IMG/VR virus record: IMGVR_UViG_2534681672_000003 | Coordinates: 1-56,022 of that record | Reading direction: 5' to 3' (one strand) | Origin: a virus | Taxonomy: Duplodnaviria > Heunggongvirae > Uroviricota > Caudoviricetes | DNA: 56,022 nt | The notes under the pieces: generated by a model | What the model was told of the DNA's origin: nothing | Databases searched by the model: none | The model's input: the letters and a program-made list of their open reading frames with translations, nothing else | In this document: piece by piece, positions 1 to 56,022 of the stretch | Layout: the number at the start of each line of letters is the position of its first letter | How positions within the stretch are numbered: the stretch's first letter is position 1 | Position numbers and translations under genes: made by a program

Positions 1-657
1 ATGAAAAAAAACACAGATGATGGGGCTAAAATTTACACACCACTTACCCTAAAGCTTTATGACTGGTGGGTTTTGGGAGTATCAAATCGGCTTGCATGGG
101 GATGTCCTACAAAGGAGCACCTTCTTCCACACTTTCTGGAACATTTAGGTAACAACCATCTGGATATTGGTGTTGGAACTGGGTTTTACCTTACTCACGT
201 ACCTGAGAGTAGTCTGATATCTTTAATGGATTTGAACGAAGCTAGCCTGAACGCGGCATCTACAAGGGCTGGGGAATCAAAAATTAAACATAAAATTAGC
301 CATGATGTTTTTAAACCTTATCCCGCAGCGTTACATGGTCAATTTGATTCCATTTCCATGTTTTACCTTCTTCACTGCCTGCCTGGAAATATATCTACAA
401 AAAGCTGTGTAATACGCAATGCGGCGCAGGCCTTAACTGACGATGGAACTCTATACGGAGCCACAATTCTTGGCGATGGAGTTGTGCACAATAGCTTCGG
501 TCAAAAACTGATGTGCATTTACAATCAGAAAGGCATCTTTTCAAACACAAAAGATTCCGAAGAAGGCTTAACACATATACTCTCAGAGCATTTCGAGAAT
601 GTTAAAACCAAGGTTCAAGGTACTGTAGTAATGTTTTCCGCTTCAGGGAAAAAATAG
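1..657 (+). CDS. class I SAM-dependent methyltransferase (flank or moron gene)
   Basis: ORF begins at the window edge with ATG; SAM-binding-like motif LDIGVGTGF; lies beyond the tail-fibre genes. Confidence 0.5.
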   Translation: MKKNTDDGAKIYTPLTLKLYDWWVLGVSNRLAWGCPTKEHLLPHFLEHLGNNHLDIGVGTGFYLTHVPESSLISLMDLNEASLNAASTRAGESKIKHKISHDVFKPYPAALHGQFDSISMFYLLHCLPGNISTKSCVIRNAAQALTDDGTLYGATILGDGVVHNSFGQKLMCIYNQKGIFSNTKDSEEGLTHILSEHFENVKTKVQGTVVMFSASGKK

Positions 658-850
658 CATCCAACCGCAGCACGTTCTTGCTTAAGACGTGCTGCGGCAT
701 AATCCCAATGATTACTCCCTGACAGGGTTCGTAGGCCACTCAATATCAGGTGCAGTTGATGTATCAACACGGTTCAGCAACACCCGATACTTCTTCCAGG
801 CTTCCAGCAACGAGGTTTCTTCCTCCGTTGCATATACAGCTCACCTTTTT

Positions 851-1150
851 TCACCCACGATTAACCAACAGCCAGACCAGCAGACACGCCACCACCGGCA
901 CAGCAAAATCCATCAGACTTGCTACATCCCATGCACGTGGGTCAAAACCGCCCCACCACGGCATATTCATACGCTTGCCATGCCCGAACATTTCAATCCA
1001 GCGATATTCTGCCTGGGTATGTTCACGCGCAATGAAGAACGTACAACCGGCTATCGCCCCGTAAGCCCAGTTCCCGGTAAAAAGACCAATCAGTAGCTGC
1101 GCAGCCACAGCACAAAGCGCATGAAGGAAAGGTGTTATATCCATTTTCAT
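851..1150 (-). CDS. small hydrophobic membrane protein, unknown function
   Basis: ORF track (trimmed to ATG after an AGGA-like RBS); two hydrophobic stretches; no family recognised. Confidence 0.3.
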   Translation of the reverse strand: MKMDITPFLHALCAVAAQLLIGLFTGNWAYGAIAGCTFFIAREHTQAEYRWIEMFGHGKRMNMPWWGGFDPRAWDVASLMDFAVPVVACLLVWLLVNRG

Positions 1151-1186
1151 CCTACCCAATAAAACGGGGCGCTCGGCCCCTTAATA

Positions 1187-2227
1187 TTATTTAGACGCAA
1201 GCGCCGCATCAATTGCAGATAATCTTTGTCTTAATTCTGCGTTTTCTTCTTCCAGTGCTGTTATTCTGTCGTCTGACTCTCTGGCTACCTGAACAAGCAA
1301 GCCAGTAACACCAGAATAATCTACTGTGTAATAACGTTCACCTTCTTCACCTTCCGATCCGCTCGCACCGTCCTGATATTTCATTGCGGAACCTACAACT
1401 TCTGGGATTGCTTCCAGAGCTTCCTGTGCAATGACACCAGCATAGGGCATACCGTTTTCTTTAAGCGTGTATGTATAGCCGTTCATTTTACGGATGCGGT
1501 CGGTTGCATTATCGATCACCTGAATGTTGTCTTTCAGATCCCGGTCGGAATGCTGGTTAAATGCGGTGGCATGACATGCACCATTAACGCTTAACATATA
1601 GGTGTTATCGGTATTTTTCTGCGCATAGAACATATAAGCGCCACCATCAACACCGACTTCATAAACAACAGGACGGCTGGAGTTGCCCCACAATTGAGCA
1701 GTAACACCAGCATAAGCGGTTCCCTGTGTGTTTAATGTCATGGTTGACCCATGATTGGCATATTTGATCTGTAATGTGTCGGTGTAATCAAATTTAATAA
1801 GCGCGTTACTTCCACGCTTGCTGTATGACATAAGGCAGTTACCCATTTTGAGGTATCCGCTGTCACCGGGAAAAATCATCGTACCGCCATAAAGGTTGGT
1901 AAAGTCCCAGCAAATGTTTGTCCCGTTATCGTTCAGGTTAAGGCGCGCCATTGCGTTACCTGGACTGTCTATCCATTTTTTGAGGTATAGTTCGCAATAC
2001 GCATCCTCAACACCTGCCGTCCTGTGAGTTGAGCGGAGTTTTCTCCCAAATATAGCTCCGCTAGTTGGCAATACCTGCTGATACCATGAAACAGACCAGT
2101 CACCAACGATTTCATCTTTGCTGTCTACATATAATTTTGTTGCGTAGCTTCCTTGATCGTTTTTTAATTTGCTAACGTCGGATTTTAGCGTTTTGATGTC
2201 ATCAGGAATTACTGTCGATGTAGCCAT
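1187..2227 (-). CDS. tail fibre or tailspike protein with C-terminal intramolecular-chaperone (peptidase S74-like) domain
   Basis: C-terminal SDRDLKDNI...AGVIAQEALE motif followed by coiled-coil ITALEEENAELRQRL; GAGGAAG RBS; downstream of stf. Confidence 0.6.
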   Translation of the reverse strand: MATSTVIPDDIKTLKSDVSKLKNDQGSYATKLYVDSKDEIVGDWSVSWYQQVLPTSGAIFGRKLRSTHRTAGVEDAYCELYLKKWIDSPGNAMARLNLNDNGTNICWDFTNLYGGTMIFPGDSGYLKMGNCLMSYSKRGSNALIKFDYTDTLQIKYANHGSTMTLNTQGTAYAGVTAQLWGNSSRPVVYEVGVDGGAYMFYAQKNTDNTYMLSVNGACHATAFNQHSDRDLKDNIQVIDNATDRIRKMNGYTYTLKENGMPYAGVIAQEALEAIPEVVGSAMKYQDGASGSEGEEGERYYTVDYSGVTGLLVQVARESDDRITALEEENAELRQRLSAIDAALASK

Positions 2228-2236
2228 TTTTCTTCC

Positions 2237-2518
2237 TCACATCCAGCCACGAAGTTGATGCTCAACAGCAACCACGTATTCATCGAATATTGACGATATT
2301 TGCGAATCATTAATGATGCGCACGTTTACAAAATATCCGTCTTCCTTAACACATACCGGTTCGCCATCTTCAGTCAGTTCTCCAGTTTCTTTGTACACAT
2401 TACCTATCACGTCAATAAGAATATCATCCTGCATCGACTCGTCATCATAATAGCCAATGCTCTCCATAAAGGCCGAAAAGTCGGCCCTGTCTGCAAATTT
2501 GAGTGTTAAATCTTTCAT
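2237..2518 (-). CDS. hypothetical phage protein (tail-fibre region)
   Basis: 93-aa ORF with strong RBS, start overlapping the stf stop; no family recognised. Confidence 0.4.
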   Translation of the reverse strand: MKDLTLKFADRADFSAFMESIGYYDDESMQDDILIDVIGNVYKETGELTEDGEPVCVKEDGYFVNVRIINDSQISSIFDEYVVAVEHQLRGWM

Positions 2519-4914
2519 TTAATACTCTCCCCCATTTGCGCATCAGTTAATTCTTTATGCCAGAGACGAAGATTTCTCAAATGGCCGAATAGATGACGAG
2601 TTCCCGATGTGGCTTGACCTCCAATTCGAATAAAGGTCCGTGTTTTTACGCCCGTCCACTCCGTTTTCATAGTTTTAGTAGCCTCACCGTTAGAAACTAC
2701 TCGTTTAGTACCATCAGAATAAATATTAAAACCACCAATGAATTTTCGAACATCAGTTCGACCAGCAAACACACTAGAAACGTAAGTACTTGTCGACGCT
2801 TTATAAGTTTGTATATAAAGCTGACCGTAACATTTCTCAGTTGTGTTAAAAGCGTATGTAATTGACTCAATAGGTGGCACACCAGAAAAATCAAAAATAC
2901 GCGGTGCTACATTAGGAGGAATATCGCCCCAATTTCTATTGACCTCGACAAGACACGTAAGCGGTCTATTATAGATATTATTTTCAGTTGGGATCGTCAC
3001 CATATCACTGGAGCGGGTTGCGGGTGCAGTTGTCGTAATAACAAAAGATGAAGCACATCCGCCGTTTTCAAATTGTGGTGTTGCAAGGTAAATATAATCT
3101 CCCGCTTCAGTTATACCACCTTTTTTCGGCGCATACTGAATCATTGCGCCAATTAAGGCTTCACCTTCAACAGCTTCTATAGTTGCCTCATAGAAAATCC
3201 ACCCTGTAACCGGATCTTTAGTTGCAGTAGCTGCTATTCTATTGGCTGCTCCGCCAGTTTTTTCTATTATCAGAGTTCCGAAAGTTAAATAAGCATCTCC
3301 TAAAAATGTATAAACCGACCCATCGTATTTTTCAAAACGCAAACGACAACGAAGACCATCAGGAGCTTTAACCCTGCATGAAACAGTGCAATACTTATTA
3401 TCGCCACTAACATCAATCCCCCGGGATGCACTGCATGTATGCAGACTAAGTGCAGATGATTGTCCTGTCATATTATCTTTTGTTCGCATTTTGGCATATG
3501 AAAAACCAAATTCATCAACACCATTATTAGTTTTATCGATATTGCTGGTACTCGTCCATTCAGCGGGAGTATTGGATTTAACAAAATAGTTAGTGCGCTG
3601 TCCTTCAATCAATAAACCTTCTTTTTCAAATCGTGGCTCATCAATTTTAGCAACACTAAATACGCCTGATTTATTGATATATGTGGCAGTTGATGCGCGT
3701 TTAAACTTAACAACCTTGTCGCCAGGCATCGTTATTTCATCATCACCAATAACAATTTTTTTATATGACGGCGAAAAGCCCGTAATCATATCCAGTGAAT
3801 CGTTAAACGGTATCCACACATCAGGCAGTGGCTGTAAGACATATTTATACGGCTCTGCTGCCTGACTTGCATACTCTCTGGCTGCGTCTTCACTTGCTTT
3901 AGCTGCTGTCTGGCTTGCTGCCGATGCTTTCGCCGAGTTCGCCGCTGCAGTCTCGCTTGTCTTTGCATTGGTTTCACTGGTTTTTGCCGCTTTTTGACTG
4001 TTGGCTGATGCAGTGGCAGAAGCAGCCGCCGCGCTTGCAGAACCAGCTGCCGCGCTCTCGCTTTGGGCTGCTGCAACCTGGCTGTTTTTCGCCGCAGTTT
4101 CGCTGGCTTTGGCATTCGTTTCGCTGGTCTTCGCTGCCGTCTGGCTGGACTTTGCGTTAGTTTCACTCGTCTTCGCAGCTTTCTGGCTGTTAGCCGCAGC
4201 AGTTGCTGATCCAGCTGCTGAAGTCGCAGAACCGGCTGCCGCGCTCTCGCTTTGGGCTGCTGCAACCTGGCTGTTTTTTGCCGCAGTTTCACTGGCTTTG
4301 GCATTCGTTTCGCTGGTTTTCGCTGCCGTCTGGCTGGACTTTGCGTTGGTTTCGCTCGTCTTTGCGGCTGTCTCGCTATTTTTCGCGTTGGTTTCTGATT
4401 TTTTGGCTGCTGTCGCGGAGTTTGCCGATGCAGTCTTTGAGGTCGCTGCCGCCTGTGCACTATTAGCTGCATTCGTTTCTGAGGTTTTCGCCGCGTTCTT
4501 TGATGATGCCGCTGCAGTTTCGGATTTCTTTGCCGCCGCTGCGCTCTGAGAGGCGGCTTCGGCGTTGCGTGCCACTTCTTCCACCATTGCCTCAAAACGA
4601 CGCAATGCCTCCGGCATGACATCATCTTCCGTCATGGCACCGAGAAAATCATTCAGCGTACCTGGTCTGGAGCCTTCATAGACGGTAATGGTCCCGGCAT
4701 GTGAAGGCGGAAAACCTTCAACCAGCAGGGTGACGCTGTACTGGCCATACTCAACATCCATGCTGTAACGTCCGGCTTCATCCGGATTTTCAGAAGCCAC
4801 CGTGTTCACCAGTACCGTGGTGCTGTTACGCTTTGCCTTCAGTTGAATAGTGCAGTTCTGTATTGGTTTTCCCGCACCATCTTTCAGCACACCTGAGATT
4901 TTTACTGCTGCCAT
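2515..4914 (-). CDS. stf: side tail fibre protein Stf (lambda-like N-terminus, repeat-rich shaft, distinct C-terminal domain)
   Basis: N-terminus MAAVKISGVLKDGAGKPIQNCTIQLKA matches lambda Stf from memory; start trimmed to ATG at 4914. Confidence 0.85.
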   Translation of the reverse strand: MAAVKISGVLKDGAGKPIQNCTIQLKAKRNSTTVLVNTVASENPDEAGRYSMDVEYGQYSVTLLVEGFPPSHAGTITVYEGSRPGTLNDFLGAMTEDDVMPEALRRFEAMVEEVARNAEAASQSAAAAKKSETAAASSKNAAKTSETNAANSAQAAATSKTASANSATAAKKSETNAKNSETAAKTSETNAKSSQTAAKTSETNAKASETAAKNSQVAAAQSESAAAGSATSAAGSATAAANSQKAAKTSETNAKSSQTAAKTSETNAKASETAAKNSQVAAAQSESAAAGSASAAAASATASANSQKAAKTSETNAKTSETAAANSAKASAASQTAAKASEDAAREYASQAAEPYKYVLQPLPDVWIPFNDSLDMITGFSPSYKKIVIGDDEITMPGDKVVKFKRASTATYINKSGVFSVAKIDEPRFEKEGLLIEGQRTNYFVKSNTPAEWTSTSNIDKTNNGVDEFGFSYAKMRTKDNMTGQSSALSLHTCSASRGIDVSGDNKYCTVSCRVKAPDGLRCRLRFEKYDGSVYTFLGDAYLTFGTLIIEKTGGAANRIAATATKDPVTGWIFYEATIEAVEGEALIGAMIQYAPKKGGITEAGDYIYLATPQFENGGCASSFVITTTAPATRSSDMVTIPTENNIYNRPLTCLVEVNRNWGDIPPNVAPRIFDFSGVPPIESITYAFNTTEKCYGQLYIQTYKASTSTYVSSVFAGRTDVRKFIGGFNIYSDGTKRVVSNGEATKTMKTEWTGVKTRTFIRIGGQATSGTRHLFGHLRNLRLWHKELTDAQMGESIK
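4038..4415. repeat. in-frame 189-bp tandem duplication inside stf, itself built of 42-bp (14-aa TSETNAKxSQTAAK-like) sub-repeats
   Basis: Near-identical blocks start at about 4038 and 4227 (offset 189 bp). Confidence 0.75.
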
Positions 4915-4924
4915 ATCCACTCCA

Positions 4925-4951
4925 CAAAAAAGCCCGCCTGAACCGGCGGGC
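4925..4951 (-). terminator. rho-independent terminator after lom
   Basis: GCCCGCC-loop-GGCGGGC hairpin followed by a T-run on the minus strand. Confidence 0.6.
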
Positions 4952-4978
4952 TGTCATAACACTGTGTTACCTGGCTAA

Positions 4979-5578
4979 TCAGAACTTATAACCGACACCC
5001 ACGATGAAACCGTCAGTGCGCCAGTCGCCACTGCCGGAGCCTTCATAAGCAATATCAATGGCCACGGATTCGGTCGGGTTAAACTGCACGCCAGCTCCCC
5101 ACGCCAGAGACGTGTTGCTGTGGCGATCGTCATCACTTCCGGTCAGCACATCGTGCGTTTTCCCCTTGTTGTCAGTTACGCGGAGATAATCCCCGGAGAA
5201 GGTCGACACACGGCTGTAAGCCATACCCGCCATCGCATAAGCACTGAACCATTCATTCACGCGTACAGATGGCCCCGCCATCATGCTGAACCAGCGGTTA
5301 CGCACGGAATCTTCATGCCAGCGGGTATCGCTGTAATGCGTTTTTTGCTCATCTTTGGCATTGGCATAACTGAATGACGTCACCAGCCCCAGCGTGTCCG
5401 TAAATTCATAACGGTATTTCACGTTAATGCCCTTCAGGTCATCACTGCCTGGCATATCAGTATGGGTCTGAAGATACCCGGCGCTTAGTGTGGACTGATG
5501 CTCTGCTGCGCTCGCTGGCGTACCAGCGGCAACCAGCCAGACTACTGCGGACAGAATAACAGCACATAATTTACGCAT
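4979..5578 (-). CDS. lom: outer-membrane protein Lom (Ail/Lom family)
   Basis: Signal peptide plus beta-barrel protein matching lambda Lom from memory; position between J and stf. Confidence 0.9.
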   Translation of the reverse strand: MRKLCAVILSAVVWLVAAGTPASAAEHQSTLSAGYLQTHTDMPGSDDLKGINVKYRYEFTDTLGLVTSFSYANAKDEQKTHYSDTRWHEDSVRNRWFSMMAGPSVRVNEWFSAYAMAGMAYSRVSTFSGDYLRVTDNKGKTHDVLTGSDDDRHSNTSLAWGAGVQFNPTESVAIDIAYEGSGSGDWRTDGFIVGVGYKF

Positions 5579-5602
5579 AATTACCTCTCGCTTTTCTGCA
5601 AT

Positions 5603-5626
5603 AAAAAAGGCACCATTTCTGGTGCC
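5603..5626 (-). terminator. rho-independent terminator after J
   Basis: GGCACCA-TTTC-TGGTGCC hairpin with adjacent T-run on the minus strand. Confidence 0.5.
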
Positions 5627-5645
5627 CGTATCTGGGTTATAAAAT

Positions 5646-8600
5646 TCAGCTAATCGTGATGCCTGCAGTGGCTTTCTTCATCACAACAACCAGCAAATCG
5701 CTGATACTTGCTGTGGGATACCAGCCATTTACCAGCCATGCTGACACCGAAAACTCCAGTGTCATGTGACCGTGACCGGCAGGCATATCAATAACGCCAC
5801 TGTAAATCAGCGTATTATCCAGCGCGGTACGGTTATAAATTTCAGCACCGTTTTTCCGCACTATCAGACGGCATGAGGAGTAAATATCAGTATGCTCTCT
5901 CTCATGCTTAGCGCCACTGAATGCCACCGCCGGAATAACAATTTGCCGGTCAAACGGCTGATCGTCATAAACCCTGACGGTAATGGTCCCTGATGGCCAC
6001 CGCTCCGGTGCCCGGGAGTCACGGGGGAAAGCTTTGCCCACTGTTTTAACGAGATCGCCTTCAATCTGGTTCGCGGACAGTTTTCCCAGAACCCGGCAGT
6101 TCTCGTTAATCGTGACGTTGTTGAGCGTCCCGGAGTTCGCATTCACGTTACCGCTGATATCGGCATTTTTCGCCGTCAGCCGCCCGTCCGGTGTCAGGGA
6201 AAATGCCGGAGGATTACCGCCGCTGGTAATGGTGGGAGCCGTCAGATATTTCAGGAACACTTCGTTCATGAATATCTGATTGCCCTGCGCCACAAACATC
6301 GGCGTTTCATTCCCGTTTGCCGGGTCAATAAATGCGATACGGTTAGCGGCAACCAGGAACTGGCTCAGTTTGCCTTCCTCCGTGTCCTCCATGCTGAGGC
6401 CAATACCCGCGACATAATGTTTGCCGTCTTTGGTCTGCTCAATTTTGACAGCCCACATGGCATTCCACTTATCGTTGGCGTCCTTCCACTCTTTCGAAAA
6501 CTCCTCCAGTCTGCTGGCGTTATCCTCCGTCAGCTCGACTTTTTCCAGCAGCTCCTTGCCGAGATGGGATTCGGTTATCTTGCCTTTGAAAAAATCCAGG
6601 TAACCTTCCGCATCATCGCTCACCCGACCGACAGCCTCCACGAATGTCGATTTGCCGACGGTGTTCACACTGCGAACGTAAAAATAATAATCATGGCCCG
6701 GTTTGATATTGATACTGGCGGCTATCCAGTACAGCGCCGTGCCAAGATAACGCGCGCTGGTTTCAACCTGCCTGATATCCGCAATCCGATTTTCCGAGAA
6801 CCAGAACTCAAACTGTACCGTCGGATCATAAACCGCAAGATGCGGCGTGGCGGTTATCTGAAAATAGCCCGGCGTCAGCTCAATCCGCGATGGCGCTGCC
6901 GGTGCGGCAATCCGGAACGATACCGACGCCGGATCGCCCTGCTGCCCCCACGCATTTACCGCCCGGACTGTCAGACTGTAATTTCCCAGAGCCAGCTGCC
7001 TGAAGCGGTATGTGGTTTCCGTCGTCCGGGCCGTGCTGACCAGCCGCTCACTGCCGTCATCCGCTGCCACGGTCAGGCGAAGCATAAAGCTCACGCCCTT
7101 CACCACCTTCGGCGTATCCCAGCGCGCCAGCACCTGGTATTCCCCGCTGTCTGCGGTGACTTCGGCGGTCAGGTGCTGCACCGCTGGCGGCGTGACACCA
7201 TTCACCGTGCCGCTCTGGTCGCCGTCAAAGTGCGCCCCGTTATCCACGATGGCTTCTTTTTCCGGTACATGCTGCACGGCAGTGATGGCATACGTGCCGT
7301 CATCGTTCTCACGGATACTCACACAGCGGAACAGGCGCTGGCGCAGCGTCGGCAGCTTCAGCCCCCACACGCTGTATTCGGCAACGCCGTCAGGAACCCG
7401 ACTCACTTTCACCTTCACGCCGTCGGTGACGGACTGAACCTCCACGCTGACCGGACTCCCCTGCCCGTCAACCAGGCTTATCAGCGTGGTACCGGAGGAT
7501 GGCAGCGTGATTTCACGGTCGAGCGTCAGCGTCCGGGTCTGGCTGTTCACCGCCAGCACGCGCCCGCCAATGCTGATCCCCGCATAGTCATCATCGCAGA
7601 TTTCAATAACATCACCCGGTACATGGCGAAGCCCTTCTGCGCCGACGCTGAAATCCACGGTCTGCGTTTCCAGCAGTTCTGTTTTAATCAGCCACAGCCC
7701 GGCGCGGTGTGCCTGCCCCCGGCTGGTACAGCCAAAGGCATCCATCTTCGTGACGTTACGACCGTAACGGGCAATGGCCTGCGTGTCCTCCACAAGCTCT
7801 GTCGCCGTCTCCCAGCCGTTATCCGGGTCAATCCAGTTCACCTCAACGGCATTATGACGGTCCTTCAGGGCGCTGAAGCTGTAGCGGAACGGCGCGCCAT
7901 CATCCGGCATCACCACATTACTGCGGTTATAGGTCCACACCTTATCCGATGGCCGGTCCTGCACGAACGTCAGCGTCTGCCCGTTCCATACCGGCATACA
8001 GCGCATCGCCGAGCAGAAATCACTGAGCACATCCCACGCCTTGCGCTGCGTGGTCAGCCAGGCATTACAGGTGATGCGCGGCTCCGTGCCACCAAAGCCA
8101 TCCGGCACCGACTGGTCGCAATTCTGGCCGATGACATACAGCGCCCATTTGTCCACATCCGCCGCACCGAGACGCTTCCCCATGCCGTAGCGCGGATGGG
8201 TCAGCATATCCCACAGACACCAGGCCATGTTGTTGCTGTATGCCGGTTTAAACGTCCCGTCCCAGATACCGCTGTATTGCCGCGTCTGCGGGTTATAGTT
8301 CGATGGCACCTGCAGAATACGCCCGCGCAGATGATAATTACGGCTCACCTGCTGGCTGCCGAACTGCTCCGAGTCCACCTGCACGCCGACCAGTGCCGTG
8401 TTCGGGTAGCACTGTTTCACATCGATGATTTCGGTGTATGACGACCAGAGCGTTTTGTTCTGCAGCTGGTCTGTGGTGCTGTCCGGCGTCATCCTGCGCA
8501 TCCGGATATTAAACGGGCGCGGCGGCAGGTTATCCACCACCACTGAGGCCAGATACTGCGAGGTGGTTTTACCCTTAATGGTGATGTCTTTTTCCGTCAC

Positions 8601-9041
8601 CCAGCCACCGTTACGTTGTATCTGAACCAGCAGGCGGACTTCCGATGGATTCCTGTCCCCCTTTGAGGTGGTTTCCACCAGTGCCTGCACACCGAAGGTA
8701 AAGCGCAGACGGTCGATGTTTGCCGACGTGATGGTGCGGGTGATCGGCGTGTCATATTTCACTTCCGTACCCAGCACCGTCTCGGAACCGGAGGATTCAA
8801 ATCCCTCCGGCGGAGTCTGCTCCTGCTCACCGGCCCGGAACACCACCGTGACGCCGGATATATTGGTATTCCCCTCACTGTCCAGCACCGGCGTACTGTT
8901 CAGCAGCACGCTTTTTAATCCATCCACCGGACCTTCAACCGGCCCTTCGCTGATGGCATCGATCACACTCAGCAGCTGCGTGGACTTCAGGTTGTCCTTC
9001 GCTTCGCGCGGGGTATGCCCCTTACTGCTGCCTTTACCCAT
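5646..9041 (-). CDS. J: tail tip/host-specificity protein J
   Basis: 1131 aa, collinear with lambda J as recalled. Confidence 0.95.
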
Positions 9042-9101
9042 TCGTCATGCTCCATAAACGATAAAACCGCCCGGAGGCGGTTTCACATAAAACGTTTTTC
9101 A

Positions 9102-9743
9102 TCAGCGACCAATCACCACAACCTGACCACCATCACCTTCATCTGCTGTGCTGATCTCCTGAGATACCACACGTGATCCCACGCGCATTTCACCGTACAG
9201 AACGGGCAGAACATTGCCCTGGGCAACCATATTATCCAGTGAAGAAAAATAGGTGTTCTGTTTGCCGTTATCCGTTGTCTGTGTGCGGGGGGTTTTGGGT
9301 TTAGGGGCCAGCATCTGTGCAACACCGCCAAGCGTCATACTGGCACCGAGAGAAAACAGCAGATTACTCGCCATAATTCCTACCCCCGGCATCCATATAG
9401 CAACCGCCATAACAGCCGCCCCCAGCACAGCCTGAAACACACCGCCACTTTTGGCTCCTGCCAGACGCGGCACGATATGGATCACAGCACCATTTGCCAG
9501 CGGTTCATTAAGACGGGCTGATAATTCCGTTTCACCTGTATCACGCCCGGCAATCCGTACCTGATACCAGCCGTCGCTCAGTTTCTGACGAAACGCCGGG
9601 AGCTGTGTGGCCAGCGCCCGGATGGCTTCAGCCCCCGTTTTCACACGAAGGTCGATGCGGCGACCAAATCGTTGTAAATCCCCGTAAAGGCAGATGCGCG
9701 CCATGCCCGGTGACGCCAGAGGGAGTGTGTGCGTCGCTGCCAT
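9102..9743 (-). CDS. I: tail assembly protein I
   Basis: Matches lambda I N-terminus MAATHTLPLASPGMARICLYGDLQRFGRRIDLRVKTG. Confidence 0.9.
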   Translation of the reverse strand: MAATHTLPLASPGMARICLYGDLQRFGRRIDLRVKTGAEAIRALATQLPAFRQKLSDGWYQVRIAGRDTGETELSARLNEPLANGAVIHIVPRLAGAKSGGVFQAVLGAAVMAVAIWMPGVGIMASNLLFSLGASMTLGGVAQMLAPKPKTPRTQTTDNGKQNTYFSSLDNMVAQGNVLPVLYGEMRVGSRVVSQEISTADEGDGGQVVVIGR

Positions 9744-10384
9744 TTGTCGGTATACCTCTCTCGTTTGCTCAGTTGTTCAGGAATATGGTGCAGCAGCTCG
9801 CCATCACCACAGTAAATGGCGGCATGATTCGGCACCGATGAACCAAAACAGCACAGCAGCACATCGCCCGGTTGTGCTGATGACAACGGCACCTGATACA
9901 GCCCTGTGGCCTCCAGATTATCCAGATAGAGATTCTGACCGTGACGCCACCAGTCATCCTCGCGATGAAAATCCGGCATCTCAATCCCCGCCAGATGATA
10001 AGCATCCCGGAACAGCGTGTAACAGTCCGTCACCCCGTGCTCAAAGCGCCGCCCGGTGAGATGCGGCACACAGCGGAACTTATGAATCGCCCCCCGGCAG
10101 ACCAGCAACCACGGCAAATCACTCTGCACCTGCAGCCGCCGGTCAGCCTCACTCAGCCAGGGCAGACCACCGGGGTGGCTGTGGACCAGCGCCACAATCT
10201 CACCCTGCATTTCTGCCTGCAGCCAGTCCTCCGGAGCCATCCGGAAATAATCCTCCGGCTCACCGGAGATATTCACGCAGGGGAAATATCTTTCCCCCTC
10301 CGGCGTGCTTACCACGAAGCCGCACGACTCCGCTGGCGCACATCGCCGGGCGTGCGCCAGAATCGCTGATTCTGTCTCTGTCAT
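9641..10384 (-). CDS. K: tail assembly protein K (NlpC/P60 and MPN-like)
   Basis: MTETESAILAHARRCAPAESCGF matches lambda K; ORF trimmed to the ATG at 10384. Confidence 0.9.
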   Translation of the reverse strand: MTETESAILAHARRCAPAESCGFVVSTPEGERYFPCVNISGEPEDYFRMAPEDWLQAEMQGEIVALVHSHPGGLPWLSEADRRLQVQSDLPWLLVCRGAIHKFRCVPHLTGRRFEHGVTDCYTLFRDAYHLAGIEMPDFHREDDWWRHGQNLYLDNLEATGLYQVPLSSAQPGDVLLCCFGSSVPNHAAIYCGDGELLHHIPEQLSKRERYTDKWQRRTHSLWRHRAWRASAFTGIYNDLVAASTFV

Positions 10385-10388
10385 GGGA

Positions 10389-11087
10389 TTACTGCGAAAG
10401 TTTGTTAATGGAAAGGAAGCCGCCAAAGTTGCCGACGTTATTGCGGAACTTACAACCGCTCAGGCATTTGCTGCATTTATCCTTCGTGATATCGGACGTT
10501 GGCTGGTCATATTCATCCGCGACCGCCGGACCGTGATAACCGCACTCATCGCCGCGATAGGTCCAGGTGCAGGTGTTGGCCAGCATGATACGTCCTGGAA
10601 AAACAGCGCCGTCCGTTTCCGTCGGCGTGGACAGTACAAAAGAGGCACTCACCGCGCTCAGTTCGCTGCACTGCTCAATACGCCAGCGGCTGATCACCTC
10701 CTGCTCCGGATCGGCGTCTCTGTTTCCGTTGACGAAGTTCACCGCATCCAGAAAACGGGCATAAACCTTACGCCTGACCACCGTTCCGCCGACCAGACTC
10801 TGCAGATCTTCCGCCATCCCGGTGACCATGCCATACAGGTTAGAAAGCGTCAGCGTGGGGCGCGTACTGGTGCCTTTGCCATTCAGTTCGAAACCACTCC
10901 CCTGAATGGGATACGCCTGATACTGTCGCCCCTGCCAGGTGACCGGCTCACCTTTTTCGTTCTGCTCATTACAGAAAAAATAACGTTCTCCACCAACCTC
11001 TGTCAGATCGATTTCCCAGAGCACCACGCTGGCAGACTGCTCCGCACGGGTGCATTCATTCAGTGTTTCCTGTCGGATATCCTGCAT
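10389..11087 (-). CDS. L: tail tip protein L
   Basis: 232 aa, lambda L-like; correct gene order. Confidence 0.92.
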   Translation of the reverse strand: MQDIRQETLNECTRAEQSASVVLWEIDLTEVGGERYFFCNEQNEKGEPVTWQGRQYQAYPIQGSGFELNGKGTSTRPTLTLSNLYGMVTGMAEDLQSLVGGTVVRRKVYARFLDAVNFVNGNRDADPEQEVISRWRIEQCSELSAVSASFVLSTPTETDGAVFPGRIMLANTCTWTYRGDECGYHGPAVADEYDQPTSDITKDKCSKCLSGCKFRNNVGNFGGFLSINKLSQ

Positions 11088-11416
11088 CAGTTCACCACCT
11101 GTTCAAACTCTGCGCTGAACTCAACACGCAACATACTGACCCGCGACGACCATTTTGCGCAGGTCACCTTTATCTGCCGGTAGCCATAAGGCGGCGTCCA
11201 CAGAAAGGCCTTCCAGCCTCCGTGCTCAGCCAGAAACGACTCCAGCGCCGCGGCCTCCCAACGGGGAACAGAAAGCGTCACGCTGTACGTTTTCAGGTCA
11301 GTGTTCAGCCCGGCAGGCGCTCGCTGGGAATAGCCATCACCAAAGCGCACCTTTCTTACGGAAGGGGCCGAAGCCACATCCATACCGGGTTTCACTTTCC
11401 AGCGGAAGGTTTTCAT
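11087..11416 (-). CDS. M: tail tip protein M
   Basis: 109 aa, lambda M-like. Confidence 0.92.
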   Translation of the reverse strand: MKTFRWKVKPGMDVASAPSVRKVRFGDGYSQRAPAGLNTDLKTYSVTLSVPRWEAAALESFLAEHGGWKAFLWTPPYGYRQIKVTCAKWSSRVSMLRVEFSAEFEQVVN

Positions 11417-13974
11417 CGTCCACCTCCGGAGAACAGACCACCATCGCGCATCTGCCCGGTCACAACATCCATTGCCGCCTTACGGGCTACGTCATAAACA
11501 GCCTTCAGCGCCTGTGGCCCTATCTGACCGTTCGTGCCGTCGTTGTTAATCACCACATGGTTATTCTGCTCAAACTTCCCGGACGCCTGCGACCGGCTGT
11601 CCGCCATGCTGCCCGGTGTACCGACATAACCACCGGTGGCATAGCCGCGCATCAGCCGGTAGAGATTCCCCACGCCAATCCGGCTGGTTGCCTCCTTCGT
11701 GAAGACAAATTCACCGCGGTGAACAATCCCCGCAGGCTCATATTTGCCGCCGGTTCCCGTAAATCCCCCGGTCGCAAAATGGAATTTCGCCGCAGCTGCC
11801 TGAATGGCTGTACCGCCTGACGCTGATGCGTCACCACCGACAGCACCGCCAATGACACTGCCCACACTCCCGACGATCCCCACCATTGCCTGCTTAAGCA
11901 GAATTTCTGTCATCATGGACAGCACGGAACGGGTGAAGCTGCGCCAGTTCTGCTCACTGCCGGTCAGCATCGCCGCCATATTCTGTGCAATGCCATCAAA
12001 GGTCTGCGTGGCTGCACTTTTTACCTGCGACATACTGTCTGTGGCACTCTCTTTCCACTCGCTCCAGCCGGACTTCAGGCCAGCCATCCAGCTCCCACGA
12101 AGCAGGTCTTCAGCCGCCCAGGTCTTTTTCTGCTCTGACATGACGTTATTTAGCGCCAGCGGATTATCGCCATACTGCTCCTTCAGACGCTGTTCCGTGG
12201 CGTCCCGCGCTGCCTGCCGGTCAGTAAGCCCCCGGTTTTTCGCCTCAATGGCTGCCCGTTTTGCCCGTTGTTGCTGTGCGAACTTATCCGCCTGCTGCGC
12301 CAGCGCGTTCAGGTGCTCCTGATACGTGACCTTATCGCCAAGTACAGCCAGCTGGCGTTTGTACTCCAGCGTCTCATCTTTATGCGCCAGCAGGGATTTC
12401 TCCTGTGCGGATAGCTGGCGACGTTGTGCCGCCTCCTCCAGTACCGCGAACTGATTTTCCGCCTTCCACAAATCCCGGCGCTGCTGGCTGATTTTCTCAT
12501 TTGCTCCGGCATGCTTCTCCAGCGTCCGGAGTTCAGCCTGAAGCGTCAGCAGGGCAGCATGAGCACTGTCTTCCTGACGATCGCCCGCAGACACCTTCAC
12601 GCCGGACTGTTTCGGCTTTTTCAGCGTCGCTTCATAGTCCTTTTTCGCCGCCGCCATCAGCGTGTTGTAATCTGCCTGCAGAATTTTCCCGTCCTTCAGT
12701 GCCTTGTTCAGTTCTTCCTGACGGGCGGTATATTTCTCCAGCGGCGTCTGCAGCCGTTCGTAAGCCTTCTGCGCCTCTTCGGTATATTTCAGCCGTGACG
12801 CTTCGGTATCGCTCTGCTGCTGCGCATTTTTGTCCTGTTGACTCTGCTGTTCAGCCTTCTTTCTCGCGGCTTCAAGCGCAAGACGGGCCTTTTCACGATC
12901 ATCCCAGTAACGCGCCCGCGCTTCATCGTTAACAAAATAATCATCCTTGCGCAGACTCCAGATGTCGTCCGCTTTCTTAAACGCAGCCTCTGCCTTAATC
13001 AGCATCTCCTGCGCGGTATCAGGACGACCAATATCCAGCACCGCATCCCACATGGATTTGAATGCCCGCGCTGTCCTGTCTGCCCAGGTCTCCAGCGTAC
13101 CCATGTTCTCTTTCAGGCGGCGGGTCTGGTCATCAAACCCTTTCGTCGCGGCCTCGTTCGCCGCCTGCAATGCCCCGGCTTCATCGCCGGAACGCTGCAA
13201 CTGAGCAACATACGCAATCTGCTCCGCCGTCACGTTATGGAACTGGCGTGCCATCGTTGTCAGCCCTGACGTCGGGTCTGTGGTCAGCTTCCCGAAGGCT
13301 TCAGCGACCTTGTCCACCTCCACGCCGGATGCAGAGGAGAAACGCGCCACACTCTGGCTGATGGATGCAATCTGAGCCTCACCGCTTACTCCCGCCTTAA
13401 CCAGTGCGCTGAGTGACTCGCTGGTCTGGTTAAACGTCAGCCCTGCCGCCTGCCCGGCTCTGGACAGGACCAGCATGCGATCTGCCGTCAGACCTGACTG
13501 ATGACCGGAAAGGACCAGCGTTTTGTTGAAATCGGACAGGGTTGAGTTGCCCTGATACCAGGCATACGCCAGCGCACCGGTCGCCACCGCCAGCGAGGTG
13601 GCCCCGACCATCGGCAGGGTGATCGCACCGGCAAGCCCCCTGAACATGGGGATCATCCCGCCGAAGGAGTCCTTAACCTGCCCCCCCTGTTGCAGCAGGA
13701 TCAGCCACGGACTTTGCCCGCCTGCAAGCTGCGTGGCCACGTCGGTGAACTGTGCAGGAAGCATACGCATGGCGGCTTTATACTGTCCGACGGAAATCCC
13801 CGCTTTCTGTGCAGCCAGCGCCTGCCGGTTCATTGACTGTTCAACGACTGCCGCTGTTTTTTTCGCATCACTTTCCGTACCGGAAAAATGACGCCTGACT
13901 CTGGCCATCTGCTCGTCAAATCTGGCCGCATCCAGACTCAAATCAACGACCAGATCGCCTACCGGTTCAGCCAT
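11413..13974 (-). CDS. H: tape measure protein H
   Basis: 853 aa, lambda H length and sequence as recalled. Confidence 0.95.
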   Translation of the reverse strand: MAEPVGDLVVDLSLDAARFDEQMARVRRHFSGTESDAKKTAAVVEQSMNRQALAAQKAGISVGQYKAAMRMLPAQFTDVATQLAGGQSPWLILLQQGGQVKDSFGGMIPMFRGLAGAITLPMVGATSLAVATGALAYAWYQGNSTLSDFNKTLVLSGHQSGLTADRMLVLSRAGQAAGLTFNQTSESLSALVKAGVSGEAQIASISQSVARFSSASGVEVDKVAEAFGKLTTDPTSGLTTMARQFHNVTAEQIAYVAQLQRSGDEAGALQAANEAATKGFDDQTRRLKENMGTLETWADRTARAFKSMWDAVLDIGRPDTAQEMLIKAEAAFKKADDIWSLRKDDYFVNDEARARYWDDREKARLALEAARKKAEQQSQQDKNAQQQSDTEASRLKYTEEAQKAYERLQTPLEKYTARQEELNKALKDGKILQADYNTLMAAAKKDYEATLKKPKQSGVKVSAGDRQEDSAHAALLTLQAELRTLEKHAGANEKISQQRRDLWKAENQFAVLEEAAQRRQLSAQEKSLLAHKDETLEYKRQLAVLGDKVTYQEHLNALAQQADKFAQQQRAKRAAIEAKNRGLTDRQAARDATEQRLKEQYGDNPLALNNVMSEQKKTWAAEDLLRGSWMAGLKSGWSEWKESATDSMSQVKSAATQTFDGIAQNMAAMLTGSEQNWRSFTRSVLSMMTEILLKQAMVGIVGSVGSVIGGAVGGDASASGGTAIQAAAAKFHFATGGFTGTGGKYEPAGIVHRGEFVFTKEATSRIGVGNLYRLMRGYATGGYVGTPGSMADSRSQASGKFEQNNHVVINNDGTNGQIGPQALKAVYDVARKAAMDVVTGQMRDGGLFSGGGR

Positions 13975-14401
13975 ACCGGACTCCTCCTGCGATCCCTTCT
14001 GATACTGTCATCAGCATTACGTCATCCTCCGTCATGTCCGCCACATCCGGGGAAGCGGGGATAACTTCATTCCCGTCCGGGCCAAAGCGGACACCTCCGG
14101 CAAGCCCTGCCGCTTTCTGCATCAGCACATCATCTTCAGGCTCTTCGTCAGCCTCGCGCCGGTTCAGCAGACTGAAATCCAGCGGATGCATATCCGGATC
14201 GCTGAAAAACAGGCTGAGTACGGTGTACGTCAGCCCGGAAAAGTGCATATCCAGCAGAACATCATGAAAATAATGGGTACTGTAAAAGCGGTGCCAGTCG
14301 GCATACTCCGTGGATGACATCCCGGCAAGCATGGCACGCCAGTCGGGTCGCCCCATCTCGCGCGCCAGTTTCAGGGCAAAACTCAGCTCACCGTCGAACA
14401 C
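13967..14401 (-). CDS. T: T segment of the G-T tail assembly chaperone (made by -1 frameshift from G)
   Basis: ORF in the -1 frame overlapping the G 3' end; lambda T-like. Confidence 0.85.
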   Translation of the reverse strand: MFDGELSFALKLAREMGRPDWRAMLAGMSSTEYADWHRFYSTHYFHDVLLDMHFSGLTYTVLSLFFSDPDMHPLDFSLLNRREADEEPEDDVLMQKAAGLAGGVRFGPDGNEVIPASPDVADMTEDDVMLMTVSEGIAGGVRYG

Positions 14402-14805
14402 TTTCCCGCAGAAACAGGCTCTGCAGGCCCGGCGTCATCTGCCTGTTCAGGAGCATCATTCACCACAAACTCATACATACCGGACAGCCGGTACACCACG
14501 TTTTCAGCATGAGAAATTGCCTCCGTGGGCCAGGTGGTAAGCACTTCCTGCTCAATCTGTTTAACGGCTTCATTCATGGAAGGCAGCTTTGTCTTCTGCG
14601 GATGGTTATGCCACAGGGACATCGCCACCACAAAAGCGCCGGTTCTGATGGCGTCTTCCACAGTAAACTTCCGGTTGCTGTCTGACTCCGCCTGTTCTGC
14701 CTGTCGTTTCATCAGGGCGAGATGCTCAATACGCTGCAGGGCTGACAGTTCAGAAAGCGTGACGGTCACACCGTTATGTTCAAATGATTCGGTTTTCAGG
14801 AACAT
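14383..14805 (-). CDS. G: tail assembly chaperone G
   Basis: 140 aa, lambda G-like. Confidence 0.92.
   Translation of the reverse strand: MFLKTESFEHNGVTVTLSELSALQRIEHLALMKRQAEQAESDSNRKFTVEDAIRTGAFVVAMSLWHNHPQKTKLPSMNEAVKQIEQEVLTTWPTEAISHAENVVYRLSGMYEFVVNDAPEQADDAGPAEPVSAGKCSTVS
14401..14407 (-). promoter_or_regulatory. programmed -1 ribosomal frameshift slippery heptamer GGGAAAG (G to G-T)
   Basis: Plus strand reads CTTTCCC, 6 codons before the G stop, where the T frame opens. Confidence 0.85.
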
Positions 14806-14820
14806 CGCTGACTCTCCGGA

Positions 14821-15561
14821 TTAACTGGCGGTAACGTTGATTTCTGCAACCGCAGCAAGTTCACCATTACCGGATACGACCGGAATGTTGACCTTGCCTG
14901 CAGCAACACCTTTCACGGTGATGGTCATACCACTGACCGACACGGTGGCTTTTGTTTTATCCGCAGACACCGCACGGAAGCTCTTGTCGGTTGCGCCTTC
15001 CGGCTGGAATGCCACGGTCAGCGTGGTGCTCTGCCCTTTCACCACCGAGGTGCTGGCAGGCGTCACGGTCATGCCGGTTGCCGCTGTGACCGTGCTGCGA
15101 TCTTCTGCCATCGACGGGCGTCCCACATTGGTGACCTTCACCGTGCGGGTGATCACTTCCTTCGCCGTCACCGCTTTACCGATACTGCTGACCCAGCCAC
15201 GGAACACATCGACCGTGCCGTTCGGGAAGCGGATTTTATAGGCACGGGTATCACCTTCATTAAACCACGCCAGCAGCGCCTGCTGCCCCTGCTCTCCGGG
15301 CATCCACGCCAGCGTGAAGCTGGTATCTCCGGCTGATTTCTGCCCCTGCCCGGTCGCAGTCCAGTCCGCATCTTCATCATCGAGATAGCTGTCGTCATAG
15401 GACTCAGCGGTCAGTTCGCCGGGCGTCAGGTCTTTAACTTTTGCCAGACGCGACCAGTCCACGTCTGAAAGCGGGTTCGCATAAGGGTCACCGTTCCCCT
15501 TATAAACCCACAGTGTGGTCCCGGCACCTTTCACCGGCATTGTAGGATTTGGTACAGGCAT
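14821..15561 (-). CDS. V: major tail protein V
   Basis: [22 protein letters not shown]... matches lambda V; ORF trimmed to the internal ATG. Confidence 0.95.
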
Positions 15562-15568
15562 AGCGTCC

Positions 15569-15964
15569 TCACATTTCATAGGTAATGACATAAGTCAGAT
15601 CGGCTGAACTCCACAGGCCCGCATCATCGTCGCGCCGGTAGTCATAGCCGCTGGCCACCATACTGGTGATCAAATCTGACAGTGCCGGGATATCGCTCAT
15701 CACCGGATAAATCCGGGACTCCATCCACGCATCCAGCTCTGAATCCGGCACCTGAGCAGGCAGGAAAACTTCGATATGCAGCTCCGCCTGCCAGGTATCG
15801 CTGTCCAGCTCTTCGCCCGTGTATTCAGCGCCGGTGAGATAAACGGCAACTGCCGGAAAATCCGCCTCATCAAAAACAGCGGGGCGACCATCAAAAAACG
15901 TCGCCCCGGTGTCATGCTTCTCCAGTGCATCCAGTACGGCTGCACGGAGTTCAGTATGTTTCAT
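15569..15964 (-). CDS. U: tail terminator protein U
   Basis: 131 aa, lambda U-like. Confidence 0.93.
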
Positions 15965-16539
15965 CGCTTTATTACCATCCTCAGTTGATGCTGCAGCGCA
16001 TAGCCCAGCTCTTTCGGAAGACGTTCACGCCGTATCCGCTCAATATTTTGTTTAAACGCCGTGGTCAGCGGCACCGCCATCGGGATTTTCACCACATCAA
16101 TGGGGTAACGGTTTTTCCCGGCCACACGCTGCATGACATGCCACCGGCCATTTTTCAGTTGCTGAATAAACGCGCCGGGAATACGACGGTTACCCACCAC
16201 AAGCACGCTGCCGCCACCTTTCAGGGATGAACGCTGCCCCTTTTTACGACGCCTGCGGCGCGAAAGGACAACCCGCGCGTTACCCAGCCTGATTACGGGC
16301 AAATCCCCCCGGTTAACCTTGATTCTGGCCTGCGGATTTTTGACCGTGGCCCTTTTCAGCCTGGCCCTTTCCTTTACCAGTTTCCGGCGTACCTTTGTCT
16401 CACGGGCAACCTGTGACGCCGACTGCGATATCGCGGATGAAGCAACGCGGTTAATGGCCATTGCGGCGGCACCAGGCACCGCCGTTCTGCTGATACGGCT
16501 GAGGTTTTCAATGGCCTGCTCAAGACCTTTTATGGCCAT
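15961..16539 (-). CDS. Z: tail completion protein Z
   Basis: 192 aa, lambda Z-like. Confidence 0.93.
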   Translation of the reverse strand: MAIKGLEQAIENLSRISRTAVPGAAAMAINRVASSAISQSASQVARETKVRRKLVKERARLKRATVKNPQARIKVNRGDLPVIRLGNARVVLSRRRRRKKGQRSSLKGGGSVLVVGNRRIPGAFIQQLKNGRWHVMQRVAGKNRYPIDVVKIPMAVPLTTAFKQNIERIRRERLPKELGYALQHQLRMVIKR

Positions 16540-16550
16540 ACATCCCCCCT

Positions 16551-16904
16551 TCAGCGGCGACGGTTAACGGCAGGCGGTACGCCCCGCCCAAGCCAGAGAT
16601 GACAGCTTCCACCATCATCCGGCGAAACCCGGTCTATCCAGAAGTTTTCCTCACCGATGGTCAGCGTGTCTCCACGCCGCAGCTGCCGCACATCATCAGT
16701 CCGGACAAACAGGGACGGGCTGGAGCCTTCAACGCGCACGCCCTGTCCGGCATAGCTGATATTTTCAGGGTCATCAAAAACACCACGTATTACTGCGCCG
16801 GACTGCTCACCGGATGTCATGGTGGCTGACGTTCCCATGTACCCGCGTATCGTTTCATCGGCGCGAACAATGGCAGCATCGAACAGGTTATCGAAATCAG
16901 CCAC
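16551..16904 (-). CDS. FII: head-tail connector protein FII
   Basis: 117 aa, lambda FII-like. Confidence 0.93.
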   Translation of the reverse strand: MADFDNLFDAAIVRADETIRGYMGTSATMTSGEQSGAVIRGVFDDPENISYAGQGVRVEGSSPSLFVRTDDVRQLRRGDTLTIGEENFWIDRVSPDDGGSCHLWLGRGVPPAVNRRR

Positions 16905-16915
16905 AGCGCCTCCCG

Positions 16916-17311
16916 TTATTGCATTCTGGCCAGGCCGCGCTCTGTCATTTCGGCTGCCACACCGGCAGAGACACGAAACGCCGTTCCCGGCAGCACAAAT
17001 GCCACAGGTTCATCCCGCGTGGCGTGAAGTGCATCAGTATGCAGCGTCACCAGTGCCACGACCGTGACCAGAGCAGCCGTATCAGTCACGGTATCCGGCT
17101 GCGCTGATACCACCTCATTTTCATGTCCGGTCAGCGCATTTTCCGGGTTGACAGATGTGTCCTGACCGGCAGCGTCATCCGTGTCATCAAGCTCCTCTTC
17201 CAGCTCTGCCACACGGAGTGCCAGTTCTTCTTTCGTCCCCGTCAGGCTGACATCACGGTTCAGTTGCTCACCCAGCGAGCGGAGACGGGCAATCAGCTCA
17301 TCTTTCGTCAT
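16916..17311 (-). CDS. FI: DNA packaging protein FI
   Basis: MTKDELIARLRSLGEQLNRD... matches lambda FI; trimmed to the ATG at 17311. Confidence 0.9.
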   Translation of the reverse strand: MTKDELIARLRSLGEQLNRDVSLTGTKEELALRVAELEEELDDTDDAAGQDTSVNPENALTGHENEVVSAQPDTVTDTAALVTVVALVTLHTDALHATRDEPVAFVLPGTAFRVSAGVAAEMTERGLARMQ

Positions 17312-17352
17312 GGACTCCTCCACAGAGAAACAATGGCCCCGAAGGGCCATGA

Positions 17353-18141
17353 TTACGCCAGTTGTACGGACACGAACTCATCAGGGTCAGCCAGCAGCAT
17401 CAGCGGTGCTGACTGAATCATGGTGAACTCACGCGCCGGATCGCCGGTGGTCACCCAGTTTTTCGGGTAGCGGGCAGAGGCGTTAATGCCTTCGCGCTGT
17501 GCGTCCGCATCCTGAATGCAGCCATAGGTGCGCAGACCGCGTGCCTGAGTGTTCCCCAGCACCATCGTGTTGTCCGGCAGGAAGTTCTTTTTGACGCCGT
17601 TTTCCACGTACTGTCCGGAATACACGACGATGGCCACATCGCCATACATTCCCTTATAGGACACCGCTTTGCCCAGGTCTTTTACCGCTGTCTCCAGCTC
17701 GGAATGAGAGCCGCGACGGGTATCCAGCTTCTCCCTGACGGCTTTGAAAGAACGGAACAGCGCCCAGCCTTTCGGATCAAACACGATGATATTCACCACA
17801 CCGCTGGCGTTCAGCGCGTAGGCTTCGATATCGTCTGTCGGGTCATACGTGGACTTGTCACGCTTGCTCCACTCCGTGCCGCCGGACTGCGTGATGTTAT
17901 TCGCCTCACTGCGGCCCATATCCACCTCAACCGGATCGAAGGCTTCACCGGTCATGGTGTATTTGCCCTTAAGCACGGCAGAAACTGCCTGCATCTCTTC
18001 GACCTGAGCAATGGCCAGCTCTTCGTCACGCATGTTCTGCATGATGATGCGACGGCGGCGGTAAGTCGGGTCCGCCAGATTCTGCGGATCTTCATCCGGC
18101 AGGCGACGCAGGGTCATCTGCGGATTCACCTCATGCTTCGG
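17353..18141 (-). pseudogene. E: major capsid protein E, 3' fragment (codons from ...PKHEVNPQMTLRRLPDED to the stop)
   Basis: Lambda E C-terminal two-thirds; upstream reading frame hits a stop immediately past 18141, where unrelated AT-rich sequence begins. Confidence 0.9.
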
Positions 18142-18143
18142 CT
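18134..18143. repeat. left copy of 10-bp direct repeat TGCTTCGGCT (att core or target duplication)
   Basis: Identical 10-mer at 29567-29576; both copies lie in E codons K-P-K. Confidence 0.75.
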
Positions 18144-18220
18144 ACATGAGTCAAATATGAAAGGATGTGAATGATTTGATTACGTTTTAGCTATAGAATT
18201 GAAATGGAAAATCCTTGAAT

Positions 18221-18240
18221 GCAATACAACGTGCAATACA
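18221..18240. promoter_or_regulatory. candidate integrase arm-type site GCAATACAA-CGT-GCAATACA (left arm)
   Basis: Same motif in the same orientation at 29419-29438 near the other junction. Confidence 0.5.
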
Positions 18241-18277
18241 TGGATGAAAACCATCACTCATTTAACAAGAGGAATCT

Positions 18278-19183
18278 ATGCGCTCACCCAACAGAATGCA
18301 TGAACGCTCAACATTTTATAAGTATATGTCGTTGAATACCGCGAAGATTGTTCTTGATTCATGCAGCCTTAGATGGAGTTCTCCGGTCCTATTTAATGAC
18401 CCTTTTGATGTTCCAAGAGAAGTTATGCCTGGTATTAACGAAATTAATATTGGCAAAGCTTTAGCCCGCAAGTTAATAGCGGAGTTGATTACCCCCAGAG
18501 AAGACATACAAAATTTAAACCCTAGAATTAGAACAATGCTAAGTGATTTCCAAAAGTCATTTCCTTTAGGCATACCCGCAGGATTAATTGAAAGATTTCA
18601 AGAAATGGTAAACATTCCACCAGTTGGGATTGGCGCTCCTGCGGCAATACAAGAAATGAAAGATGTCTGGCGAGGAATGCTTAATAACAGAAGGATTTTG
18701 TGTTTATCTGAGAGCCCTATAATCACTCCTATGTGGAATCACTATGCCGATAAATATAAAGGTATAGTTATCGAATTTGATTGTGTAGACTTTCTGGATA
18801 GCGCTTGGTTAATAGCCAAACCTATGAAATACACAGATGAAATGCCTCTAACTCACACTGCTGAAGGGATGGCCGAGTTGCTTTTCATGCCAGACAATAA
18901 GTCAATTGAATATATCAATAATGAGATAATATTCATAAAAACAGAAGAATGGGCATATGAAAGAGAGTGGAGAATTTCAACCTACGCTAGGCCAAATAGC
19001 ACTGGTCAATATAGCGACTTAAAATTTCACCCTTTTGAGTTAAAATCTGTAATACTTGGTCCTCTTTTTGATGCCAGCGAGTTCGATGAAGTCGCATCAC
19101 TAGTTAAGATGTATCCAAGAGCGAAATTATTTAAAAGTTCATTTGGGAACGACAGAAAAATATCCATAGTACCACTACCTTAA
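18278..19183 (+). CDS. DUF2971 family protein (AT-rich cargo; candidate anti-phage function)
   Basis: N-terminal YKYMSLNTAKIVLDSCSLRWSSPVLFNDPFD matches the DUF2971 signature as recalled; AAGAGG RBS; low GC. Confidence 0.65.
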   Translation: MRSPNRMHERSTFYKYMSLNTAKIVLDSCSLRWSSPVLFNDPFDVPREVMPGINEINIGKALARKLIAELITPREDIQNLNPRIRTMLSDFQKSFPLGIPAGLIERFQEMVNIPPVGIGAPAAIQEMKDVWRGMLNNRRILCLSESPIITPMWNHYADKYKGIVIEFDCVDFLDSAWLIAKPMKYTDEMPLTHTAEGMAELLFMPDNKSIEYINNEIIFIKTEEWAYEREWRISTYARPNSTGQYSDLKFHPFELKSVILGPLFDASEFDEVASLVKMYPRAKLFKSSFGNDRKISIVPLP

Positions 19184-19223
19184 AAGGTCAAATGCTTTTG
19201 ACAAATAAAATCTATCGCCAGTT

Positions 19224-19240
19224 TTACTGGCGACTTTTAA
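19224..19240. terminator. bidirectional hairpin GCCAGT-TTT-ACTGGC between convergent genes
   Basis: Inverted repeat between the DUF2971 stop and the nu1-like stop. Confidence 0.45.
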
Positions 19241-19289
19241 GCAACAAAGAACCACCTAAGCACTCTTCCTACCTATGGTTTCATTTGTT

Positions 19290-19841
19290 TTAACTTCGCT
19301 GATTATCCTTGATATACCTTTCAGCCATATCTGGAATGTTATCTGAGATCTGGTAAGCTCGAATAAATGCTTTACTGACCTCCATCTTAATGAAGTCCTG
19401 ATACCGTTTTCCCATGCCAGGAAACTGTCGACAGATCGCAAGTGGAAGACTATCAATGATTGCTCCAACTTCCCCAGTTAATTTCGACAAGGCATAAGTC
19501 GCAAATGCAGTGTCAATTACCTCACCTGTTTCGCTGGCATTCTTCAGTTCCTGTGCGTCGGCCTGCGCACGCGTAAGTCGATGGCGTTCATACTCAATAG
19601 TCCCTGGCAGGAGATCTGCCTCGCTGGCCTGCCGCAGTTCTTCAACCTCCCGGCGCAGCTTTTCGTTCTCAATTTCAGCATCCCTTTCGGCATACCATTT
19701 TATGACGGCGGCAGAGTCATAAAGCACCTCATTACCCTTGCCACCGCCTCGCAGAACGGGCATTCCCTGCTCCTGCTAGTTCTGAATGGTACGGATACTC
19801 GCACCGAAAATGTCAGCCAGCTGCTTTTTGTTGGCTTCCAT
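19290..19841 (-). pseudogene. nu1-like small terminase subunit paralogue with in-frame TAG at codon 22 (possible restart at Met27)
   Basis: First two-thirds nearly identical at DNA level to helper nu1 (35283-35828) except TGG to TAG at 19776-19778; C-terminal third diverged. Confidence 0.7.
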
Positions 19842-19859
19842 TGTTCATTCCACGGACAA

Positions 19860-20060
19860 AACCAGAGAAAGGAAACGACAGAGGCCAAAAAGCCTGTTTT
19901 TAGCACCTGTCGTTTCCTTTCTTTTTAGGGGGTGTTTTTAATAAAAACATTAAGTTACGGCGAAGAAGAACGGAAACGCCTTAAACAGGAAAATTTTCAC
20001 AAATAGCGAAAAACTGCGCGCCTGACGCCCCGTAGCCTGTCAGATCGCCGGAAAGGACCC
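19860..20060. other. element cos site (cosB-like R-site sequences plus variant cosN at about 20019-20030)
   Basis: Aligns to helper cos at 35838-36030; flanks conserved, 12-nt overhang positions differ. Confidence 0.65.
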
Positions 20061-20086
20061 GCCAGCCAGAGCGGGCCCTAATTTCA

Positions 20087-20470
20087 TCAACCAATCAGCT
20101 TATAGCGACCATCCCGTGCATTGCGGCGTACACGCTCAATCTTGAGGCATAGCGCCGCATCTGGCTTTTTTGGGACAGGTACGCGGCAATATTCAGAAGC
20201 GCGAGGAATATTATTTATCCAGTCGATCACTTCACTTAAATACCAGGCCTTACGCCCTTCCGTAACCTGCACACGCTCCGGGAACTCTCCACTAGCCTCA
20301 AGGTTTAGCAGTGTACGACGACTCAGGGTTGTAATTTCCATCACCTGATTCATATCAACAAGGCGCTCGCTTAAACACATTTTGTCAGCGATAGCTTTTA
20401 ATTCCTCTACAGCTGGATTCGGGTACATCATTTCGGCAATTGGCTTAAGGTCATTGTAATCATTCTGCAT
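20087..20470 (-). CDS. AlpA/Xis-type HTH DNA-binding protein
   Basis: Motif TTLSRRTLLNLEASGEFPERVQVTEGRKAWYLSEVIDWI; AGGGGG RBS; last gene of the capsid operon, ending about 57 bp from cosN. Confidence 0.6.
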   Translation of the reverse strand: MQNDYNDLKPIAEMMYPNPAVEELKAIADKMCLSERLVDMNQVMEITTLSRRTLLNLEASGEFPERVQVTEGRKAWYLSEVIDWINNIPRASEYCRVPVPKKPDAALCLKIERVRRNARDGRYKLIG

Positions 20471-20481
20471 TGTATCCCCCT

Positions 20482-20823
20482 TTACACACGAGCCAGCGGC
20501 TGAACAGAAATACCTGAGCCAACAAACGCTGCAACCTTTACTGACAGTTCTTTAACAGACTCAGGCCAGTTCAGAGCATCAACATTTAAGACACCTGTCT
20601 TATAGACCTGAGCCTGTGTTTTTTTCGCGGTGTCGATTTGTACAGCGGAAACATAAACCGCTTTACCTACGCTCGAACCATCCCATACCACCAGTGCACC
20701 TGTTGCATCTTCCTGCATCAGTGGCGTAAATGCAGGAATTACCCCTTTATTAGCTGAAAATATCCCCAGCGTAGTCACCAGTGCTTCAGTGCCAGCCATG
20801 AGTTCAGTGTAATGAGTAGCCAT
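20482..20823 (-). CDS. head decoration protein, lambda D-like
   Basis: Alignable by eye to helper D (TPLM, WDG, YK-G, WPE, AF-G-IS shared); AGGGGGAG RBS. Confidence 0.7.
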   Translation of the reverse strand: MATHYTELMAGTEALVTTLGIFSANKGVIPAFTPLMQEDATGALVVWDGSSVGKAVYVSAVQIDTAKKTQAQVYKTGVLNVDALNWPESVKELSVKVAAFVGSGISVQPLARV

Positions 20824-20832
20824 TGCTCCCCC

Positions 20833-21873
20833 TTAGCCAATGCGAACGGTAACAAAACGATTGATGCGGGCCGGTATTGGCTGTGGTGCTGAATGTGTCT
20901 GCACATATTCAATAGCCGGATCACCAGGCACAATATAGTTTTTCGGTGCAAGTTCGGCTTTAGTCAGCCCCATTCGGATTAGCTCCGGATCCTGAATACC
21001 GCCATAGGCGACAATCCCCTGAAGAGCCGTATTGCCAAGCACCATCAAATCAGGATCAAGGAAATGTTTTTCTGTTCCGTCCTCGTCGGTATAACGCCCG
21101 CTGTAAACAACAATCGCAACATCGCCCATATACCCTTTAAAACTCACCGAATCACCAAGGTCTTTAAGGGCCGTTTCCAGTTCGGAATTAGAACCACGAC
21201 GGGTATCCAAAGCCTCTTTTATCGCTCTGAATGAACGGTATTTCTTCCATACATTACCACCCATAATGATGATATTAGTGACGCCCTCACTAAATTCTGC
21301 GTAGCTCTCAATATCATCATTTGGATCAAAAGTTTCTTTATCCTTACCTGACCACTCAGTACCGCCAGACTGAGTGATGATATTTTGTGGTTTTATATTC
21401 CAGTCCAGCTCATAACGTTCAATACCATCGCCCTCAATGATATTTTTCCCCGTTGTGATAGCCTGAACAGCAAGCCATTCAATACGTGCACGAATAGCTT
21501 TAGCCTGATTTACAATCGCCTGTTTAACTTTAATATTACGCGCCCCAAAAGCATTGTATTGCTCAGGTGACACACCAGCAGGGCGCACAGCTAACTTATT
21601 TGGATCAATGCTGCTTTTCGGCTTCATATAACCTGGACGAATTGTTTTTGATTCGTATCCCTCATCTCGTGAAACTTTACTGCCCACCATAGGAGAGCAA
21701 AACGCCGCGATCGGGATATTTGGATCGTCGATCGTATCAAGAATAATGTCTCTCGATTCAAACATTACCGAGCGAGTGAAAAACAAACTGGTAAACAACG
21801 CATTTAATTTTTTTTGTACATCTACAGCATTAACCACCTGTACAAGCTGAGTAGGCGAATATAAATCAACCAT
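20833..21873 (-). CDS. major capsid protein, lambda E-like (HK97 fold)
   Basis: 346 aa, alignable over the full length to helper E (ITQSGGTEWS, ALDTRRGSNSELETA, DVAIVVYSG shared); start trimmed to the ATG after AAGAGG. Confidence 0.8.
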   Translation of the reverse strand: MVDLYSPTQLVQVVNAVDVQKKLNALFTSLFFTRSVMFESRDIILDTIDDPNIPIAAFCSPMVGSKVSRDEGYESKTIRPGYMKPKSSIDPNKLAVRPAGVSPEQYNAFGARNIKVKQAIVNQAKAIRARIEWLAVQAITTGKNIIEGDGIERYELDWNIKPQNIITQSGGTEWSGKDKETFDPNDDIESYAEFSEGVTNIIIMGGNVWKKYRSFRAIKEALDTRRGSNSELETALKDLGDSVSFKGYMGDVAIVVYSGRYTDEDGTEKHFLDPDLMVLGNTALQGIVAYGGIQDPELIRMGLTKAELAPKNYIVPGDPAIEYVQTHSAPQPIPARINRFVTVRIG

Positions 21874-22074
21874 ACGCATCCTCTTTGCATTCATTAAAAA
21901 TAATTGTGGATATATGCTATCACCGATATTTGTCATGCGAACACATGCAACCGAGTGCAATGTTGTATAAAGTTTTGGGGTGACAACTTCAGTGCGGACA
22001 ATTAGTGTTAATATCTTCACTCCCTTTGGTCGGGATTTATGTAGCATGCAGGAAAATTTATTTTTTCCGGCCTT

Positions 22075-22792
22075 TTTGTGCACAGAAAACCCCCAGCTAG
22101 GCTGGGGGTTCCGGAAAGCTTTCAGCTTTGAGCCAGTTATTAAAACCCCTTTTGATTTGTTAAAACACTTTGCGGTCTGGCAACTGCAAGTGTCAAACAA
22201 GAAATCAAAAGGGGGTCCCAATGGGGAACGAAAAGAGCTTAGCGCACACCCGATGGAACTGTAAATATCACATAGTTTTTGCGCCAAAATACCGAAGACA
22301 GGTGTTCTACAGAGAGAAGCGTAGAGCAATAGGCAGTATTTTGAGAAAGCTGTGTGAGTGGAAAAGCGTACGGATTCTGGAAGCTGAATGCTGTGCAGAT
22401 CATATCCATATGCTTGTGGAGATCCCGCCCAAAATGAGCGTATCCGGGTTTATGGGATATCTGAAAGGGAAAAGCAGTCTGATGCTTTACGAGCAGTTTG
22501 GTGATTTGAAATTCAAATACAGGAACAGGGAGTTCTGGTGCAGAGGGTACTACGTCGATACAGTGGGTAAGAACACGGCGAAGATACAGGATTACATAAA
22601 GCACCAGCTTGAAGAGGATAAAATGGGAGAGCAGTTATCGATTCCCTATCCGGGCAGCCCGTTTACGGGCCGTAAGTAACGAAGTTGGATGCAAATGTCA
22701 GATCGTGTGCGCCTGTTAGGGCGCGGCTGGTAAGAGAGCCTTATAGGCGCATTTGAAAAACCTCCGGCTATGCCGGAGGATATTTATTTTAT
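22075..22792 (+). mobile_element. IS200 insertion sequence
   Basis: IS200-type TnpA flanked by terminal hairpins (about 22087-22110 and 22771-22789); boundaries approximate. Confidence 0.8.
22221..22679 (+). CDS. tnpA: IS200 transposase TnpA (Y1/HUH)
   Basis: MGNEKSLAHTRWNCKYHIVFAPKYRRQVFY... matches IS200 TnpA as recalled; trimmed to the ATG at 22221. Confidence 0.92.
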   Translation: MGNEKSLAHTRWNCKYHIVFAPKYRRQVFYREKRRAIGSILRKLCEWKSVRILEAECCADHIHMLVEIPPKMSVSGFMGYLKGKSSLMLYEQFGDLKFKYRNREFWCRGYYVDTVGKNTAKIQDYIKHQLEEDKMGEQLSIPYPGSPFTGRK

Positions 22793-22801
22793 TGGCAATA
22801 T

Positions 22802-23251
22802 TTAAAACGGGATATCATCTCCCCATTGCTCATTATCTCCCACTGGTGGCTGGCTTCCTTGCTGATCTGCCTGTTGTTTTGCTCTGTTCAGTGCGTCAGT
22901 AGCCTGCCCCTGTTGGCCTTTATTGCCGCCCGGTCGCACCGATCGCGCACTGATTACGCTGTCTGCGATAACCTGCCAGCCCTGCCGCGTTTCGCCGTTC
23001 TGTCCAGTCCACTGGCTCATCTGCATGTTACCCGCCACGCTCAGGAGTTCGCCTTTGTGATGCTTTGCCAGCGCGTCGGCTTGTCTGCCAAACGCCAGGA
23101 CAGATAACCACATCGTCGCCTGACCGTCATCCGACTGACTGCAGGGCAGTGATACCGCCATACGCGCCAACGTCATGGGGGTGCCCTTGCTGGTCTGTTT
23201 TGTCTGCGGGTCGTCCACCGACCGCCCGTAAACTGATATTTGCGCCGTCAT
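22802..23251 (-). CDS. SSB-like protein with C-terminal DDIPF tip
   Basis: Ends ...NEQWGDDIPF (SSB acidic-tip motif); glycine/glutamine-rich linker; AT-skewed neighbourhood. Confidence 0.5.
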   Translation of the reverse strand: MTAQISVYGRSVDDPQTKQTSKGTPMTLARMAVSLPCSQSDDGQATMWLSVLAFGRQADALAKHHKGELLSVAGNMQMSQWTGQNGETRQGWQVIADSVISARSVRPGGNKGQQGQATDALNRAKQQADQQGSQPPVGDNEQWGDDIPF

Positions 23252-23493
23252 GCGGCCTGCTCTCCGGACTTAATATTGATTGTTGTCACTTCCTCCGCTT
23301 CAGCAATCTCCCGTTCGGTCAGAGTGGCAAAGTTTGCAGCCGCCGTTGTCATGAATGCGCTAATCAGTTCGGGATGTGCTTTCGCGTATCCTTCCCCGGC
23401 GTTGCGGTCGATGATTTTTATCGACACCCTTAACCAGTGTTCCGTCAAATCAAGGGCGTGCGATTGTGATTTTTTTGTGTGCTTCGCTGTCAT
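23248..23493 (-). CDS. hypothetical protein
   Basis: 81-aa ORF, stop overlapping the SSB-like start. Confidence 0.35.
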   Translation of the reverse strand: MTAKHTKKSQSHALDLTEHWLRVSIKIIDRNAGEGYAKAHPELISAFMTTAAANFATLTEREIAEAEEVTTINIKSGEQAA

Positions 23494-23538
23494 AGGCTTT
23501 ATCTCACAGCAGTAAATTAAAATTTTTGCGTTTTAACC

Positions 23539-23770
23539 CTTCACCTGTTCACCTTTTGATATTTTCTCTTTTAATTCATAATGTTAATGGGTGAACAGTT
23601 TCACAAAAACTATTCACCAACTGTTCACCACTGTTCACCCTTGAAGCTCAATAAACAATCAAAAAGGTGAACAGTGAATAGTTTGGTGAACAGTTCATAA
23701 ATAACTGTTCACCCTATAATATACTGATATAAAAGATATTTATGACAGGGTGAACAGTGGTGAACAGTTA
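23539..23770. repeat. replication-origin iterons, about 9 copies of TGTTCACC / GGTGAACAG in both orientations
   Basis: Octamer recalled as the P4 alpha binding site at ori/crr; lies directly downstream of the primase-helicase gene. Confidence 0.7.
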
Positions 23771-23780
23771 TTCCATAAGT

Positions 23781-25601
23781 TTAATTTTTGCTATCGTCAT
23801 TAGTGACCGATACACATGATGGCATCCAGTCTTCTGATTCCTCCGTCAGGGTCACGTTTGAACGCAAACCGTGCTTCGTTTTCCGTTTCATATACTCCCT
23901 GCCATATTCCGCCATTGCCCCCGGCATATCTTTACCGAAGCGCGTCAGTGTTACAGGTTTACCAAACCCATGTGCCCTCATATAAGCCAGATAGGCATGA
24001 TAGAGATACCTGCGTGGGCTGAATGGCACAATTTCAGCATTACCCACTAACAGGCCATCACACATTACCGATGCCATGAGATAACCGCAGAAGTCCACCA
24101 GCGAATCCCCCTCTCGCTTTATCGCCAGTGCTTCTTCAGATTTCTGCTGCTCATATAACAGGCGTCTGGCTTCGTCCTGATCAGCAAACCTTGTAAGCAG
24201 ATGACGAATCACTACCGCCAGCTCACCTTCTATTTTTTCCGCCAGCATCGAATCGCGTTCGTTCTCCGGTACAACTTCCGAAAAATTGAATATCACCCGA
24301 CGACGTGAGATCCCCCCGCTGCGGTCACTGAATGACATGGCGTTATTGTTAACCGCCAGCACTACTGCCGGAATACGCGTTGAATAGGGGGCTTTGTGTT
24401 TCGGGTCAATTGCCACCTTGTCACCGCCTGTAATGGCCTTAATCCCTGCCCCATCACCAGCGTAGCGGGTCATATCCGGCATGATAATCAGCGAAAAGCC
24501 AACCACTAACGCACGTTCCCTTGCATCTTCCAGCGCCTTCATGCTTGCTGATACTGTATTAGCCTTACCCGCCAGCATGGTGCAAATCTCCGCCATCACA
24601 CTTTTACCACTTCCCCCCGGCCCTGTTACCTCAATGAATAACTGCCAGTCGTACCGGTTCGCCAGCACCATGAATAATGCCGCCAGTACGCGATCTGCCT
24701 TGCGGTCATTCTCAGCCACCGAACGGCGCAACCACTTCCAGAAATTCGGCGCATGTGTTGCCAGCGTTTCCCCCTCTGCTGGTGGGCTGAAAGGTAATTC
24801 ACTGGCAATTAACAACCAGTCGTTTTTGTTATGCTCCCGAAAGTTACCAGTTCTGGTATCAAATACCCCGTTACTGAATCCAATCAGGTTACGGGCTGTA
24901 TTCCCCATTACAGGCAAACTTAACTTCATGGTATCTACCGCCGATTTAATAGCGTTCTGCGAATAGCTGATCTCCGCATCAATGAAAATCTGCGCCATAG
25001 CACGCTGTAACTCTTTATCCTGAACCGGCTCCCATACAACGCCGTTGTAATGATGAACGGTGTCAGAGTCGGCATTGATTGCCAGTTCGCCGCCGTAATG
25101 TGCAAGGAGAACTTCACCGCGCTGGCTGGCCCCCATCTGATTCAACGCCAAAGATGAAGCACGCTCGTCATTTTTGCGCTCAGCCTTCTTCACTGGCAGT
25201 TCAATCACCAGACTTTCCCCATGCTCCGCTTCAGCTTTTAGGCCGACAAGGCGCGGAGTCCAGTCTTCAGGCTCTCGATCAACAAAGCTACGGTAACAAC
25301 GTGCTTCCTTTACGCCTGCAATAGCAAGTAATGTCGCAACCTTCGTCAGACTTTTCTCTGCAATCTTTCCGGCACGATAAACACGCACATAATGACGGCC
25401 TTCATCGATAATTTGCATATCATCCAGGTTTTCCAGTTGTTCCGTACCCAGAATGACTGGTGGTGTATCATCTGCTGCAATATGCTTACCTGCCCATTCA
25501 TTCCATTCTTTTGCATGGCTCCAGGCATCACTGCCAGCAAAAATGATGACTTCCGTCATTTTGTCGCGCGGTTGGTATTTTAAGTTCGGAGCACGTTTCA
25601 T
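23781..25601 (-). CDS. replication initiation primase-helicase (P4 alpha-like, P-loop NTPase)
   Basis: Walker A VTGPGGSGKS; 606 aa; GGAGG RBS; adjacent to the iteron origin. Confidence 0.65.
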   Translation of the reverse strand: MKRAPNLKYQPRDKMTEVIIFAGSDAWSHAKEWNEWAGKHIAADDTPPVILGTEQLENLDDMQIIDEGRHYVRVYRAGKIAEKSLTKVATLLAIAGVKEARCYRSFVDREPEDWTPRLVGLKAEAEHGESLVIELPVKKAERKNDERASSLALNQMGASQRGEVLLAHYGGELAINADSDTVHHYNGVVWEPVQDKELQRAMAQIFIDAEISYSQNAIKSAVDTMKLSLPVMGNTARNLIGFSNGVFDTRTGNFREHNKNDWLLIASELPFSPPAEGETLATHAPNFWKWLRRSVAENDRKADRVLAALFMVLANRYDWQLFIEVTGPGGSGKSVMAEICTMLAGKANTVSASMKALEDARERALVVGFSLIIMPDMTRYAGDGAGIKAITGGDKVAIDPKHKAPYSTRIPAVVLAVNNNAMSFSDRSGGISRRRVIFNFSEVVPENERDSMLAEKIEGELAVVIRHLLTRFADQDEARRLLYEQQKSEEALAIKREGDSLVDFCGYLMASVMCDGLLVGNAEIVPFSPRRYLYHAYLAYMRAHGFGKPVTLTRFGKDMPGAMAEYGREYMKRKTKHGLRSNVTLTEESEDWMPSCVSVTNDDSKN

Positions 25602-25885
25602 TTGTTACCTCCGGCAACTAACATTGCCCGAATTTTACGGATATAGCCTGCGGCACGCCTCTGATTATCTGTCTTGCAATTTTTTACCAGAATGAAATCT
25701 CTTTCGAACTGCTGACGCGGCATAACACATTCAAAATCATAACCATCACGCAAATAAGAGACACGACGATCATCAACCGAAATAATCTTTACCCGATAGC
25801 CATAGCTGTCTTTGAAAATATCCCCAAGGCTGATTTTTGAATGAGTTTGACCGCTGGCAATAAAGCCAGAAAATTTATTTTTCAT
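25598..25885 (-). CDS. hypothetical protein (replication operon)
   Basis: 95-aa ORF with ATGA overlap onto the primase start. Confidence 0.4.
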   Translation of the reverse strand: MKNKFSGFIASGQTHSKISLGDIFKDSYGYRVKIISVDDRRVSYLRDGYDFECVMPRQQFERDFILVKNCKTDNQRRAAGYIRKIRAMLVAGGNK

Positions 25886-25888
25886 TTT

Positions 25889-26113
25889 TTATTCTCCGGT
25901 ATAGCTCTGGTCGTGTATTTTTATAGCTTCATCCAGCTCTTTGATGACAGGATCAAGTAACGTAATTAACGCTCCAGCTAAATTAGCATCCCGTTCATCG
26001 TGTTCCGCATTTGTTGTCCCATCAAGCCAGGTTGATAAGATTTCTCGCATATTTTTGCCACAAACGAGCGCGTTTTCAGCATGTGTCAGCACTTTAAAAT
26101 AAAGATCATTCAT
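25889..26113 (-). CDS. hypothetical protein
   Basis: 74-aa ORF in the same operon. Confidence 0.35.
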   Translation of the reverse strand: MNDLYFKVLTHAENALVCGKNMREILSTWLDGTTNAEHDERDANLAGALITLLDPVIKELDEAIKIHDQSYTGE

Positions 26114-26471
26114 GGCACACCTCCTGACGAATACGGGCGGCGAATATCATCACGTAGCCAGTTGGGAATTGCTGGCGGGCTTCCTGTTCGCTGGCGGCCT
26201 CGATGTGTATTACGCGTGGTTGTGCGGTGCTCAGGGCGATAAAACGCCAGATGAAATTGTTTTCGCATTTCTGAATAAACAGCGTGTTTTCTTCACGCCC
26301 TTTCCAGAAAGCCGCAGTATAGCCCATCTCCTTAACCATCTTGCGGGCATCAACCAGCGTGTCAGCGGCAACATGTACCGTAGTTGCTCCATCTGCCATG
26401 CGGTCGTGGTGTAGTGCCAGAAAGGTGTATATAAATTTAGGGTGAGTTTGGGTATGCTGTGTTCCAGCCAT
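26106..26471 (-). CDS. hypothetical protein, first gene of the leftward operon
   Basis: 121 aa from the ATG after a GAGG RBS; the longer ORF-track version runs antisense through the neighbouring gene and was trimmed. Confidence 0.45.
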   Translation of the reverse strand: MAGTQHTQTHPKFIYTFLALHHDRMADGATTVHVAADTLVDARKMVKEMGYTAAFWKGREENTLFIQKCENNFIWRFIALSTAQPRVIHIEAASEQEARQQFPTGYVMIFAARIRQEVCHE

Positions 26472-26554
26472 AATCGTTACCTCGTTTAACGGTTTGGTTA
26501 GAAGCCCGGTTAGTGTTCGCGCACTGCCGGGTTTCGTCGTTTTTATGAATCGAT

Positions 26555-26670
26555 CATTGTGAGATACATAGCGACCATGATGTGAGATATACATTATAAT
26601 GTGGTGATATACATTGCAAGTGTTTTTATATCTCACTTTTGTGTATAGTGATATACACATAACAAATTGG
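26555..26670. promoter_or_regulatory. divergent promoter/operator region with repeated GTGAGATA(T)ACAT and GTGATATACA motifs
   Basis: At least five direct and inverted copies between the divergent operons. Confidence 0.6.
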
Positions 26671-26679
26671 TGATTAACT

Positions 26680-26982
26680 ATGTCTGTATACAAAAATGCA
26701 AAATCGCAAATGACAACGATCAGGGTTCCCCACGATGTTATGGAGGGCATGGAATCCGTAAAACTGGACGGCGAAAGCAACGCCGGATTCATAGTAACCG
26801 CCATGCGCGGTGAGATCGCCCGCCGCCAGGCAGAAGGAAGCGGAGAAAATCCCCTCGTGTCTTCACTGGATGCCTTAGCTAAGGTCGAACAAATCGGCAT
26901 CAAGGCAGCGGAGGAAATCGGGCAACTCGTAGCCGTCGCTCGTGAAGAACTCCAGCGGCGTAAAGCCAAAGAATCTGAATAA
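26680..26982 (+). CDS. putative ribbon-helix-helix (CopG/Arc-like) regulator
   Basis: TTIRVPHDVMEGMESVKL...NAGFIVTAMRGEI fits a strand-helix-helix pattern; sits beside the operator repeats. Confidence 0.4.
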   Translation: MSVYKNAKSQMTTIRVPHDVMEGMESVKLDGESNAGFIVTAMRGEIARRQAEGSGENPLVSSLDALAKVEQIGIKAAEEIGQLVAVAREELQRRKAKESE

Positions 26983-27332
26983 TTACTATCAGCGCCGTGA
27001 TGTGAGTAACTACGGCGCATTGCTATGTAAATACTGGCAATAAACAGAAAAGGTAGTTCTACTCCGAATAATTTTATCTGACACTACTCCTGAACTAACA
27101 TGCGCTTATCTTACAGGATATAAATATAGATCCATAAAATCACGATTAAATAAAGCCGCTCCAAACATAAACCACACCCAACGCTTAACAAGATAGCAAC
27201 AAACAGATAAATAACTTGCAGAAATATTTATCGCAAGGATTATCATTATTAATTACAAATCACTTTACCAAGTCATTCCCCTCTCTTATCATAAAGAGAA
27301 AGTAATAAATAAGTTAAGGGAGTTAGAATACT

Positions 27333-27869
27333 ATGAATCTAAAAAAAATAGCCACAAACATAAAAAACAAGATAATAGAAACATTCAATAAACTTATATT
27401 AGAGGCATCTAAAACCCCCACACAAGATGAAATTAAAATACTTGAGAGAAGAAGTAAAAAGTTTAATTACTCCTTTTTCTCATACGCAGTCACAGGAGCC
27501 ATAATGGTTTTTTGCTCTCAACCATTAATAAAATACGCAAACCCAATGCTTATTTTATTGAGTGGTCTGTTACTGTCTATCATCATTATCCTTCTCAGAA
27601 TGATTTATATTTCACAAGCGAATGCATCATGGACAACCAAAAAACGTTCACATGTACTAGTTCATTTTCTTTCTGCATGTTTCATAGCGTCAACATTGAC
27701 GTTGTTATATCAGGCTTACGATAATAACATCACACACAAATTGTACTGTAAAAATATACAACAACTTATTGAAAAAAGGATAGAAACAGAAAAAAATATC
27801 AGCATATTCAGTGGGATGCAATGCACCCCGGCATATGATTACTCTTTATTTGGATTTAATCTCTTATAA
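27333..27869 (+). CDS. AT-rich membrane protein (cargo, unknown function)
   Basis: 178 aa, hydrophobic segments, very low GC, preceded by about 300 bp of AT-rich DNA. Confidence 0.5.
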   Translation: MNLKKIATNIKNKIIETFNKLILEASKTPTQDEIKILERRSKKFNYSFFSYAVTGAIMVFCSQPLIKYANPMLILLSGLLLSIIIILLRMIYISQANASWTTKKRSHVLVHFLSACFIASTLTLLYQAYDNNITHKLYCKNIQQLIEKRIETEKNISIFSGMQCTPAYDYSLFGFNLL

Positions 27870-27938
27870 AGAATGTTATTACTGATTTGAGTGCAAATTC
27901 TCAAATCAGTAATTCATAATATTTTATTCTGAGATAAT

Positions 27939-28166
27939 TTAAACTACCCACTCACCTCGAATCCATGCCTGCACTTCTGAAAGACGATATGCAACAGCAG
28001 TGGAGCCAATCTTGATCCGCTTAGGAAATTTCCCTTCCTTCTCCAGCTTCCAGCGTGTGCTGTTCGCAAGAGTGGTTAGCTCCCGACATTCTTTCTCACG
28101 GATCATACGATCGATGTTAGGAATGTACTCCAAACCCTTTTTATCAACAATCGCCATTTTTTTCAT
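27939..28166 (-). CDS. alpA: AlpA-family transcriptional regulator/excisionase
   Basis: 75 aa with AlpA-type HTH (LTTLANSTRWKLEKEGKFPKRIKIG); directly downstream of int. Confidence 0.75.
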   Translation of the reverse strand: MKKMAIVDKKGLEYIPNIDRMIREKECRELTTLANSTRWKLEKEGKFPKRIKIGSTAVAYRLSEVQAWIRGEWVV

Positions 28167-28167
28167 G

Positions 28168-29403
28168 TTAACCAGCCTTTTGTTTGAGGATTATCACTTT
28201 TGAATCAGCACCTGCGATGCTATTGAGATATGTAGTCCAGAGTTCCAGAGCATCCAGTTTTTTAGCCATAAACTTACTCCGGTTGTAAACACCTGCCACG
28301 CCAGGTAGCGCATGGCCTAACAGTTGTTCTACTACATAAAATTCAACACCGAGATCACTTAGATGAGTAGATAGCGTTCTTCTAAGGTCGTGTAGTGACC
28401 ATTGTTTTTCATGGCCCAAACGTTTACCGATTTTCCCCCCAATCTTGCTTACGCTTTCTCTAATTCGCAGACTTCCCAGCACATAACCAGTATGTTTTGT
28501 CTCTTCGTGAACATCCGTTACCCACTGTCGTAGAATTTCAGGTACTGGTCTGACGATTTCAACACCAGTTTTTGAGTGATCTTTTGGTACCGTCCAAACC
28601 CAACTTTCGAGATCCCATTCGCTCCATTCAGATAATCGGGCTTCACTCATTCGACATCCAAATACTGTACAAAGCACAAACATTTTTCGCGTGTATTCAG
28701 ACATTAGTTTTAAATCAGGCTCGACAAAAATTGCCTTCCAGAGCTGGCCCAGTTCGGCTTCATCCAGAACCCGATCCCGCTTACCTGCAATCTGCCCCAC
28801 ATCACTCATGCGCAAATCCTTTAAAGCATCACATGTCGCGTACTGGCGTACCCGACAAAAACGAAGAGCTAATTTAGTGTCAGAAAAAACATACGCCGCC
28901 ATAACTGGTGCATTACGTTTAATTCGGTCAAAACAGTCCAGCCATTCATATAGGTGAGTGTCATTTACAGGCAAATGACCGATATAGGGAAAGATATGCT
29001 TTCGAAATCTGCCAAGCGTTACAGCATGAGTTTTACGACGCACCTTACAGTAATTTTCATACCAGTAATTTAGTGCATCCTCCACTGTGACCGGCTTTAA
29101 GCGTTCTTCAGCCTGAATCTTAATCTGGATACGCGGATCACGTTTGTCAGCCAACCAACCACGGCACTCGTCGCGCTTTTCCCTTGCCTGTTTGAGTGAC
29201 ATATCAGGATATTTACCCAACGTTAGCCAGACCGGAGCAGCCCGGCCACCTGCTAACCTGTAGAAGAAAACAAAGCTCACAGCCCCCTTGGTACTCACAC
29301 GAATAGAAAGCCCCTTTCCATCAGCAATGGTGATCTGCTTTTCTCTGGGTTTCCCCAGATATCCTTTAAGCGCTTTGTCGCTCAGTTTGTTCTCGCCAGC
29401 CAT
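28168..29403 (-). CDS. int: tyrosine integrase, P4/CP4-57 family with N-terminal arm-binding domain
   Basis: N-terminus LSDKALKGYLGKPREKQITIADGKGLSIRVSTKG; C-terminal HDLRRT...LLGH...Y catalytic motifs; trimmed to the ATG at 29403. Confidence 0.85.
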   Translation of the reverse strand: MAGENKLSDKALKGYLGKPREKQITIADGKGLSIRVSTKGAVSFVFFYRLAGGRAAPVWLTLGKYPDMSLKQAREKRDECRGWLADKRDPRIQIKIQAEERLKPVTVEDALNYWYENYCKVRRKTHAVTLGRFRKHIFPYIGHLPVNDTHLYEWLDCFDRIKRNAPVMAAYVFSDTKLALRFCRVRQYATCDALKDLRMSDVGQIAGKRDRVLDEAELGQLWKAIFVEPDLKLMSEYTRKMFVLCTVFGCRMSEARLSEWSEWDLESWVWTVPKDHSKTGVEIVRPVPEILRQWVTDVHEETKHTGYVLGSLRIRESVSKIGGKIGKRLGHEKQWSLHDLRRTLSTHLSDLGVEFYVVEQLLGHALPGVAGVYNRSKFMAKKLDALELWTTYLNSIAGADSKVIILKQKAG

Positions 29404-29418
29404 TTTTAGCCCCAAAAA

Positions 29419-29438
29419 GCAATACAAGCTGCAATACA
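29419..29438. promoter_or_regulatory. candidate integrase arm-type site GCAATACAA-GCT-GCAATACA (right arm)
   Basis: Matches the left-arm motif at 18221-18240. Confidence 0.5.
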
Positions 29439-29566
29439 GAGATGATTGCAACACACAGATAACGAGGAAAATTCAGTGAAAGCGCCAGATAAACTTATTC
29501 TTTATTATCAAAAGATTAAGTGTAAAAACCAGCAACTACACGAAAGCCTCAGAAAGCCATGCTAAG

Positions 29567-29576
29567 TGCTTCGGCT
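29567..29576. repeat. right copy of 10-bp direct repeat TGCTTCGGCT
   Basis: Identical to 18134-18143. Confidence 0.75.
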
Positions 29577-29811
29577 TGACATATCCCGGCGTAAATTCAG
29601 AGGTGGAGCCGCCACGGGAACGGATAACCTCACCGGAAACAATCGGCGAAACGTACAGCGCCATGTTTACAAGTCCCGGAATTTGTGAGAGATAGACTTT
29701 CTCCGTAGTGAAGGGATAGCTCTCACGGAAAAAGAGACGCAGAAACAGCGGATCAAACTTAAATTTCTGCTCATTTGCCGCCAGCAGCTGGGCGGTTGTG
29801 TACATCGACAT
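29567..29811 (-). pseudogene. E: major capsid protein E, 5' fragment (MSMYTTAQLL...GYVKPKH)
   Basis: Lambda E N-terminus; frame leaves E sequence right after KPKH at the junction. Confidence 0.9.
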
Positions 29812-29866
29812 AAAAAAATCCCGTAAAAAAAGCCGCACAGGCGGCCTTTAGTGATGAAGGGTCAGG

Positions 29867-30199
29867 TTAAACGATGCTGATTGCCGTTCCGGCAAACGCG
29901 GTCCGTTTTTTCGTCTCGTCGCTGGCAGCCTCCGGCCAGAGCACATCCTCATAACGGAACGTGCCGGACTTGTAGAACGTCAGTGTGGTGCTGGTCTGGT
30001 CAGCAGCAACCGCCAGAATGCCAACGGCAGCACCGTCGGTGGTGCCATCCCAAGCAACCAGCTTACGGGTGGAGGTGTCCAGCATCAGCGGGGTCATTGC
30101 AGGCGCTTTCGCACTCAATCCGCCGGGCGCGGTTGCGGTATGAGCCGGGTCACTGTTGCCCAGCGGCTGGTAATGGGTAAAGGTTTCTTTGCTCGTCAT
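29867..30199 (-). CDS. D: head decoration protein D
   Basis: [12 protein letters not shown]... matches lambda D. Confidence 0.95.
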
Positions 30200-30208
30200 A
30201 AACATCCC

Positions 30209-31581
30209 TTACACTGGTGTGTTCAGCAAATCGTTAACGGCATCAGATGCCGGGTTACCTGCCGCCAGCGGTGTCGGTGCCCCCTGCATCAGACGATCCA
30301 GCGCAGTGTCACTGCGCGCCTGTGCACTCTGTGGTGCTGCGGCCAGAATGCGGCGGGCCGTTTCCACGGTCATACCGGGGGTTTCTGCCAGCACGCGGGC
30401 CTGTTCTTCGCGTCCGTGAGCCTCCTCACAATTGAGGATCCCCATAATGCGGCTGTTTTCTGCCGCAACCGCTGCGGTGATCTGTGCGTTCACGTCCGGC
30501 TGCGCCGCGCTGGCGTTCTCGCCCTCTGTCGCTGACACCACGTCAGTAACGTCAGCCTGCAAAGCAGTGGCTGAAACAGTTGTTGATTGAGTCTCTTTGG
30601 TCATTCGCCCTCCTGAGAGACGGGATTTACGTGCATCCAGTGCCTCACGCATAACGGTGATCGCATCGGTGCTGTTGACAAGTTCATCAGCCAGTCCGGC
30701 ATCAATGGCCTCCTGACCGCTGTACACTGCAGCCTCGGTATCCAGCACAGCCTGCACGGACAGGCCGGTATATGCCGACACCTTCTGCGCAAACATCCGG
30801 CGGGTTGCATCCATCCGGGACTGCAGTGTCTCCCGGACGTCATCCGGAAGATGGCTGTAGGGGTTGCCATCCACCTTATGGCTGCCGCTGTAAATCAGCG
30901 TGATTTCCACGCCCTGTTTCTCCAGCGCAGCACCGTTTGCCATCCACCTTATGGCTGCCGCTGTAAATCAGCGTGATTTCCACGCCCTGTTTCTCCAGCG
31001 CAGCACCGTAATTACTGTGAGCCATCATGACGCCGATGGAGCCTGTCCGGGCGGTCTGCGTGACCAGACGCCGGGAGGCGGCACTGGCAAGCAACTGACC
31101 TGCACTGCAGTTCATGTCGTTGGCAAGCGTCCATACCGGTTTTATGTCACGCACACGGGCGATGATGTCAGCGCAGTCAAATGCCCCCGCCACCATCCCG
31201 CCGGGCGTGTCCATATCGAGCAGAATGCCGTCCACCATCGGATCGCTGGCAGCCTGTTGCAGACGGGCGATAATGCCGTTGTAACCGGTCATCCCCGAGT
31301 ACGGCTGCAGCGCCCGCGTCCGGCTGACCAGCGTGCCGGACACCGGCAGCACGGCGATGCCGTTCATGACCTGATAACTGCGGGCCTGTCGTGGTCCGTC
31401 ATCATCACCGGATAATGCCAGCGTCGCGAGTGCCTCCTGGGCAGTCAGGCTGTCGCCGGACACCGCATCCGTCAGGCGGCTGATCCCAAGCTGGCCTGCA
31501 AGCGCACAAAAGAAAACCCGCGCATAGGCGGGTTCAAGCATCAGCGGCTCATTAAAGGCCATACTGGCAATATGCGGGAGA

Positions 31582-31602
<21 letters not shown>
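30209..31602 (-). pseudogene. C: head protease/scaffold gene C (with nested Nu3), frameshifted by a 73-bp tandem duplication
   Basis: Lambda C sequence is split over two ORF-track frames (30876-31715 and 30209-30943) with AALEKQGVEITLIYSGSHKVDG encoded twice; GTG start after a GGAGGAG RBS. Confidence 0.85.
30864..31009. repeat. perfect 73-bp tandem duplication (2 copies) inside gene C
   Basis: 30864-30936 is repeated at 30937-31009; 73 is not a multiple of 3. Confidence 0.85.
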
Positions 31603-35282
<3,680 letters not shown>

Positions 35283-35308
<26 letters not shown>

Positions 35309-35828
35309 TCAGCAACCCCGGTATCAGTTCATCCAGCGCGGCTGCTTTGTTCATGGCTTTGATGATATCCCGTTTCAGGAAATCAACATGTCGGTTTTCC
35401 AGTTCCGGAAAACGCCGCTGCACCGACAGGGGGATCCCGTCGAGAATACTGGCAATTTCACCTGCGATCCGCGACAACACGAAAGTACAGAATGCGGTTT
35501 CCACCACTTCAGCGGAGTCTCTGGCATTCTTCAGTTCCTGTGCGTCGGCCTGCGCACGCGTAAGTCGATGGCGTTCGTACTCAATAGTCCCTGGCTGGAG
35601 ATCTGCCTCGCTGGACTGCCGCAGTTCTTCAACCTCCCGGCGCAGCTTTTCGTTCTCAATTTCAGCATCCCTTTCGGCATACCATTTTATAACGGCGGCA
35701 GAGTCATAAAGCACCTCATTACCCTTGCCACCGCCTCGCAGAACGGGCATTCCCTGTTCCTGCCAGTTCTGAATGGTACGGATACTCGCACCGAAAATGT
35801 CAGCCAGCTGCTTTTTGTTGACTTCCAT
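35283..35828 (-). CDS. nu1: terminase small subunit Nu1
   Basis: 181 aa, MEVNKKQLADIFGASIRTIQNWQEQGMPVLRGG... matches lambda Nu1. Confidence 0.96.
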
Positions 35829-35837
35829 TGTTCATTC

Positions 35838-36030
35838 CACGGCCAAAAACAGAGAAAGGAAACGACAAAGGCCCAAAAGTTCGTTTTCAGCACCTGTCGT
35901 TTCCTTTCTTTTCAGGGGGTATTTTAAATAAAAACATTAAGTTACGACGAAGAAGAACGGAAACGCCTTAAACCGGAAAATTTTCATAAATAGCGAAAAC
36001 CCGCGAGGTCGCCGCCCCGTAACCTGTCGG
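35838..36030. other. prophage cos site (cosB R sites plus cosN; 12-nt cohesive end at 36006-36017)
   Basis: Plus strand AGGTCGCCGCCC is the reverse complement of lambda GGGCGGCGACCT; flanks match the lambda genome ends as recalled. Confidence 0.9.
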
Positions 36031-36496
36031 ATCGCCGGAAAGGACCCGTTGGCCGTTCTGGTCTACTTCGTAATGGGATTTAATAGCTGAACGACAAAAG
36101 TCTTGCGACCACAGTCACACAGACCTGAATACACGTCCTGTTTCTTCCACCCCCGCACAGGACTGGCGAGCATGAGGGACACCCCCGCGAACCATAAACG
36201 CGGTAAAAACCCGGTGTGCATCGTTTTTGATTATTCCCGCACACTCACGCAGAAGGAATTCCCCGTCGGGCTACGGTCATGGTTAATGCGGGAATACGGC
36301 GACGATACAGCGCAGCTAAAAGGGTAATGGACAGATAGAGCGGTTTATTTCATTCCACAGGATTCTGAGTGCCCCCCCCCTCCTCCAATAGGCTGAGCAT
36401 CCACCTATATAGTTTTAATTTTCATCAATCCATTTAACTATCGTTTAATTGTTGTCACATAGGATTCTGCCGTTTTTAACAATGCAGGATAATAAG

Positions 36497-36790
36497 ATGA
36501 AAAAAATGTTGTTTTCTGCCGCTCTGGCAATGCTTATTACAGGATGTGCTCAACAGACGTTTACTGTTGGAAACAAACCGACAGCAGTAACACCAAAGGA
36601 AACCATCACCCATCATTTCTTCGTTTCGGGAATTGGACAGGAGAAAACTGTTGATGCAGCCAAAATTTGTGGCGGCGCAGAAAATGTTGTTAAAACAGAA
36701 ACCCAGCAAACATTCGTAAATGGATTTCTCGGTTTTATTACTTTAGGCATTTATACTCCGCTGGAAGCGCGTGTGTATTGCTCACAATAA
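36497..36790 (+). CDS. bor: Bor lipoprotein (serum-resistance moron)
   Basis: MKKMLFSAALAMLITGCAQQTFTV... matches lambda Bor; lipobox LITGC. Confidence 0.92.
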   Translation: MKKMLFSAALAMLITGCAQQTFTVGNKPTAVTPKETITHHFFVSGIGQEKTVDAAKICGGAENVVKTETQQTFVNGFLGFITLGIYTPLEARVYCSQ

Positions 36791-36821
36791 TTGCATGAGT
36801 TGCCCATCGATATGGGCAGCT

Positions 36822-37283
36822 CTATCTGCACTGCTCATTAATATACTTCTGGGTTCCTTCCAGTTGTTTTTGCATAGTGATCAGCCTCTCTCTGAGGGTG
36901 AAATAATCCCGTTCAGCGGTGTCTGCCAGTCGGGGGGAGGCTGCATTATCCACGCCGGAGGCGGTGGTGGCTTCACGCACTGACTGACAGACTGCTTTGA
37001 TGTGCAACCGACGACGACCAGCGGCAACATCATCACGCAGAGCATCATTTTCAGCTTTCGCATTAGCTAACTCCTTCGTGTATTTTTCATCCAGTGCAGC
37101 AACATCACGCTGGCGCATCTGCATGTCAGTAATTGCCGCGTTCGCCAGCTTCAGTTCTCTGGCATTTTTGTCGCGCTGGGCTTTGTAGGTAATGGCGTTA
37201 TCACGGTAATGATTAACAGCCCATGACAGGCAGACGATGATGCAGATAACCAGAGCGGAGATAATCGCGGTTACTCTGTTCAT
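36822..37283 (-). CDS. Rz: i-spanin Rz
   Basis: 153 aa from the ATG at 37283, lambda Rz-like. Confidence 0.92.
36881..37063 (-). CDS. Rz1: o-spanin Rz1 (embedded in Rz, +1 frame)
   Basis: 60 aa with lipobox VVGCTS and proline-rich tract, identical in character to lambda Rz1. Confidence 0.9.
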
Positions 37284-37777
37284 TGCTGACCCCACAAACA
37301 GATTTCACGCTCAATCTCACGACGAGTCATGAGACCTTTCCATTGCTTACCGCCAGCATATGTCCAGCGACGTAGCTGATCACATGCGCCTTTGATATCG
37401 CCCTGGTTTATTTTGCGAAGAAGCGTCGATGTTCTGAAATTGCCAGCGCCCACGTTGTAAACGAACGAGTAAAGAGCGCCGCGCGTTGTTTCCGGTATAT
37501 CAACTTTTATGTACGGGTTAATTTGTCTGGCGACCGTGGCAAGGTCTTTATTCAGGAGGGCTTTGCATTCTGCTTTGGTATACGTTTTACCGAGCATGAT
37601 GTCTTTTCCTGTATGCCCGTGACATACAGTCCATACACCAACAATATCTTTGTATGGTATGTAGCTGACACCCTCCAGACCATCGTTACCACTTGAGCCA
37701 GTGATTAACACTGATGCTATAGCAATTGCTCCGCCACCAATAGCAGCAGCAACGGCTTTTCGTAATGATGGAGGCAT
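37280..37777 (-). CDS. R: SAR endolysin (phage 21 R-type lysozyme)
   Basis: N-terminal signal-anchor-release segment [20 protein letters not shown] and lysozyme core, matching R21 as recalled, not lambda transglycosylase R. Confidence 0.88.
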
Positions 37778-37992
37778 TATTCACCTCTCGCAGCCTTGCG
37801 CTTATCTTCTTTAATCTTGAAATAAAGGTTTGTCAGGTACGTCAGCAAGCCAAATACCAAGCTACCCAGCACACCTATTGCTGCCCACTGTGAGGGCGTG
37901 ACTTTATCGAGCAGCTGTAAAAACCAGTAGCCAGCACTGCCTGCGGAGGTGCCGTAGGCAATGCCCGTTGTTAACTTATCCATGGATTTCAT
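37777..37992 (-). CDS. S: pinholin S (phage 21 S21-type, dual-start MKSM)
   Basis: 71 aa with two TM segments; MKSMDK dual-start motif as in S2171/S2168. Confidence 0.88.
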
Positions 37993-38180
37993 AGCCTCAC
38001 CTCCGCAAATAACGGATGGTGTACACGGTTCGGAACGAAGAGGAAAGGTATAGAAGTTACATTAGCGTAAGGCTTGAACATCTATTCAAAAAGAAAAACG
38101 CCAGCGATTATTCTGGCGTAGCTGAAAGCATCATACAATTATTAAATACGAAAATTACAAAATCATTAAAACGCATCACG

Positions 38181-38921
38181 TTACATCATGTCTTTTTCTA
38201 AAAAAAGTCTTGATGAATATTGATGGGGAGGAACACCAAAATATCTTCTGAAAACACTTACAAAATATGACGTGTTTTCATAACCGCATATCTCAGCAAC
38301 TTTTCCAACAGAATATAAATTGTAGCTTAATAACCTTTCCGCCATCACCATTCGCTCTTCAAGAATTAACTTACTAAATGATAAGCCTTCGTGCTTTAAT
38401 TTTCTTTTTAACAGACTTTCACTCAGATACAGTCTTGAAGATATATCACAAAGTCTCCATGCTGCAGATATATCCGTGTGAATAATAGCCTTAACTTTAC
38501 TTCCTAAACTATTAAGACATCCAAATAAAAAACTTTGCACTATTTTCTCTGAAGATAAGATAGCAAGACATGCAAGTGATATTTGATTTCTAACAAAATC
38601 CACAGTTCTGCCATCACAATTCAAGCATGCAATCAAGTTCTTTAACAATGAAAAATCTTCACATTCCACCATCAAGTATGCCGGATAAAACCTTCTTACA
38701 GAAAAAGGTGAGAGTGTGTTGCTTTTAAAGAAATCATTAACTGTTTTCTCTTCAACATCTACGATCATTACATGATCTATATTTGATGAAAAAAAATCTT
38801 TTAAATTGTAATCAATGAGAACAGCACTTCCTTTTTTAAACAAAATATCTTCTTTACCAATTCGGACATCAAACGAGTTCAACACCAAAATGATAGAACA
38901 TATGTATGGCATATTATCCAC
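38181..38921 (-). CDS. AraC-family transcriptional regulator (AT-rich moron between Q and S)
   Basis: C-terminal AraC HTH (VGKVAEICGYENTSYFVSVFRRYFGVPPHQY); low GC. Confidence 0.8.
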   Translation of the reverse strand: MDNMPYICSIILVLNSFDVRIGKEDILFKKGSAVLIDYNLKDFFSSNIDHVMIVDVEEKTVNDFFKSNTLSPFSVRRFYPAYLMVECEDFSLLKNLIACLNCDGRTVDFVRNQISLACLAILSSEKIVQSFLFGCLNSLGSKVKAIIHTDISAAWRLCDISSRLYLSESLLKRKLKHEGLSFSKLILEERMVMAERLLSYNLYSVGKVAEICGYENTSYFVSVFRRYFGVPPHQYSSRLFLEKDMM

Positions 38922-39263
38922 CTGATATCATTGGGGTTACACCAGGTAAGTATAGGTGGAAAATCAATATTCGCCAGTTCAACAATAAGGAAAATCTCAT
39001 TGCATCACAAGTATAAAATTATGTATTTAACTCACAAAGACAAATTATTAAACCAATCTGTTATATTATATATAGCTGCGTGGAATCATAATATTATATA
39101 TTTTGACTGGCATGTTTACCAACTTTAAGTTGCATCTCAATGGTTTCTTCAGCGTAAACAGAGTTTTTATACAAACTGACACTCTGGGTATCATAGTGTA
39201 GTTTTTACGATTGTAAATATCTTGCATGCAGGAACTCATCCTTTTGGATGATATCGCATACAA

Positions 39264-40223
39264 TTAATTTACCATCAGTCTTAGAGCCAGTTCGTCCGGA
39301 TAGGGAGCGAAGTAATTCTGTGTAAGCAAGTAATCATTAGGATACTCACCCAGATAATGCTTCAGCAGAGTCAACGGCGCAAGAAGAGGTAATGTGCCAG
39401 AACGATAGTTAAGTATAACCTCGCTCAACTCTTTACGCTGGCGTGTACTTAAGTAGTTACTAAAATACCCCTGTATATGCATCAGCACATTCGTGTGATT
39501 TTTACGTGATGCAGGTTTTCTGAGAATCGCCATCAGCTTATCACGATACACCTCAAAGTATGATTCAAGGTCCGCCCACTCGTGTATTGCAGCCACAAAT
39601 GGTCCCATATCTTTATAGCCTGCCTGACTATGCGCCAACAACTGAAGCTTATAACGACTATGAAAAGCTAATAACTCTCTTCTTGATAATTTCTCCTTGT
39701 AAAGGTGATTGAGCTCATGCAAAGCAAAAACTCTTTCAACAAAATTCTCACGAAGCACTGGATCATGTAATCGCCCATCCTCTTCAACCGGTAGCCAGGA
39801 AAACTTTTCCATCAAAGTGCTCGTAAATAGTCCCACTCCATCTTTACGACCTCGATTACCATTTTCATCATAGACACGCACGCGCTCCATGCCACAGCTG
39901 GGAGATTTAGCACAAACCACAAACCCCGATACATCCTTTAATTTGTCCATATAAGAACGACTAAACTCTGTCATTCTCTCTGTCACATCCTCATTCTGGT
40001 CGTGGCTGAAACACATCCGTATATTTCCTTGCGTCGAGCGCACAAGACGTAGAGCAGGACGCGGAACTGGCAGCCCTATAGCCATTTCCGGACATACTGG
40101 TCTGAATGTTACCCATTCCACTAATTTGTCCATTAAAAAGTCAGCTCTTTTGTGACCACCATCAAAACGAACAGCAGAGCCGGCCAAACAACCGCTGATT
40201 CCAATCACAGGTTTTTTTATCAT
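39264..40223 (-). CDS. DUF523/DUF1722-type protein (moron)
   Basis: N-terminal VIGISGCLAGSAVRFDGGHK resembles the DUF523 signature as recalled. Confidence 0.5.
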   Translation of the reverse strand: MIKKPVIGISGCLAGSAVRFDGGHKRADFLMDKLVEWVTFRPVCPEMAIGLPVPRPALRLVRSTQGNIRMCFSHDQNEDVTERMTEFSRSYMDKLKDVSGFVVCAKSPSCGMERVRVYDENGNRGRKDGVGLFTSTLMEKFSWLPVEEDGRLHDPVLRENFVERVFALHELNHLYKEKLSRRELLAFHSRYKLQLLAHSQAGYKDMGPFVAAIHEWADLESYFEVYRDKLMAILRKPASRKNHTNVLMHIQGYFSNYLSTRQRKELSEVILNYRSGTLPLLAPLTLLKHYLGEYPNDYLLTQNYFAPYPDELALRLMVN

Positions 40224-40415
40224 ATTCTCCCCCTTGACTAATTCATTAACACATAAACTGTGTAGTGCACGGAATAAATTGCCTTTCTGGCGTCATCACT
40301 GACAATTTTTCTGTTATAGACTATTCCTAATATAGTATGAAAGTTCTTTAAGTGATCGGTCGTAATCATCTATCTTTCATACTTACTCTCAACTATCAAA
40401 AGTACAGGATTTATT

Positions 40416-40940
40416 ATGAAGTTATGGCCTGTGTTGACTGGCATTGCACTCTCTTTCACTCTTATAGCATGTAAGGCCCCGACACCACCTAAAGGTGTGC
40501 AGCCGATTACAAATTTTGACGCCAACCGCTACCTCGGAAAATGGTATGAAATAGCTCGCCTCGAGAACCGGTTCGAACGTGGTCTGGAACAGGTCAGCGC
40601 TACCTATGGAAAACGGAACGACGGAGGGATTCGTGTACTTAACCGTGGATACGATCCAACGAAAAATAAATGGAGCGAGAGCGAAGGTAAAGCATACTTT
40701 ACTGGAGATACTAAAACTGCAGCGTTGAAGGTTTCGTTTTTTGGCCCCTTCTATGGTGGCTATAATGTAATCAAACTGGATGATGAGTATAAGTATGCTC
40801 TTGTCAGTGGTCCGAACAGAGAATACCTATGGATTCTGGCAAGGACCCCAACTATTCCAGATAAAGTAAAAGCAGACTATGTGCGAACCGCTCAAAAGTT
40901 GGGATTCAATGTCAATGAATTATTATGGGTTAAACAATAA
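40416..40940 (+). CDS. blc: outer-membrane lipocalin Blc-like lipoprotein
   Basis: Lipobox LIAC and lipocalin motif NFDANRYLGKWYEIARL. Confidence 0.85.
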   Translation: MKLWPVLTGIALSFTLIACKAPTPPKGVQPITNFDANRYLGKWYEIARLENRFERGLEQVSATYGKRNDGGIRVLNRGYDPTKNKWSESEGKAYFTGDTKTAALKVSFFGPFYGGYNVIKLDDEYKYALVSGPNREYLWILARTPTIPDKVKADYVRTAQKLGFNVNELLWVKQ

Positions 40941-41095
40941 AATCCCTACCCGAAATAATACTTATTAGAAAAAAACCAGCCTTTGGGGAGGCTGGCTAAA
41001 TCAGGAAACAAGCTGTTATATGATAATAACTACGTTGCGATTCCAACATTTAAAATGTTAGACTAATGAGAATCAGACAGCAACTTTTCCTTTAA

Positions 41096-41488
41096 TTATT
41101 TCGAACAATCAGCATCCATCTCCAATCGGAGATCCAACACCATCAGCATACCCTCCACTACGCCCTCAGCTTTCTGGAGCATCCTGCCAACCCAACAATC
41201 AGATCGCCCATGCTTACGTGCAAGCGCCATAAAAGTCATGCCGCCGACATAATAGTCCACCAATAAATCATGCAAATCGCTGTTGTTCTTTTTCAGACGG
41301 GCCATGCACCCGCAAATGATCATCGCGTCATCGTCACAACATTGCGGGCGAGATTTTACTTTTGAAGGAATTAATCCCTTAAAACCGGCGGCAATGGACG
41401 ACCAGGTCACATCTTCATGATTATTAGCCGCCCACGCTCCCCAACGCTCAAGAACCATCTGAATATCACGCATCAACTTACTCCACAA
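41096..41488 (-). CDS. late-gene antiterminator Q (DLP12 QuuD-like)
   Basis: [26 protein letters not shown]... matches QuuD as recalled. Confidence 0.85.
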
Positions 41489-41558
41489 AACTCAGACCAG
41501 AACGCCAATTACAAGCAAAAATCAACAAAACAGTATTAGTTGATTGTTATCTCTGACT

Positions 41559-41699
41559 TCATACTCCTGCTCCTGTCAGTGTTTTGGCGTAATTCTTCAG
41601 TATTCGGTAATCGGTCAAAACAGAGCCGGGGAAACGATATAAGCGCAGACGCCCCCAGCGGTGGCGAAGAAGTTCTGCCATATTAAACTCAAACATCAT
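41559..41699 (-). CDS. ylcG: YlcG-like small protein
   Basis: 46-aa [28 protein letters not shown]... found by hand below the ORF-track cutoff; start overlaps the rusA stop. Confidence 0.7.
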
Positions 41700-42058
41700 T
41701 CATTCCCCATTTCGGTGATGGTCAGTTCCAGCCTCCCACCTTTGGTAACAGGCATCTTCACAACGCGGTAATCAACGACCTGAGCATCATCCAGCCAGAA
41801 ACCTGCTTTAGTGAGTGCGTCAAAAGCGGCTTTTTGCAGATTATCCAGGTCACGGCTACGGCAATCCGGCATGTGGCACTCAATGCGGATTTTCACAGGC
41901 ATAGCCAGGCCGATATCCAGCATTGCGTTTTTAATGATTCGGGCGACGTTATCGCGGTATGCCTGCCCCTCTGCACTGACGTGCGTGCGCCCGCGATTAT
42001 GGCGGTAATAGCGATTATTGCTCGGAGGCCAGGGTAATGTGATACTGTAGGTATTCAC
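41696..42058 (-). CDS. rusA: Holliday-junction resolvase RusA
   Basis: 120 aa, RusA-like. Confidence 0.9.
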
Positions 42059-42345
42059 GCCTTAATAACCCCCTCTTTCAGCCAGATAACCTGTGTTCTC
42101 GCCATACCTTCCAGCGCGCATTCTTTTGCATATGCAGCATCGACAAAATGTGTGCGGCGGTCGATTTCGTCGTGGCAGGCAGAACATGCAATGGTGGCAA
42201 TCAGGTCTGGCGGTTTGATACCGGTACCGCACAATCCAGCCAGCCGGATATGTGCCAGTACAGACGTTTCAGAATTGCCATTACATACGCCAGGGATTCT
42301 TACCTGGCATTCCCGACCACGCGCTGCTTTTCTCAAATCAGCCAT
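42055..42345 (-). CDS. ybcO: YbcO-like (DUF1364) putative nuclease
   Basis: [23 protein letters not shown]... cysteine-rich; trimmed to the internal ATG. Confidence 0.8.
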
Positions 42346-42508
42346 GACTCCTCCTTGCTGCCAGTCGCAACCATTTTTTATCAACCAAGCTGGCGGTATA
42401 TCCGAGCAGTGTTGGTATTTCGGATGGCTTCAGCTCAGGTTTACGCTTACGACGATTTGGTACTCTGTAGATGTGTCCGTTCATGACACGAATAAGCGGT
42501 GTAGCCAT
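42338..42508 (-). CDS. ninE: NinE-like protein
   Basis: 56-aa [30 protein letters not shown]... found by hand; ATGs overlap neighbouring stops on both sides. Confidence 0.65.
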   Translation of the reverse strand: MATPLIRVMNGHIYRVPNRRKRKPELKPSEIPTLLGYTASLVDKKWLRLAARRSHG

Positions 42509-42963
42509 TACGCCTCCTGCTTGTCGCGGAGCAGCTGGAACTCGCAGCTCTGCGGAATAGTCAGGTGGCAGCCAATATTCACCGCCCAGGCTTCAACCTT
42601 ACACAGGAAGACATACATCTCTCCGGTATCAAGATCGGAGGTATGGCGTAACGACTGGATAGTGGTGATATCACCGGTTACGACATCAACCAGGTCTTTG
42701 GTTTCATAACCGAGATATGTGTGTTTGAGAGCATCTTTTACCCAAGCTGGAGTGGCGAACGTTTTACCCTTGCTGATGAGGTATTCACTGATTTCGCTGT
42801 ACCACATGTGGCTGAGTGCATTCTGGGAAAGACTGCGTCTCTCGCGCCACGGTTTAAGCACCATGCGAAAGCATTTGCCGTCCTCCAGATAAGGCTGGAT
42901 CTGCCGACCGATAGCGGTGAAGTTACCGCGATGCAATTTGATACCATCTTGTGGGAGGTTCAC
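42508..42963 (-). CDS. ybcN: YbcN-like protein (NinB position)
   Basis: 151 aa matching DLP12 YbcN as recalled. Confidence 0.85.
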
Positions 42964-43155
42964 GCTTCACCTCCGCAGAGATCAAACGCTGGATGCAAAA
43001 TATCGCAGGTGCATTTCTGCATCTGAGAATGGAGAAGAGAGGTTGGATTGTATGTGCGCATAAACGTCCCCGTTTAGCGCAGAAGTCACCGGAGGAGTTC
43101 AAACTCCGGTGACTTAATTATGGCAAGTTGATTGTTGAAAATCAATTTAGTGGAT

Positions 43156-43938
43156 TTAGGCGCAATACAAAGGATCATTAGCAGCTCTAATACCGCCCTG
43201 AATCGCAAGCCCTGTATGGCAATTTGACATTGAGCATGATTGCCATCTGTGCAAGCGACCTCCATTAATCGAAACTTCCAGCAGATCTTTATCTCCTTTC
43301 ATCCTGACCCCTTCATACAACATATCAAGACGCTCAACAATCAATCCTGTTGGAGGTTCCATTTTTAGAACGAGGGCAAACTCTCCTGGCCCACGTCGTA
43401 TTGTTATACGCGGGCCGGTACACTCCACATCCCAATTGTCTGATTTAGCTTTCCATTCATTTTCATCTATCAGTAAAGTCTCCTTACCAATAGAATTACA
43501 GAAAATTCCTGATAAAAGCATCGGTCCATGTGGTATGGGTGAAGGTTTCACAGAAAGAATGGGTTGTTCATTGACTACAATCAAATTTTGACAGTTATGA
43601 AACGTCACTCCTGCAAATTTTACTGTTATAGGCTCATTATGAAAATCAAACATTTCATTTGCAAAACCAGCCTGTAAGCACTTGGGATTTCTGTCAGCTA
43701 TTTCCACTGTCTGTGCTGAAAGTCTACCACGAGCTCTTTTTTGATTGCATTGGGAGCAAAGAAGTGTCATTCCATTCGGATCATGTACTTTGGCATCAAC
43801 GAAGTCAGGTTTAAAATGCTCATAATCATAAAATCCAAATCCACAAATTACACAGCCAAAGCCGCACCTTTGCCTTATCTGACGTTTTATTGTCTCAGGT
43901 ATTCTTCTTGAGAGCCCGTGTTTATTAATATTGTCCAT
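43156..43938 (-). CDS. HNH-nuclease-domain protein with uncharacterised C-terminal domain (AT-rich moron)
   Basis: N-terminal CGFGCVICG...YDYEHF...LLCSQCNQ HNH/zinc-finger motif; low GC; nin-region island. Confidence 0.6.
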   Translation of the reverse strand: MDNINKHGLSRRIPETIKRQIRQRCGFGCVICGFGFYDYEHFKPDFVDAKVHDPNGMTLLCSQCNQKRARGRLSAQTVEIADRNPKCLQAGFANEMFDFHNEPITVKFAGVTFHNCQNLIVVNEQPILSVKPSPIPHGPMLLSGIFCNSIGKETLLIDENEWKAKSDNWDVECTGPRITIRRGPGEFALVLKMEPPTGLIVERLDMLYEGVRMKGDKDLLEVSINGGRLHRWQSCSMSNCHTGLAIQGGIRAANDPLYCA

Positions 43939-44112
43939 ATGGTTAGTACGCTATAAGTTTGTTTCTATAATTTTACCACAATAGATAAGTTTGTATCAGA
44001 AATCGCTATATGGAGTGAGCGGAATATTTATATTATTCATGCAATTGCTCTCCCGTACGCAGCCCGCACTTCCGTCATCGCAGAATGACGGAAGCCTTAC
44101 TAACTAGCGCCT

Positions 44113-44436
44113 TTATTGAAACAGATTCTGAGGTAAATGCGGCAATACTCGACTCCACTTATCATCCTGCCACGGCTGAAGTTTTACATGTGCCGTTTCT
44201 CGGACGAGGATTGCTCGCGCTCTGTTGAGTATCTGGGGATATTCTTGCTCGATGGAAGTGAAGTGACCAGCTTCACCATGCTCCGCATCCTGAAGAAGAT
44301 GAGTAACGTTCTGGTAGGCAATTAACATCACATTCCCTGCTCGCCATAACCAGGCGAGTGTGCAAAGTTCGTTATCAGTGAATTGTTTTGTGATTGGGGA
44401 TTGTTGAACTGCTAGAACGAGAACGCCAGCATCCAT
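44113..44436 (-). CDS. hypothetical protein
   Basis: 107-aa ORF next to the HNH gene; no family recognised. Confidence 0.35.
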   Translation of the reverse strand: MDAGVLVLAVQQSPITKQFTDNELCTLAWLWRAGNVMLIAYQNVTHLLQDAEHGEAGHFTSIEQEYPQILNRARAILVRETAHVKLQPWQDDKWSRVLPHLPQNLFQ

Positions 44437-44547
44437 TGGCAGTCCCTATAGTAAAATCATAGCTCAGGACGCTTCGTTCAGGATAGATAATTTTATTGTA
44501 CTTACCTAACTTTCTTACTATAGCACGGTTGAAAAAGTGATTATTAC

Positions 44548-46074
44548 TCAAAAATAAACCTCACCATCAACCATATATTTGAGAGTACTTATCGCCTGCT
44601 GGGCGGATATTGTTTTCATTAAAGGATAGTGTTTAAAAACAATGCCATTCATAAAATAGATATCACAGGTTTTATTATCTGTATTGATTATGATTTTTTC
44701 GAATGTTTTATAGGCAAGTGTACGACATAGCTCTCGCCCATTTTTACTGGTTAAGTCAATAGCATGAAAATCACCAAGTGAGCTCACCGCTTTACTCTTC
44801 AAAGTTTTTAATGATACAGAAGCCCTTCGTAATTCCTTATCTAATACTCTGATTTTTTCTGCTATAGCGGTAACTTCAGGCGCAACAGATAATGCAGCAA
44901 TTAAATTATTAATTTTCATCTGAAGCTCAATAATTTTTAACTCTAAAGTTTCATTAGCATCTTTCTTGTTTTCAACTGGTTGAATTTTGCTACAATTAAA
45001 AAGCAATTCATTAATGATATTATAATCAACCAAATCTCTTTTTATTGATGGCCTGTCACATCGATGTAATCTTCTCATCGGACAAACATAATAGCCATGC
45101 AAACTTCCAGATACCGCATGAACAATCATGGTATTACCACAAGCCTCACACTTCATAACTGTTCGAAGTAGATTTATTAGCATAGGATTCTTGCTACTAT
45201 TGCTAATACCAAAAGGTGCCAACCGAATTTCCTGTACAGCGTAAAACAAATCATCTGATATGACTCTGGGATAATAGCCAGCGATTTCACTTATCCCTTT
45301 CCCTCTTGCACGATATGAAGGTACGCATATACCTATCAGAGCTTTATTCGCTAATAATTTTTCAATTACAGAAGGTCCCCATGCACTTTCTTTTCCTGAG
45401 AAATTCTTTACAGCATGATCATTTAAATACTTGGCTATTGCATTCAATGAGCGCCTTTCCATCCTGAGTTTAAAAATTAGCTCAATAGTTTTCACCCTGT
45501 CGGGGTCTGGAACAAAAGCCGTTCTTTTGTCATCCAATGAGAGCCATCTCGGACAAGACGCCGTCATAATCGTACCTGATTCCAGTGCATCCTGCCGTTT
45601 TTTCTTCCATGATAATTTAACCCGACTTGACTTTATCTCGCTTTCTTCATTTGCCCTTTGTGCTATAAGTATGGCTTTTATTAATGAATATGGCTCATTC
45701 AAAGAGTCAATATTATAGACTGTATTGTCGCAAAGAGTTATAACATCAATACCGTGATTCAAAATCAATTTCAGACGTTCAATCGCTTCACCGACTTTTT
45801 CTCTTGAAAGTCTGTCCAGACTTTCAACTAACAATGTAGTTCCTGGCAATATATAACCATGCTCTATAGCATCTAAAAATTCCGAAAAAGCTCCTGATTG
45901 TGCATGCTTTCCTTTGAATGCACTTAATCCTAAATCTTCATATGTTATGGTATCAAGATAATAATCACTATTTACCTTTAACCATTCAGCAATAAGTCTT
46001 CTCTGTCGGTTTAATGAGTCACCAGACATCTGACCTGGTGATGAAAATCGCATATATGCTATGGCTTTTTTCAT
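44548..46074 (-). CDS. large serine recombinase (DLP12 YbcK-like)
   Basis: N-terminal resolvase domain AIAYMRFSSPGQ...SLNRQ, recombinase domain, and zinc ribbon CEACGN...YYVCP. Confidence 0.85.
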   Translation of the reverse strand: MKKAIAYMRFSSPGQMSGDSLNRQRRLIAEWLKVNSDYYLDTITYEDLGLSAFKGKHAQSGAFSEFLDAIEHGYILPGTTLLVESLDRLSREKVGEAIERLKLILNHGIDVITLCDNTVYNIDSLNEPYSLIKAILIAQRANEESEIKSSRVKLSWKKKRQDALESGTIMTASCPRWLSLDDKRTAFVPDPDRVKTIELIFKLRMERRSLNAIAKYLNDHAVKNFSGKESAWGPSVIEKLLANKALIGICVPSYRARGKGISEIAGYYPRVISDDLFYAVQEIRLAPFGISNSSKNPMLINLLRTVMKCEACGNTMIVHAVSGSLHGYYVCPMRRLHRCDRPSIKRDLVDYNIINELLFNCSKIQPVENKKDANETLELKIIELQMKINNLIAALSVAPEVTAIAEKIRVLDKELRRASVSLKTLKSKAVSSLGDFHAIDLTSKNGRELCRTLAYKTFEKIIINTDNKTCDIYFMNGIVFKHYPLMKTISAQQAISTLKYMVDGEVYF

Positions 46075-46328
46075 GGTGACACCTGCTAACGTATGCTTTT
46101 ATAAACCTTAGTGGTGGGATATAATTTTTGTTTAATTTTTATTTAAAAAGACAATTAAGGTCACATTATCTTGAATATACAACAATAATCGTATTGCAAT
46201 TTTCTTACGCCATAATCTTGAAAGCACAAAAGAATACATAAAAAATAAAGACATTAACAAAAAGCATAAAACGAGGCTCATATAAATATAAGAGCCTCCA
46301 TATTTTAGTCGTTTAGAAACAAATTATT

Positions 46329-46661
46329 TTAATGTGGTGTGCTTCGTGACAATAAATTAATAACCAACACACCGGCACAAATCAACATCATGCCTATAAT
46401 GGCTGGCAGGTCCAGCCGTTGGCCGAAAAGTCCCCATGACAGTAAGCTAATCAGGACAATACCGACTCCTGACCAGATAGCATAAGCAATCCCTGTAGGA
46501 ATATAAGCCAGCGTCTGAGCTAATAACCAGAATGATGCACAATAACAAATAATTGTACCAACAGATGGCCATAACCGTGTAAAACCTTCTGAAAACTTCA
46601 TTAAGGTTGTACCAATGACCTCTGCAAGTATTGCACCACCAAGATAAATATAAGGGTTCAT
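46329..46661 (-). CDS. emrE: small multidrug resistance efflux protein EmrE
   Basis: MNPYIYLGGAILAEVIGTTLMKFSEGF... matches EmrE; trimmed to the internal ATG. Confidence 0.92.
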   Translation of the reverse strand: MNPYIYLGGAILAEVIGTTLMKFSEGFTRLWPSVGTIICYCASFWLLAQTLAYIPTGIAYAIWSGVGIVLISLLSWGLFGQRLDLPAIIGMMLICAGVLVINLLSRSTPH

Positions 46662-46728
46662 AGCATATTCTTTCCTGTTCAAACTGGAGAGAATTGTACT
46701 ACAGTTTGAACTCAACTCACCTGTTTCA

Positions 46729-47031
46729 TCATTGTGTACCCATTGATGTTCTTTTATATACCCTCAATACCCGTTTCATCGCGGCACTCTGGCGACACTC
46801 CTTAAAAATCAGATTCGTGCTCACCTTTCCTTCCCGTTCTTCTCTGGTAGCGAACCGGTAATACACCGTTCGCCAGACCTTACCATCAACGACCAGGATT
46901 CCTGCCCGCGCCATTTTAGCCGCAGCCTGATTTATGCTGGTTACGGTTGCGCCTGTTACCGCGGCAACGTCCTGCGCACAGAAGTTCTTATGAGTCCCCA
47001 GGTAATGAATAATTGCCTCTTTGCCCGTCAT
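46729..47031 (-). CDS. ren: Ren (Rex exclusion escape)
   Basis: MTGKEAIIHYLGTH... matches lambda Ren. Confidence 0.9.
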   Translation of the reverse strand: MTGKEAIIHYLGTHKNFCAQDVAAVTGATVTSINQAAAKMARAGILVVDGKVWRTVYYRFATREEREGKVSTNLIFKECRQSAAMKRVLRVYKRTSMGTQ

Positions 47032-47729
47032 ACACTTGCTCCTTTAAGCCCAAACTTAGCTTTGATTTCTGCGATCTTCGCCAGAGCCTGTGCACGATTT
47101 AGAGGTCTACCGCCCATGACAGGAAGTTGTTTTACTGGTTCAGGTATAGCCTCACCACGGTTAATTCGCGCTGTCATACAGGTCAGTTCATCGGCAGCCT
47201 TGCGCCGTAATTCCGCGTCAGTCAGCGCATTGGCTCGCATGTTCTGGTACAGGTTGGTAACCAGCCAGTAGTGCGCGTTCGATTTCCATGGATAAGACTC
47301 TGCGTCCGGATACAGGCCACGCTTCCGGCAATACTCGTAAACCATATCAACCAGCTCGCTGGCGTTTGGCAGCCCGGCGGTAATGGATGCTTCTTCCCGG
47401 CACCAGGCGACAAACTGCCCGGGTGATGGCAGGAATGGTCGATTCTGCCGACGGGCTACGCGCATTCCTGCGTTAACCTGTTCCATTGTGGTGATCCCGT
47501 TTTCCCGGAAAGCCAGCACCCACTGGCGGCGGATTTCGTTCAGTTCGTTCTGGTCCCGGTTAGCCAGGCTCGCCGGGAAAGTTGCTAGTAACTGGCTGAA
47601 CACACCATTGATGATCTGCGCTACCTGTTGTACCTGCGGCTTTTCGTCGTACTGTTCCGGCATGTTGTTGGCGATCCGACGCATCTGCTCACGGTCAAAG
47701 TTAACCATCTGTGCGGCGATGTTTTTCAT
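47028..47729 (-). CDS. P: replication protein P (DnaB loader)
   Basis: 233 aa, lambda P-like. Confidence 0.95.
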   Translation of the reverse strand: MKNIAAQMVNFDREQMRRIANNMPEQYDEKPQVQQVAQIINGVFSQLLATFPASLANRDQNELNEIRRQWVLAFRENGITTMEQVNAGMRVARRQNRPFLPSPGQFVAWCREEASITAGLPNASELVDMVYEYCRKRGLYPDAESYPWKSNAHYWLVTNLYQNMRANALTDAELRRKAADELTCMTARINRGEAIPEPVKQLPVMGGRPLNRAQALAKIAEIKAKFGLKGASV

Positions 47730-48655
47730 AGCTCCACCCCGTAAATCCAGTCAGTGTTCGTCAGGTCGAGTTTTGGTTTGCTGGCTATCACGCCTGCCTG
47801 TTGCTTGTTACGGTTGATTTCGAGTTGGGTCCACTTATCGCGGAGTTTGGCCGGGCTCAGCACGTTACCGGACCAGAAGTTGTCCTGGCATGCCCAGCGG
47901 AACAGCACGCACATGTCGCGGTGGTTACGTCCGTCACGTTCACGCATCAGGCGGATATCGTTAGCCCACCCAGCAAAATTCGGTTTTCTGGCTGATGGTG
48001 CGATAGTCTTCACCATGTCAAACATCCACTCTGCGGCGGTCAGGTCTTCTGCTGTCCCCCACTTGCTGCCGCTCTGAATTGCAGCATCCGGTTTCACCAC
48101 AGGAAGATCGTTTTCTGGCTGGTCAGAGGATTCGCCAGAATTCTCGGACGAAAAAGGTTTTATATTGTCTTTTGTTAGTTTGTCTTTTGTGTTTACCTGA
48201 TTCGGGTAAACGCCTTTACCTGATTTGGGTAAACTTTTCTTACCTGATTCAGGTAAATTTACCTCTTTCAGGTAAACTTTATTTTTCTTACCTGATTCGG
48301 GTAATGTTGACCATTCACTGACCACATTATTAATGCCGATATTCCGCCCGCTCTGAATAAGAATCCCACGCTTTACCAGAACGCTTTTTGCAGCAGAACA
48401 CTTGTGCGGCAATATCCCGGTCAATTCGGAAAGTTGCTCGTTGCTCACCCAATCCAGTCTTTTATTAAAGCCATATGTTTTGCGCATGACAGCCAGAAAG
48501 ACCAGAAGCTGGTGCTGTGTTAATCCGGTCAGCATCACAGCTTCCAGCAACTCATTTGCAATGCGCGTATAACCATCATCGAGATCTGCCACGCGCGGCT
48601 CCTTTTGTGCCGCATCCGGCACTGGAAAATTGAATATCTCAGCAGTGTTTGCCAT
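47726..48655 (-). CDS. O: replication initiator O (lambda-type fold with its own N-terminal iteron-binding specificity)
   Basis: Homology to lambda O begins at MANTAEIFNF after a GGGAGG RBS; the ORF track offers a longer version from 48745. Confidence 0.8.
   Translation of the reverse strand: MANTAEIFNFPVPDAAQKEPRVADLDDGYTRIANELLEAVMLTGLTQHQLLVFLAVMRKTYGFNKRLDWVSNEQLSELTGILPHKCSAAKSVLVKRGILIQSGRNIGINNVVSEWSTLPESGKKNKVYLKEVNLPESGKKSLPKSGKGVYPNQVNTKDKLTKDNIKPFSSENSGESSDQPENDLPVVKPDAAIQSGSKWGTAEDLTAAEWMFDMVKTIAPSARKPNFAGWANDIRLMRERDGRNHRDMCVLFRWACQDNFWSGNVLSPAKLRDKWTQLEINRNKQQAGVIASKPKLDLTNTDWIYGVEL
48192..48305. repeat. ori iterons inside O: 5 copies of about 19 bp TTACCTGAttCgGGTAAAC (each an inverted repeat), with AT-rich tract at 48140-48190
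   Basis: Regular spacing; architecture parallels lambda ori within O. Confidence 0.75.
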
Positions 48656-48741
48656 AATTCCTCCCGCAATGAGTGTGTTACGATTTGCACCTGAAAGTCG
48701 GTTCTGTTCCAGCAGACCGGCTTTCGCCATTTCTGAACCTG

Positions 48742-49281
48742 TCATATCGCCCCCAGCATGGTAGTAACCATCGCCATCAATGGACCAGCCAGATCTGGGT
48801 CCACACGAAACATCGACACAATACCTTCACTAATTTCCTTCAGTTTCTGGTGGCGTGGTGCGTTGAGAATGACAGCCTGTTTTGCCTCACTGAGTTCCTT
48901 TTCCATTTCAGCCAACCTAGCCATGAAGCTATCCTGCTCAACCAGGTAACCGCGATATTCCAGCGGTAGTACCGCCAGAATTGCCGGGGTCAGTTCACGC
49001 ACGTTATTTCGGTATTTTTCAGAATCGAATTTGTTATCGAGGAAGCGGAACAGCTTCTGGCGTGCACGGCTGACATCATCAGGGAAATCGATGGTGCCGC
49101 CGCCCTGCTCCCGATACTCATTCACAATGAGTGTGGCAACGACATCCTGATTATCTACAGCCGACCAGGCGCGGACGGCATCACGGATTTTTTCGTGGCC
49201 TGGCACCTGTTTTGTTTGAGAACGATTTATCACCGCAGTCGGGCTAAATCCGCTAGTCTGTTGGTATGTAAGTGGTTGCAT
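48742..49281 (-). CDS. regulatory protein in the cII position (family uncertain)
   Basis: 179-aa ORF between the cro-like gene and O; no confident family assignment. Confidence 0.4.
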   Translation of the reverse strand: MQPLTYQQTSGFSPTAVINRSQTKQVPGHEKIRDAVRAWSAVDNQDVVATLIVNEYREQGGGTIDFPDDVSRARQKLFRFLDNKFDSEKYRNNVRELTPAILAVLPLEYRGYLVEQDSFMARLAEMEKELSEAKQAVILNAPRHQKLKEISEGIVSMFRVDPDLAGPLMAMVTTMLGAI

Positions 49282-49350
49282 AATTGACTCCTTTAGTTTG
49301 AATTGACTGTTAAGTTGATTGCTTATTGTTAAAGAGCGTGAAATGGAAAT

Positions 49351-49581
49351 TTAAGCTGCGTTCTTTTCGGTGTGTGGAAACAACTTCGGAAGATCCGGGC
49401 GAATCTGGTATGCCTTCACTACTCCACCAGTAGCCGTAACAATGCTGCCGACATGTTCAGGGGATACCTTTGCTTTGTTGTGAAGCCACTTATAGACGGC
49501 CTGCTGTGAAACTTCGCAAGCAGCGCCCAGTTTCTTTTGTGAACCAACGATATTGATCGCTGTTTTGATAGCTGGGTTCAT
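49351..49581 (-). CDS. Cro-like HTH repressor
   Basis: 76 aa with HTH KKLGAACEVSQQAVYKWL; GGAGG RBS; divergent from the repressor gene. Confidence 0.75.
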   Translation of the reverse strand: MNPAIKTAINIVGSQKKLGAACEVSQQAVYKWLHNKAKVSPEHVGSIVTATGGVVKAYQIRPDLPKLFPHTEKNAA

Positions 49582-49685
49582 AACAACCTCCGTGGTTAAT
49601 TTGAATCAAGATTAAAACTATGGTTGTTTTTAGTCAACAACCATTTTCGTTTGATGGAATAAAACCTTGGTTGTACATTTGGACT
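49582..49685. promoter_or_regulatory. immunity operator/promoter region with ATGGTTG...CAACCAT inverted repeats
   Basis: Palindromic half-sites repeated between the divergent cro-like and cI-like starts. Confidence 0.6.
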
Positions 49686-50375
49686 ATGAAAACAACACTC
49701 TCAGAAAGACTTAAAGAAGCCAGATTAGCGCGAGGCCTTACACAAAAGGCGCTTGGGGATTTGGTCGGGGTTAGCCAGGCTGCTATTCAGAAAATCGAAA
49801 CAGGGAAAGCTAATCAAACAACTAAAATCGTGGAGATCGCGAACGCTTTGGGTGTGCGCGCAGAATGGTTATCTTCTGGCGTTGGAAATATGTCAGACAG
49901 TACAGTGCAACCAATACAATCAACTGTCAGCCATTCCAAATACTTCAAGATTGACGTTCTTGATATAGAAGTCAGTGCTGGGCCGGGAGTCATCAACCGT
50001 GAGTTTGTAGAAGTTCTACGCTCGGTTGAGTACTCGTTTGACGATGCTCGTCACATGTTCGATGGTAGGAAGGCGGAAAATATCCGCATCATTAACGTGC
50101 GTGGTGACAGCATGTCAGGAACGATCGAACCAGGTGATCTGCTGTTCGTTGATATCACAGTTAAATCTTTCGACGGTGATGGTATCTATGCGTTTCTGTA
50201 CGACGACACAGCCCATGTAAAGCGCCTGCAAATGATGAAGGATAAGCTGCTGGTCATCTCTGATAACAAAAGCTACTCACCGTGGGACCCGATCGAGAAA
50301 GACGAGATGAACCGGGTGTTCATCTTCGGTAAGGTTATTGGGAGCATGCCGCAGACATATAGGAAGCATGGGTAG
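49686..50375 (+). CDS. CI-type repressor (HTH plus LexA-like S24 autopeptidase domain)
   Basis: HTH LTQKALGDLVGVSQAAIQKIE; C-terminal GDSM serine and KR lysine motifs; trimmed to the ATG at 49686. Confidence 0.88.
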   Translation: MKTTLSERLKEARLARGLTQKALGDLVGVSQAAIQKIETGKANQTTKIVEIANALGVRAEWLSSGVGNMSDSTVQPIQSTVSHSKYFKIDVLDIEVSAGPGVINREFVEVLRSVEYSFDDARHMFDGRKAENIRIINVRGDSMSGTIEPGDLLFVDITVKSFDGDGIYAFLYDDTAHVKRLQMMKDKLLVISDNKSYSPWDPIEKDEMNRVFIFGKVIGSMPQTYRKHG

Positions 50376-50496
50376 TACCAATTAAAAATTATCAACTGGG
50401 CATTGTGCTCATTCAGTAAAGAACTAATTCCTATCTTTGCTCTAGGTAGTAATATTAAGCCACCGCAATAATATCTTTACCTAACGGCGTAAGAAT

Positions 50497-50521
50497 CCCG
50501 GTCACCGTGCCGGGTTTTCTT
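50497..50521 (+). terminator. rho-independent terminator after the repressor gene
   Basis: CCCGG-loop-CCGGG hairpin followed by TTTTCTTTT. Confidence 0.6.
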
Positions 50522-50886
50522 TTGCCCTCCCCTCATCACACACACCGTTAAAAAAACCACCATAACCTCGCTTCAGTTATCGCTATGCGATTCAAGTCAC
50601 AAAATAAATCCATCCTAAATACAACCAGTTATATCTAAAACAGCCAATAAAACAACTTTTGTTGTTGACGATAAAACAACTATAGTTTTAAATAAGTTCA
50701 TCGCAACAACACAACGATACGGCAACTACCTGATTCACCGTTGCGATGACCGCTTAGATCCGCAGTTTGAATTTCAGCAGGCTTCGGGGAGTGCGAGGGG
50801 TGAAACGGACGCGTGAACGTCGGTGTGACCAGCTGAAATTAACTCAACATTTCATACCTTAGTCGCTTCAACGAGGCGGCTTAGTT

Positions 50887-51177
50887 ATGACAACCGGCGG
50901 CCATCCACCGCCTGAATACGCGCAGAAGTCTCTATATGTTCAGCAGCCCAGCTTACGGGCAGGAGTTTTTATGGTTCATCAACATTATGGAACGCAGACC
51001 GTTAATCGAGGTGCGGTCATGCCAGGAATGCTGGTCAAACACAAAGATGGTACCTGGACTGCATCAGCTAATTTACGCGGACGGCTTTATCTGCATCGCG
51101 GCATCGAGCGCACTTATACCCGTGATTTGCTCGTGGAAGTTTTTCTCGACGGACGCGGTAACGGCCTGAATCACTAA
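50887..51177 (+). CDS. hypothetical protein (early-left operon)
   Basis: 96-aa ORF; not N-, cIII- or Kil-like by eye. Confidence 0.3.
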
Positions 51178-51252
51178 TCCCCTTTCCTGTTTTCCTAATC
51201 AGCCTGGCATTTCGCGGGCGATATTTTCACAGCCATTTTCAGGAGGTCAGCC

Positions 51253-51549
51253 ATGAACGCTTATTACATTCAGGATCGTCTTGAGGCTCAGAGCTGGGCG
51301 CGTCACTACCAGCAGATCGCCCGTGAAGAGAAAGAGGCAGAACTGGCAGACGACATGGAAAAAGGCCTGCCCCAGCACCTGTTTGAATCGCTATGCATCG
51401 ATCATTTGCAACGCCACGGGGCCAGCAAAAAAGCCATTACCCGTGCGTTTGATGACGATGTTGAGTTTCAGGAGCGCATGGCAGAACACATCCAGTACAT
51501 GGTTGAAACCATTGCTCACCACCAGGTTGATATTGATTCAGAGGTATAA
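51253..51549 (+). CDS. gam: Gam (RecBCD inhibitor, short GamS form)
   Basis: [21 protein letters not shown]... matches lambda GamS. Confidence 0.93.
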
Positions 51550-51554
51550 AACGG

Positions 51555-52340
51555 ATGAGTACAGCACTCGCAACGCTGGCAGGGAAGCTGGCTGAACGTG
51601 TCGGCATGGATTCTGTCGACCCACAGGAACTGATCACCACTCTTCGCCAGACGGCATTTAAAGGTGATGCCAGCGATGCGCAGTTCATCGCATTGTTGAT
51701 CGTCGCCAACCAGTACGGCCTTAATCCGTGGACGAAAGAAATTTACGCCTTCCCTGATAAGCAGAACGGCATCGTTCCGGTGGTGGGCGTTGATGGCTGG
51801 TCCCGCATCATCAATGAAAACCAGCAGTTTGATGGCATGGACTTTGAGCAGAACAATGAATCCTGTACATGCCGGATTTACCGCAAGGACCGTAATCATC
51901 CGATCTGCGTTACCGAATGGATGGATGAATGCCGCCGCGAACCATTCAAAACTCGCGAAGGCAGAGAAATCACGGGGCCGTGGCAGTCGCATCCCAAACG
52001 GATGTTACGGCATAAAGCCATGATTCAGTGTGCCCGTCTGGCCTTCGGATTTGCTGGTATCTATGACAAGGATGAAGCCGAGCGCATTGTCGAAAATACT
52101 GCATACACTGCAGAACGTCAGCCAGAACGCGACATCACTCCGGTTAACGATGAAACCATGCAGGAGATTAACACTCTGCTGATCGCCCTGGATAAAACAT
52201 GGGATGACGACTTATTGCCGCTCTGTTCCCAGATATTTCGCCGCGACATTCGCGCATCGTCAGAACTGACACAGGCCGAAGCAGTGAAAGCTCTTGGATT
52301 CCTGAAACAGAAAGCCACTGAGCAGAAGGTGGCAGCATGA
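51555..52340 (+). CDS. bet: Bet (Red-beta single-strand annealing protein)
   Basis: 261 aa, lambda Bet-like. Confidence 0.96.
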
Positions 52341-53017
52341 CACCGGACATTATCCTGCAGCGTACCGGGATCGACGTGAGAGCTGTCGAACAGGGGGATG
52401 ATGCATGGCACAAATTACGGCTCGGCGTCATCACCGCTTCAGAAGTTCACAACGTGATAGCAAAGCCCCGCTCAGGAAAGAAGTGGCCTGACATGAAAAT
52501 GTCCTACTTCCACACCCTGCTGGCTGAGGTTTGCACCGGTGTGGCTCCGGAAGTTAATGCTAAGGCGCTGGCCTGGGGAAAACAGTACGAGAACGACGCC
52601 AGAACCCTGTTTGAATTCACTTCCGGCGTGAATGTTACTGAATCCCCGATCATCTATCGCGACGAAAGTATGCGCACCGCCTGCTCTCCCGATGGTTTAT
52701 GCAGTGACGGCAACGGCCTTGAACTGAAATGCCCGTTTACCTCCCGGGATTTCATGAAGTTCCGGCTCGGTGGTTTCGAGGCCATAAAATCGGCTTACAT
52801 GGCCCAGGTGCAGTACAGCATGTGGGTGACGCGAAAAGATGCCTGGTACTTTGCCAACTATGACCCGCGTATGAAGCGTGAAGGCCTGCATTATGTCGTG
52901 ATTGAGCGGAATGAAAAGTACATGGCGAATTTTGACGAGATGGTGCCGGAGTTCATCGAAAAAATGGACGTGGCACTGGCTGAAATTGGTTTTGTATTTG
53001 GGGAGCAATGGCGATGA
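52337..53017 (+). CDS. exo: lambda exonuclease Exo (Red-alpha)
   Basis: 226 aa, lambda Exo-like. Confidence 0.96.
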
Positions 53018-53175
53018 AGCATCCTCACGATAATATCCGGGTAGGCGCGATCACTTTCATCTACTCCGTTACAAAGCGAGGCTGGGTATTTCCCGGCCTT
53101 TCTGTTATCAGAAATCCACTGAAAGCACAGCGGCTGGCTGAGGCGATAAATAATAAACGGGGGCTGTATGACTGA
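53014..53175 (+). CDS. small hypothetical protein
   Basis: 53-aa ORF read by hand; overlaps the exo stop and the methyltransferase start. Confidence 0.3.
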
Positions 53176-53725
53176 TTTCACCGGAAGCAATACTCCTGCC
53201 GAACATCGCGACAGCTGGCGCACACCACCAGAGATTTTTGCTGCGCTTAATGCAGAGTTCGTTTTTCAACTTGATGCTGCCGCCAGCGAAAAAAACCGAC
53301 TATGTCGGCTTTTTATCTCACAGGAGCAGAACACATTAACCACTTCATGGCCTGAAGCAATGGGATATGCCTCTGGTTATGTCTGGTTGAATCCACCATA
53401 CAGCAATATTTCCCCTTTTGTGAAAAAGGCAGCCACTGAAAACAAATTCAGTAGTGTGGGATGTGTAATGTTATTGCCTGCTGACACATCTGTCGGATGG
53501 TTTCATGAAGCGATACAAACCGCCAGTGAGGTCAGATTCATCACGGCAGGACGACTGGCATTTATTAACCCACTCACTGAGAAACCCGTCAGTGGAAATA
53601 ATAAAGGCTCGATGCTCATTATCTGGCACCCATACCCCCGTACACACTGCCACTTTACGACCGTTGATCGTGGAGAGTTGATGGCGTTCGGCTCAAGGAT
53701 TCTTGCCCGTCGGGAGGCTGCATGA
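53168..53725 (+). CDS. phage N6-adenine DNA methyltransferase (Dam-like, orphan)
   Basis: NPPY motif in WLNPPYSNI; no adjacent restriction enzyme gene. Confidence 0.8.
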   Translation: MTDFTGSNTPAEHRDSWRTPPEIFAALNAEFVFQLDAAASEKNRLCRLFISQEQNTLTTSWPEAMGYASGYVWLNPPYSNISPFVKKAATENKFSSVGCVMLLPADTSVGWFHEAIQTASEVRFITAGRLAFINPLTEKPVSGNNKGSMLIIWHPYPRTHCHFTTVDRGELMAFGSRILARREAA

Positions 53726-53805
53726 CAACCACGGAATGCATTTTTCTGGCAGCGGGCTTCATATTCTGTGTGCTTATGCTTGCCGACATGGGACTTGTTC
53801 AATGA
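53722..53805 (+). CDS. 27-aa hydrophobic micropeptide (MTTTECIFLAAGFIFCVLMLADMGLVQ)
   Basis: Read by hand; ATGA overlaps at both ends couple it to its neighbours. Confidence 0.3.
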   Translation: MTTTECIFLAAGFIFCVLMLADMGLVQ

Positions 53806-54017
53806 CACCTCAGCAGGAAAACGCCCTTCGCAGCATTGCCCGTCAGGCTAATTCTGAAATCAAAAAAGCCAGACAGCAGTTTCCGGATAAAAACGTCGAT
53901 GACATTTGCCGTAGCGTACTTAAGAAGCACCGCGAAACGGTAACGCTGATGGGATTCACACCGACTCATTTAAGCCTGGCGATCGGCATGTTAAACGGCG
54001 TCTTTAAGGAACGGTGA
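53802..54017 (+). CDS. hypothetical protein
   Basis: 71 aa from MTPQQENALRSIARQ...; start coupled to the micropeptide stop. Confidence 0.4.
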   Translation: MTPQQENALRSIARQANSEIKKARQQFPDKNVDDICRSVLKKHRETVTLMGFTPTHLSLAIGMLNGVFKER

Positions 54018-54115
54018 ACATGAAAAGCAAAATCATCAGGGAGCTACAGGCTCCTTTTTTATTGTTCGCATTCATCCTCAAGCGTATTAACCAACAATTC
54101 AGGGATTAATGGAAG

Positions 54116-54334
54116 ATGGCAGACATCATTGATTCAGCATCAGAAATCGAAGAATTACAGCGCAATACAGCAATAAAAATGCGTCGTCAGAACTACCAGA
54201 CTGTATCCGCAACTCATTGTTGTGAGTGTGGCGATCCGATAGATGAGCGAAGACGCCTGGCTGTTCAGGGTTGTCGGACTTGTGCAAGTTGCCAGGAGGA
54301 GATCGAACTTAAGAACAAACAATGGGGACTGTGA
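54116..54334 (+). CDS. TraR/DksA-family C4 zinc-finger protein
   Basis: CCECGDPIDERRR...CRTCASCQ four-cysteine motif. Confidence 0.75.
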   Translation: MADIIDSASEIEELQRNTAIKMRRQNYQTVSATHCCECGDPIDERRRLAVQGCRTCASCQEEIELKNKQWGL

Positions 54335-54381
54335 TGGCCTCAAAGCAGCAAATTTCAACATCGTCCAACTGAGGTGTAAAA

Positions 54382-54660
54382 ATGTTCAGAATCATTTTTC
54401 CTAACACCTGGTACGTCGACCACCACGGCACTCCCTGCAAAATCCTGCGTTCTACCCACAACAAAGTTCACTACATCCGAAAAGGCAGAACATGTATCGC
54501 CAGCATGTTCCGCTTTAATCATGACTTTGAACCTGTGAATAAAGCTGATGCAGATCGGATAGCAGAAGAGCTCGAAACGGCAGAACACATTAAGAAGTTA
54601 CGTGACATGCGTTCAAAAAGCAGAGGTAACCATGGAATCATACAGCCTCACACTCGATGA
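54382..54660 (+). CDS. hypothetical protein
   Basis: 92-aa ORF upstream of xis. Confidence 0.35.
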   Translation: MFRIIFPNTWYVDHHGTPCKILRSTHNKVHYIRKGRTCIASMFRFNHDFEPVNKADADRIAEELETAEHIKKLRDMRSKSRGNHGIIQPHTR

Positions 54661-55003
54661 GGCCTGTCAGTTTCTTAAGATATCCAGACCAACCGCCACC
54701 AACTGGATACGAACAGGCCGCCTACAGGCAACACGTAAAGATCCAACCAAGCCAAAATCTCCTTACCTCACAACACGGCAAGCCTGCATTGCGGCGCTTC
54801 AGTCTCCGCTGCATACTGTCCAGGTGAGCGCGGGTGATGGCATAACAGAGGAAAGAAAATGTCACTCTTCCGCAGAAATGAAATATGGTATGCCTCGTAT
54901 TCGCTCCCGGGCGGGAAACGAATTAAGGAATCTCTTGGCACAAAGGACAAGCGGCAAGCTCAGGAGTTGCACGACAAGCGAAAAGCAGAACTCTGGCGAG
55001 TAG
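54632..55003 (+). CDS. xis: excisionase (AlpA/Xis-type HTH)
   Basis: [29 protein letters not shown]; GAGG RBS; overlaps the int start. Confidence 0.7.
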
Positions 55004-56022
55004 AAAAGCTAGGGGATTTACCTGATGTCACTTTTGAAGAGGCCTGCCTAAGATGGCTTGAGGAAAAAGCTGATAAAAAATCTCTCGATTCAGATAAAAG
55101 CCGGATTGAGTTCTGGCTTGAACATTTTGAGGGTATAAGGCTTAAAGATATCTCGGAGGCAAAGATTTACTCTGCTGTAAGCAGAATGCATAACAGAAAG
55201 ACGAAAGAAATATGGAAACAGAAAGTTCAGGCCGCCATCAGGAAAGGTAAAGAACCGCCTGTTTATGAACCAAAGCCAGTATCAACTCAGACAAAGGCAA
55301 AGCATCTTGCCATGATAAAGGCCATTCTCCGTGCTGCAGAACGCGACTGGAAGTGGCTGGAAAAAGCGCCTGTCATCAAGATACCAGCGGTCAGAAACAA
55401 GCGAGTCAGATGGCTGGAAAAGGAGGAAGCAAAACGCCTTATTGATGAGTGCCCCGAACCACTGAAATCTGTCGTCAAGTTTGCGCTGGCAACTGGTCTG
55501 AGAAAGTCGAACATCATAAATCTGGAATGGCAACAAATCGACATGCAGCGACGAGTTGCCTGGGTGAATCCAGAAGAGAGCAAATCAAACCGCGCCATTG
55601 GTGTGGCGCTGAACGATACCGCCTGTAAAGTGTTGCGTGATCAAATAGGCAAGCATCACAAATGGGTGTTTGTACATACCAAGGCGGCTAAGCGAGCAGA
55701 TGGAACATCAACGCCTGCGGTCAGGAAGATGCGCATCGACAGCAAGACATCATGGCTATCAGCTTGTCGTCGTGCAGGAATTGAAGATTTCCGTTTCCAT
55801 GACCTCAGACACACCTGGGCAAGCTGGCTGATTCAGTCAGGCGTCCCATTATCAGTGCTTCAGGAAATGGGCGGATGGGAGTCCATAGAAATGGTTCGTA
55901 GGTATGCTCACCTTGCGCCTAATCATTTGACAGAGCATGCGAGGAAAATAGACGACATTTTTGGTGATAATGTCCCAAATATGTCCCACTCTGGAATTAT
56001 GGAGGATATAAAGAAGGCGTAA
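54859..56022 (+). CDS. int: tyrosine integrase, P22-type
   Basis: 387 aa, MSLFRR...[11 protein letters not shown]...VRRYAHL matches P22 Int as recalled; stop codon is the last codon of the window. Confidence 0.9.

Follow-up and report, generated by a model that had tools for sequence, protein, structure and literature searches.

The window analysed here, a 56,022-nucleotide stretch of a Caudoviricetes record (IMGVR_UViG_2534681672_000003), encodes an HNH-domain protein, hereafter HNH-X, which on balance is probably, if only modestly so, a self-contained, single-gene anti-phage (anti-invader) candidate nuclease that a DLP12-type lambdoid prophage harbours as a moron in its variable ren/P-to-ninB slot. 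A nuclease-type anti-phage effector had been suggested in an initial annotation of this DNA; the sites at which relatives of HNH-X are found make it a credible candidate, and it is from this location that we infer the defence role itself.

Organisation of the ren/P-to-ybcN slot

An ORF check of the window confirmed all of the ORF positions given in the initial annotation (Table 1). The window is 100% identical to the corresponding sequence of E. coli SCU-102, in which ybcK, ylcJ, emrE and ybcN are annotated, and this annotation together with Pfam bears out that emrE and a YbcK-like recombinase lie in the ybcN-ren interval. A 128-aa emrE ORF reaching up to 46715 corresponds to a TTG extension of the annotated gene. 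The statement that ybcL and ybcM occupy this slot in K-12 was likewise correct, as MG1655 has ybcL-ybcM-ylcH between ybcK and ybcN. Downstream of the slot, Pfam identifies NinB, YbcO, RusA and Q. No match to an Rfam non-coding RNA was obtained at E ≤ 0.1 in positions 41000–48000.

Table 1. Features of the slot and its borders (positions in the window).
Feature	Coordinates	Strand	Evidence
ren-like gene, backbone, opens the slot	46729-47031	-	ORF, SCU-102 annotation
emrE, SMR efflux pump, 110 aa from annotated start	46329-46661	-	Pfam Multi_Drug_Res 4.8e-35, annotation
ylcJ, small ORF	46132-46281	-	Annotation of identical SCU-102 sequence and of K-12
ybcK, predicted large serine recombinase, 508 aa	44548-46074	-	Pfam, phrog_95 integrase
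107-aa ORF, P22AR_C only	44113-44436	-	Pfam P22_AR_C 1.1e-13
AT-rich intergenic region 5' of HNH-X	43939-44112	-	Promoter scan, hairpin folding
HNH-X, 260 aa, RefSeq WP_001366525.1 'hypothetical protein'	43156-43938	-	ORF, phrog_6544
HNH (His-Me finger) domain of HNH-X, N-terminal, residues 1-85	43684-43938	-	Basic, median family pI 8.9
Predicted all-beta C-terminal domain of HNH-X, residues 86-260	43159-43683	-	Acidic, median pI 5.0, net charge -6
Conserved downstream slot border: promoter-like site and hairpin, ahead of ylcH/ybcN	43083-43138	-	Four-way DNA alignment
ylcH-like 33-aa ORF, backbone	42960-43061	-	Annotation of SCU-102 and K-12
ybcN (NinB-like), backbone, closes the slot	42508-42963	-	ORF, Pfam, annotation

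The slot had also been described as low in GC. The dip is genuine but consists of two AT-rich stretches rather than a single block: GC is 31–41% across ybcK-emrE and 37–42% across the HNH-X gene, compared with 50–57% in the flanks, and the 107-aa ORF located between both stretches resembles the backbone (~47%).

The content of the slot varies among E. coli prophages. Alternatives to HNH-X include ybcL-ybcM, an alpha/beta hydrolase, a SIR2 protein (matching the PADLOC SIR2 / PDC-S65 models), a HEPN pair, DUF4041, DUF4145, a 169-aa protein of unknown function, or no cargo at all. A four-way DNA alignment of slot variants reveals that homology stops ~35 nt past the ybcK stop codon, with whole cassettes swapped between conserved borders, as opposed to the precise gain or loss of one gene. 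The downstream border, common to all slot variants, contains a promoter-like site (TTGATT-17-CATAAT) and a hairpin at 43083–43115 with a 12-bp stem (-20.4 kcal/mol, z -4.9); none of 200 shuffled sequences was as stable. Both its foreign GC content and the presence of alternative cargos between conserved borders characterise HNH-X as a prophage moron. The suggestion of a variable defence or moron hotspot holds as regards variability and frequent defence-type cargo. The arrangement is akin to the P2 old/tin and P4 hotspots and to lambdoid morons (PMC9122126), where defence cargo is swapped at a variable position flanked by conserved phage genes; the HNH-X slot differs from the P2/P4 hotspots in being lambdoid (ren/P to ylcH-ybcN). 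No description of this lambdoid slot as a defence hotspot was found in the literature searched, and lambdoid phages are credited only with 'sporadic HNH nuclease genes' in PMC12315714.

The adjacent 107-aa reading frame

HNH-X and the 107-aa ORF had been proposed to form a two-gene cassette; in such a cassette the P22AR_C protein would serve as regulator, antitoxin or trigger adaptor. The two genes lie side by side in the same orientation, both in the window and in each of the 80 E. coli carriers of HNH-X. However, Pfam detects only P22AR_C in the 107-aa ORF, with Bro-N absent, and the ORF aligns with residues 101–197 (78% identity) of a 202-aa Bro-N+P22AR_C protein from O103 strain RM8385. 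It is found in ten times more E. coli genomes than HNH-X (839 versus 80), ~760 of which have it without HNH-X and beside other cargos, and it is a pseudogene in the O104:H4 and Res13 strains. This alignment identifies the 107-aa ORF as what is left of a Bro-N/P22AR_C (Ant/Bro-like) gene truncated at its 5' end, probably a dead or incidental relic. Furthermore, a P22AR_C gene does not accompany HNH-X homologues of other genera in any non-E. coli context inspected, and in the window the two genes are separated by 175 bp and a strong hairpin. The cassette is therefore very improbable, and we rejected the 107-aa ORF as a partner of HNH-X.

The separating hairpin (44068–44095) is situated just 3' of the 107-aa ORF (-20.7 kcal/mol, z -2.5) and, like the border hairpin on the other side of HNH-X, is devoid of a T-run. 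A promoter scan located a promoter-like site with an extended -10 at 43999–43970, upstream of HNH-X. This constitutes weak evidence for a dedicated promoter, since such sites are no more frequent in the HNH-X upstream region than in shuffled sequences.

Domain architecture of HNH-X

The N-terminal HNH/zinc-finger motif recognised in the initial annotation is genuine: the pattern CxxC...EH...CxxCN is invariant in 31 homologues and the predicted fold fits HNH structures. The invariant positions comprise E40-H41 (an acidic-preceded catalytic His), N65 (distal metal ligand) and C29/C32/C61/C64 (a structural Cys4 zinc site), and the predicted HNH-X fold contains the beta-beta-alpha-metal arrangement by which the HNH / His-Me finger superfamily is defined. 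A sister subfamily displays the canonical CDQHH form. Profile searches, which had been recommended for both uncharacterised proteins, classified the 107-aa ORF as P22_AR_C, and for HNH-X returned phrog_6544 (unknown function, E 1.8e-141) and a sub-threshold match to Pfam HNH PF01844 (14.5 bits, cut-off 21.4); family member P0172 exceeds this cut-off with 25.0 bits. For HNH-X, no Pfam model scored above its gathering threshold, and NCBIfam and PADLOC gave no match below E 0.01. A PDB sequence search with HNH-X alone yielded nothing, and with a profile only a spurious match to HIV gp160.

The C-terminal domain displays no similarity to SRA, PUA, NEco, SAVED or any solved fold, and Pfam revealed neither NUMOD nor AP2 nor any further DNA-binding module in HNH-X. 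Some relatives possess variable added tails, such as TPR or CxxCxxCC, a feature typical of modular conflict proteins. Taken together, alignment and structure prediction show HNH-X to have a predicted zinc-stabilised HNH fold in which all catalytic and metal-binding positions are conserved, fused to a conserved, acidic and apparently beta-rich domain.

Distribution and genomic contexts of the family

The HNH-X family comprises 1,496 clusters at 50% identity, spans at least 8 bacterial phyla (with members in Streptomyces, cyanobacteria and Planctomycetes) and one archaeal MAG, and provides >300 homologues with 50–79% identity to HNH-X. Within E. coli it is rare, occurring in 80 of 5,426 genomes as near-identical copies (>99.6% identity), compared with thousands of genomes for the backbone nin genes. 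Among 50,697 phage records only one, a temperate Klebsiella phage, contains a family member, and virulent phages contain none; a further 71 IMG/VR contigs and 7 plasmids do. The dN values of 0.14–0.33, combined with saturated dS, point to purifying selection on HNH-X, indicating this in a qualitative sense and not as dN/dS ratios. The family is absent from PADLOC-DB 2023 (11 diverse members tested) and was not found in the portion of the DefensePredictor tables covered here. No paper on the family was identified in the literature, nor any match for WP_001366525, and neither PMC13069673 nor PMC13586616 mentions HNH.

HNH-X homologues are solitary in 10 of 10 contexts read. An all-against-all BLASTP comparison of 1,687 flanking ORFs covered 80 loci, each from a different species, and no neighbour family recurred at over five of them; a small Zn_ribbon_8 ORF is located 3' of the homologue at only five distant loci. 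In V. cholerae L016, the homologue is a single-gene integron cassette between attC-like (VCR-like) repeats, and a member of the sister subfamily similarly forms a single-gene cassette within the attC array of V. hibernica L105. The homologue in a Pseudomonas prophage is encoded on the strand opposite to all its neighbours. In a Buttiauxella P2-like prophage the homologue has gpA as its immediate neighbour on one side and the portal gene on the other, and in a P. luteola P2-like element it adjoins the portal gene. Both occupy the P2 defence hotspot, as gpA-gpQ has been defined as such by Rousset et al. 2022 (PMC9122126). An Alcaligenes homologue is found beside a McrA-like type IV enzyme (PADLOC 3.5e-7) and DUF4238, whose role in defence was validated in PMC9122126. 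Other homologues follow replication genes in Enterobacter and Klebsiella prophages, or are placed at a prophage end beside int or lysis genes. PADLOC models (among them mREase_IV 1e-80, HEC-05, Cas6, MADS, AbiJ, GajB and HerA/IetA) match ~10% of the 145 nearest neighbours, a raw, uncontrolled share. These contexts show that the family resides only on host-resident mobile elements, repeatedly where defence genes collect.

Proposed function and alternative explanations

We propose that the HNH domain of HNH-X would cut DNA, while the acidic C-terminal domain would not read it. Instead, the C-terminal domain could respond to a signal of infection, such as a phage protein or some different ligand, and/or restrain the basic nuclease domain as long as the cell is uninfected; once activated, HNH-X might destroy either the invading DNA or that of the cell itself (abortive infection). 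The proposed sensor/autoinhibitor role draws on charge, conservation and analogy, the model being the sensor-plus-HNH logic of Cap5, the HNH-SAVED effector of CBASS, and of other defence proteins built in this way. It is possible, although we place the chances somewhat below even, that HNH-X is the first member of a widespread and previously undescribed family of immune nucleases consisting of one protein, that its C-terminal domain is a new sensor/autoinhibitor gating the HNH domain, and that the lambdoid slot is a hotspot comparable to those of P2/P4. HNH-X is co-oriented with the early-right operon, and hence may be expressed mainly in lytic growth.

Other roles can be envisaged for an HNH protein in this position. 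HNH-X could be a modification-dependent (type IV) restriction endonuclease, in which the beta-rich domain would recognise base modifications of phage DNA and the HNH domain would cut. The model for such an enzyme is McrA, encoded in K-12 by the lambdoid prophage e14. In HNH-X, however, similarity to type IV enzymes is confined to the HNH domain (60–79 aligned residues), the two domains come in the opposite order, and the second one is unrelated to known modified-base readers and has an acidity unusual in a DNA reader, which makes this assignment unlikely. We consider it quite unlikely that HNH-X instead benefits the phage, whether as a recombination, replication-restart or structure-specific nuclease (cf. 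NinG/Rap, RusA, YbcO) or as a lytic host-takeover or counter-defence nuclease. This would agree with its location among NinB, YbcO and RusA in the nin region and its orientation, with the homologues that follow replication genes in Enterobacter and Klebsiella, and with BFVD structure matches that include proteins named NinG (probability 0.97–0.98, but E ~0.15). It is at odds with homologues in integron cassettes, P2 gpA-gpQ, positions by int or lysis genes, plasmids, Streptomyces, cyanobacteria and Planctomycetes, where no phage recombination role is expected, as well as with the low frequency of HNH-X relative to backbone nin genes, its foreign GC content and the near-absence of the family from sequenced phages.

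Near-identical copies with presence/absence polymorphism at one slot, as seen in the 80 E. coli genomes, could also arise from an HNH homing endonuclease encoded on its own, or from some other wholly selfish nuclease that spreads by cutting empty sites. Yet the insertion sites differ wholly between hosts, a DNA-binding module of the kind sought is missing and the C-terminal domain is acidic, virulent phages, which are rich in HNH homing genes, lack the family, and the E. coli slot exchanges entire cassettes. Strong cross-phylum conservation with saturated dS argues for a function at the level of the host or element. A homing enzyme is accordingly considered extremely improbable.

If the preferred reading of HNH-X as an immune nuclease is true, it would represent a compact, very widespread one-gene nuclease defence with a sensor domain of unrecognised fold. 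Its C-terminal domain would then lend itself to structural studies and to the search for a trigger, and the lambdoid ren/P-to-ninB slot would be worth mining, as the P2/P4 hotspots and integron cassettes were. If the prediction fails, HNH-X is an ordinary prophage moron without assigned function. Given that the gene is small and solitary and has an obvious catalytic mutant (H41A), the proposal is cheap to test.

Against a defence reading stands the presence of true recombination nucleases of phages (RusA, YbcO, NinG-type) in the nin region as well.

Comparison with known systems

HNH-X was not assigned to any of the established HNH systems considered. A CBASS Cap5 effector would have an adjacent CD-NTase, and HNH-X has neither a conserved neighbour nor SAVED similarity in its C-terminal domain. 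The PADLOC model of Septu PtuB matches only with E 0.031 (12.2 bits), and the ATPase partner, PtuA, is missing. In McrA-type enzymes (EcoKMcrA of prophage e14, TagI, ScoMcrA) the HNH domain is C-terminal and the modified-DNA reader N-terminal, the reverse of HNH-X, and an SRA, PUA or NEco reader is lacking in its acidic second domain, which makes a McrA-like identity unlikely.

The closest precedent in concept is DS-7 ('SVIR', WP_225403053.1), which the DefensePredictor screen (PMC13092281) describes as a validated single-gene E. coli defence. Like HNH-X, it combines an N-terminal HNH domain (Cap5-like in DS-7) with a beta-rich C-terminal domain; according to that report, DS-7 is longer (368 aa versus 260 aa) and its C-terminal domain is DUF2634, phage baseplate gp34-like, which that of HNH-X is not. 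Homology between the two was rejected (hhalign probability 0.4%, E 0.15). Sirona and Nemetona are single-gene HNH-like defences of the V. cholerae N16961 chromosomal integron, with Sirona homologues in 34 genera of Pseudomonadota, as stated in Darracq et al. (bioRxiv 10.1101/2024.07.02.601686). Compared by description only, they are His-Me finger (HNH)-related single-gene cassettes, as are the V. cholerae and V. hibernica members of the HNH-X family; the same paper likens them to a type II REase domain and to NinG (PF05766), with which HNH-X gives no Pfam signal at E ≤ 0.1. The V. cholerae HNH-X-family members are present on so few contigs that they cannot be the proteins of N16961 (7th-pandemic).

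The ybcK-emrE module

The N-terminus of YbcK contains the catalytic motif YMRFSSPGQ, as read from the translation, and Pfam detects Resolvase (7.7e-19), Recombinase (2.3e-14) and Zn_ribbon_recom (8.2e-8) domains; by these signatures, it is an intact large serine recombinase. A search for inverted repeats that it could invert, as initially suggested, produced no convincing inverted repeats, invertible segment or att site within 40–50 kb of the window, where only short, imperfect inverted repeats (16–28 nt, 71–88% complementary) are present. The ybcK/emrE pair is cargo separate from HNH-X, and the emrE-ylcJ-ybcK module is also found in the free lambdoid phages Turner, Perceval, 4A7, 1W and 3W.

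Gene order and exchangeable cargo of the slot

The window covers part of an E. coli chromosome and carries a DLP12-type lambdoid prophage. Strain SCU-102 matches 42900-46800 at 100% identity, and 81 of 5,426 complete E. coli genomes carry this stretch in full. The relevant genes are all on the minus strand, with an early-right transcription order of O, P, ren, emrE, ylcJ, ybcK, the 107-aa ORF, the 260-aa ORF (HNH-X, WP_001366525.1), ylcH, ybcN/ninB, ninE, ybcO, rusA, ylcG and Q. The gene map confirms the initial annotation, which placed emrE and ybcK between ybcN and ren together with both ORFs, and its placing of ybcL-ybcM in K-12 was correct (MG1655 reads ybcL-ybcM-ylcH-ybcN after ybcK). The reported low GC is a real dip, but one of two separate parts: the HNH-X gene (37-42%) and ybcK-emrE (31-41%) lie on either side of the 107-aa ORF, which is backbone-like at ~47%, with flanks at 50-57%. 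As genes, K-12 comparison and GC dip check out, the observation itself stands.

Features of the window with coordinates
Feature	Position	Strand	Remark
ren	46729-47031	-	
emrE	46329-46661	-	
ybcK	44548-46074	-	
107-aa ORF	44113-44436	-	
HNH-X, 260-aa ORF	43156-43938	-	
Conserved hairpin	43083-43115		12-bp stem; -20.4 kcal/mol, z -4.9
Lipocalin	40416-40940	+	
YbgA-family protein	39264-40223	-	
HTH protein	~38181-38912	-	

Four variants of the slot, the variable interval from ren/P to ylcH-ybcN, were aligned (window, O157 F6667, O104:H4 2011C-3493 and K-12). All have the ybcK 3' end and ~35 nt in common (to ~44515), and homology returns at ~43138 with a promoter-like element and the conserved hairpin upstream of ylcH/ybcN. 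The interval between these borders is empty in some genomes; others have ybcL-ybcM, an alpha/beta hydrolase, or the 107-aa ORF together with a second cargo, which is HNH-X in the window. In prophages without emrE-ybcK, cargo occupies the entire ren/P-to-ybcN interval: SIR2 (PADLOC SIR2 and PDC-S65 models, down to 4.8e-63), DUF4041, DUF4145, YajG lipoprotein, TagO, or the ordinary methyltransferase-ninB arrangement. The exchange of alternative, often defence-type cargos between shared borders hence supports the suggestion of a variable defence or moron hotspot; no description of the lambdoid slot as a defence hotspot was found in the literature searched. HNH-X is present in 80 of the 5,426 genomes, with identity >99.6% throughout.

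In the 2011 outbreak strain O104:H4 2011C-3493, the second cargo is a 169-aa protein (L028 2958-3467) with no match in Pfam or PADLOC; emrE and ybcK are truncated in this strain, and its P22AR_C ORF has an internal stop. The O103 RM8385 counterpart (L029 3986-4782) is an overlapping pair of a HEPN protein (PADLOC PDC-M28A, 1.8e-7) and a 133-aa protein, which looks like a small HEPN two-gene system.

The 107-aa ORF and the ybcK recombinase

P22AR_C is the only Pfam domain of the 107-aa ORF. A 202-aa Bro-N + P22AR_C protein, encoded at the matching position in O103 RM8385, aligns with it over residues 101-197 at 78% identity. The ORF is therefore what remains of a Bro/Ant-type gene, its 3' half, after loss of the 5' half at the emrE-ybcK module junction. 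With 839 E. coli genomes carrying it, the ORF is ten times as common as HNH-X, and elsewhere it neighbours unrelated cargos. Decay is apparent from the internal stop in O104:H4 and from frameshifts in strain Res13, and no P22AR_C gene was found beside HNH-X homologues of other genera. Its role as HNH-X partner was rejected on these grounds, and the proposed two-gene cassette dissolves into HNH-X and a remnant mostly found without it. A gap of 175 bp and a hairpin of -20.7 kcal/mol separate the two ORFs.

The three domains of a large serine recombinase are all present in ybcK, as is the catalytic YxRxSSxxQ motif. The emrE-ylcJ-ybcK group travels together in thousands of E. coli genomes, and is also found in the free lambdoid phages Turner, Perceval, 4A7, 1W and 3W. 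A search of 40-50 kb of the window for inverted repeats flanking a segment that the recombinase could invert, as had been envisaged, gave at best repeats of 16-28 nt with 71-88% complementarity, and there is thus no sign of an invertible segment. The only hint to the ybcK substrate is that slot-variant homology ends ~35 nt past its stop codon, but prophages without ybcK show the same cargo exchange.

Just past the ybcK stop (44440-44525), a 9-nt inverted pair, CTATAGTAA ... TTACTATAG, ~60 nt apart, brackets the point of homology loss between slot variants; too short for more, it hints at a candidate recombination site. Many strains without the prophage module have a second, solitary emrE copy, ~92% identical, at an unrelated site in the chromosome (H137-H147).

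HNH-X defines a widespread two-domain family

Profile searches named the 107-aa ORF and left HNH-X without a name in sequence libraries. Pfam gave a sub-threshold HNH match only (14.5 bits versus a cut-off of 21.4), NCBIfam none, and PADLOC solely PtuB (E 0.031); the PHROGs assignment is phrog_6544, 'unknown function'. No PDB chain was sequence-related by single sequence or profile. More than 300 close homologues (245-265 aa, 50-79% identity) were found in Enterobacter, Klebsiella, Citrobacter, Serratia, Hafnia, Burkholderia, Comamonas, Alcaligenes, Pseudomonas and Vibrio. Residues C29, C32, E40, H41, H52, C61, C64 and N65 are invariant in a 31-homologue alignment; they make up an 'EH ... N' His-Me finger enclosed by a Cys4 zinc site, which bears out the N-terminal HNH/zinc-finger motif noted initially. 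The HNH domain is conserved, and this predicted nuclease is probably active.

A profile of the C-terminal beta-rich domain (C-domain) only, searched against 1.84 billion cluster representatives, matched 1,496 clusters at E<=1e-3, of which 767 reached E<=1e-10. Of the best 150 full-length matches, almost all have the domain starting at ~residue 85-90, which makes HNH + beta-domain a fixed architecture, with extra C-terminal tails in some members (e.g. TPR, CxxCxxCC). A scan with one genome per species gave 150 relatives, the best 80 of which span Gamma-, Beta-, Alpha- and Deltaproteobacteria, Cyanobacteria, Bacteroidota, Chloroflexota, Planctomycetota, Verrucomicrobiota, Actinomycetota, Saccharibacteria and Nitrospirota, and include one Methanophagales MAG. 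Comparison with relatives at 61-79% identity gave dN of 0.14-0.33 with saturated synonymous sites, and HNH-X is therefore under purifying selection.

A sister subfamily (~285 aa, 29% identity over full length) has HNH and the same beta domain. It is >70% identical across Vibrio, Photobacterium, Shewanella, Colwellia, Acinetobacter, Pseudomonas and Proteus, and such identity across many gammaproteobacterial genera suggests recent horizontal spread. Public records often label it 'cell division protein', or else 'trigger factor' (P0293, P0296, P0317, P0336, P0359 and others), which looks like propagated misannotation.

HNH-X genes are solitary and reside on mobile elements

The HNH-X gene is solitary, on host-resident mobile elements. 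Among 50,697 phage records a single temperate phage carries it, as do 7 plasmids and 71 contigs of IMG/VR. In Enterobacter it lies right behind replication gene P of Rac-like prophages, and in Klebsiella in the nin-equivalent region of prophages, phage ST846-OXA48phi9.2 included; in a Pseudomonas prophage its strand is opposite to all neighbours, and in Comamonas it immediately precedes int. In a Buttiauxella P2-like prophage it directly adjoins gpA on one side and portal and terminase genes on the other, while in a P. luteola P2-like element it adjoins the portal gene, behind a RelE/XRE pair. The gpA-gpQ interval is the P2 defence hotspot defined by Rousset et al. (PMC9122126). At an Alcaligenes prophage end (L018 7001-10338), HNH-X is followed by an McrA-like type IV HNH enzyme (PADLOC mREase_IV, 3.5e-7) and a DUF4238 protein; a lone DUF4238 protein was validated as defence in the same study (PMC9122126). 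In V. cholerae (L016 1-2161), a family member is a single-gene cassette flanked by VCR-like repeats, and in V. hibernica (L105 3000-10000) a sister-subfamily gene is a single-gene cassette inside an attC array. One-gene defences have been demonstrated to be abundant in chromosomal integron cassettes (bioRxiv 10.1101/2024.07.02.601686).

Comparison of the 1,687 ORFs that lie up to 2.5 kb from the gene across 80 species gave no neighbour family common to >5 loci, and Pfam revealed no dominant family. About one in ten of 145 nearest neighbours match a PADLOC model at E<=1e-5, a figure without matched control; the matches comprise mREase_IV (1e-80), HEC-05, Cas6, MADS, AbiJ, GajB, HerA/IetA and PDC families.

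The three defence-type genes of L018 lie in a row, with tail-fibre and lysis genes on one side and the prophage border on the other, and ~428-nt cassettes surround the V. hibernica gene. Five distant members (L064, L065, L070, L083 and L088, in delta-proteobacterial, Nitrospira, Verrucomicrobiota, Smithellaceae and other proteobacterial MAGs) have a 118-137-aa Zn_ribbon_8 protein downstream on the same strand, which may be a lineage-specific partner.

Proposed function and relation to known systems

Besides its HNH domain, HNH-X has an acidic, beta-rich domain that is conserved; the gene is autonomous, under purifying selection and located where defence genes collect. We lean towards a defence role, in which HNH-X would act as a one-gene anti-phage nuclease. 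With less confidence, the C-domain may sense infection and/or restrain the nuclease, by analogy with SAVED in the CBASS effector Cap5. A type IV restriction enzyme is unlikely, given that the second domain is acidic and unrecognisable. A nin-region nuclease of benefit to the phage appears slightly less likely again; its placement in nin regions is offset by the integron, P2-hotspot and non-phage contexts. Joint action with the truncated 107-aa ORF is highly improbable, and a homing endonuclease is scarcely credible.

The anti-phage nuclease reading would make HNH-X one of a known kind, as prophage-borne single-protein nuclease defence is established. The validated defence protein DS-7 (WP_225403053.1; PMC13092281) has the same pairing, a Cap5-like HNH and a beta-rich domain, but is not homologous. 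The family is not in PADLOC-DB 2023, Pfam has no C-domain model, and no description was found in the literature searched; of 11 diverse members, only P0172 matched PADLOC-DB 2023 at E<=0.01, marginally, to the generic 'Effector endonuclease' (E 0.0059). Darracq et al. named Sirona and Nemetona, HNH-like single-gene cassette defences, with Sirona present in 34 genera (bioRxiv 10.1101/2024.07.02.601686). Their described NinG/type II similarity gave no Pfam signal in HNH-X at E<=0.1. V. cholerae members of the HNH-X family lie outside the pandemic lineage, unlike the Sirona/Nemetona source. HNH-X may still be a Sirona relative, and would then be a new member of an already known family.

Other features of the window

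A second accessory slot (38181-40940), AT-rich at 31-35% GC, lies between Q (41096-41488) and the lysis genes and holds the lipocalin, YbgA-family and HTH genes; the corresponding position is occupied by the nmpC porin in K-12 and by ompC in other strains. Within the O-type replication gene, four to five direct repeats of ~20 nt (48188-48306), TTTACCTGATTCGGGTAAAC-like, are ordinary lambdoid origin iterons.

Follow-up and report, generated by a model that had tools for sequence, protein, structure and literature searches.

An early-left control region without N, nutL, or put, and its non-coding leader before kil, in a lambda-like Escherichia coli prophage

The N/nut switch of lambda is the textbook model of processive antitermination, and the put RNA of HK022 is the one well-studied protein-free alternative, which lets polymerase pass terminators without added factors, in dependence on the beta-prime zinc-binding domain. 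The locus described here resembles the N/nutL systems of lambda, P22, and 21 in having a repressor-controlled pL promoter, a leader, and then early-left recombination genes, and its pR arm carries a boxA downstream of cro, in the position of nutR. It differs from them in that the window (the whole stretch of DNA analyzed, 56,022 nt) encodes no N-family protein, the pL leader has neither boxA nor boxB, and the pR boxA is the full rrn consensus with no boxB hairpin after it. With the put systems of HK022, HK75, O276, HK639, and phiEt88, the locus shares the lack of N in a lambdoid genome and a non-coding sequence beginning at or near the pL start, whereas its leader does not match a put model, is not repeated after cro, lacks covariation, and is no more stable than expected by chance.

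Two other systems bear on the comparison. At rRNA operons and CRISPR arrays, boxA and the Nus factors of the host reportedly keep Rho from terminating transcription (PMC5725501; PMC7665894). The likeness to this arrangement is confined to the pR arm, where an exact GCTCTTTAACAA lies in an unstructured, untranslated spacer near the promoter; the boxA of the window stands outside the interval under study (50522-50886), and the pL arm has none. In the Rac prophage of K-12, kilR is preceded by KilS (b4833), an Hfq-binding sRNA derived from the 5' UTR (PMC8175672). In our locus, too, a non-coding region immediately precedes a KilR-type kil, and the prophage is again lambdoid with YdaS/YdaT-type immunity, but KilS ends at a strong intrinsic terminator that the window leader lacks, and Rac Kil is a distant homologue of the window Kil, with few identical residues in a global alignment.

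The 47-56 kb part of the window is where a lambda-like prophage has its immunity and early-left genes, in an orientation opposite to the usual lambda map. The genes needed for orientation are the following:

41096-41488, Q-type late antiterminator
47028-47729, minus strand, P
47726-48745, minus strand, O
48742-49281, minus strand, YdaT-type 'cII'
49351-49581, minus strand, YdaS/Cro-type regulator (cro)
49620-50375, plus strand, S24-peptidase cI-type repressor
50971-51177, plus strand, kil (KilR-type cell-division inhibitor, 68 aa), the first gene of the pL operon

Downstream of the interval, on the plus strand, kil is followed by lambda-like gam, bet, and exo, then by several small genes, and finally by xis and int. 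Phages PhiR34_1 and Turner share 99.6-99.8% identity with the region, which is also related to the Bievrevirus phages 4A7 and Perceval. Matches were found in about 40% of complete E. coli genomes (2198/5426), and none of the best 20 of these 2198 had an annotated feature beneath the match. Within the phage collection, the leader sequence is restricted to Escherichia phages, save for short matches in a Klebsiella phage and a Providencia phage. Searches for tRNA, tmRNA, and tandem repeats returned none, and a scan of the whole window against Rfam 15 at gathering thresholds gave nothing relevant; at permissive E-values, the 48600-51300 segment produced chance-level microRNA-type matches only, with no family reaching its gathering score or E<0.1. 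The host element is a lambda-like, Bievrevirus-type E. coli prophage without an N gene, nutL, or put RNA.

The control elements flanking the repressor gene are arranged as follows:

50497-50524, plus strand, intrinsic terminator of the repressor (immunity) transcript, hairpin CCCGGTCACCGTGCCGGG followed by TTTTCTTTTG, -13.5 kcal/mol
50647-50666, OL2, an operator copy matching in type those of OR (49612-49651)
50665-50693, plus strand, pL, with -35 TTGACG at 50665-50670, a 17-nt spacer, and -10 TTAAAT at 50688-50693
50673-50691, OL1, a 19-bp operator copy overlapping the -10 and 95% complementary to 49612-49630 at OR
49637-49609, minus strand, pR, with TTGACT at 49637-49632, 17 nt, and TAATCT at 49614-49609, a mirror image of pL as read from the sequence

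The pL promoter had been proposed in the initial annotation as TTGACG, 17 nt, and TTAAAT; it is present exactly in this form and is supported both by the overlapping operators and by a boundary of conservation. A generic promoter scanner omitted it because TTAAAT has no A at the second position of the -10 element. The operator half-site arrangement AACAAC-N4-GTTGTT is enriched in the window, with 8 matches against 2.7 expected, and none of 100 shuffles reached 8. Relatives of two other immunity types have unrelated sequence across the operators and promoter, and the terminator of the repressor transcript is kept in relatives. Near-identity with relatives of other immunity begins at 50701, 7 nt past the -10 element (at about 50734 in a third type), and for this reason we place the probable pL transcription start at about 50700. 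The interval 50522-50886 thus holds a repressor-controlled pL and the first two-thirds of an untranslated leader of about 270 nt.

The length of the leader depends on where kil starts. The first open reading frame of the pL operon had been regarded as a 96-aa unknown preceded by a leader of about 200 bp, and neither description holds. The 96-aa frame matches phrog_294 ('Kil protein for bacterial septation inhibition') with E = 1.2e-38 and is a KilR-type Kil; the match covers residues 20-96 only (profile positions 4-80 of 83). Kil homologues were found in 14 other genomes, and 13 of them start with ATG GTT CAT CAG or a close variant, equivalent to 50971; 12 of these 13 genomes have enough upstream sequence to show the kil start. 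A Shine-Dalgarno sequence, AGGAG (50961-50965), lies 5 nt upstream of ATG 50971. Four relatives break the frame from the earlier ATG at 50887, two of them (L127 and L185) by a 1-nt deletion and two (L119 and L153) by a net change of 2 nt. An N-terminal extension of Kil from ATG 50887 is rejected on account of these frameshifts and of the downstream start used in other genera. In the RefSeq record of phage 4A7, kil is annotated as a 207-nt CDS, the 68-aa form, and other public records give Kil 77, 128, or 139 aa. The start is thereby corrected for a gene whose public annotations range from 68 to 139 codons counted from the stop. Since kil starts at 50971, the leader extends from 50700 to 50970.

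The main claim of the initial annotation, that the early-left leader has no recognizable N gene, is borne out and extends to nutL. No open reading frame of the pL operon matched an N family in Pfam or PHROGs, and the RefSeq annotation of the related phage 4A7 contains no N. Between 50695 and 51260, nothing lies within 3 mismatches of the 12-nt boxA consensus, and no hairpin, segment, or above-chance local similarity is shared by the pL leader and the pR transcript. The earlier failure to see a lambda-type boxA or boxB in the pL leader is therefore upheld by the boxA scan and by the lack of a hairpin common to pR. No nut site occurs in the interval; the window does have a single boxA, outside the interval and in the pR operon.

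Two elements outside the leader are relevant to transcription in the early operons:

49338-49326, minus strand, consensus rrn-type boxA CGCTCTTTAACAA, the only exact match in 56 kb on both strands
54038-54066, plus strand, canonical intrinsic terminator in the pL operon, an 8-pair GC-rich stem (54038-54056) followed by UUUUUUAUUGUU, -11.1 kcal/mol

The boxA begins 13 nt past the stop codon of cro and precedes the next gene by 44 nt; its distance from the predicted pR start, about 265 nt, puts it in the position of nutR or putR. The RNA around it is unstructured (z = 0.13), and no boxB-like hairpin follows. Of 80 related loci, 13 have the boxA in the same context, as do PhiR47_2 and PhiR34_1; it is found with this cro type only. 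The pR transcript could plausibly be protected by boxA and host factors alone. No strong intrinsic terminator was predicted on the minus strand between pR and Q. The terminator at 54038 stands upstream of a traR-like gene, xis, and int.

The leader itself can be divided as follows:

50700-50970, plus strand, untranslated pL leader, about 270 nt, with no conserved open reading frame
50700-50747, plus strand, 5'-terminal stem-loop in which AUCGCAAC (50700-50707) pairs with GUUGCGAU (50740-50747) around a CA-rich loop
50806-50839, plus strand, near-invariant island containing the hairpin GGACGCGUGAACGUCGG (50807-50823) and CAGCUGAAA, single copy in the window
50840-50862, plus strand, pyrimidine-rich, G-poor, variable stretch, the site of a TCAAC duplication in some variants
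50861-50881, plus strand, nine-pair hairpin AGUCGCUUC/GAGGCGGCU, then UAGUUAUG to 50889, -11.6 kcal/mol
50887-50970, plus strand, conserved kil-proximal part with nucleotide diversity 0.006, holding the non-conserved ATG 50887 and AGGAG

The leader is non-coding. The stem-loop CGCAAC...GTTGCG, earlier noticed by eye, does exist (50702-50707 pairing with 50740-50745), but folding beyond chance does not. In a locus of the third immunity type (L054) the loop is replaced, yet a C-to-U change leaves the 5' arm, AUUGCA, paired by wobble, a weak point in favor of the stem. Compared with dinucleotide shuffles, the leader gave z = -1.76 (201 nt), -1.37 (91 nt), and +0.50 (276 nt), all within the range of chance. 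Among 45 distinct IMG/VR variants, none of 65 consensus pairs showed a compensatory change, in a set too similar to decide the matter. The RNA structure and covariance check proposed in the initial annotation thus returned a leader no more stable than its shuffles and without compensatory changes among 45 variants of low divergence. The 50861-50889 hairpin is at best a weak terminator-like signal: it was absent from the list produced by the terminator scan, and its tail UAGUUAUG is a poor U-tract.

Variation is distributed very unevenly along the leader. Nucleotide diversity is 0.002 in the 50806-50839 island (2 of 34 sites variable), which sits inside a G-rich domain (50764-50844), and 0.090 in the adjacent 50840-50862 stretch; the C/G ratio is 1.3-1.6 in 78-nt windows starting at 50830-50856. 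For comparison, diversity is 0.013 in kil, 0.019 in bet, 0.023 in gam, and 0.026 in the kil-gam spacer. The 50806-50839 and 50887-50970 islands together (118 nt) contain 8 variable sites versus about 19 expected at the gam rate, a deficit with an estimated Poisson probability of about 0.004 before allowing for the choice of windows, which were chosen after the data had been seen. These values suggest that some constraint on the leader exists. The same leader follows at least three types of immunity region, and the module stays intact behind three unrelated operator sets. A deletion variant (L118) has the leader without kil, and another locus (L088) has kil with only about 50915-50970 of the leader; therefore, the link between leader and kil is positional only.

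We tentatively favor, with a probability of roughly 0.4, a reading in which the leader is a cis-acting 5' UTR that governs expression of kil and the early-left genes, with Nus/boxA protection present only on the pR arm. The leader would act in cis only, limiting and tuning expression of the toxic kil message. Its 5'-terminal stem-loop would protect the transcript end, the long untranslated and partly pyrimidine-rich tract would expose the transcript to Rho and RNases such that leakage of the repressor yields no Kil, and the conserved sequence beside the kil ribosome-binding site would set translation. The leader would not be a processive antiterminator; any early antitermination would be based on host Nus factors acting on the pR arm at the post-cro boxA, in a manner resembling rrn operons and CRISPR arrays. 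Elaborate leaders of kil genes elsewhere, as in the Rac kilR/KilS pair, speak for the 5' UTR reading. Against it stand the exclusively positional association of leader and kil, the islands that are more constrained than adjacent coding DNA and hint at a specific interaction left unexplained by a plain 5' UTR, and the terminator at 54038 between pL and xis/int, since pL-driven excision needs a read-through that a leader of this kind does not supply. Other leader modules located behind HK639- and HK022-type pL promoters also make the position compatible with an antitermination element.

Alternatively, the leader beyond the promoter might lack a specific function and have been transported as a spacer by a kil-gam-bet-exo block that spread recently. 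Neither a structure signal nor covariation was detected, much of the leader is at least as diverse as neighboring genes, indels are tolerated, and the sequence has the narrow, Escherichia-phage distribution given above, all of which would suit a passive spacer. Such a spacer would not be expected to show the deficit of variable sites in the two islands, with the same reservation about window choice, or to stay intact as a module behind three unrelated operator sets, and we consider this explanation fairly unlikely.

An HK022 put-like antitermination RNA had been suggested for the leader, and this suggestion fails every membership test run. HK022 putL was located by a published primer sequence (PMC9378689) and putR by similarity; five further put-like elements were gathered from phages HK639, phiEt88, CobraSix, S9-5, and PdC23, and the covariance model R1 was built from the 7 put RNAs (HK022 putL and putR plus the five others). 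The put alignment contains compensatory changes in stem II, and as a positive control the held-out phiEt88 putR, located between cro-like and cII-like genes, scored 53.4 bits. With filters off, the best R1 score in the window was 8.5 bits (E = 0.77), and no match was found between 48.6 and 51.3 kb on either strand. HK022 putL and putR, aligned locally and directly with the window, gave chance-level matches only, and the conserved put core (GAACGGC...GUCGG...GGCGGGUUCAGGAUGAACGGCAAU) with its two-stem fold had no model match in the window. The pairing of pL and pR sites characteristic of put is also missing: no leader segment is repeated on the pR transcript or downstream of cro. The put-like proposal therefore falls on the lack of an R1 match, of a cro-side copy, of excess stability, and of covariation. 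As to the interpretation first given to this region, the absence of N and nutL stands on the profile searches and the boxA scan, and the put-like mechanism does not survive the put model, folding, and covariation. A 15-nt similarity between CGCAGTTTGAATTTC in the pL leader and CGCAGCTTAAATTTC at the end of cro (13/15 positions, p about 0.2 as estimated) was rejected as chance; its second copy lies in coding sequence.

A distinct proposal is that the leader is a new put-like cis RNA, unrelated to put in sequence and fold, that would bind elongating polymerase or block Rho and so, with no phage protein involved, bring pL transcription past downstream terminators. Put-like mechanisms have been suggested by specialists for N-less lambdoids (PMC12315714), and an operon that has no N, nut, or put still contains a canonical terminator before xis and int. 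The leader starts at +1, much as HK022 putL starts just past the pL start; in HK639, which has a putL-like RNA, and in two loci with an HK022-type promoter (L010 and L013), other leader modules begin just downstream of pL; and at least three immunity types share the leader, with 50806-50839 near-invariant. Set against this are the lack of a put-model match, folding equal to that of shuffles, 0 compensatory changes in 45 variants, and the absence of a pR counterpart. Indels and numerous substitutions are tolerated in half of the leader, and a recent spread of the leader-kil-gam-bet block may be enough to account for the conservation. We judge such an RNA distinctly unlikely, and a similarly low probability attaches to its specific version, in which the 50806-50839 island within the 50764-50844 domain would make pL polymerase resist Rho and the 54038 terminator.

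The precedent of KilS, located upstream of kilR in Rac (PMC8175672), raises the further alternative that premature termination or processing of the leader yields a KilS-like sRNA and that kil is expressed only on read-through. The 5' stem-loop and the nine-pair hairpin at 50861-50881, with its partly U-rich tail, speak for such an RNA. Yet blastn of the window leader against KilS and the Rac leader gave no similarity (best E = 0.71), no Rfam family matched, and the weakness of the U-tract and the silence of the terminator scan, both noted above, count against termination at this hairpin. An sRNA of this type is improbable here.

Prophages of other genera have a different conserved pL leader, recognized by the motif GTTCCGCCAGCCTGGCGAYAAGGGCA located 10-20 nt before a variable first gene, often kil; its members include phages mEp237, SPN3UB, SEN34, and PHB10. 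The motif is often preceded by a structured domain of about 70 nt (ST64B has the domain only), in which 9 of 22 predicted pairs show compensatory changes in a 15-sequence alignment. This family matched neither Rfam nor put. Like the window leader, it directly follows diverse pL promoters just before the first gene, and the early regions of mEp237 and ST64B, the two that were inspected, have no N annotation. The two leaders differ in that neither the covariance model R2, combining the domain of about 70 nt with the GTTCCGCCAGCCTGGCGAYAAGGGCA motif, nor an nhmmer profile of the family detects the window leader. Held-out family members scored 20-42 bits with R2, which found nothing at 50700-50970 or in the leaders of close relatives; the best score in the window was 10.5 bits, elsewhere. 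Local alignments of the window leader to kil leaders of other genera were non-significant save for two borderline cases (p = 0.017 and 0.023). The 50936-50965 segment resembles the GTTCCGCCAGCCTGGCGAYAAGGGCA motif, and a hybrid locus (L340) joins window-type sequence (50852-50911) to a canonical GTTCCGCCAGCCTGGCGAYAAGGGCA motif. L340, the only locus linking the leader to the motif, hints that 50936-50965 may be a decayed copy of it. A pR-side second copy of the motif in other genera was also considered and dismissed, as the few matches lie antisense inside the repressor gene.

One short open reading frame in the leader deserves comment, as it contains the kind of sequence expected from a small N-like gene:

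50800-50862, plus strand, arginine-rich frame from GTG 50800, VKRTRERRCDQLKLTQHFIP, stop TAG at 50860, judged not to be a gene

The peptide starts VKRTRERRCDQLK (VKRTRERR...), and its TRERR resembles the arginine-rich motif of lambda N, TRRRERR. A small-ORF check of the interval thus returns an arginine-rich frame, although one that is not conserved as an N-like ORF, so that its likeness to N is superficial. Position 50860 is T, giving the TAG stop, in 11 of 45 distinct variants, the window included, and C, giving CAG, in the other 34, where the frame opens into kil (about 125 aa). A 5-nt duplication shifts the frame in 4 of the 45 variants, and one has lost the start codon. Stop codon and frameshift together interrupt the frame in a third of the variants. 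The propagating phage PhiR34_1 has a leader identical to that of the window, TAG included. BLASTP of the frame against lambda N gave no alignment, and the extension matched nothing in Pfam or PHROGs. An N-like ORF is rejected on account of the stop and frameshift polymorphism and the lack of profile or BLASTP similarity. CG-rich hairpins encode arginine codons by chance, and the frame is treated as a by-product of such a hairpin. That the frame should nonetheless function as a leader peptide, a Kil N-terminal extension, or a decayed N remnant is very improbable: beside the motif and the open frame in 34 variants it can claim GGGGAG 8 nt upstream of GTG 50800 and about half of the substitutions being synonymous (our own count, not significant), against a stop codon carried by a propagating phage, the frameshifts and lost start, and a kil that starts at the downstream ATG in other genera.

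The region is an early-left control region that lacks N, nut, and put and carries a non-coding leader of about 270 nt before kil. A prophage type that includes the propagating phages PhiR34_1, Turner, and 4A7 therefore has neither N/nut nor put on its early-left arm, and only a host-type boxA on its right arm. Should these phages need no early antiterminator, the lambdoid paradigm would become simpler for a very common group; should antitermination be the work of the leader or of boxA, the mechanism would be new and easily testable. A new leader RNA, if real, would be a third solution to lambdoid early antitermination, after N/nut and put, and the prophage type carrying it has matches in about 40% of complete E. 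coli genomes.

The 96-aa ORF at window positions 50887-51177, which the initial annotation had left as an unknown between the early-left (pL) leader and gam, is Kil; its N-terminal extension is spurious, and kil has its conserved start at the ATG at 50971, which yields a protein of 68 aa. The lengths annotated for Kil in public records are 68, 128, or 139 aa, or 77 aa where the wrong frame was taken. In the Rac prophage of E. coli K-12 (L106), RefSeq annotates an sRNA, KilS, within the 5' UTR of kilR (L106:3406-3503), and since KilS terminates at a strong terminator, which forms its 3' end, kilR expression in Rac needs read-through. KilS is a functional analogue of the window leader rather than its homologue.

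An unannotated pL-leader element is widespread among prophages of other Enterobacteriaceae (loci L007-L019 and L227-L346, e.g., L316:7249-7383), and an element of the same type is found in the phages mEp237 (L347:3489-3623) and ST64B (L348:2982-3110), in whose early regions no N gene is annotated. The element comprises the motif GTTCCGCCAGCCTGGCGAYAAGGGCA immediately 5' of a variable first gene, often preceded by a domain of approximately 70 nt, in which 9 of the 22 predicted pairs show compensatory changes in our own alignment. It belongs to no Rfam family, is not the HK022 antiterminator RNA put, and has no copy on the pR side. The element may represent a regulatory or antitermination RNA that has not yet been described. 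A hybrid leader is present in L340 (about 5995-6118), where a segment of approximately 60 nt, almost identical to window 50852-50911, is joined to the canonical motif of the other genera; the terminator of an upstream gene directly adjoins this leader on its 5' side, and the first gene after it differs (MKGNTKKTG...).

Upstream of pL, the segment that separates the repressor terminator from the operators (window 50520-50612) is conserved across immunity types and ends in CACAAAATAAAT, which resembles AAAAATAAAT, located upstream of the OL operators in the put-carrying phage HK639 and in other-genus loci. In relatives, a cargo of two genes separates cI from its terminator and takes the rexAB position (L001:1648-3076, L003:1442-2992, and L105:5660-7076), annotated as the GevT/GevA toxin-antitoxin in PhiR47_2 and as an ASCH-domain pair in 4A7; the counterpart interval of the window (50376-50496) contains no cargo genes.

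Three further features were located in the window:

22088-22211, plus strand: full-length match to STnc490 (Rfam, Hfq-binding sRNA; 144.6 bits), in the late region
49326-49338, minus strand: perfect match to the rrn-type boxA CGCTCTTTAACAA
54038-54066, plus strand: canonical intrinsic terminator inside the pL operon, an 8-pair stem followed by UUUUUUAUUGUU

Within the prophage, non-phage cargo is present at window 38181-40940 and 44548-46715. In the nin region, an ORF for an SMR/EmrE-type transporter is accompanied by a serine recombinase, and the interval between Q and the lysis genes carries ORFs for an AraC-type regulator and a lipocalin-like lipoprotein as well as an ORF of 319 aa; the former two labels derive from the 4A7 annotation, whereas the latter three are our reading of the translations.

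The intrinsic terminator lies downstream of the methyltransferase and phrog_303 genes and upstream of the traR-like gene, xis, and int. The upstream genes may constitute a moron with its own terminator; alternatively, pL transcripts may face this terminator as a barrier and need to read through it. On the pR arm, boxA is located 13 nt past the cro stop codon, and the YdaT-type 'cII' gene follows after 44 nt. This perfect boxA is not accompanied by a boxB hairpin, an arrangement suggesting that antitermination of the pR operon by host Nus factors only is possible in this phage, which has no N.

Follow-up and report, generated by a model that had tools for sequence, protein, structure and literature searches.

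A predicted 27-codon membrane micropeptide gene between an orphan Dam methyltransferase gene and orf61 in the exo-xis operon of a lambda-like prophage

The region between positions 53014 and 54017 of the analysed window (the whole 56,022-nt stretch of the IMG/VR record) is an ordinary N-antiterminated pL "exo-xis" operon of a lambda-like prophage. It carries a Dam-family methyltransferase gene which, judged by comparison with other phages, is a cassette replacing orf63 exactly, from start codon to stop codon. Between this gene and orf61 lies a 27-codon ORF, p27, whose product is very probably translated and is predicted to be a single-helix membrane micropeptide. The case for its translation comes from the intact copies, the substitution bias, the start of the 71-aa Orf61, the positional analogues in Yersinia-type phages, and the site of a published frameshift mutation. 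The 61-, 93- or 103-aa "Orf61" that begins inside the p27 segment is an annotation artefact. Taken as a whole, this account (a coupled exo-xis chain, a Dam cassette in the orf63 slot, a coding p27, and an artefactual long Orf61) seems to us likely to be correct.

Table 1. Exo-xis region features, in window coordinates
Feature	Position	Strand	Evidence or remark
bet (RecT family)	51555..52340	+	PF03837, E=2e-33
exo (lambda exonuclease, YqaJ domain)	52337..53017	+	PF09588, E=6e-30
orf60a homologue (DUF1317, 53 aa)	53014..53175	+	PF07026, E=5e-32; PHROG 1998
Phage Dam-family N6-adenine methyltransferase, orphan, 185 aa	53168..53725	+	PF05869, TIGR01712
Conserved junction GGGAGGCTGCATGAC	53710..53726	+	Shine-Dalgarno, last three Dam codons (E-A-A), stop, next ATG
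p27, 27-codon ORF, product MTTTECIFLAAGFIFCVLMLADMGLVQ	53722..53805	+	Comparative coding signal
True Orf61, 71 aa	53802..54017	+	PHROG 303, E=4.7e-36, residues 1-71
29/31-aa ORF MNMKSKIIRELQAPFLLFAFILKRINQQFRD	54014..54109	+	ORF list; annotated in SfI and 1H12
Terminator-like hairpin AGGGAGCUACAGGCUCCUU with a trailing U-run, within the 29/31-aa ORF	54038..54065	+	Terminator scan
orf73 homologue (TraR/DksA zinc finger)	54116..54334	+	PF01258, E=3e-9
DUF4222 protein	54382..54660	+	PF13973, E=2e-19
Excisionase-like HTH ORF	54632..55003	+	PF12728 (HTH_17), E=4e-9; overlaps the int start by 145 nt
Integrase	54859..56022	+	ORF list

The genes are ordered bet, exo, orf60a, the variable cargo gene, p27, orf61, and the 29/31-aa ORF (Table 1). 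The DUF1317 match of orf60a is far above the cutoff (110 bits against 22.3), and the gene is found directly after exo. The position of Orf61, between the orf63 slot and the TraR-like orf73, agrees with lambda, ev243, and VT2-Sakai. In E. coli NZ_CP027544, identical to the window over positions 53000-54110, a tRNA-Arg gene neighbors the matching integrase in the PGAP annotation. The PGAP name for the matching exo product, in an E. coli genome that shares these positions without a difference, is "lambda exonuclease family protein". The hairpin inside the 29/31-aa ORF has a predicted fold of -19 kcal/mol (z = -3.8), and its sequence is that of the predicted "t2" of Bloch et al. (2014). The 29/31-aa ORF itself is probably the 31-aa "orf2313" known from lambda ribosome profiling, a 31-aa peptide being mentioned for the lambda exo-xis region in a review (PMC8614690); its few variants comprise 5 synonymous and 6 non-synonymous substitutions. 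The lambda counterpart of the orf73 product has been characterised (PMC9239242).

The sequence-only reading of this DNA had proposed a chain of translationally coupled small ORFs, and every ORF and junction was found where it had placed them, with ATGA or 8-nt overlaps between neighbors. The genes are indeed physically arranged for translational coupling, the successive junctions being ATGA, ATGA, ATGACTGA, ATGA, ATGA, and GTGA/ATG. In particular, bet and exo share an ATGA at 52337, reading GGTGGCAGCATGACA, and exo and orf60a share one at 53014. Here the 53-aa form of orf60a is favoured over a start at the ATG at 53008, since a GGGGAG Shine-Dalgarno sequence lies 8 nt upstream of the 53014 ATG. 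The orf60a and dam genes overlap by the 8 nt at 53168-53175, dam and p27 by the ATGA at 53722 (with GGGAGG 4 nt upstream), and p27 and the 71-aa ORF by the ATGA at 53802. The chain extends one gene further than had been described, to the 29/31-aa ORF, which starts at the GTG at 54014 (a GTGA overlap) or at the ATG at 54020. As stops and starts overlap, a ribosome ending one gene may reinitiate on the next. Still, geometry alone is weak evidence for p27, because the chance of an open 27-codon frame between two ATGA junctions is, by a rough estimate, ∼0.1; the case for the gene is based on the comparative analysis.

To characterize selection on p27, we used 302 copies representing 88 haplotypes from IMG/VR, metagenomes, and phage records. 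In this modest sample of closely related, partly non-independent sequences, 25 variant events were seen, and in the p27 frame (frame A) they comprise 13 synonymous and 12 non-synonymous changes, while 25% synonymous changes are expected (P=0.0034). For variants seen at least twice the ratio is 12:7 (P=5e-4), and seven of the eight variants with at least ten copies are synonymous. The same segment read in the frame of the annotated Orf61 extension (frame B) gives 4 synonymous and 21 non-synonymous changes; the control, orf61 in its own frame, gives 22 and 25. The corresponding pN/pS values are 0.29 for p27 and 0.36 for orf61. Moreover, all 27 codons are kept in 308 of 312 copies, and the remaining four stop one codon early and are still coupled via TAATG. 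Thus, p27 is under purifying selection in its own frame, and no other frame matches the signal.

Two further explanations of the segment were considered and set aside. The first, an antisense gene, was rejected: the minus-strand ORF at 53655-53789, whose wobble positions coincide with those of p27, picks up a share of the signal (10 synonymous and 15 non-synonymous changes), but it misses the last 16 nt of p27, loses its ATG in an 11-copy variant, and has a C-terminus that varies with the cargo gene. The second was a programmed -1 frameshift joining p27 to Orf61; the sequence contains no slippery site of the X_XXY_YYZ type, and several haplotypes interrupt its single T-run.

The p27 product is strongly hydrophobic (GRAVY 1.62). 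Among the 258 ATG-started ORFs of 20-40 aa in the window it ranks second in 16-residue hydropathy (top 0.8%), and its 16-residue core, CIFLAAGFIFCVLMLA, with a mean hydropathy of 2.81, is long enough to span a membrane. E5 and D22 stand on either side of the core, giving a net charge of -2, and there are no basic residues at all (no K, R or H), so that no positive-inside signal is present, which is unusual for a membrane helix. As it contains neither lysine nor arginine, the peptide is invisible to tryptic proteomics. From its hydrophobicity, p27 could be a membrane-active factor, as had been proposed. Searches of Pfam, PHROGs, NCBIfam, and PADLOC yielded no significant family match to it.

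The 84 nt of p27 are identical in phage lambda (30925-31008, complement), where they lie within the annotated "orf61", and the segment is present in 3138 of 5426 complete E. coli genomes (58%). The expectation that annotation would overlook such a small gene is borne out for RefSeq/PGAP and for both lambda records; the product is, however, listed as UniRef A0A0A2SGE8 and as a few "hypothetical proteins" in GenBank. We found no paper containing the peptide sequence, no hit in supplements on small genes of EHEC, and no paper mentioning a separate ORF in this segment of lambda, which the literature treats as the 5' part of orf61. The novel peptides that a review lists from ribosome profiling of lambda's exo-xis region are of 7 and 31 aa only, with none of 27 aa (PMC8614690).

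Outside Escherichia phages, no sequences of the E. coli-type Orf61 or of p27 were found, and therefore conservation of p27 itself is seen at shallow depth only. Apart from one Escherichia species, the hits from a scan of genome collections were nearly all due to lambda spike-in contaminating unrelated assemblies, and the apparently divergent hits in protein searches proved to be frameshifted copies. However, positional analogues exist in Yersinia-type phages. In about 24 of 36 such loci, a hydrophobic ORF of 29-36 aa ends 3 nt before the start of the orf61 homologue or overlaps it by ATGA. These ORFs form three sequence families unrelated to each other and to p27, and, like it, have no significant match in Pfam, PHROGs, NCBIfam, or PADLOC; one family has a coding signature, since 32 of its 61 variants fall at the third codon position (P=0.0016). 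Unlike p27, they have K/R flanks. At the same time, p27 is dispensable, being absent from the SfI-type and Klebsiella-type arrangements, and Escherichia sp. E1V33 has lost it through a 14-nt deletion that joins its ATG, preceded by a strong GGAGG, in frame B to orf61.

Together, these data suggest the following scheme. The p27 frame would be read from the ATGA overlapping the upstream stop to the ATGA that starts orf61 (GTGA or TAATG in some copies), and the product would most likely reside in the inner membrane as a single helix. Co-expressed with Orf61, it would most likely play an accessory, non-essential part in early lytic development.

A more specific function, which we consider unlikely, is that of a type I toxin or a holin-like protein that depolarises or permeabilises the host membrane during induction. 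The size and hydrophobicity of p27 are within the range of IbsC, ShoB, DinQ, and TisB. In addition, deletion of the whole exo-xis region of Phi24B lowers expression of degP (-3.0 log2), htpX (-2.4), ibpAB, and sigma-32 genes in infected cells, as might be expected if the region encoded an envelope-stressing product (PMC10789677). On the other hand, p27 has no cationic or amphipathic flanks and is negatively charged; no antisense RNA or antitoxin arrangement is seen; promoter-like hits are at the chance level (3 against 2.5 expected) and none faces p27; and neither PADLOC nor the toxin and holin families of PHROGs gave a match. The envelope-stress signal could equally stem from the TraR-like Orf73, as TraR of the F plasmid activates sigma-E promoters. 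Moreover, the segment is carried by over half of complete E. coli genomes in an operon that is highly active after induction, and plasmids with this region have not been reported to be lethal.

It is also quite unlikely that only the act of translating p27 matters, i.e. that it is a relay ORF which passes ribosomes on from the cargo to orf61 and so maintains coverage of the mRNA, while its peptide has no function. This would explain the ATGA overlap at each end and the start of orf61 with only a weak GGGA 8 nt upstream. It also agrees with the variants that preserve the coupling geometry (the orf61 ATG changed to GTG, or the p27 stop to TAATG) and with the loss of p27 where a methylase gene directly abuts orf61. 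However, a pure relay would leave the amino acids unconstrained, whereas pN/pS of p27 is as low as that of orf61, and all three unrelated Yersinia-type families in the same place encode ∼30 aa with one hydrophobic helix, one of them with the coding signature described above. Nor is there an RNA structure around p27 that would need unwinding: the predicted fold is no better than that of shuffled sequences (z = +0.58). No sequestering structure is predicted, and a regulatory RNA structure was rejected on the same result.

The position upstream of p27 is an exchangeable cargo slot. Five slot architectures are near-identical as far as the cargo ATG, which marks the left boundary, and homology to all orf63-type phages resumes at 53720-53722, that is, at the ATG of p27. 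Among 322 classified copies, the slot is occupied by orf63 in 265, by Dam in 35, by an SfI-gp34-type gene in 16, and by a DndB-family gene in one. The Dam version is present in only one of 189 matching phage records and in 244 of 5426 complete E. coli genomes. The usual occupant is orf63, and Dam arrived here by a precise ORF-for-ORF replacement. The last codons of orf60a are determined by whichever cargo gene comes next. The right boundary is the conserved GGAGGCNGCATGAC junction, supplying the Shine-Dalgarno sequence and the start of the next gene, and due to this element many unrelated cargo proteins share the C-terminal E-A-A. Of the methylase genes located upstream of Orf61 homologues, about half terminate in this junction, GGGAGGCAGCATGAC(G/A), and the others in a GGGGGTCGCATGAC variant.

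The cargo protein in the window matches PF05869 with 190.5 bits (cutoff 28.1) over profile positions 1-168 of 169 and TIGR01712 with 165.6 bits (cutoff 97), and carries the catalytic (D/N)PPY motif as WLNPPYSN, NPPY being residues 75-78. It is the sole Dam-like gene in the window. The initial reading that it has no partner restriction enzyme was confirmed, as all neighbors from 51555 to 56022 have other identities (bet, exo, orf60a, p27, orf61, the TraR-like gene, DUF4222, xis, and int) and none is a partner nuclease; the best PADLOC match is "orphan methyltransferase". The closest relatives, with 66-73% identity, are Dam domains of Klebsiella and Enterobacter phages that are encoded directly upstream of an Orf61 homologue and in some cases fused to a second methylase domain. 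Identity to the nin-region Dam of Stx phages is 46.6% and to the HP1 Dam, 39%; we found neither a solved structure related by sequence nor a close characterised relative. Given its family, the enzyme presumably methylates the phage DNA early after induction or infection, and the anti-restriction role proposed for it is plausible.

Characterised members of PF05869/TIGR01712 are specific for GATC, and a different role can be imagined: quick methylation of GATC on both strands would blind MutH-directed mismatch repair and thereby aid Red (exo-bet) recombination between diverged sequences, or the methylation could set phage gene expression or packaging. Dam and bet-exo belong to a single coupled chain, with dam two genes downstream, and in E. 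coli, where GATC is already methylated, additional protection would be of limited value. It is also known that Dam overproduction inhibits mismatch repair, and that Red recombineering is more efficient in mismatch-repair mutants. This role appears rather improbable, as in Klebsiella-type phages the same slot contains Dcm-like and other C5 methylases, often two of them, which are unrelated to MutH and resemble general DNA self-protection, and in E1V33 it contains the DndB-family gene. Moreover, given the low identity to the Stx and HP1 enzymes, GATC is only a putative target of this Dam.

The start of Orf61 bears directly on p27. Full-length Orf61 homologues with 29-47% identity were found by tblastn against phage records in Klebsiella, Yersinia, Enterobacter, and Vibrio phages and in CobraSix. 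These distant homologues all align from residue 1 at the Met of the 71-aa form (mostly MTP..) and have no extension; the SfI homologue has the same start position and its own upstream Shine-Dalgarno sequence. Since the N-terminal extension of 22-32 residues (the 93- and 103-aa forms) is unconstrained and absent from distant homologues, the Orf61 family is better defined by its 71-aa core, whose start at 53802 has only the weak GGGA mentioned above. PGAP now calls the 71-aa form, sometimes under the name "cell division protein ZapA".

It is highly improbable that the 84-nt segment is not a separate gene and encodes the N-terminal 22-32 residues of an extended Orf61 with 93 or 103 aa (in lambda, 61 aa), even though the orf61 frame is open throughout the segment, the long form is annotated in lambda, VT2-Sakai, Phi24B-type, and many E. 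coli records and is included in PHROG 303, and the deletion in E1V33 yields a 93-aa Orf61 from an in-frame ATG with a strong Shine-Dalgarno sequence: frame B is unconstrained over the segment, 34 copies have GTG in place of the ATG for the internal Met of the extension, a G to T change at offset 11 creates a TGA stop that abolishes the 103-aa form in 118 copies, and the frame-B ATG at 53736 has no usable Shine-Dalgarno sequence. In addition, the AlphaFold and RoseTTAFold models of Orf61 disagree only on residues 1-23 (PMC8614690), which also speaks against the long form.

The window has an A6 run and an intact 71-aa Orf61; lambda has A7 at this place, which cuts its true Orf61 short at 29 aa. 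The published lambda "orf61" frameshift is a deletion of nt 30957 that delays phage development after induction (Bloch et al., 2014). This nucleotide lies in codon 18 of p27, upstream of the true orf61 ATG. The "Orf61" of deletion, frameshift, two-hybrid, and modelling work is a chimera of the p27 gene read in the wrong frame and the real 71-aa Orf61, the latter being itself truncated in lambda; the published Orf61 phenotypes and interaction data therefore need to be re-assigned.

For a lambdoid phage, neither the gene chain nor the orphan Dam is out of the ordinary, and the value of the analysis is in three corrections to a widely used model. Besides the revised identity of "Orf61", a conserved 27-codon gene for a membrane peptide, missing from reference annotations, appears to be present in lambda and most Shiga-toxin phages. 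The orf63 slot with its alternative genes, mostly DNA methylases, provides a concrete handle on accessory-gene shuffling in temperate phages. A bolder reading is that p27 and the Yersinia-type hydrophobic ORFs of ∼30 aa represent one class of membrane micropeptides that recurs in the lambdoid early operon as a functional partner of the homeodomain-like Orf61, and that the phenotypes of lambda "orf61" are those of p27, the true lambda Orf61 being a frameshifted remnant. We put this forward tentatively, as possible but doubtful. If it were true, the published mutant phenotypes (delayed development after induction and more lysogens) would belong to p27, which would be an unrecognised player in the lambda lysis-lysogeny decision, present in more than half of complete E. 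coli genomes.

The locus has the same gene order, strand, and junctions as the lambda exo-xis region (orf60a, orf63, orf61, orf73) studied by the Wegrzyn and Donaldson laboratories, with near-identical DNA in exo, orf60a, p27, orf61, and orf73, and differs from it by the Dam gene in place of orf63. As in the mosaic exchange of modules between lambdoid phages, unrelated genes are swapped precisely in one slot between conserved flanks; by contrast with the usual exchange, the right boundary is a defined element of ∼15 nt, combining Shine-Dalgarno, stop, and start and common to several genera. The Dam protein resembles the orphan phage enzymes of PF05869/TIGR01712 (the Stx nin region, phage 434, T1-like phages, and HP1) in the NPPY motif, the length of ∼180 aa, and the lack of a nearby nuclease, but is only 39-47% identical to them and is encoded in the exo-xis slot, not in the nin region. 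Finally, p27 is similar to small single-helix membrane proteins such as MgrB, AcrZ, and KdpF, or TisB and DinQ, in being shorter than 50 aa, having one hydrophobic segment of helix length, and being missed by gene callers. Unlike them, it has no family similarity and no basic residues, and its gene is part of a translationally coupled phage operon, being neither a stand-alone gene nor one opposite an antisense RNA.

The leftward early operon of the lambda-like prophage occupies window positions 51555-56022 on the plus strand. The sequence-only reading had described a chain of translationally coupled small ORFs around a Dam-like methyltransferase (Dam), including a 27-codon hydrophobic ORF (p27), and its junctions were borne out: ATGA overlaps join bet to exo, exo to orf60a, dam to p27, and p27 to the 71-aa ORF, while orf60a and dam overlap by 8 nt (ATGACTGA). 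The chain also gains a 29/31-aa ORF (MNMKSKIIRELQAPFLLFAF...), which either overlaps the 71-aa ORF by GTGA or starts at an ATG 2 nt past its stop. The annotations of a few phages already include this ORF, which probably corresponds to the 31-aa "orf2313" of lambda ribosome profiling; its few variants comprise 5 synonymous and 6 non-synonymous ones. It contains a terminator-like hairpin with a U-run (window 54038-54065, z = -3.8), which we suspect may be a classical pL-operon terminator. Bloch et al. (2014; PMC4195576) had predicted this hairpin as "t2" and saw that lambda mRNA was less abundant beyond it. The excisionase-like ORF overlaps int by 145 nt, compared with 23 nt for lambda xis/int, and in a genome that matches window 53000-54110 exactly, PGAP labels the corresponding region a partial HTH pseudogene.

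Genes of the leftward early operon, in window coordinates
Feature	Position	Strand	Domain or product
bet	51555-52340	+	RecT family
exo	52337-53017	+	YqaJ domain
orf60a homologue	53014-53175	+	DUF1317, 53 aa
Dam	53168-53725	+	PF05869, 185 aa
p27	53722-53805	+	27-aa ORF
71-aa ORF	53802-54017	+	true Orf61
29/31-aa ORF	54014/54020-54109	+	
orf73 homologue	54116-54334	+	TraR/DksA zinc finger
DUF4222 gene	54382-54660	+	DUF4222
excisionase-like ORF	54632-55003	+	HTH_17
int	54859-56022	+	integrase

The p27 frame is under selection. We pooled 302 copies (88 haplotypes) from IMG/VR, a metagenome scan and phage records, anchored by a 23-mer lying outside the tested region, and counted each distinct site-and-allele variant once, with 25% expected to be synonymous. 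In the p27 frame, the ratio of synonymous to non-synonymous variants was 13:12 (P = 0.0034), or 12:7 for variants seen at least twice (P = 5e-4); the frame of the orf61 extension gave 4:21 and the third frame 6:19, neither being significant. The 71-aa gene, a control in its own frame, gave 22:25 (P = 0.001). Seven of the eight variants having at least 10 copies are synonymous in the p27 frame, and the position of relaxed constraint changes frame exactly at the ATGA between p27 and the 71-aa gene. The pN/pS values are 0.29 and 0.36, respectively. All 27 codons are kept in 308 of 312 copies; in the other four, codon 27 is changed from CAA to TAA, resulting in a TAATG overlap. An antisense frame, wobble-aligned with p27, was rejected, as it yielded only 10:15, leaves the p27 3' end uncovered and loses its start codon in an 11-copy variant.

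The 84 nt of p27 are identical in lambda (30925-31008, complement strand), and 3138 of the 5426 complete E. coli genomes carry p27. The annotated lambda orf61 (30839-31024) consists of 32 codons passing through p27 in another frame, the first 22 codons of the 71-aa gene, and 7 codons that are out of frame owing to an A7 run in lambda, in place of A6 in the window. In Stx-phage records, the annotated 93-aa form of Orf61 starts at an ATG inside p27. The suggestion that annotation had missed the micropeptide holds in part: PGAP predicts the 71-aa form, with a 77-nt gap left unannotated, but the exact 27-aa sequence is on file in UniRef (A0A0A2SGE8) and, as a hypothetical protein, in a few GenBank entries. 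A literature search for the peptide sequence found no paper containing it.

Using tblastn, we found full-length homologues of the 71-aa protein (29-47% identity) in temperate phages of Klebsiella, Yersinia, Enterobacter, and Vibrio; Erwinia phages gave partial matches (44-46% identity over residues 1-50). All of them are near xis/int. The full-length homologues align from residue 1, most beginning with MTP, and lack the extension; the SfI homologue starts at the same position with its own GAGG upstream, and for Phi24B Orf61, agreement among the published models is confined to residue 24 onward (PMC8614690). This means that the 71-aa gene is the real Orf61. Its A6 run is at window 53866-53871, and the lambda A7 is at about 3160-3170, minus strand, of the lambda locus L003. 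The extra A, common to reference lambda, HK630, O276, and re-sequenced lambda stocks, cuts the real Orf61 down to 29 aa; in most other lambdoid phages, the run is A6 and orf61 is intact. In most of the orf61-matching "genomes" of Shewanella, Pseudomonas, Bradyrhizobium, Paenibacillus, Kitasatospora, and others (L005-L026), the allele is the frameshifted one specific to lambda, in some cases on a contig of about 48 kb, and these assemblies look contaminated with lambda control DNA. In Klebsiella phage 2 LV-2017, a 73-aa Orf61 homologue (L347 2501-2722), absent from the GenBank annotation, is ATGA-coupled to a cytosine methylase.

Dam lies in a slot between orf60a and p27. Megablast against 50,697 phage records matched 189, of which PhiR30_1 alone covers the whole query, the others aligning in two parts with the methyltransferase left out. 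The genes exo and orf60a of ev243, lambda, and VT2-Sakai are followed by orf63 (DUF1382), after which come the 84-nt ORF and downstream gene seen in the window. On the left, five architectures are nearly the same up to and including ...GATAAATAATAAACGGGGGCTGTATG, with divergence setting in right after that ATG, while homology with every orf63-type phage restarts at 53720-53722, the p27 ATG; hence, Dam replaces the whole of orf63, start codon through stop codon. Of 322 classed copies, the slot holds orf63 in 265, Dam of the window type in 35, a 250-aa SfI gp34-type gene in 16, where p27 is removed too, and a DndB-family gene in one Escherichia sp. genome, E1V33 (L008 1371-2438; 355 aa, DNA sulfur-modification-associated). 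The Dam version occurs in 244 of the 5426 complete E. coli genomes. The SfI gene (L110 423-1175), named queuine tRNA-ribosyltransferase in RefSeq, had no Pfam or PADLOC match. DNA-modification genes seem to collect in this slot.

Dam, the only Dam-like gene in the window, matches PF05869 (190 bits) and TIGR01712 (165.6 bits, cutoff 97), with the NPPY motif at residues 75-78. Its reported lack of a partner restriction enzyme agrees with the best PADLOC model, "orphan methyltransferase". With the nin-region Dam of Stx phages and phage 434 it shares only 46.6% identity, and with HP1 Dam 39%; no related solved structures were found. In Klebsiella and Enterobacter phages, Dam domains encoded immediately before Orf61 homologues are its nearest relatives (66-73% identity). 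The characterised enzymes of the family methylate GATC. An anti-restriction role is reasonable but unproven; equivalent slots of Klebsiella phages hold Dcm-like and other methylases, often two together, and this variety favours general DNA self-protection over a Dam-specific role. GATC is mildly under-represented in the whole window (145 observed, 217 expected from base composition; ratio 0.67). The E. coli 2013C-3264 prophage (L233 7056-8895) has an exo-Dam-p27-orf61 segment identical to that of the window, plus another Dam gene, in the nin region, that IS3 has split by inserting into it; no nin-region Dam was found in the window.

In the 73 Klebsiella-type loci examined, the Orf61 homologue nearly always follows a DNA methyltransferase gene with an ATGA overlap, the methyltransferases being of several unrelated kinds. 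About half of them end in ...E-A-A*, because their last 12-15 nt form a common element, GGGAGGCAGCATGAC(G/A), which supplies the orf61 Shine-Dalgarno sequence and start; the remaining junctions carry the variant GGGGGTCGCATGAC. The window Dam ends in ARREAA* (GGGAGGCTGCATGAC), the ATGAC there belonging to p27. The E1V33 DndB-family cargo ends in TEAA* with the same element, and a 14-nt deletion there has destroyed p27 and left its ATG in the orf61 reading frame. A similar junction is found at bet/exo (GGTGGCAGCATGACA). The element, GG(A/T)GGCNGCATGAC, is found across genera at approximately half of methylase/orf61 junctions (Klebsiella-type L386-L458, about 1485-1505), at dam/p27 (window 53710-53726), DndB/orf61, and bet/exo (window 52325-52341), and places the same C-terminal Glu-Ala-Ala on otherwise unrelated cargo proteins. 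It may be a microhomology serving cassette exchange.

A small membrane-type peptide gene upstream of orf61 is recurrent, though not universal, as seen from p27 and the Yersinia-type loci. In about 24 of 36 such loci, a 29-36-aa ORF with one hydrophobic helix lies immediately upstream of the Orf61 homologue, ending 3 nt short of its start or overlapping it by ATGA, and many have the same GGAGGCAGCATG element upstream. These ORFs, unannotated in L348 and L350-L385, form three mutually unrelated families (MKRKISDGAWFWIYLIGYTVAATLYIVSNAG, MDDLSFVMAYLDWILLIVGVGVALWLLWVKEW, and MNQPKVTEILIGICFALFIICLVVYVVGDAMNGVSM), none of which had a match in a PHROG search; in the second, codon position 3 holds 32 of 61 variants (P = 0.0016). 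In Yersinia phage vB_YenM_210.17 (L348 2402-2497), the ORF is ATGA-coupled to a SAM-dependent methyltransferase. The gene is missing at Klebsiella, Vibrio, Erwinia, and SfI-type loci.

We propose that ribosomes finishing Dam (or orf63) start again at the p27 ATG that overlaps its stop, a step that GGGAGG 4 nt upstream would aid in the Dam context, and that those ending on p27 would then reinitiate at orf61, which itself has a weak Shine-Dalgarno sequence. In the p27 peptide, E5 and D22 bracket a hydrophobic core of 16 residues (mean hydropathy 2.81). The peptide contains no basic residues and would insert into the inner membrane as a putative dispensable accessory factor in early lytic growth. 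Checks for RNA structure around p27, a type I toxin arrangement, and a family match found none of these.

Bloch et al. (2014; PMC4195576) introduced a 1-bp deletion "in orf61" of lambda (primer CTTCATATTCTGTGTG*TTATGCTTGCCGACAT), which delayed phage development after mitomycin C or peroxide induction. The deleted C, lambda 30957 or window 53773, falls within codon 18 of p27, ahead of the real orf61 ATG; the mutant is predicted to encode MTTTECIFLAAGFIFCV and then 25 unrelated residues reading across the orf61 start. The real Orf61 of lambda is already only 29 aa. The simplest reading of this phenotype is loss of p27 or its coupling function. Replacement of the whole annotated orf61, including p27, with an 87-nt scar had minor effects in lambda and stronger ones in Phi24B (Dydecka et al., 2018; PMC6213356). 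Orf61 of Phi24B is intact, so Orf61 proper has a role as well. In all published mutants, p27 and orf61 are confounded. The ribosome-profiling support cited for "orf61" is equally compatible with p27 translation, and "orf61" two-hybrid interactions would rest on a chimeric ORF, if the annotated sequence was cloned. TraR of the F plasmid activates sigma-E promoters. Deletion of the whole exo-xis region of Phi24B lowers degP, htpX, ibpAB, and sigma-32 genes (PMC10789677), which would fit a membrane-stressing peptide, the TraR-like Orf73 being an equally good candidate.

p27 sits in the most-studied phage, and the "orf61" literature needs re-reading in its light. The coupled chain and the orphan Dam are known kinds of thing; p27 appears to be a new, apparently undescribed member of the small membrane protein class.
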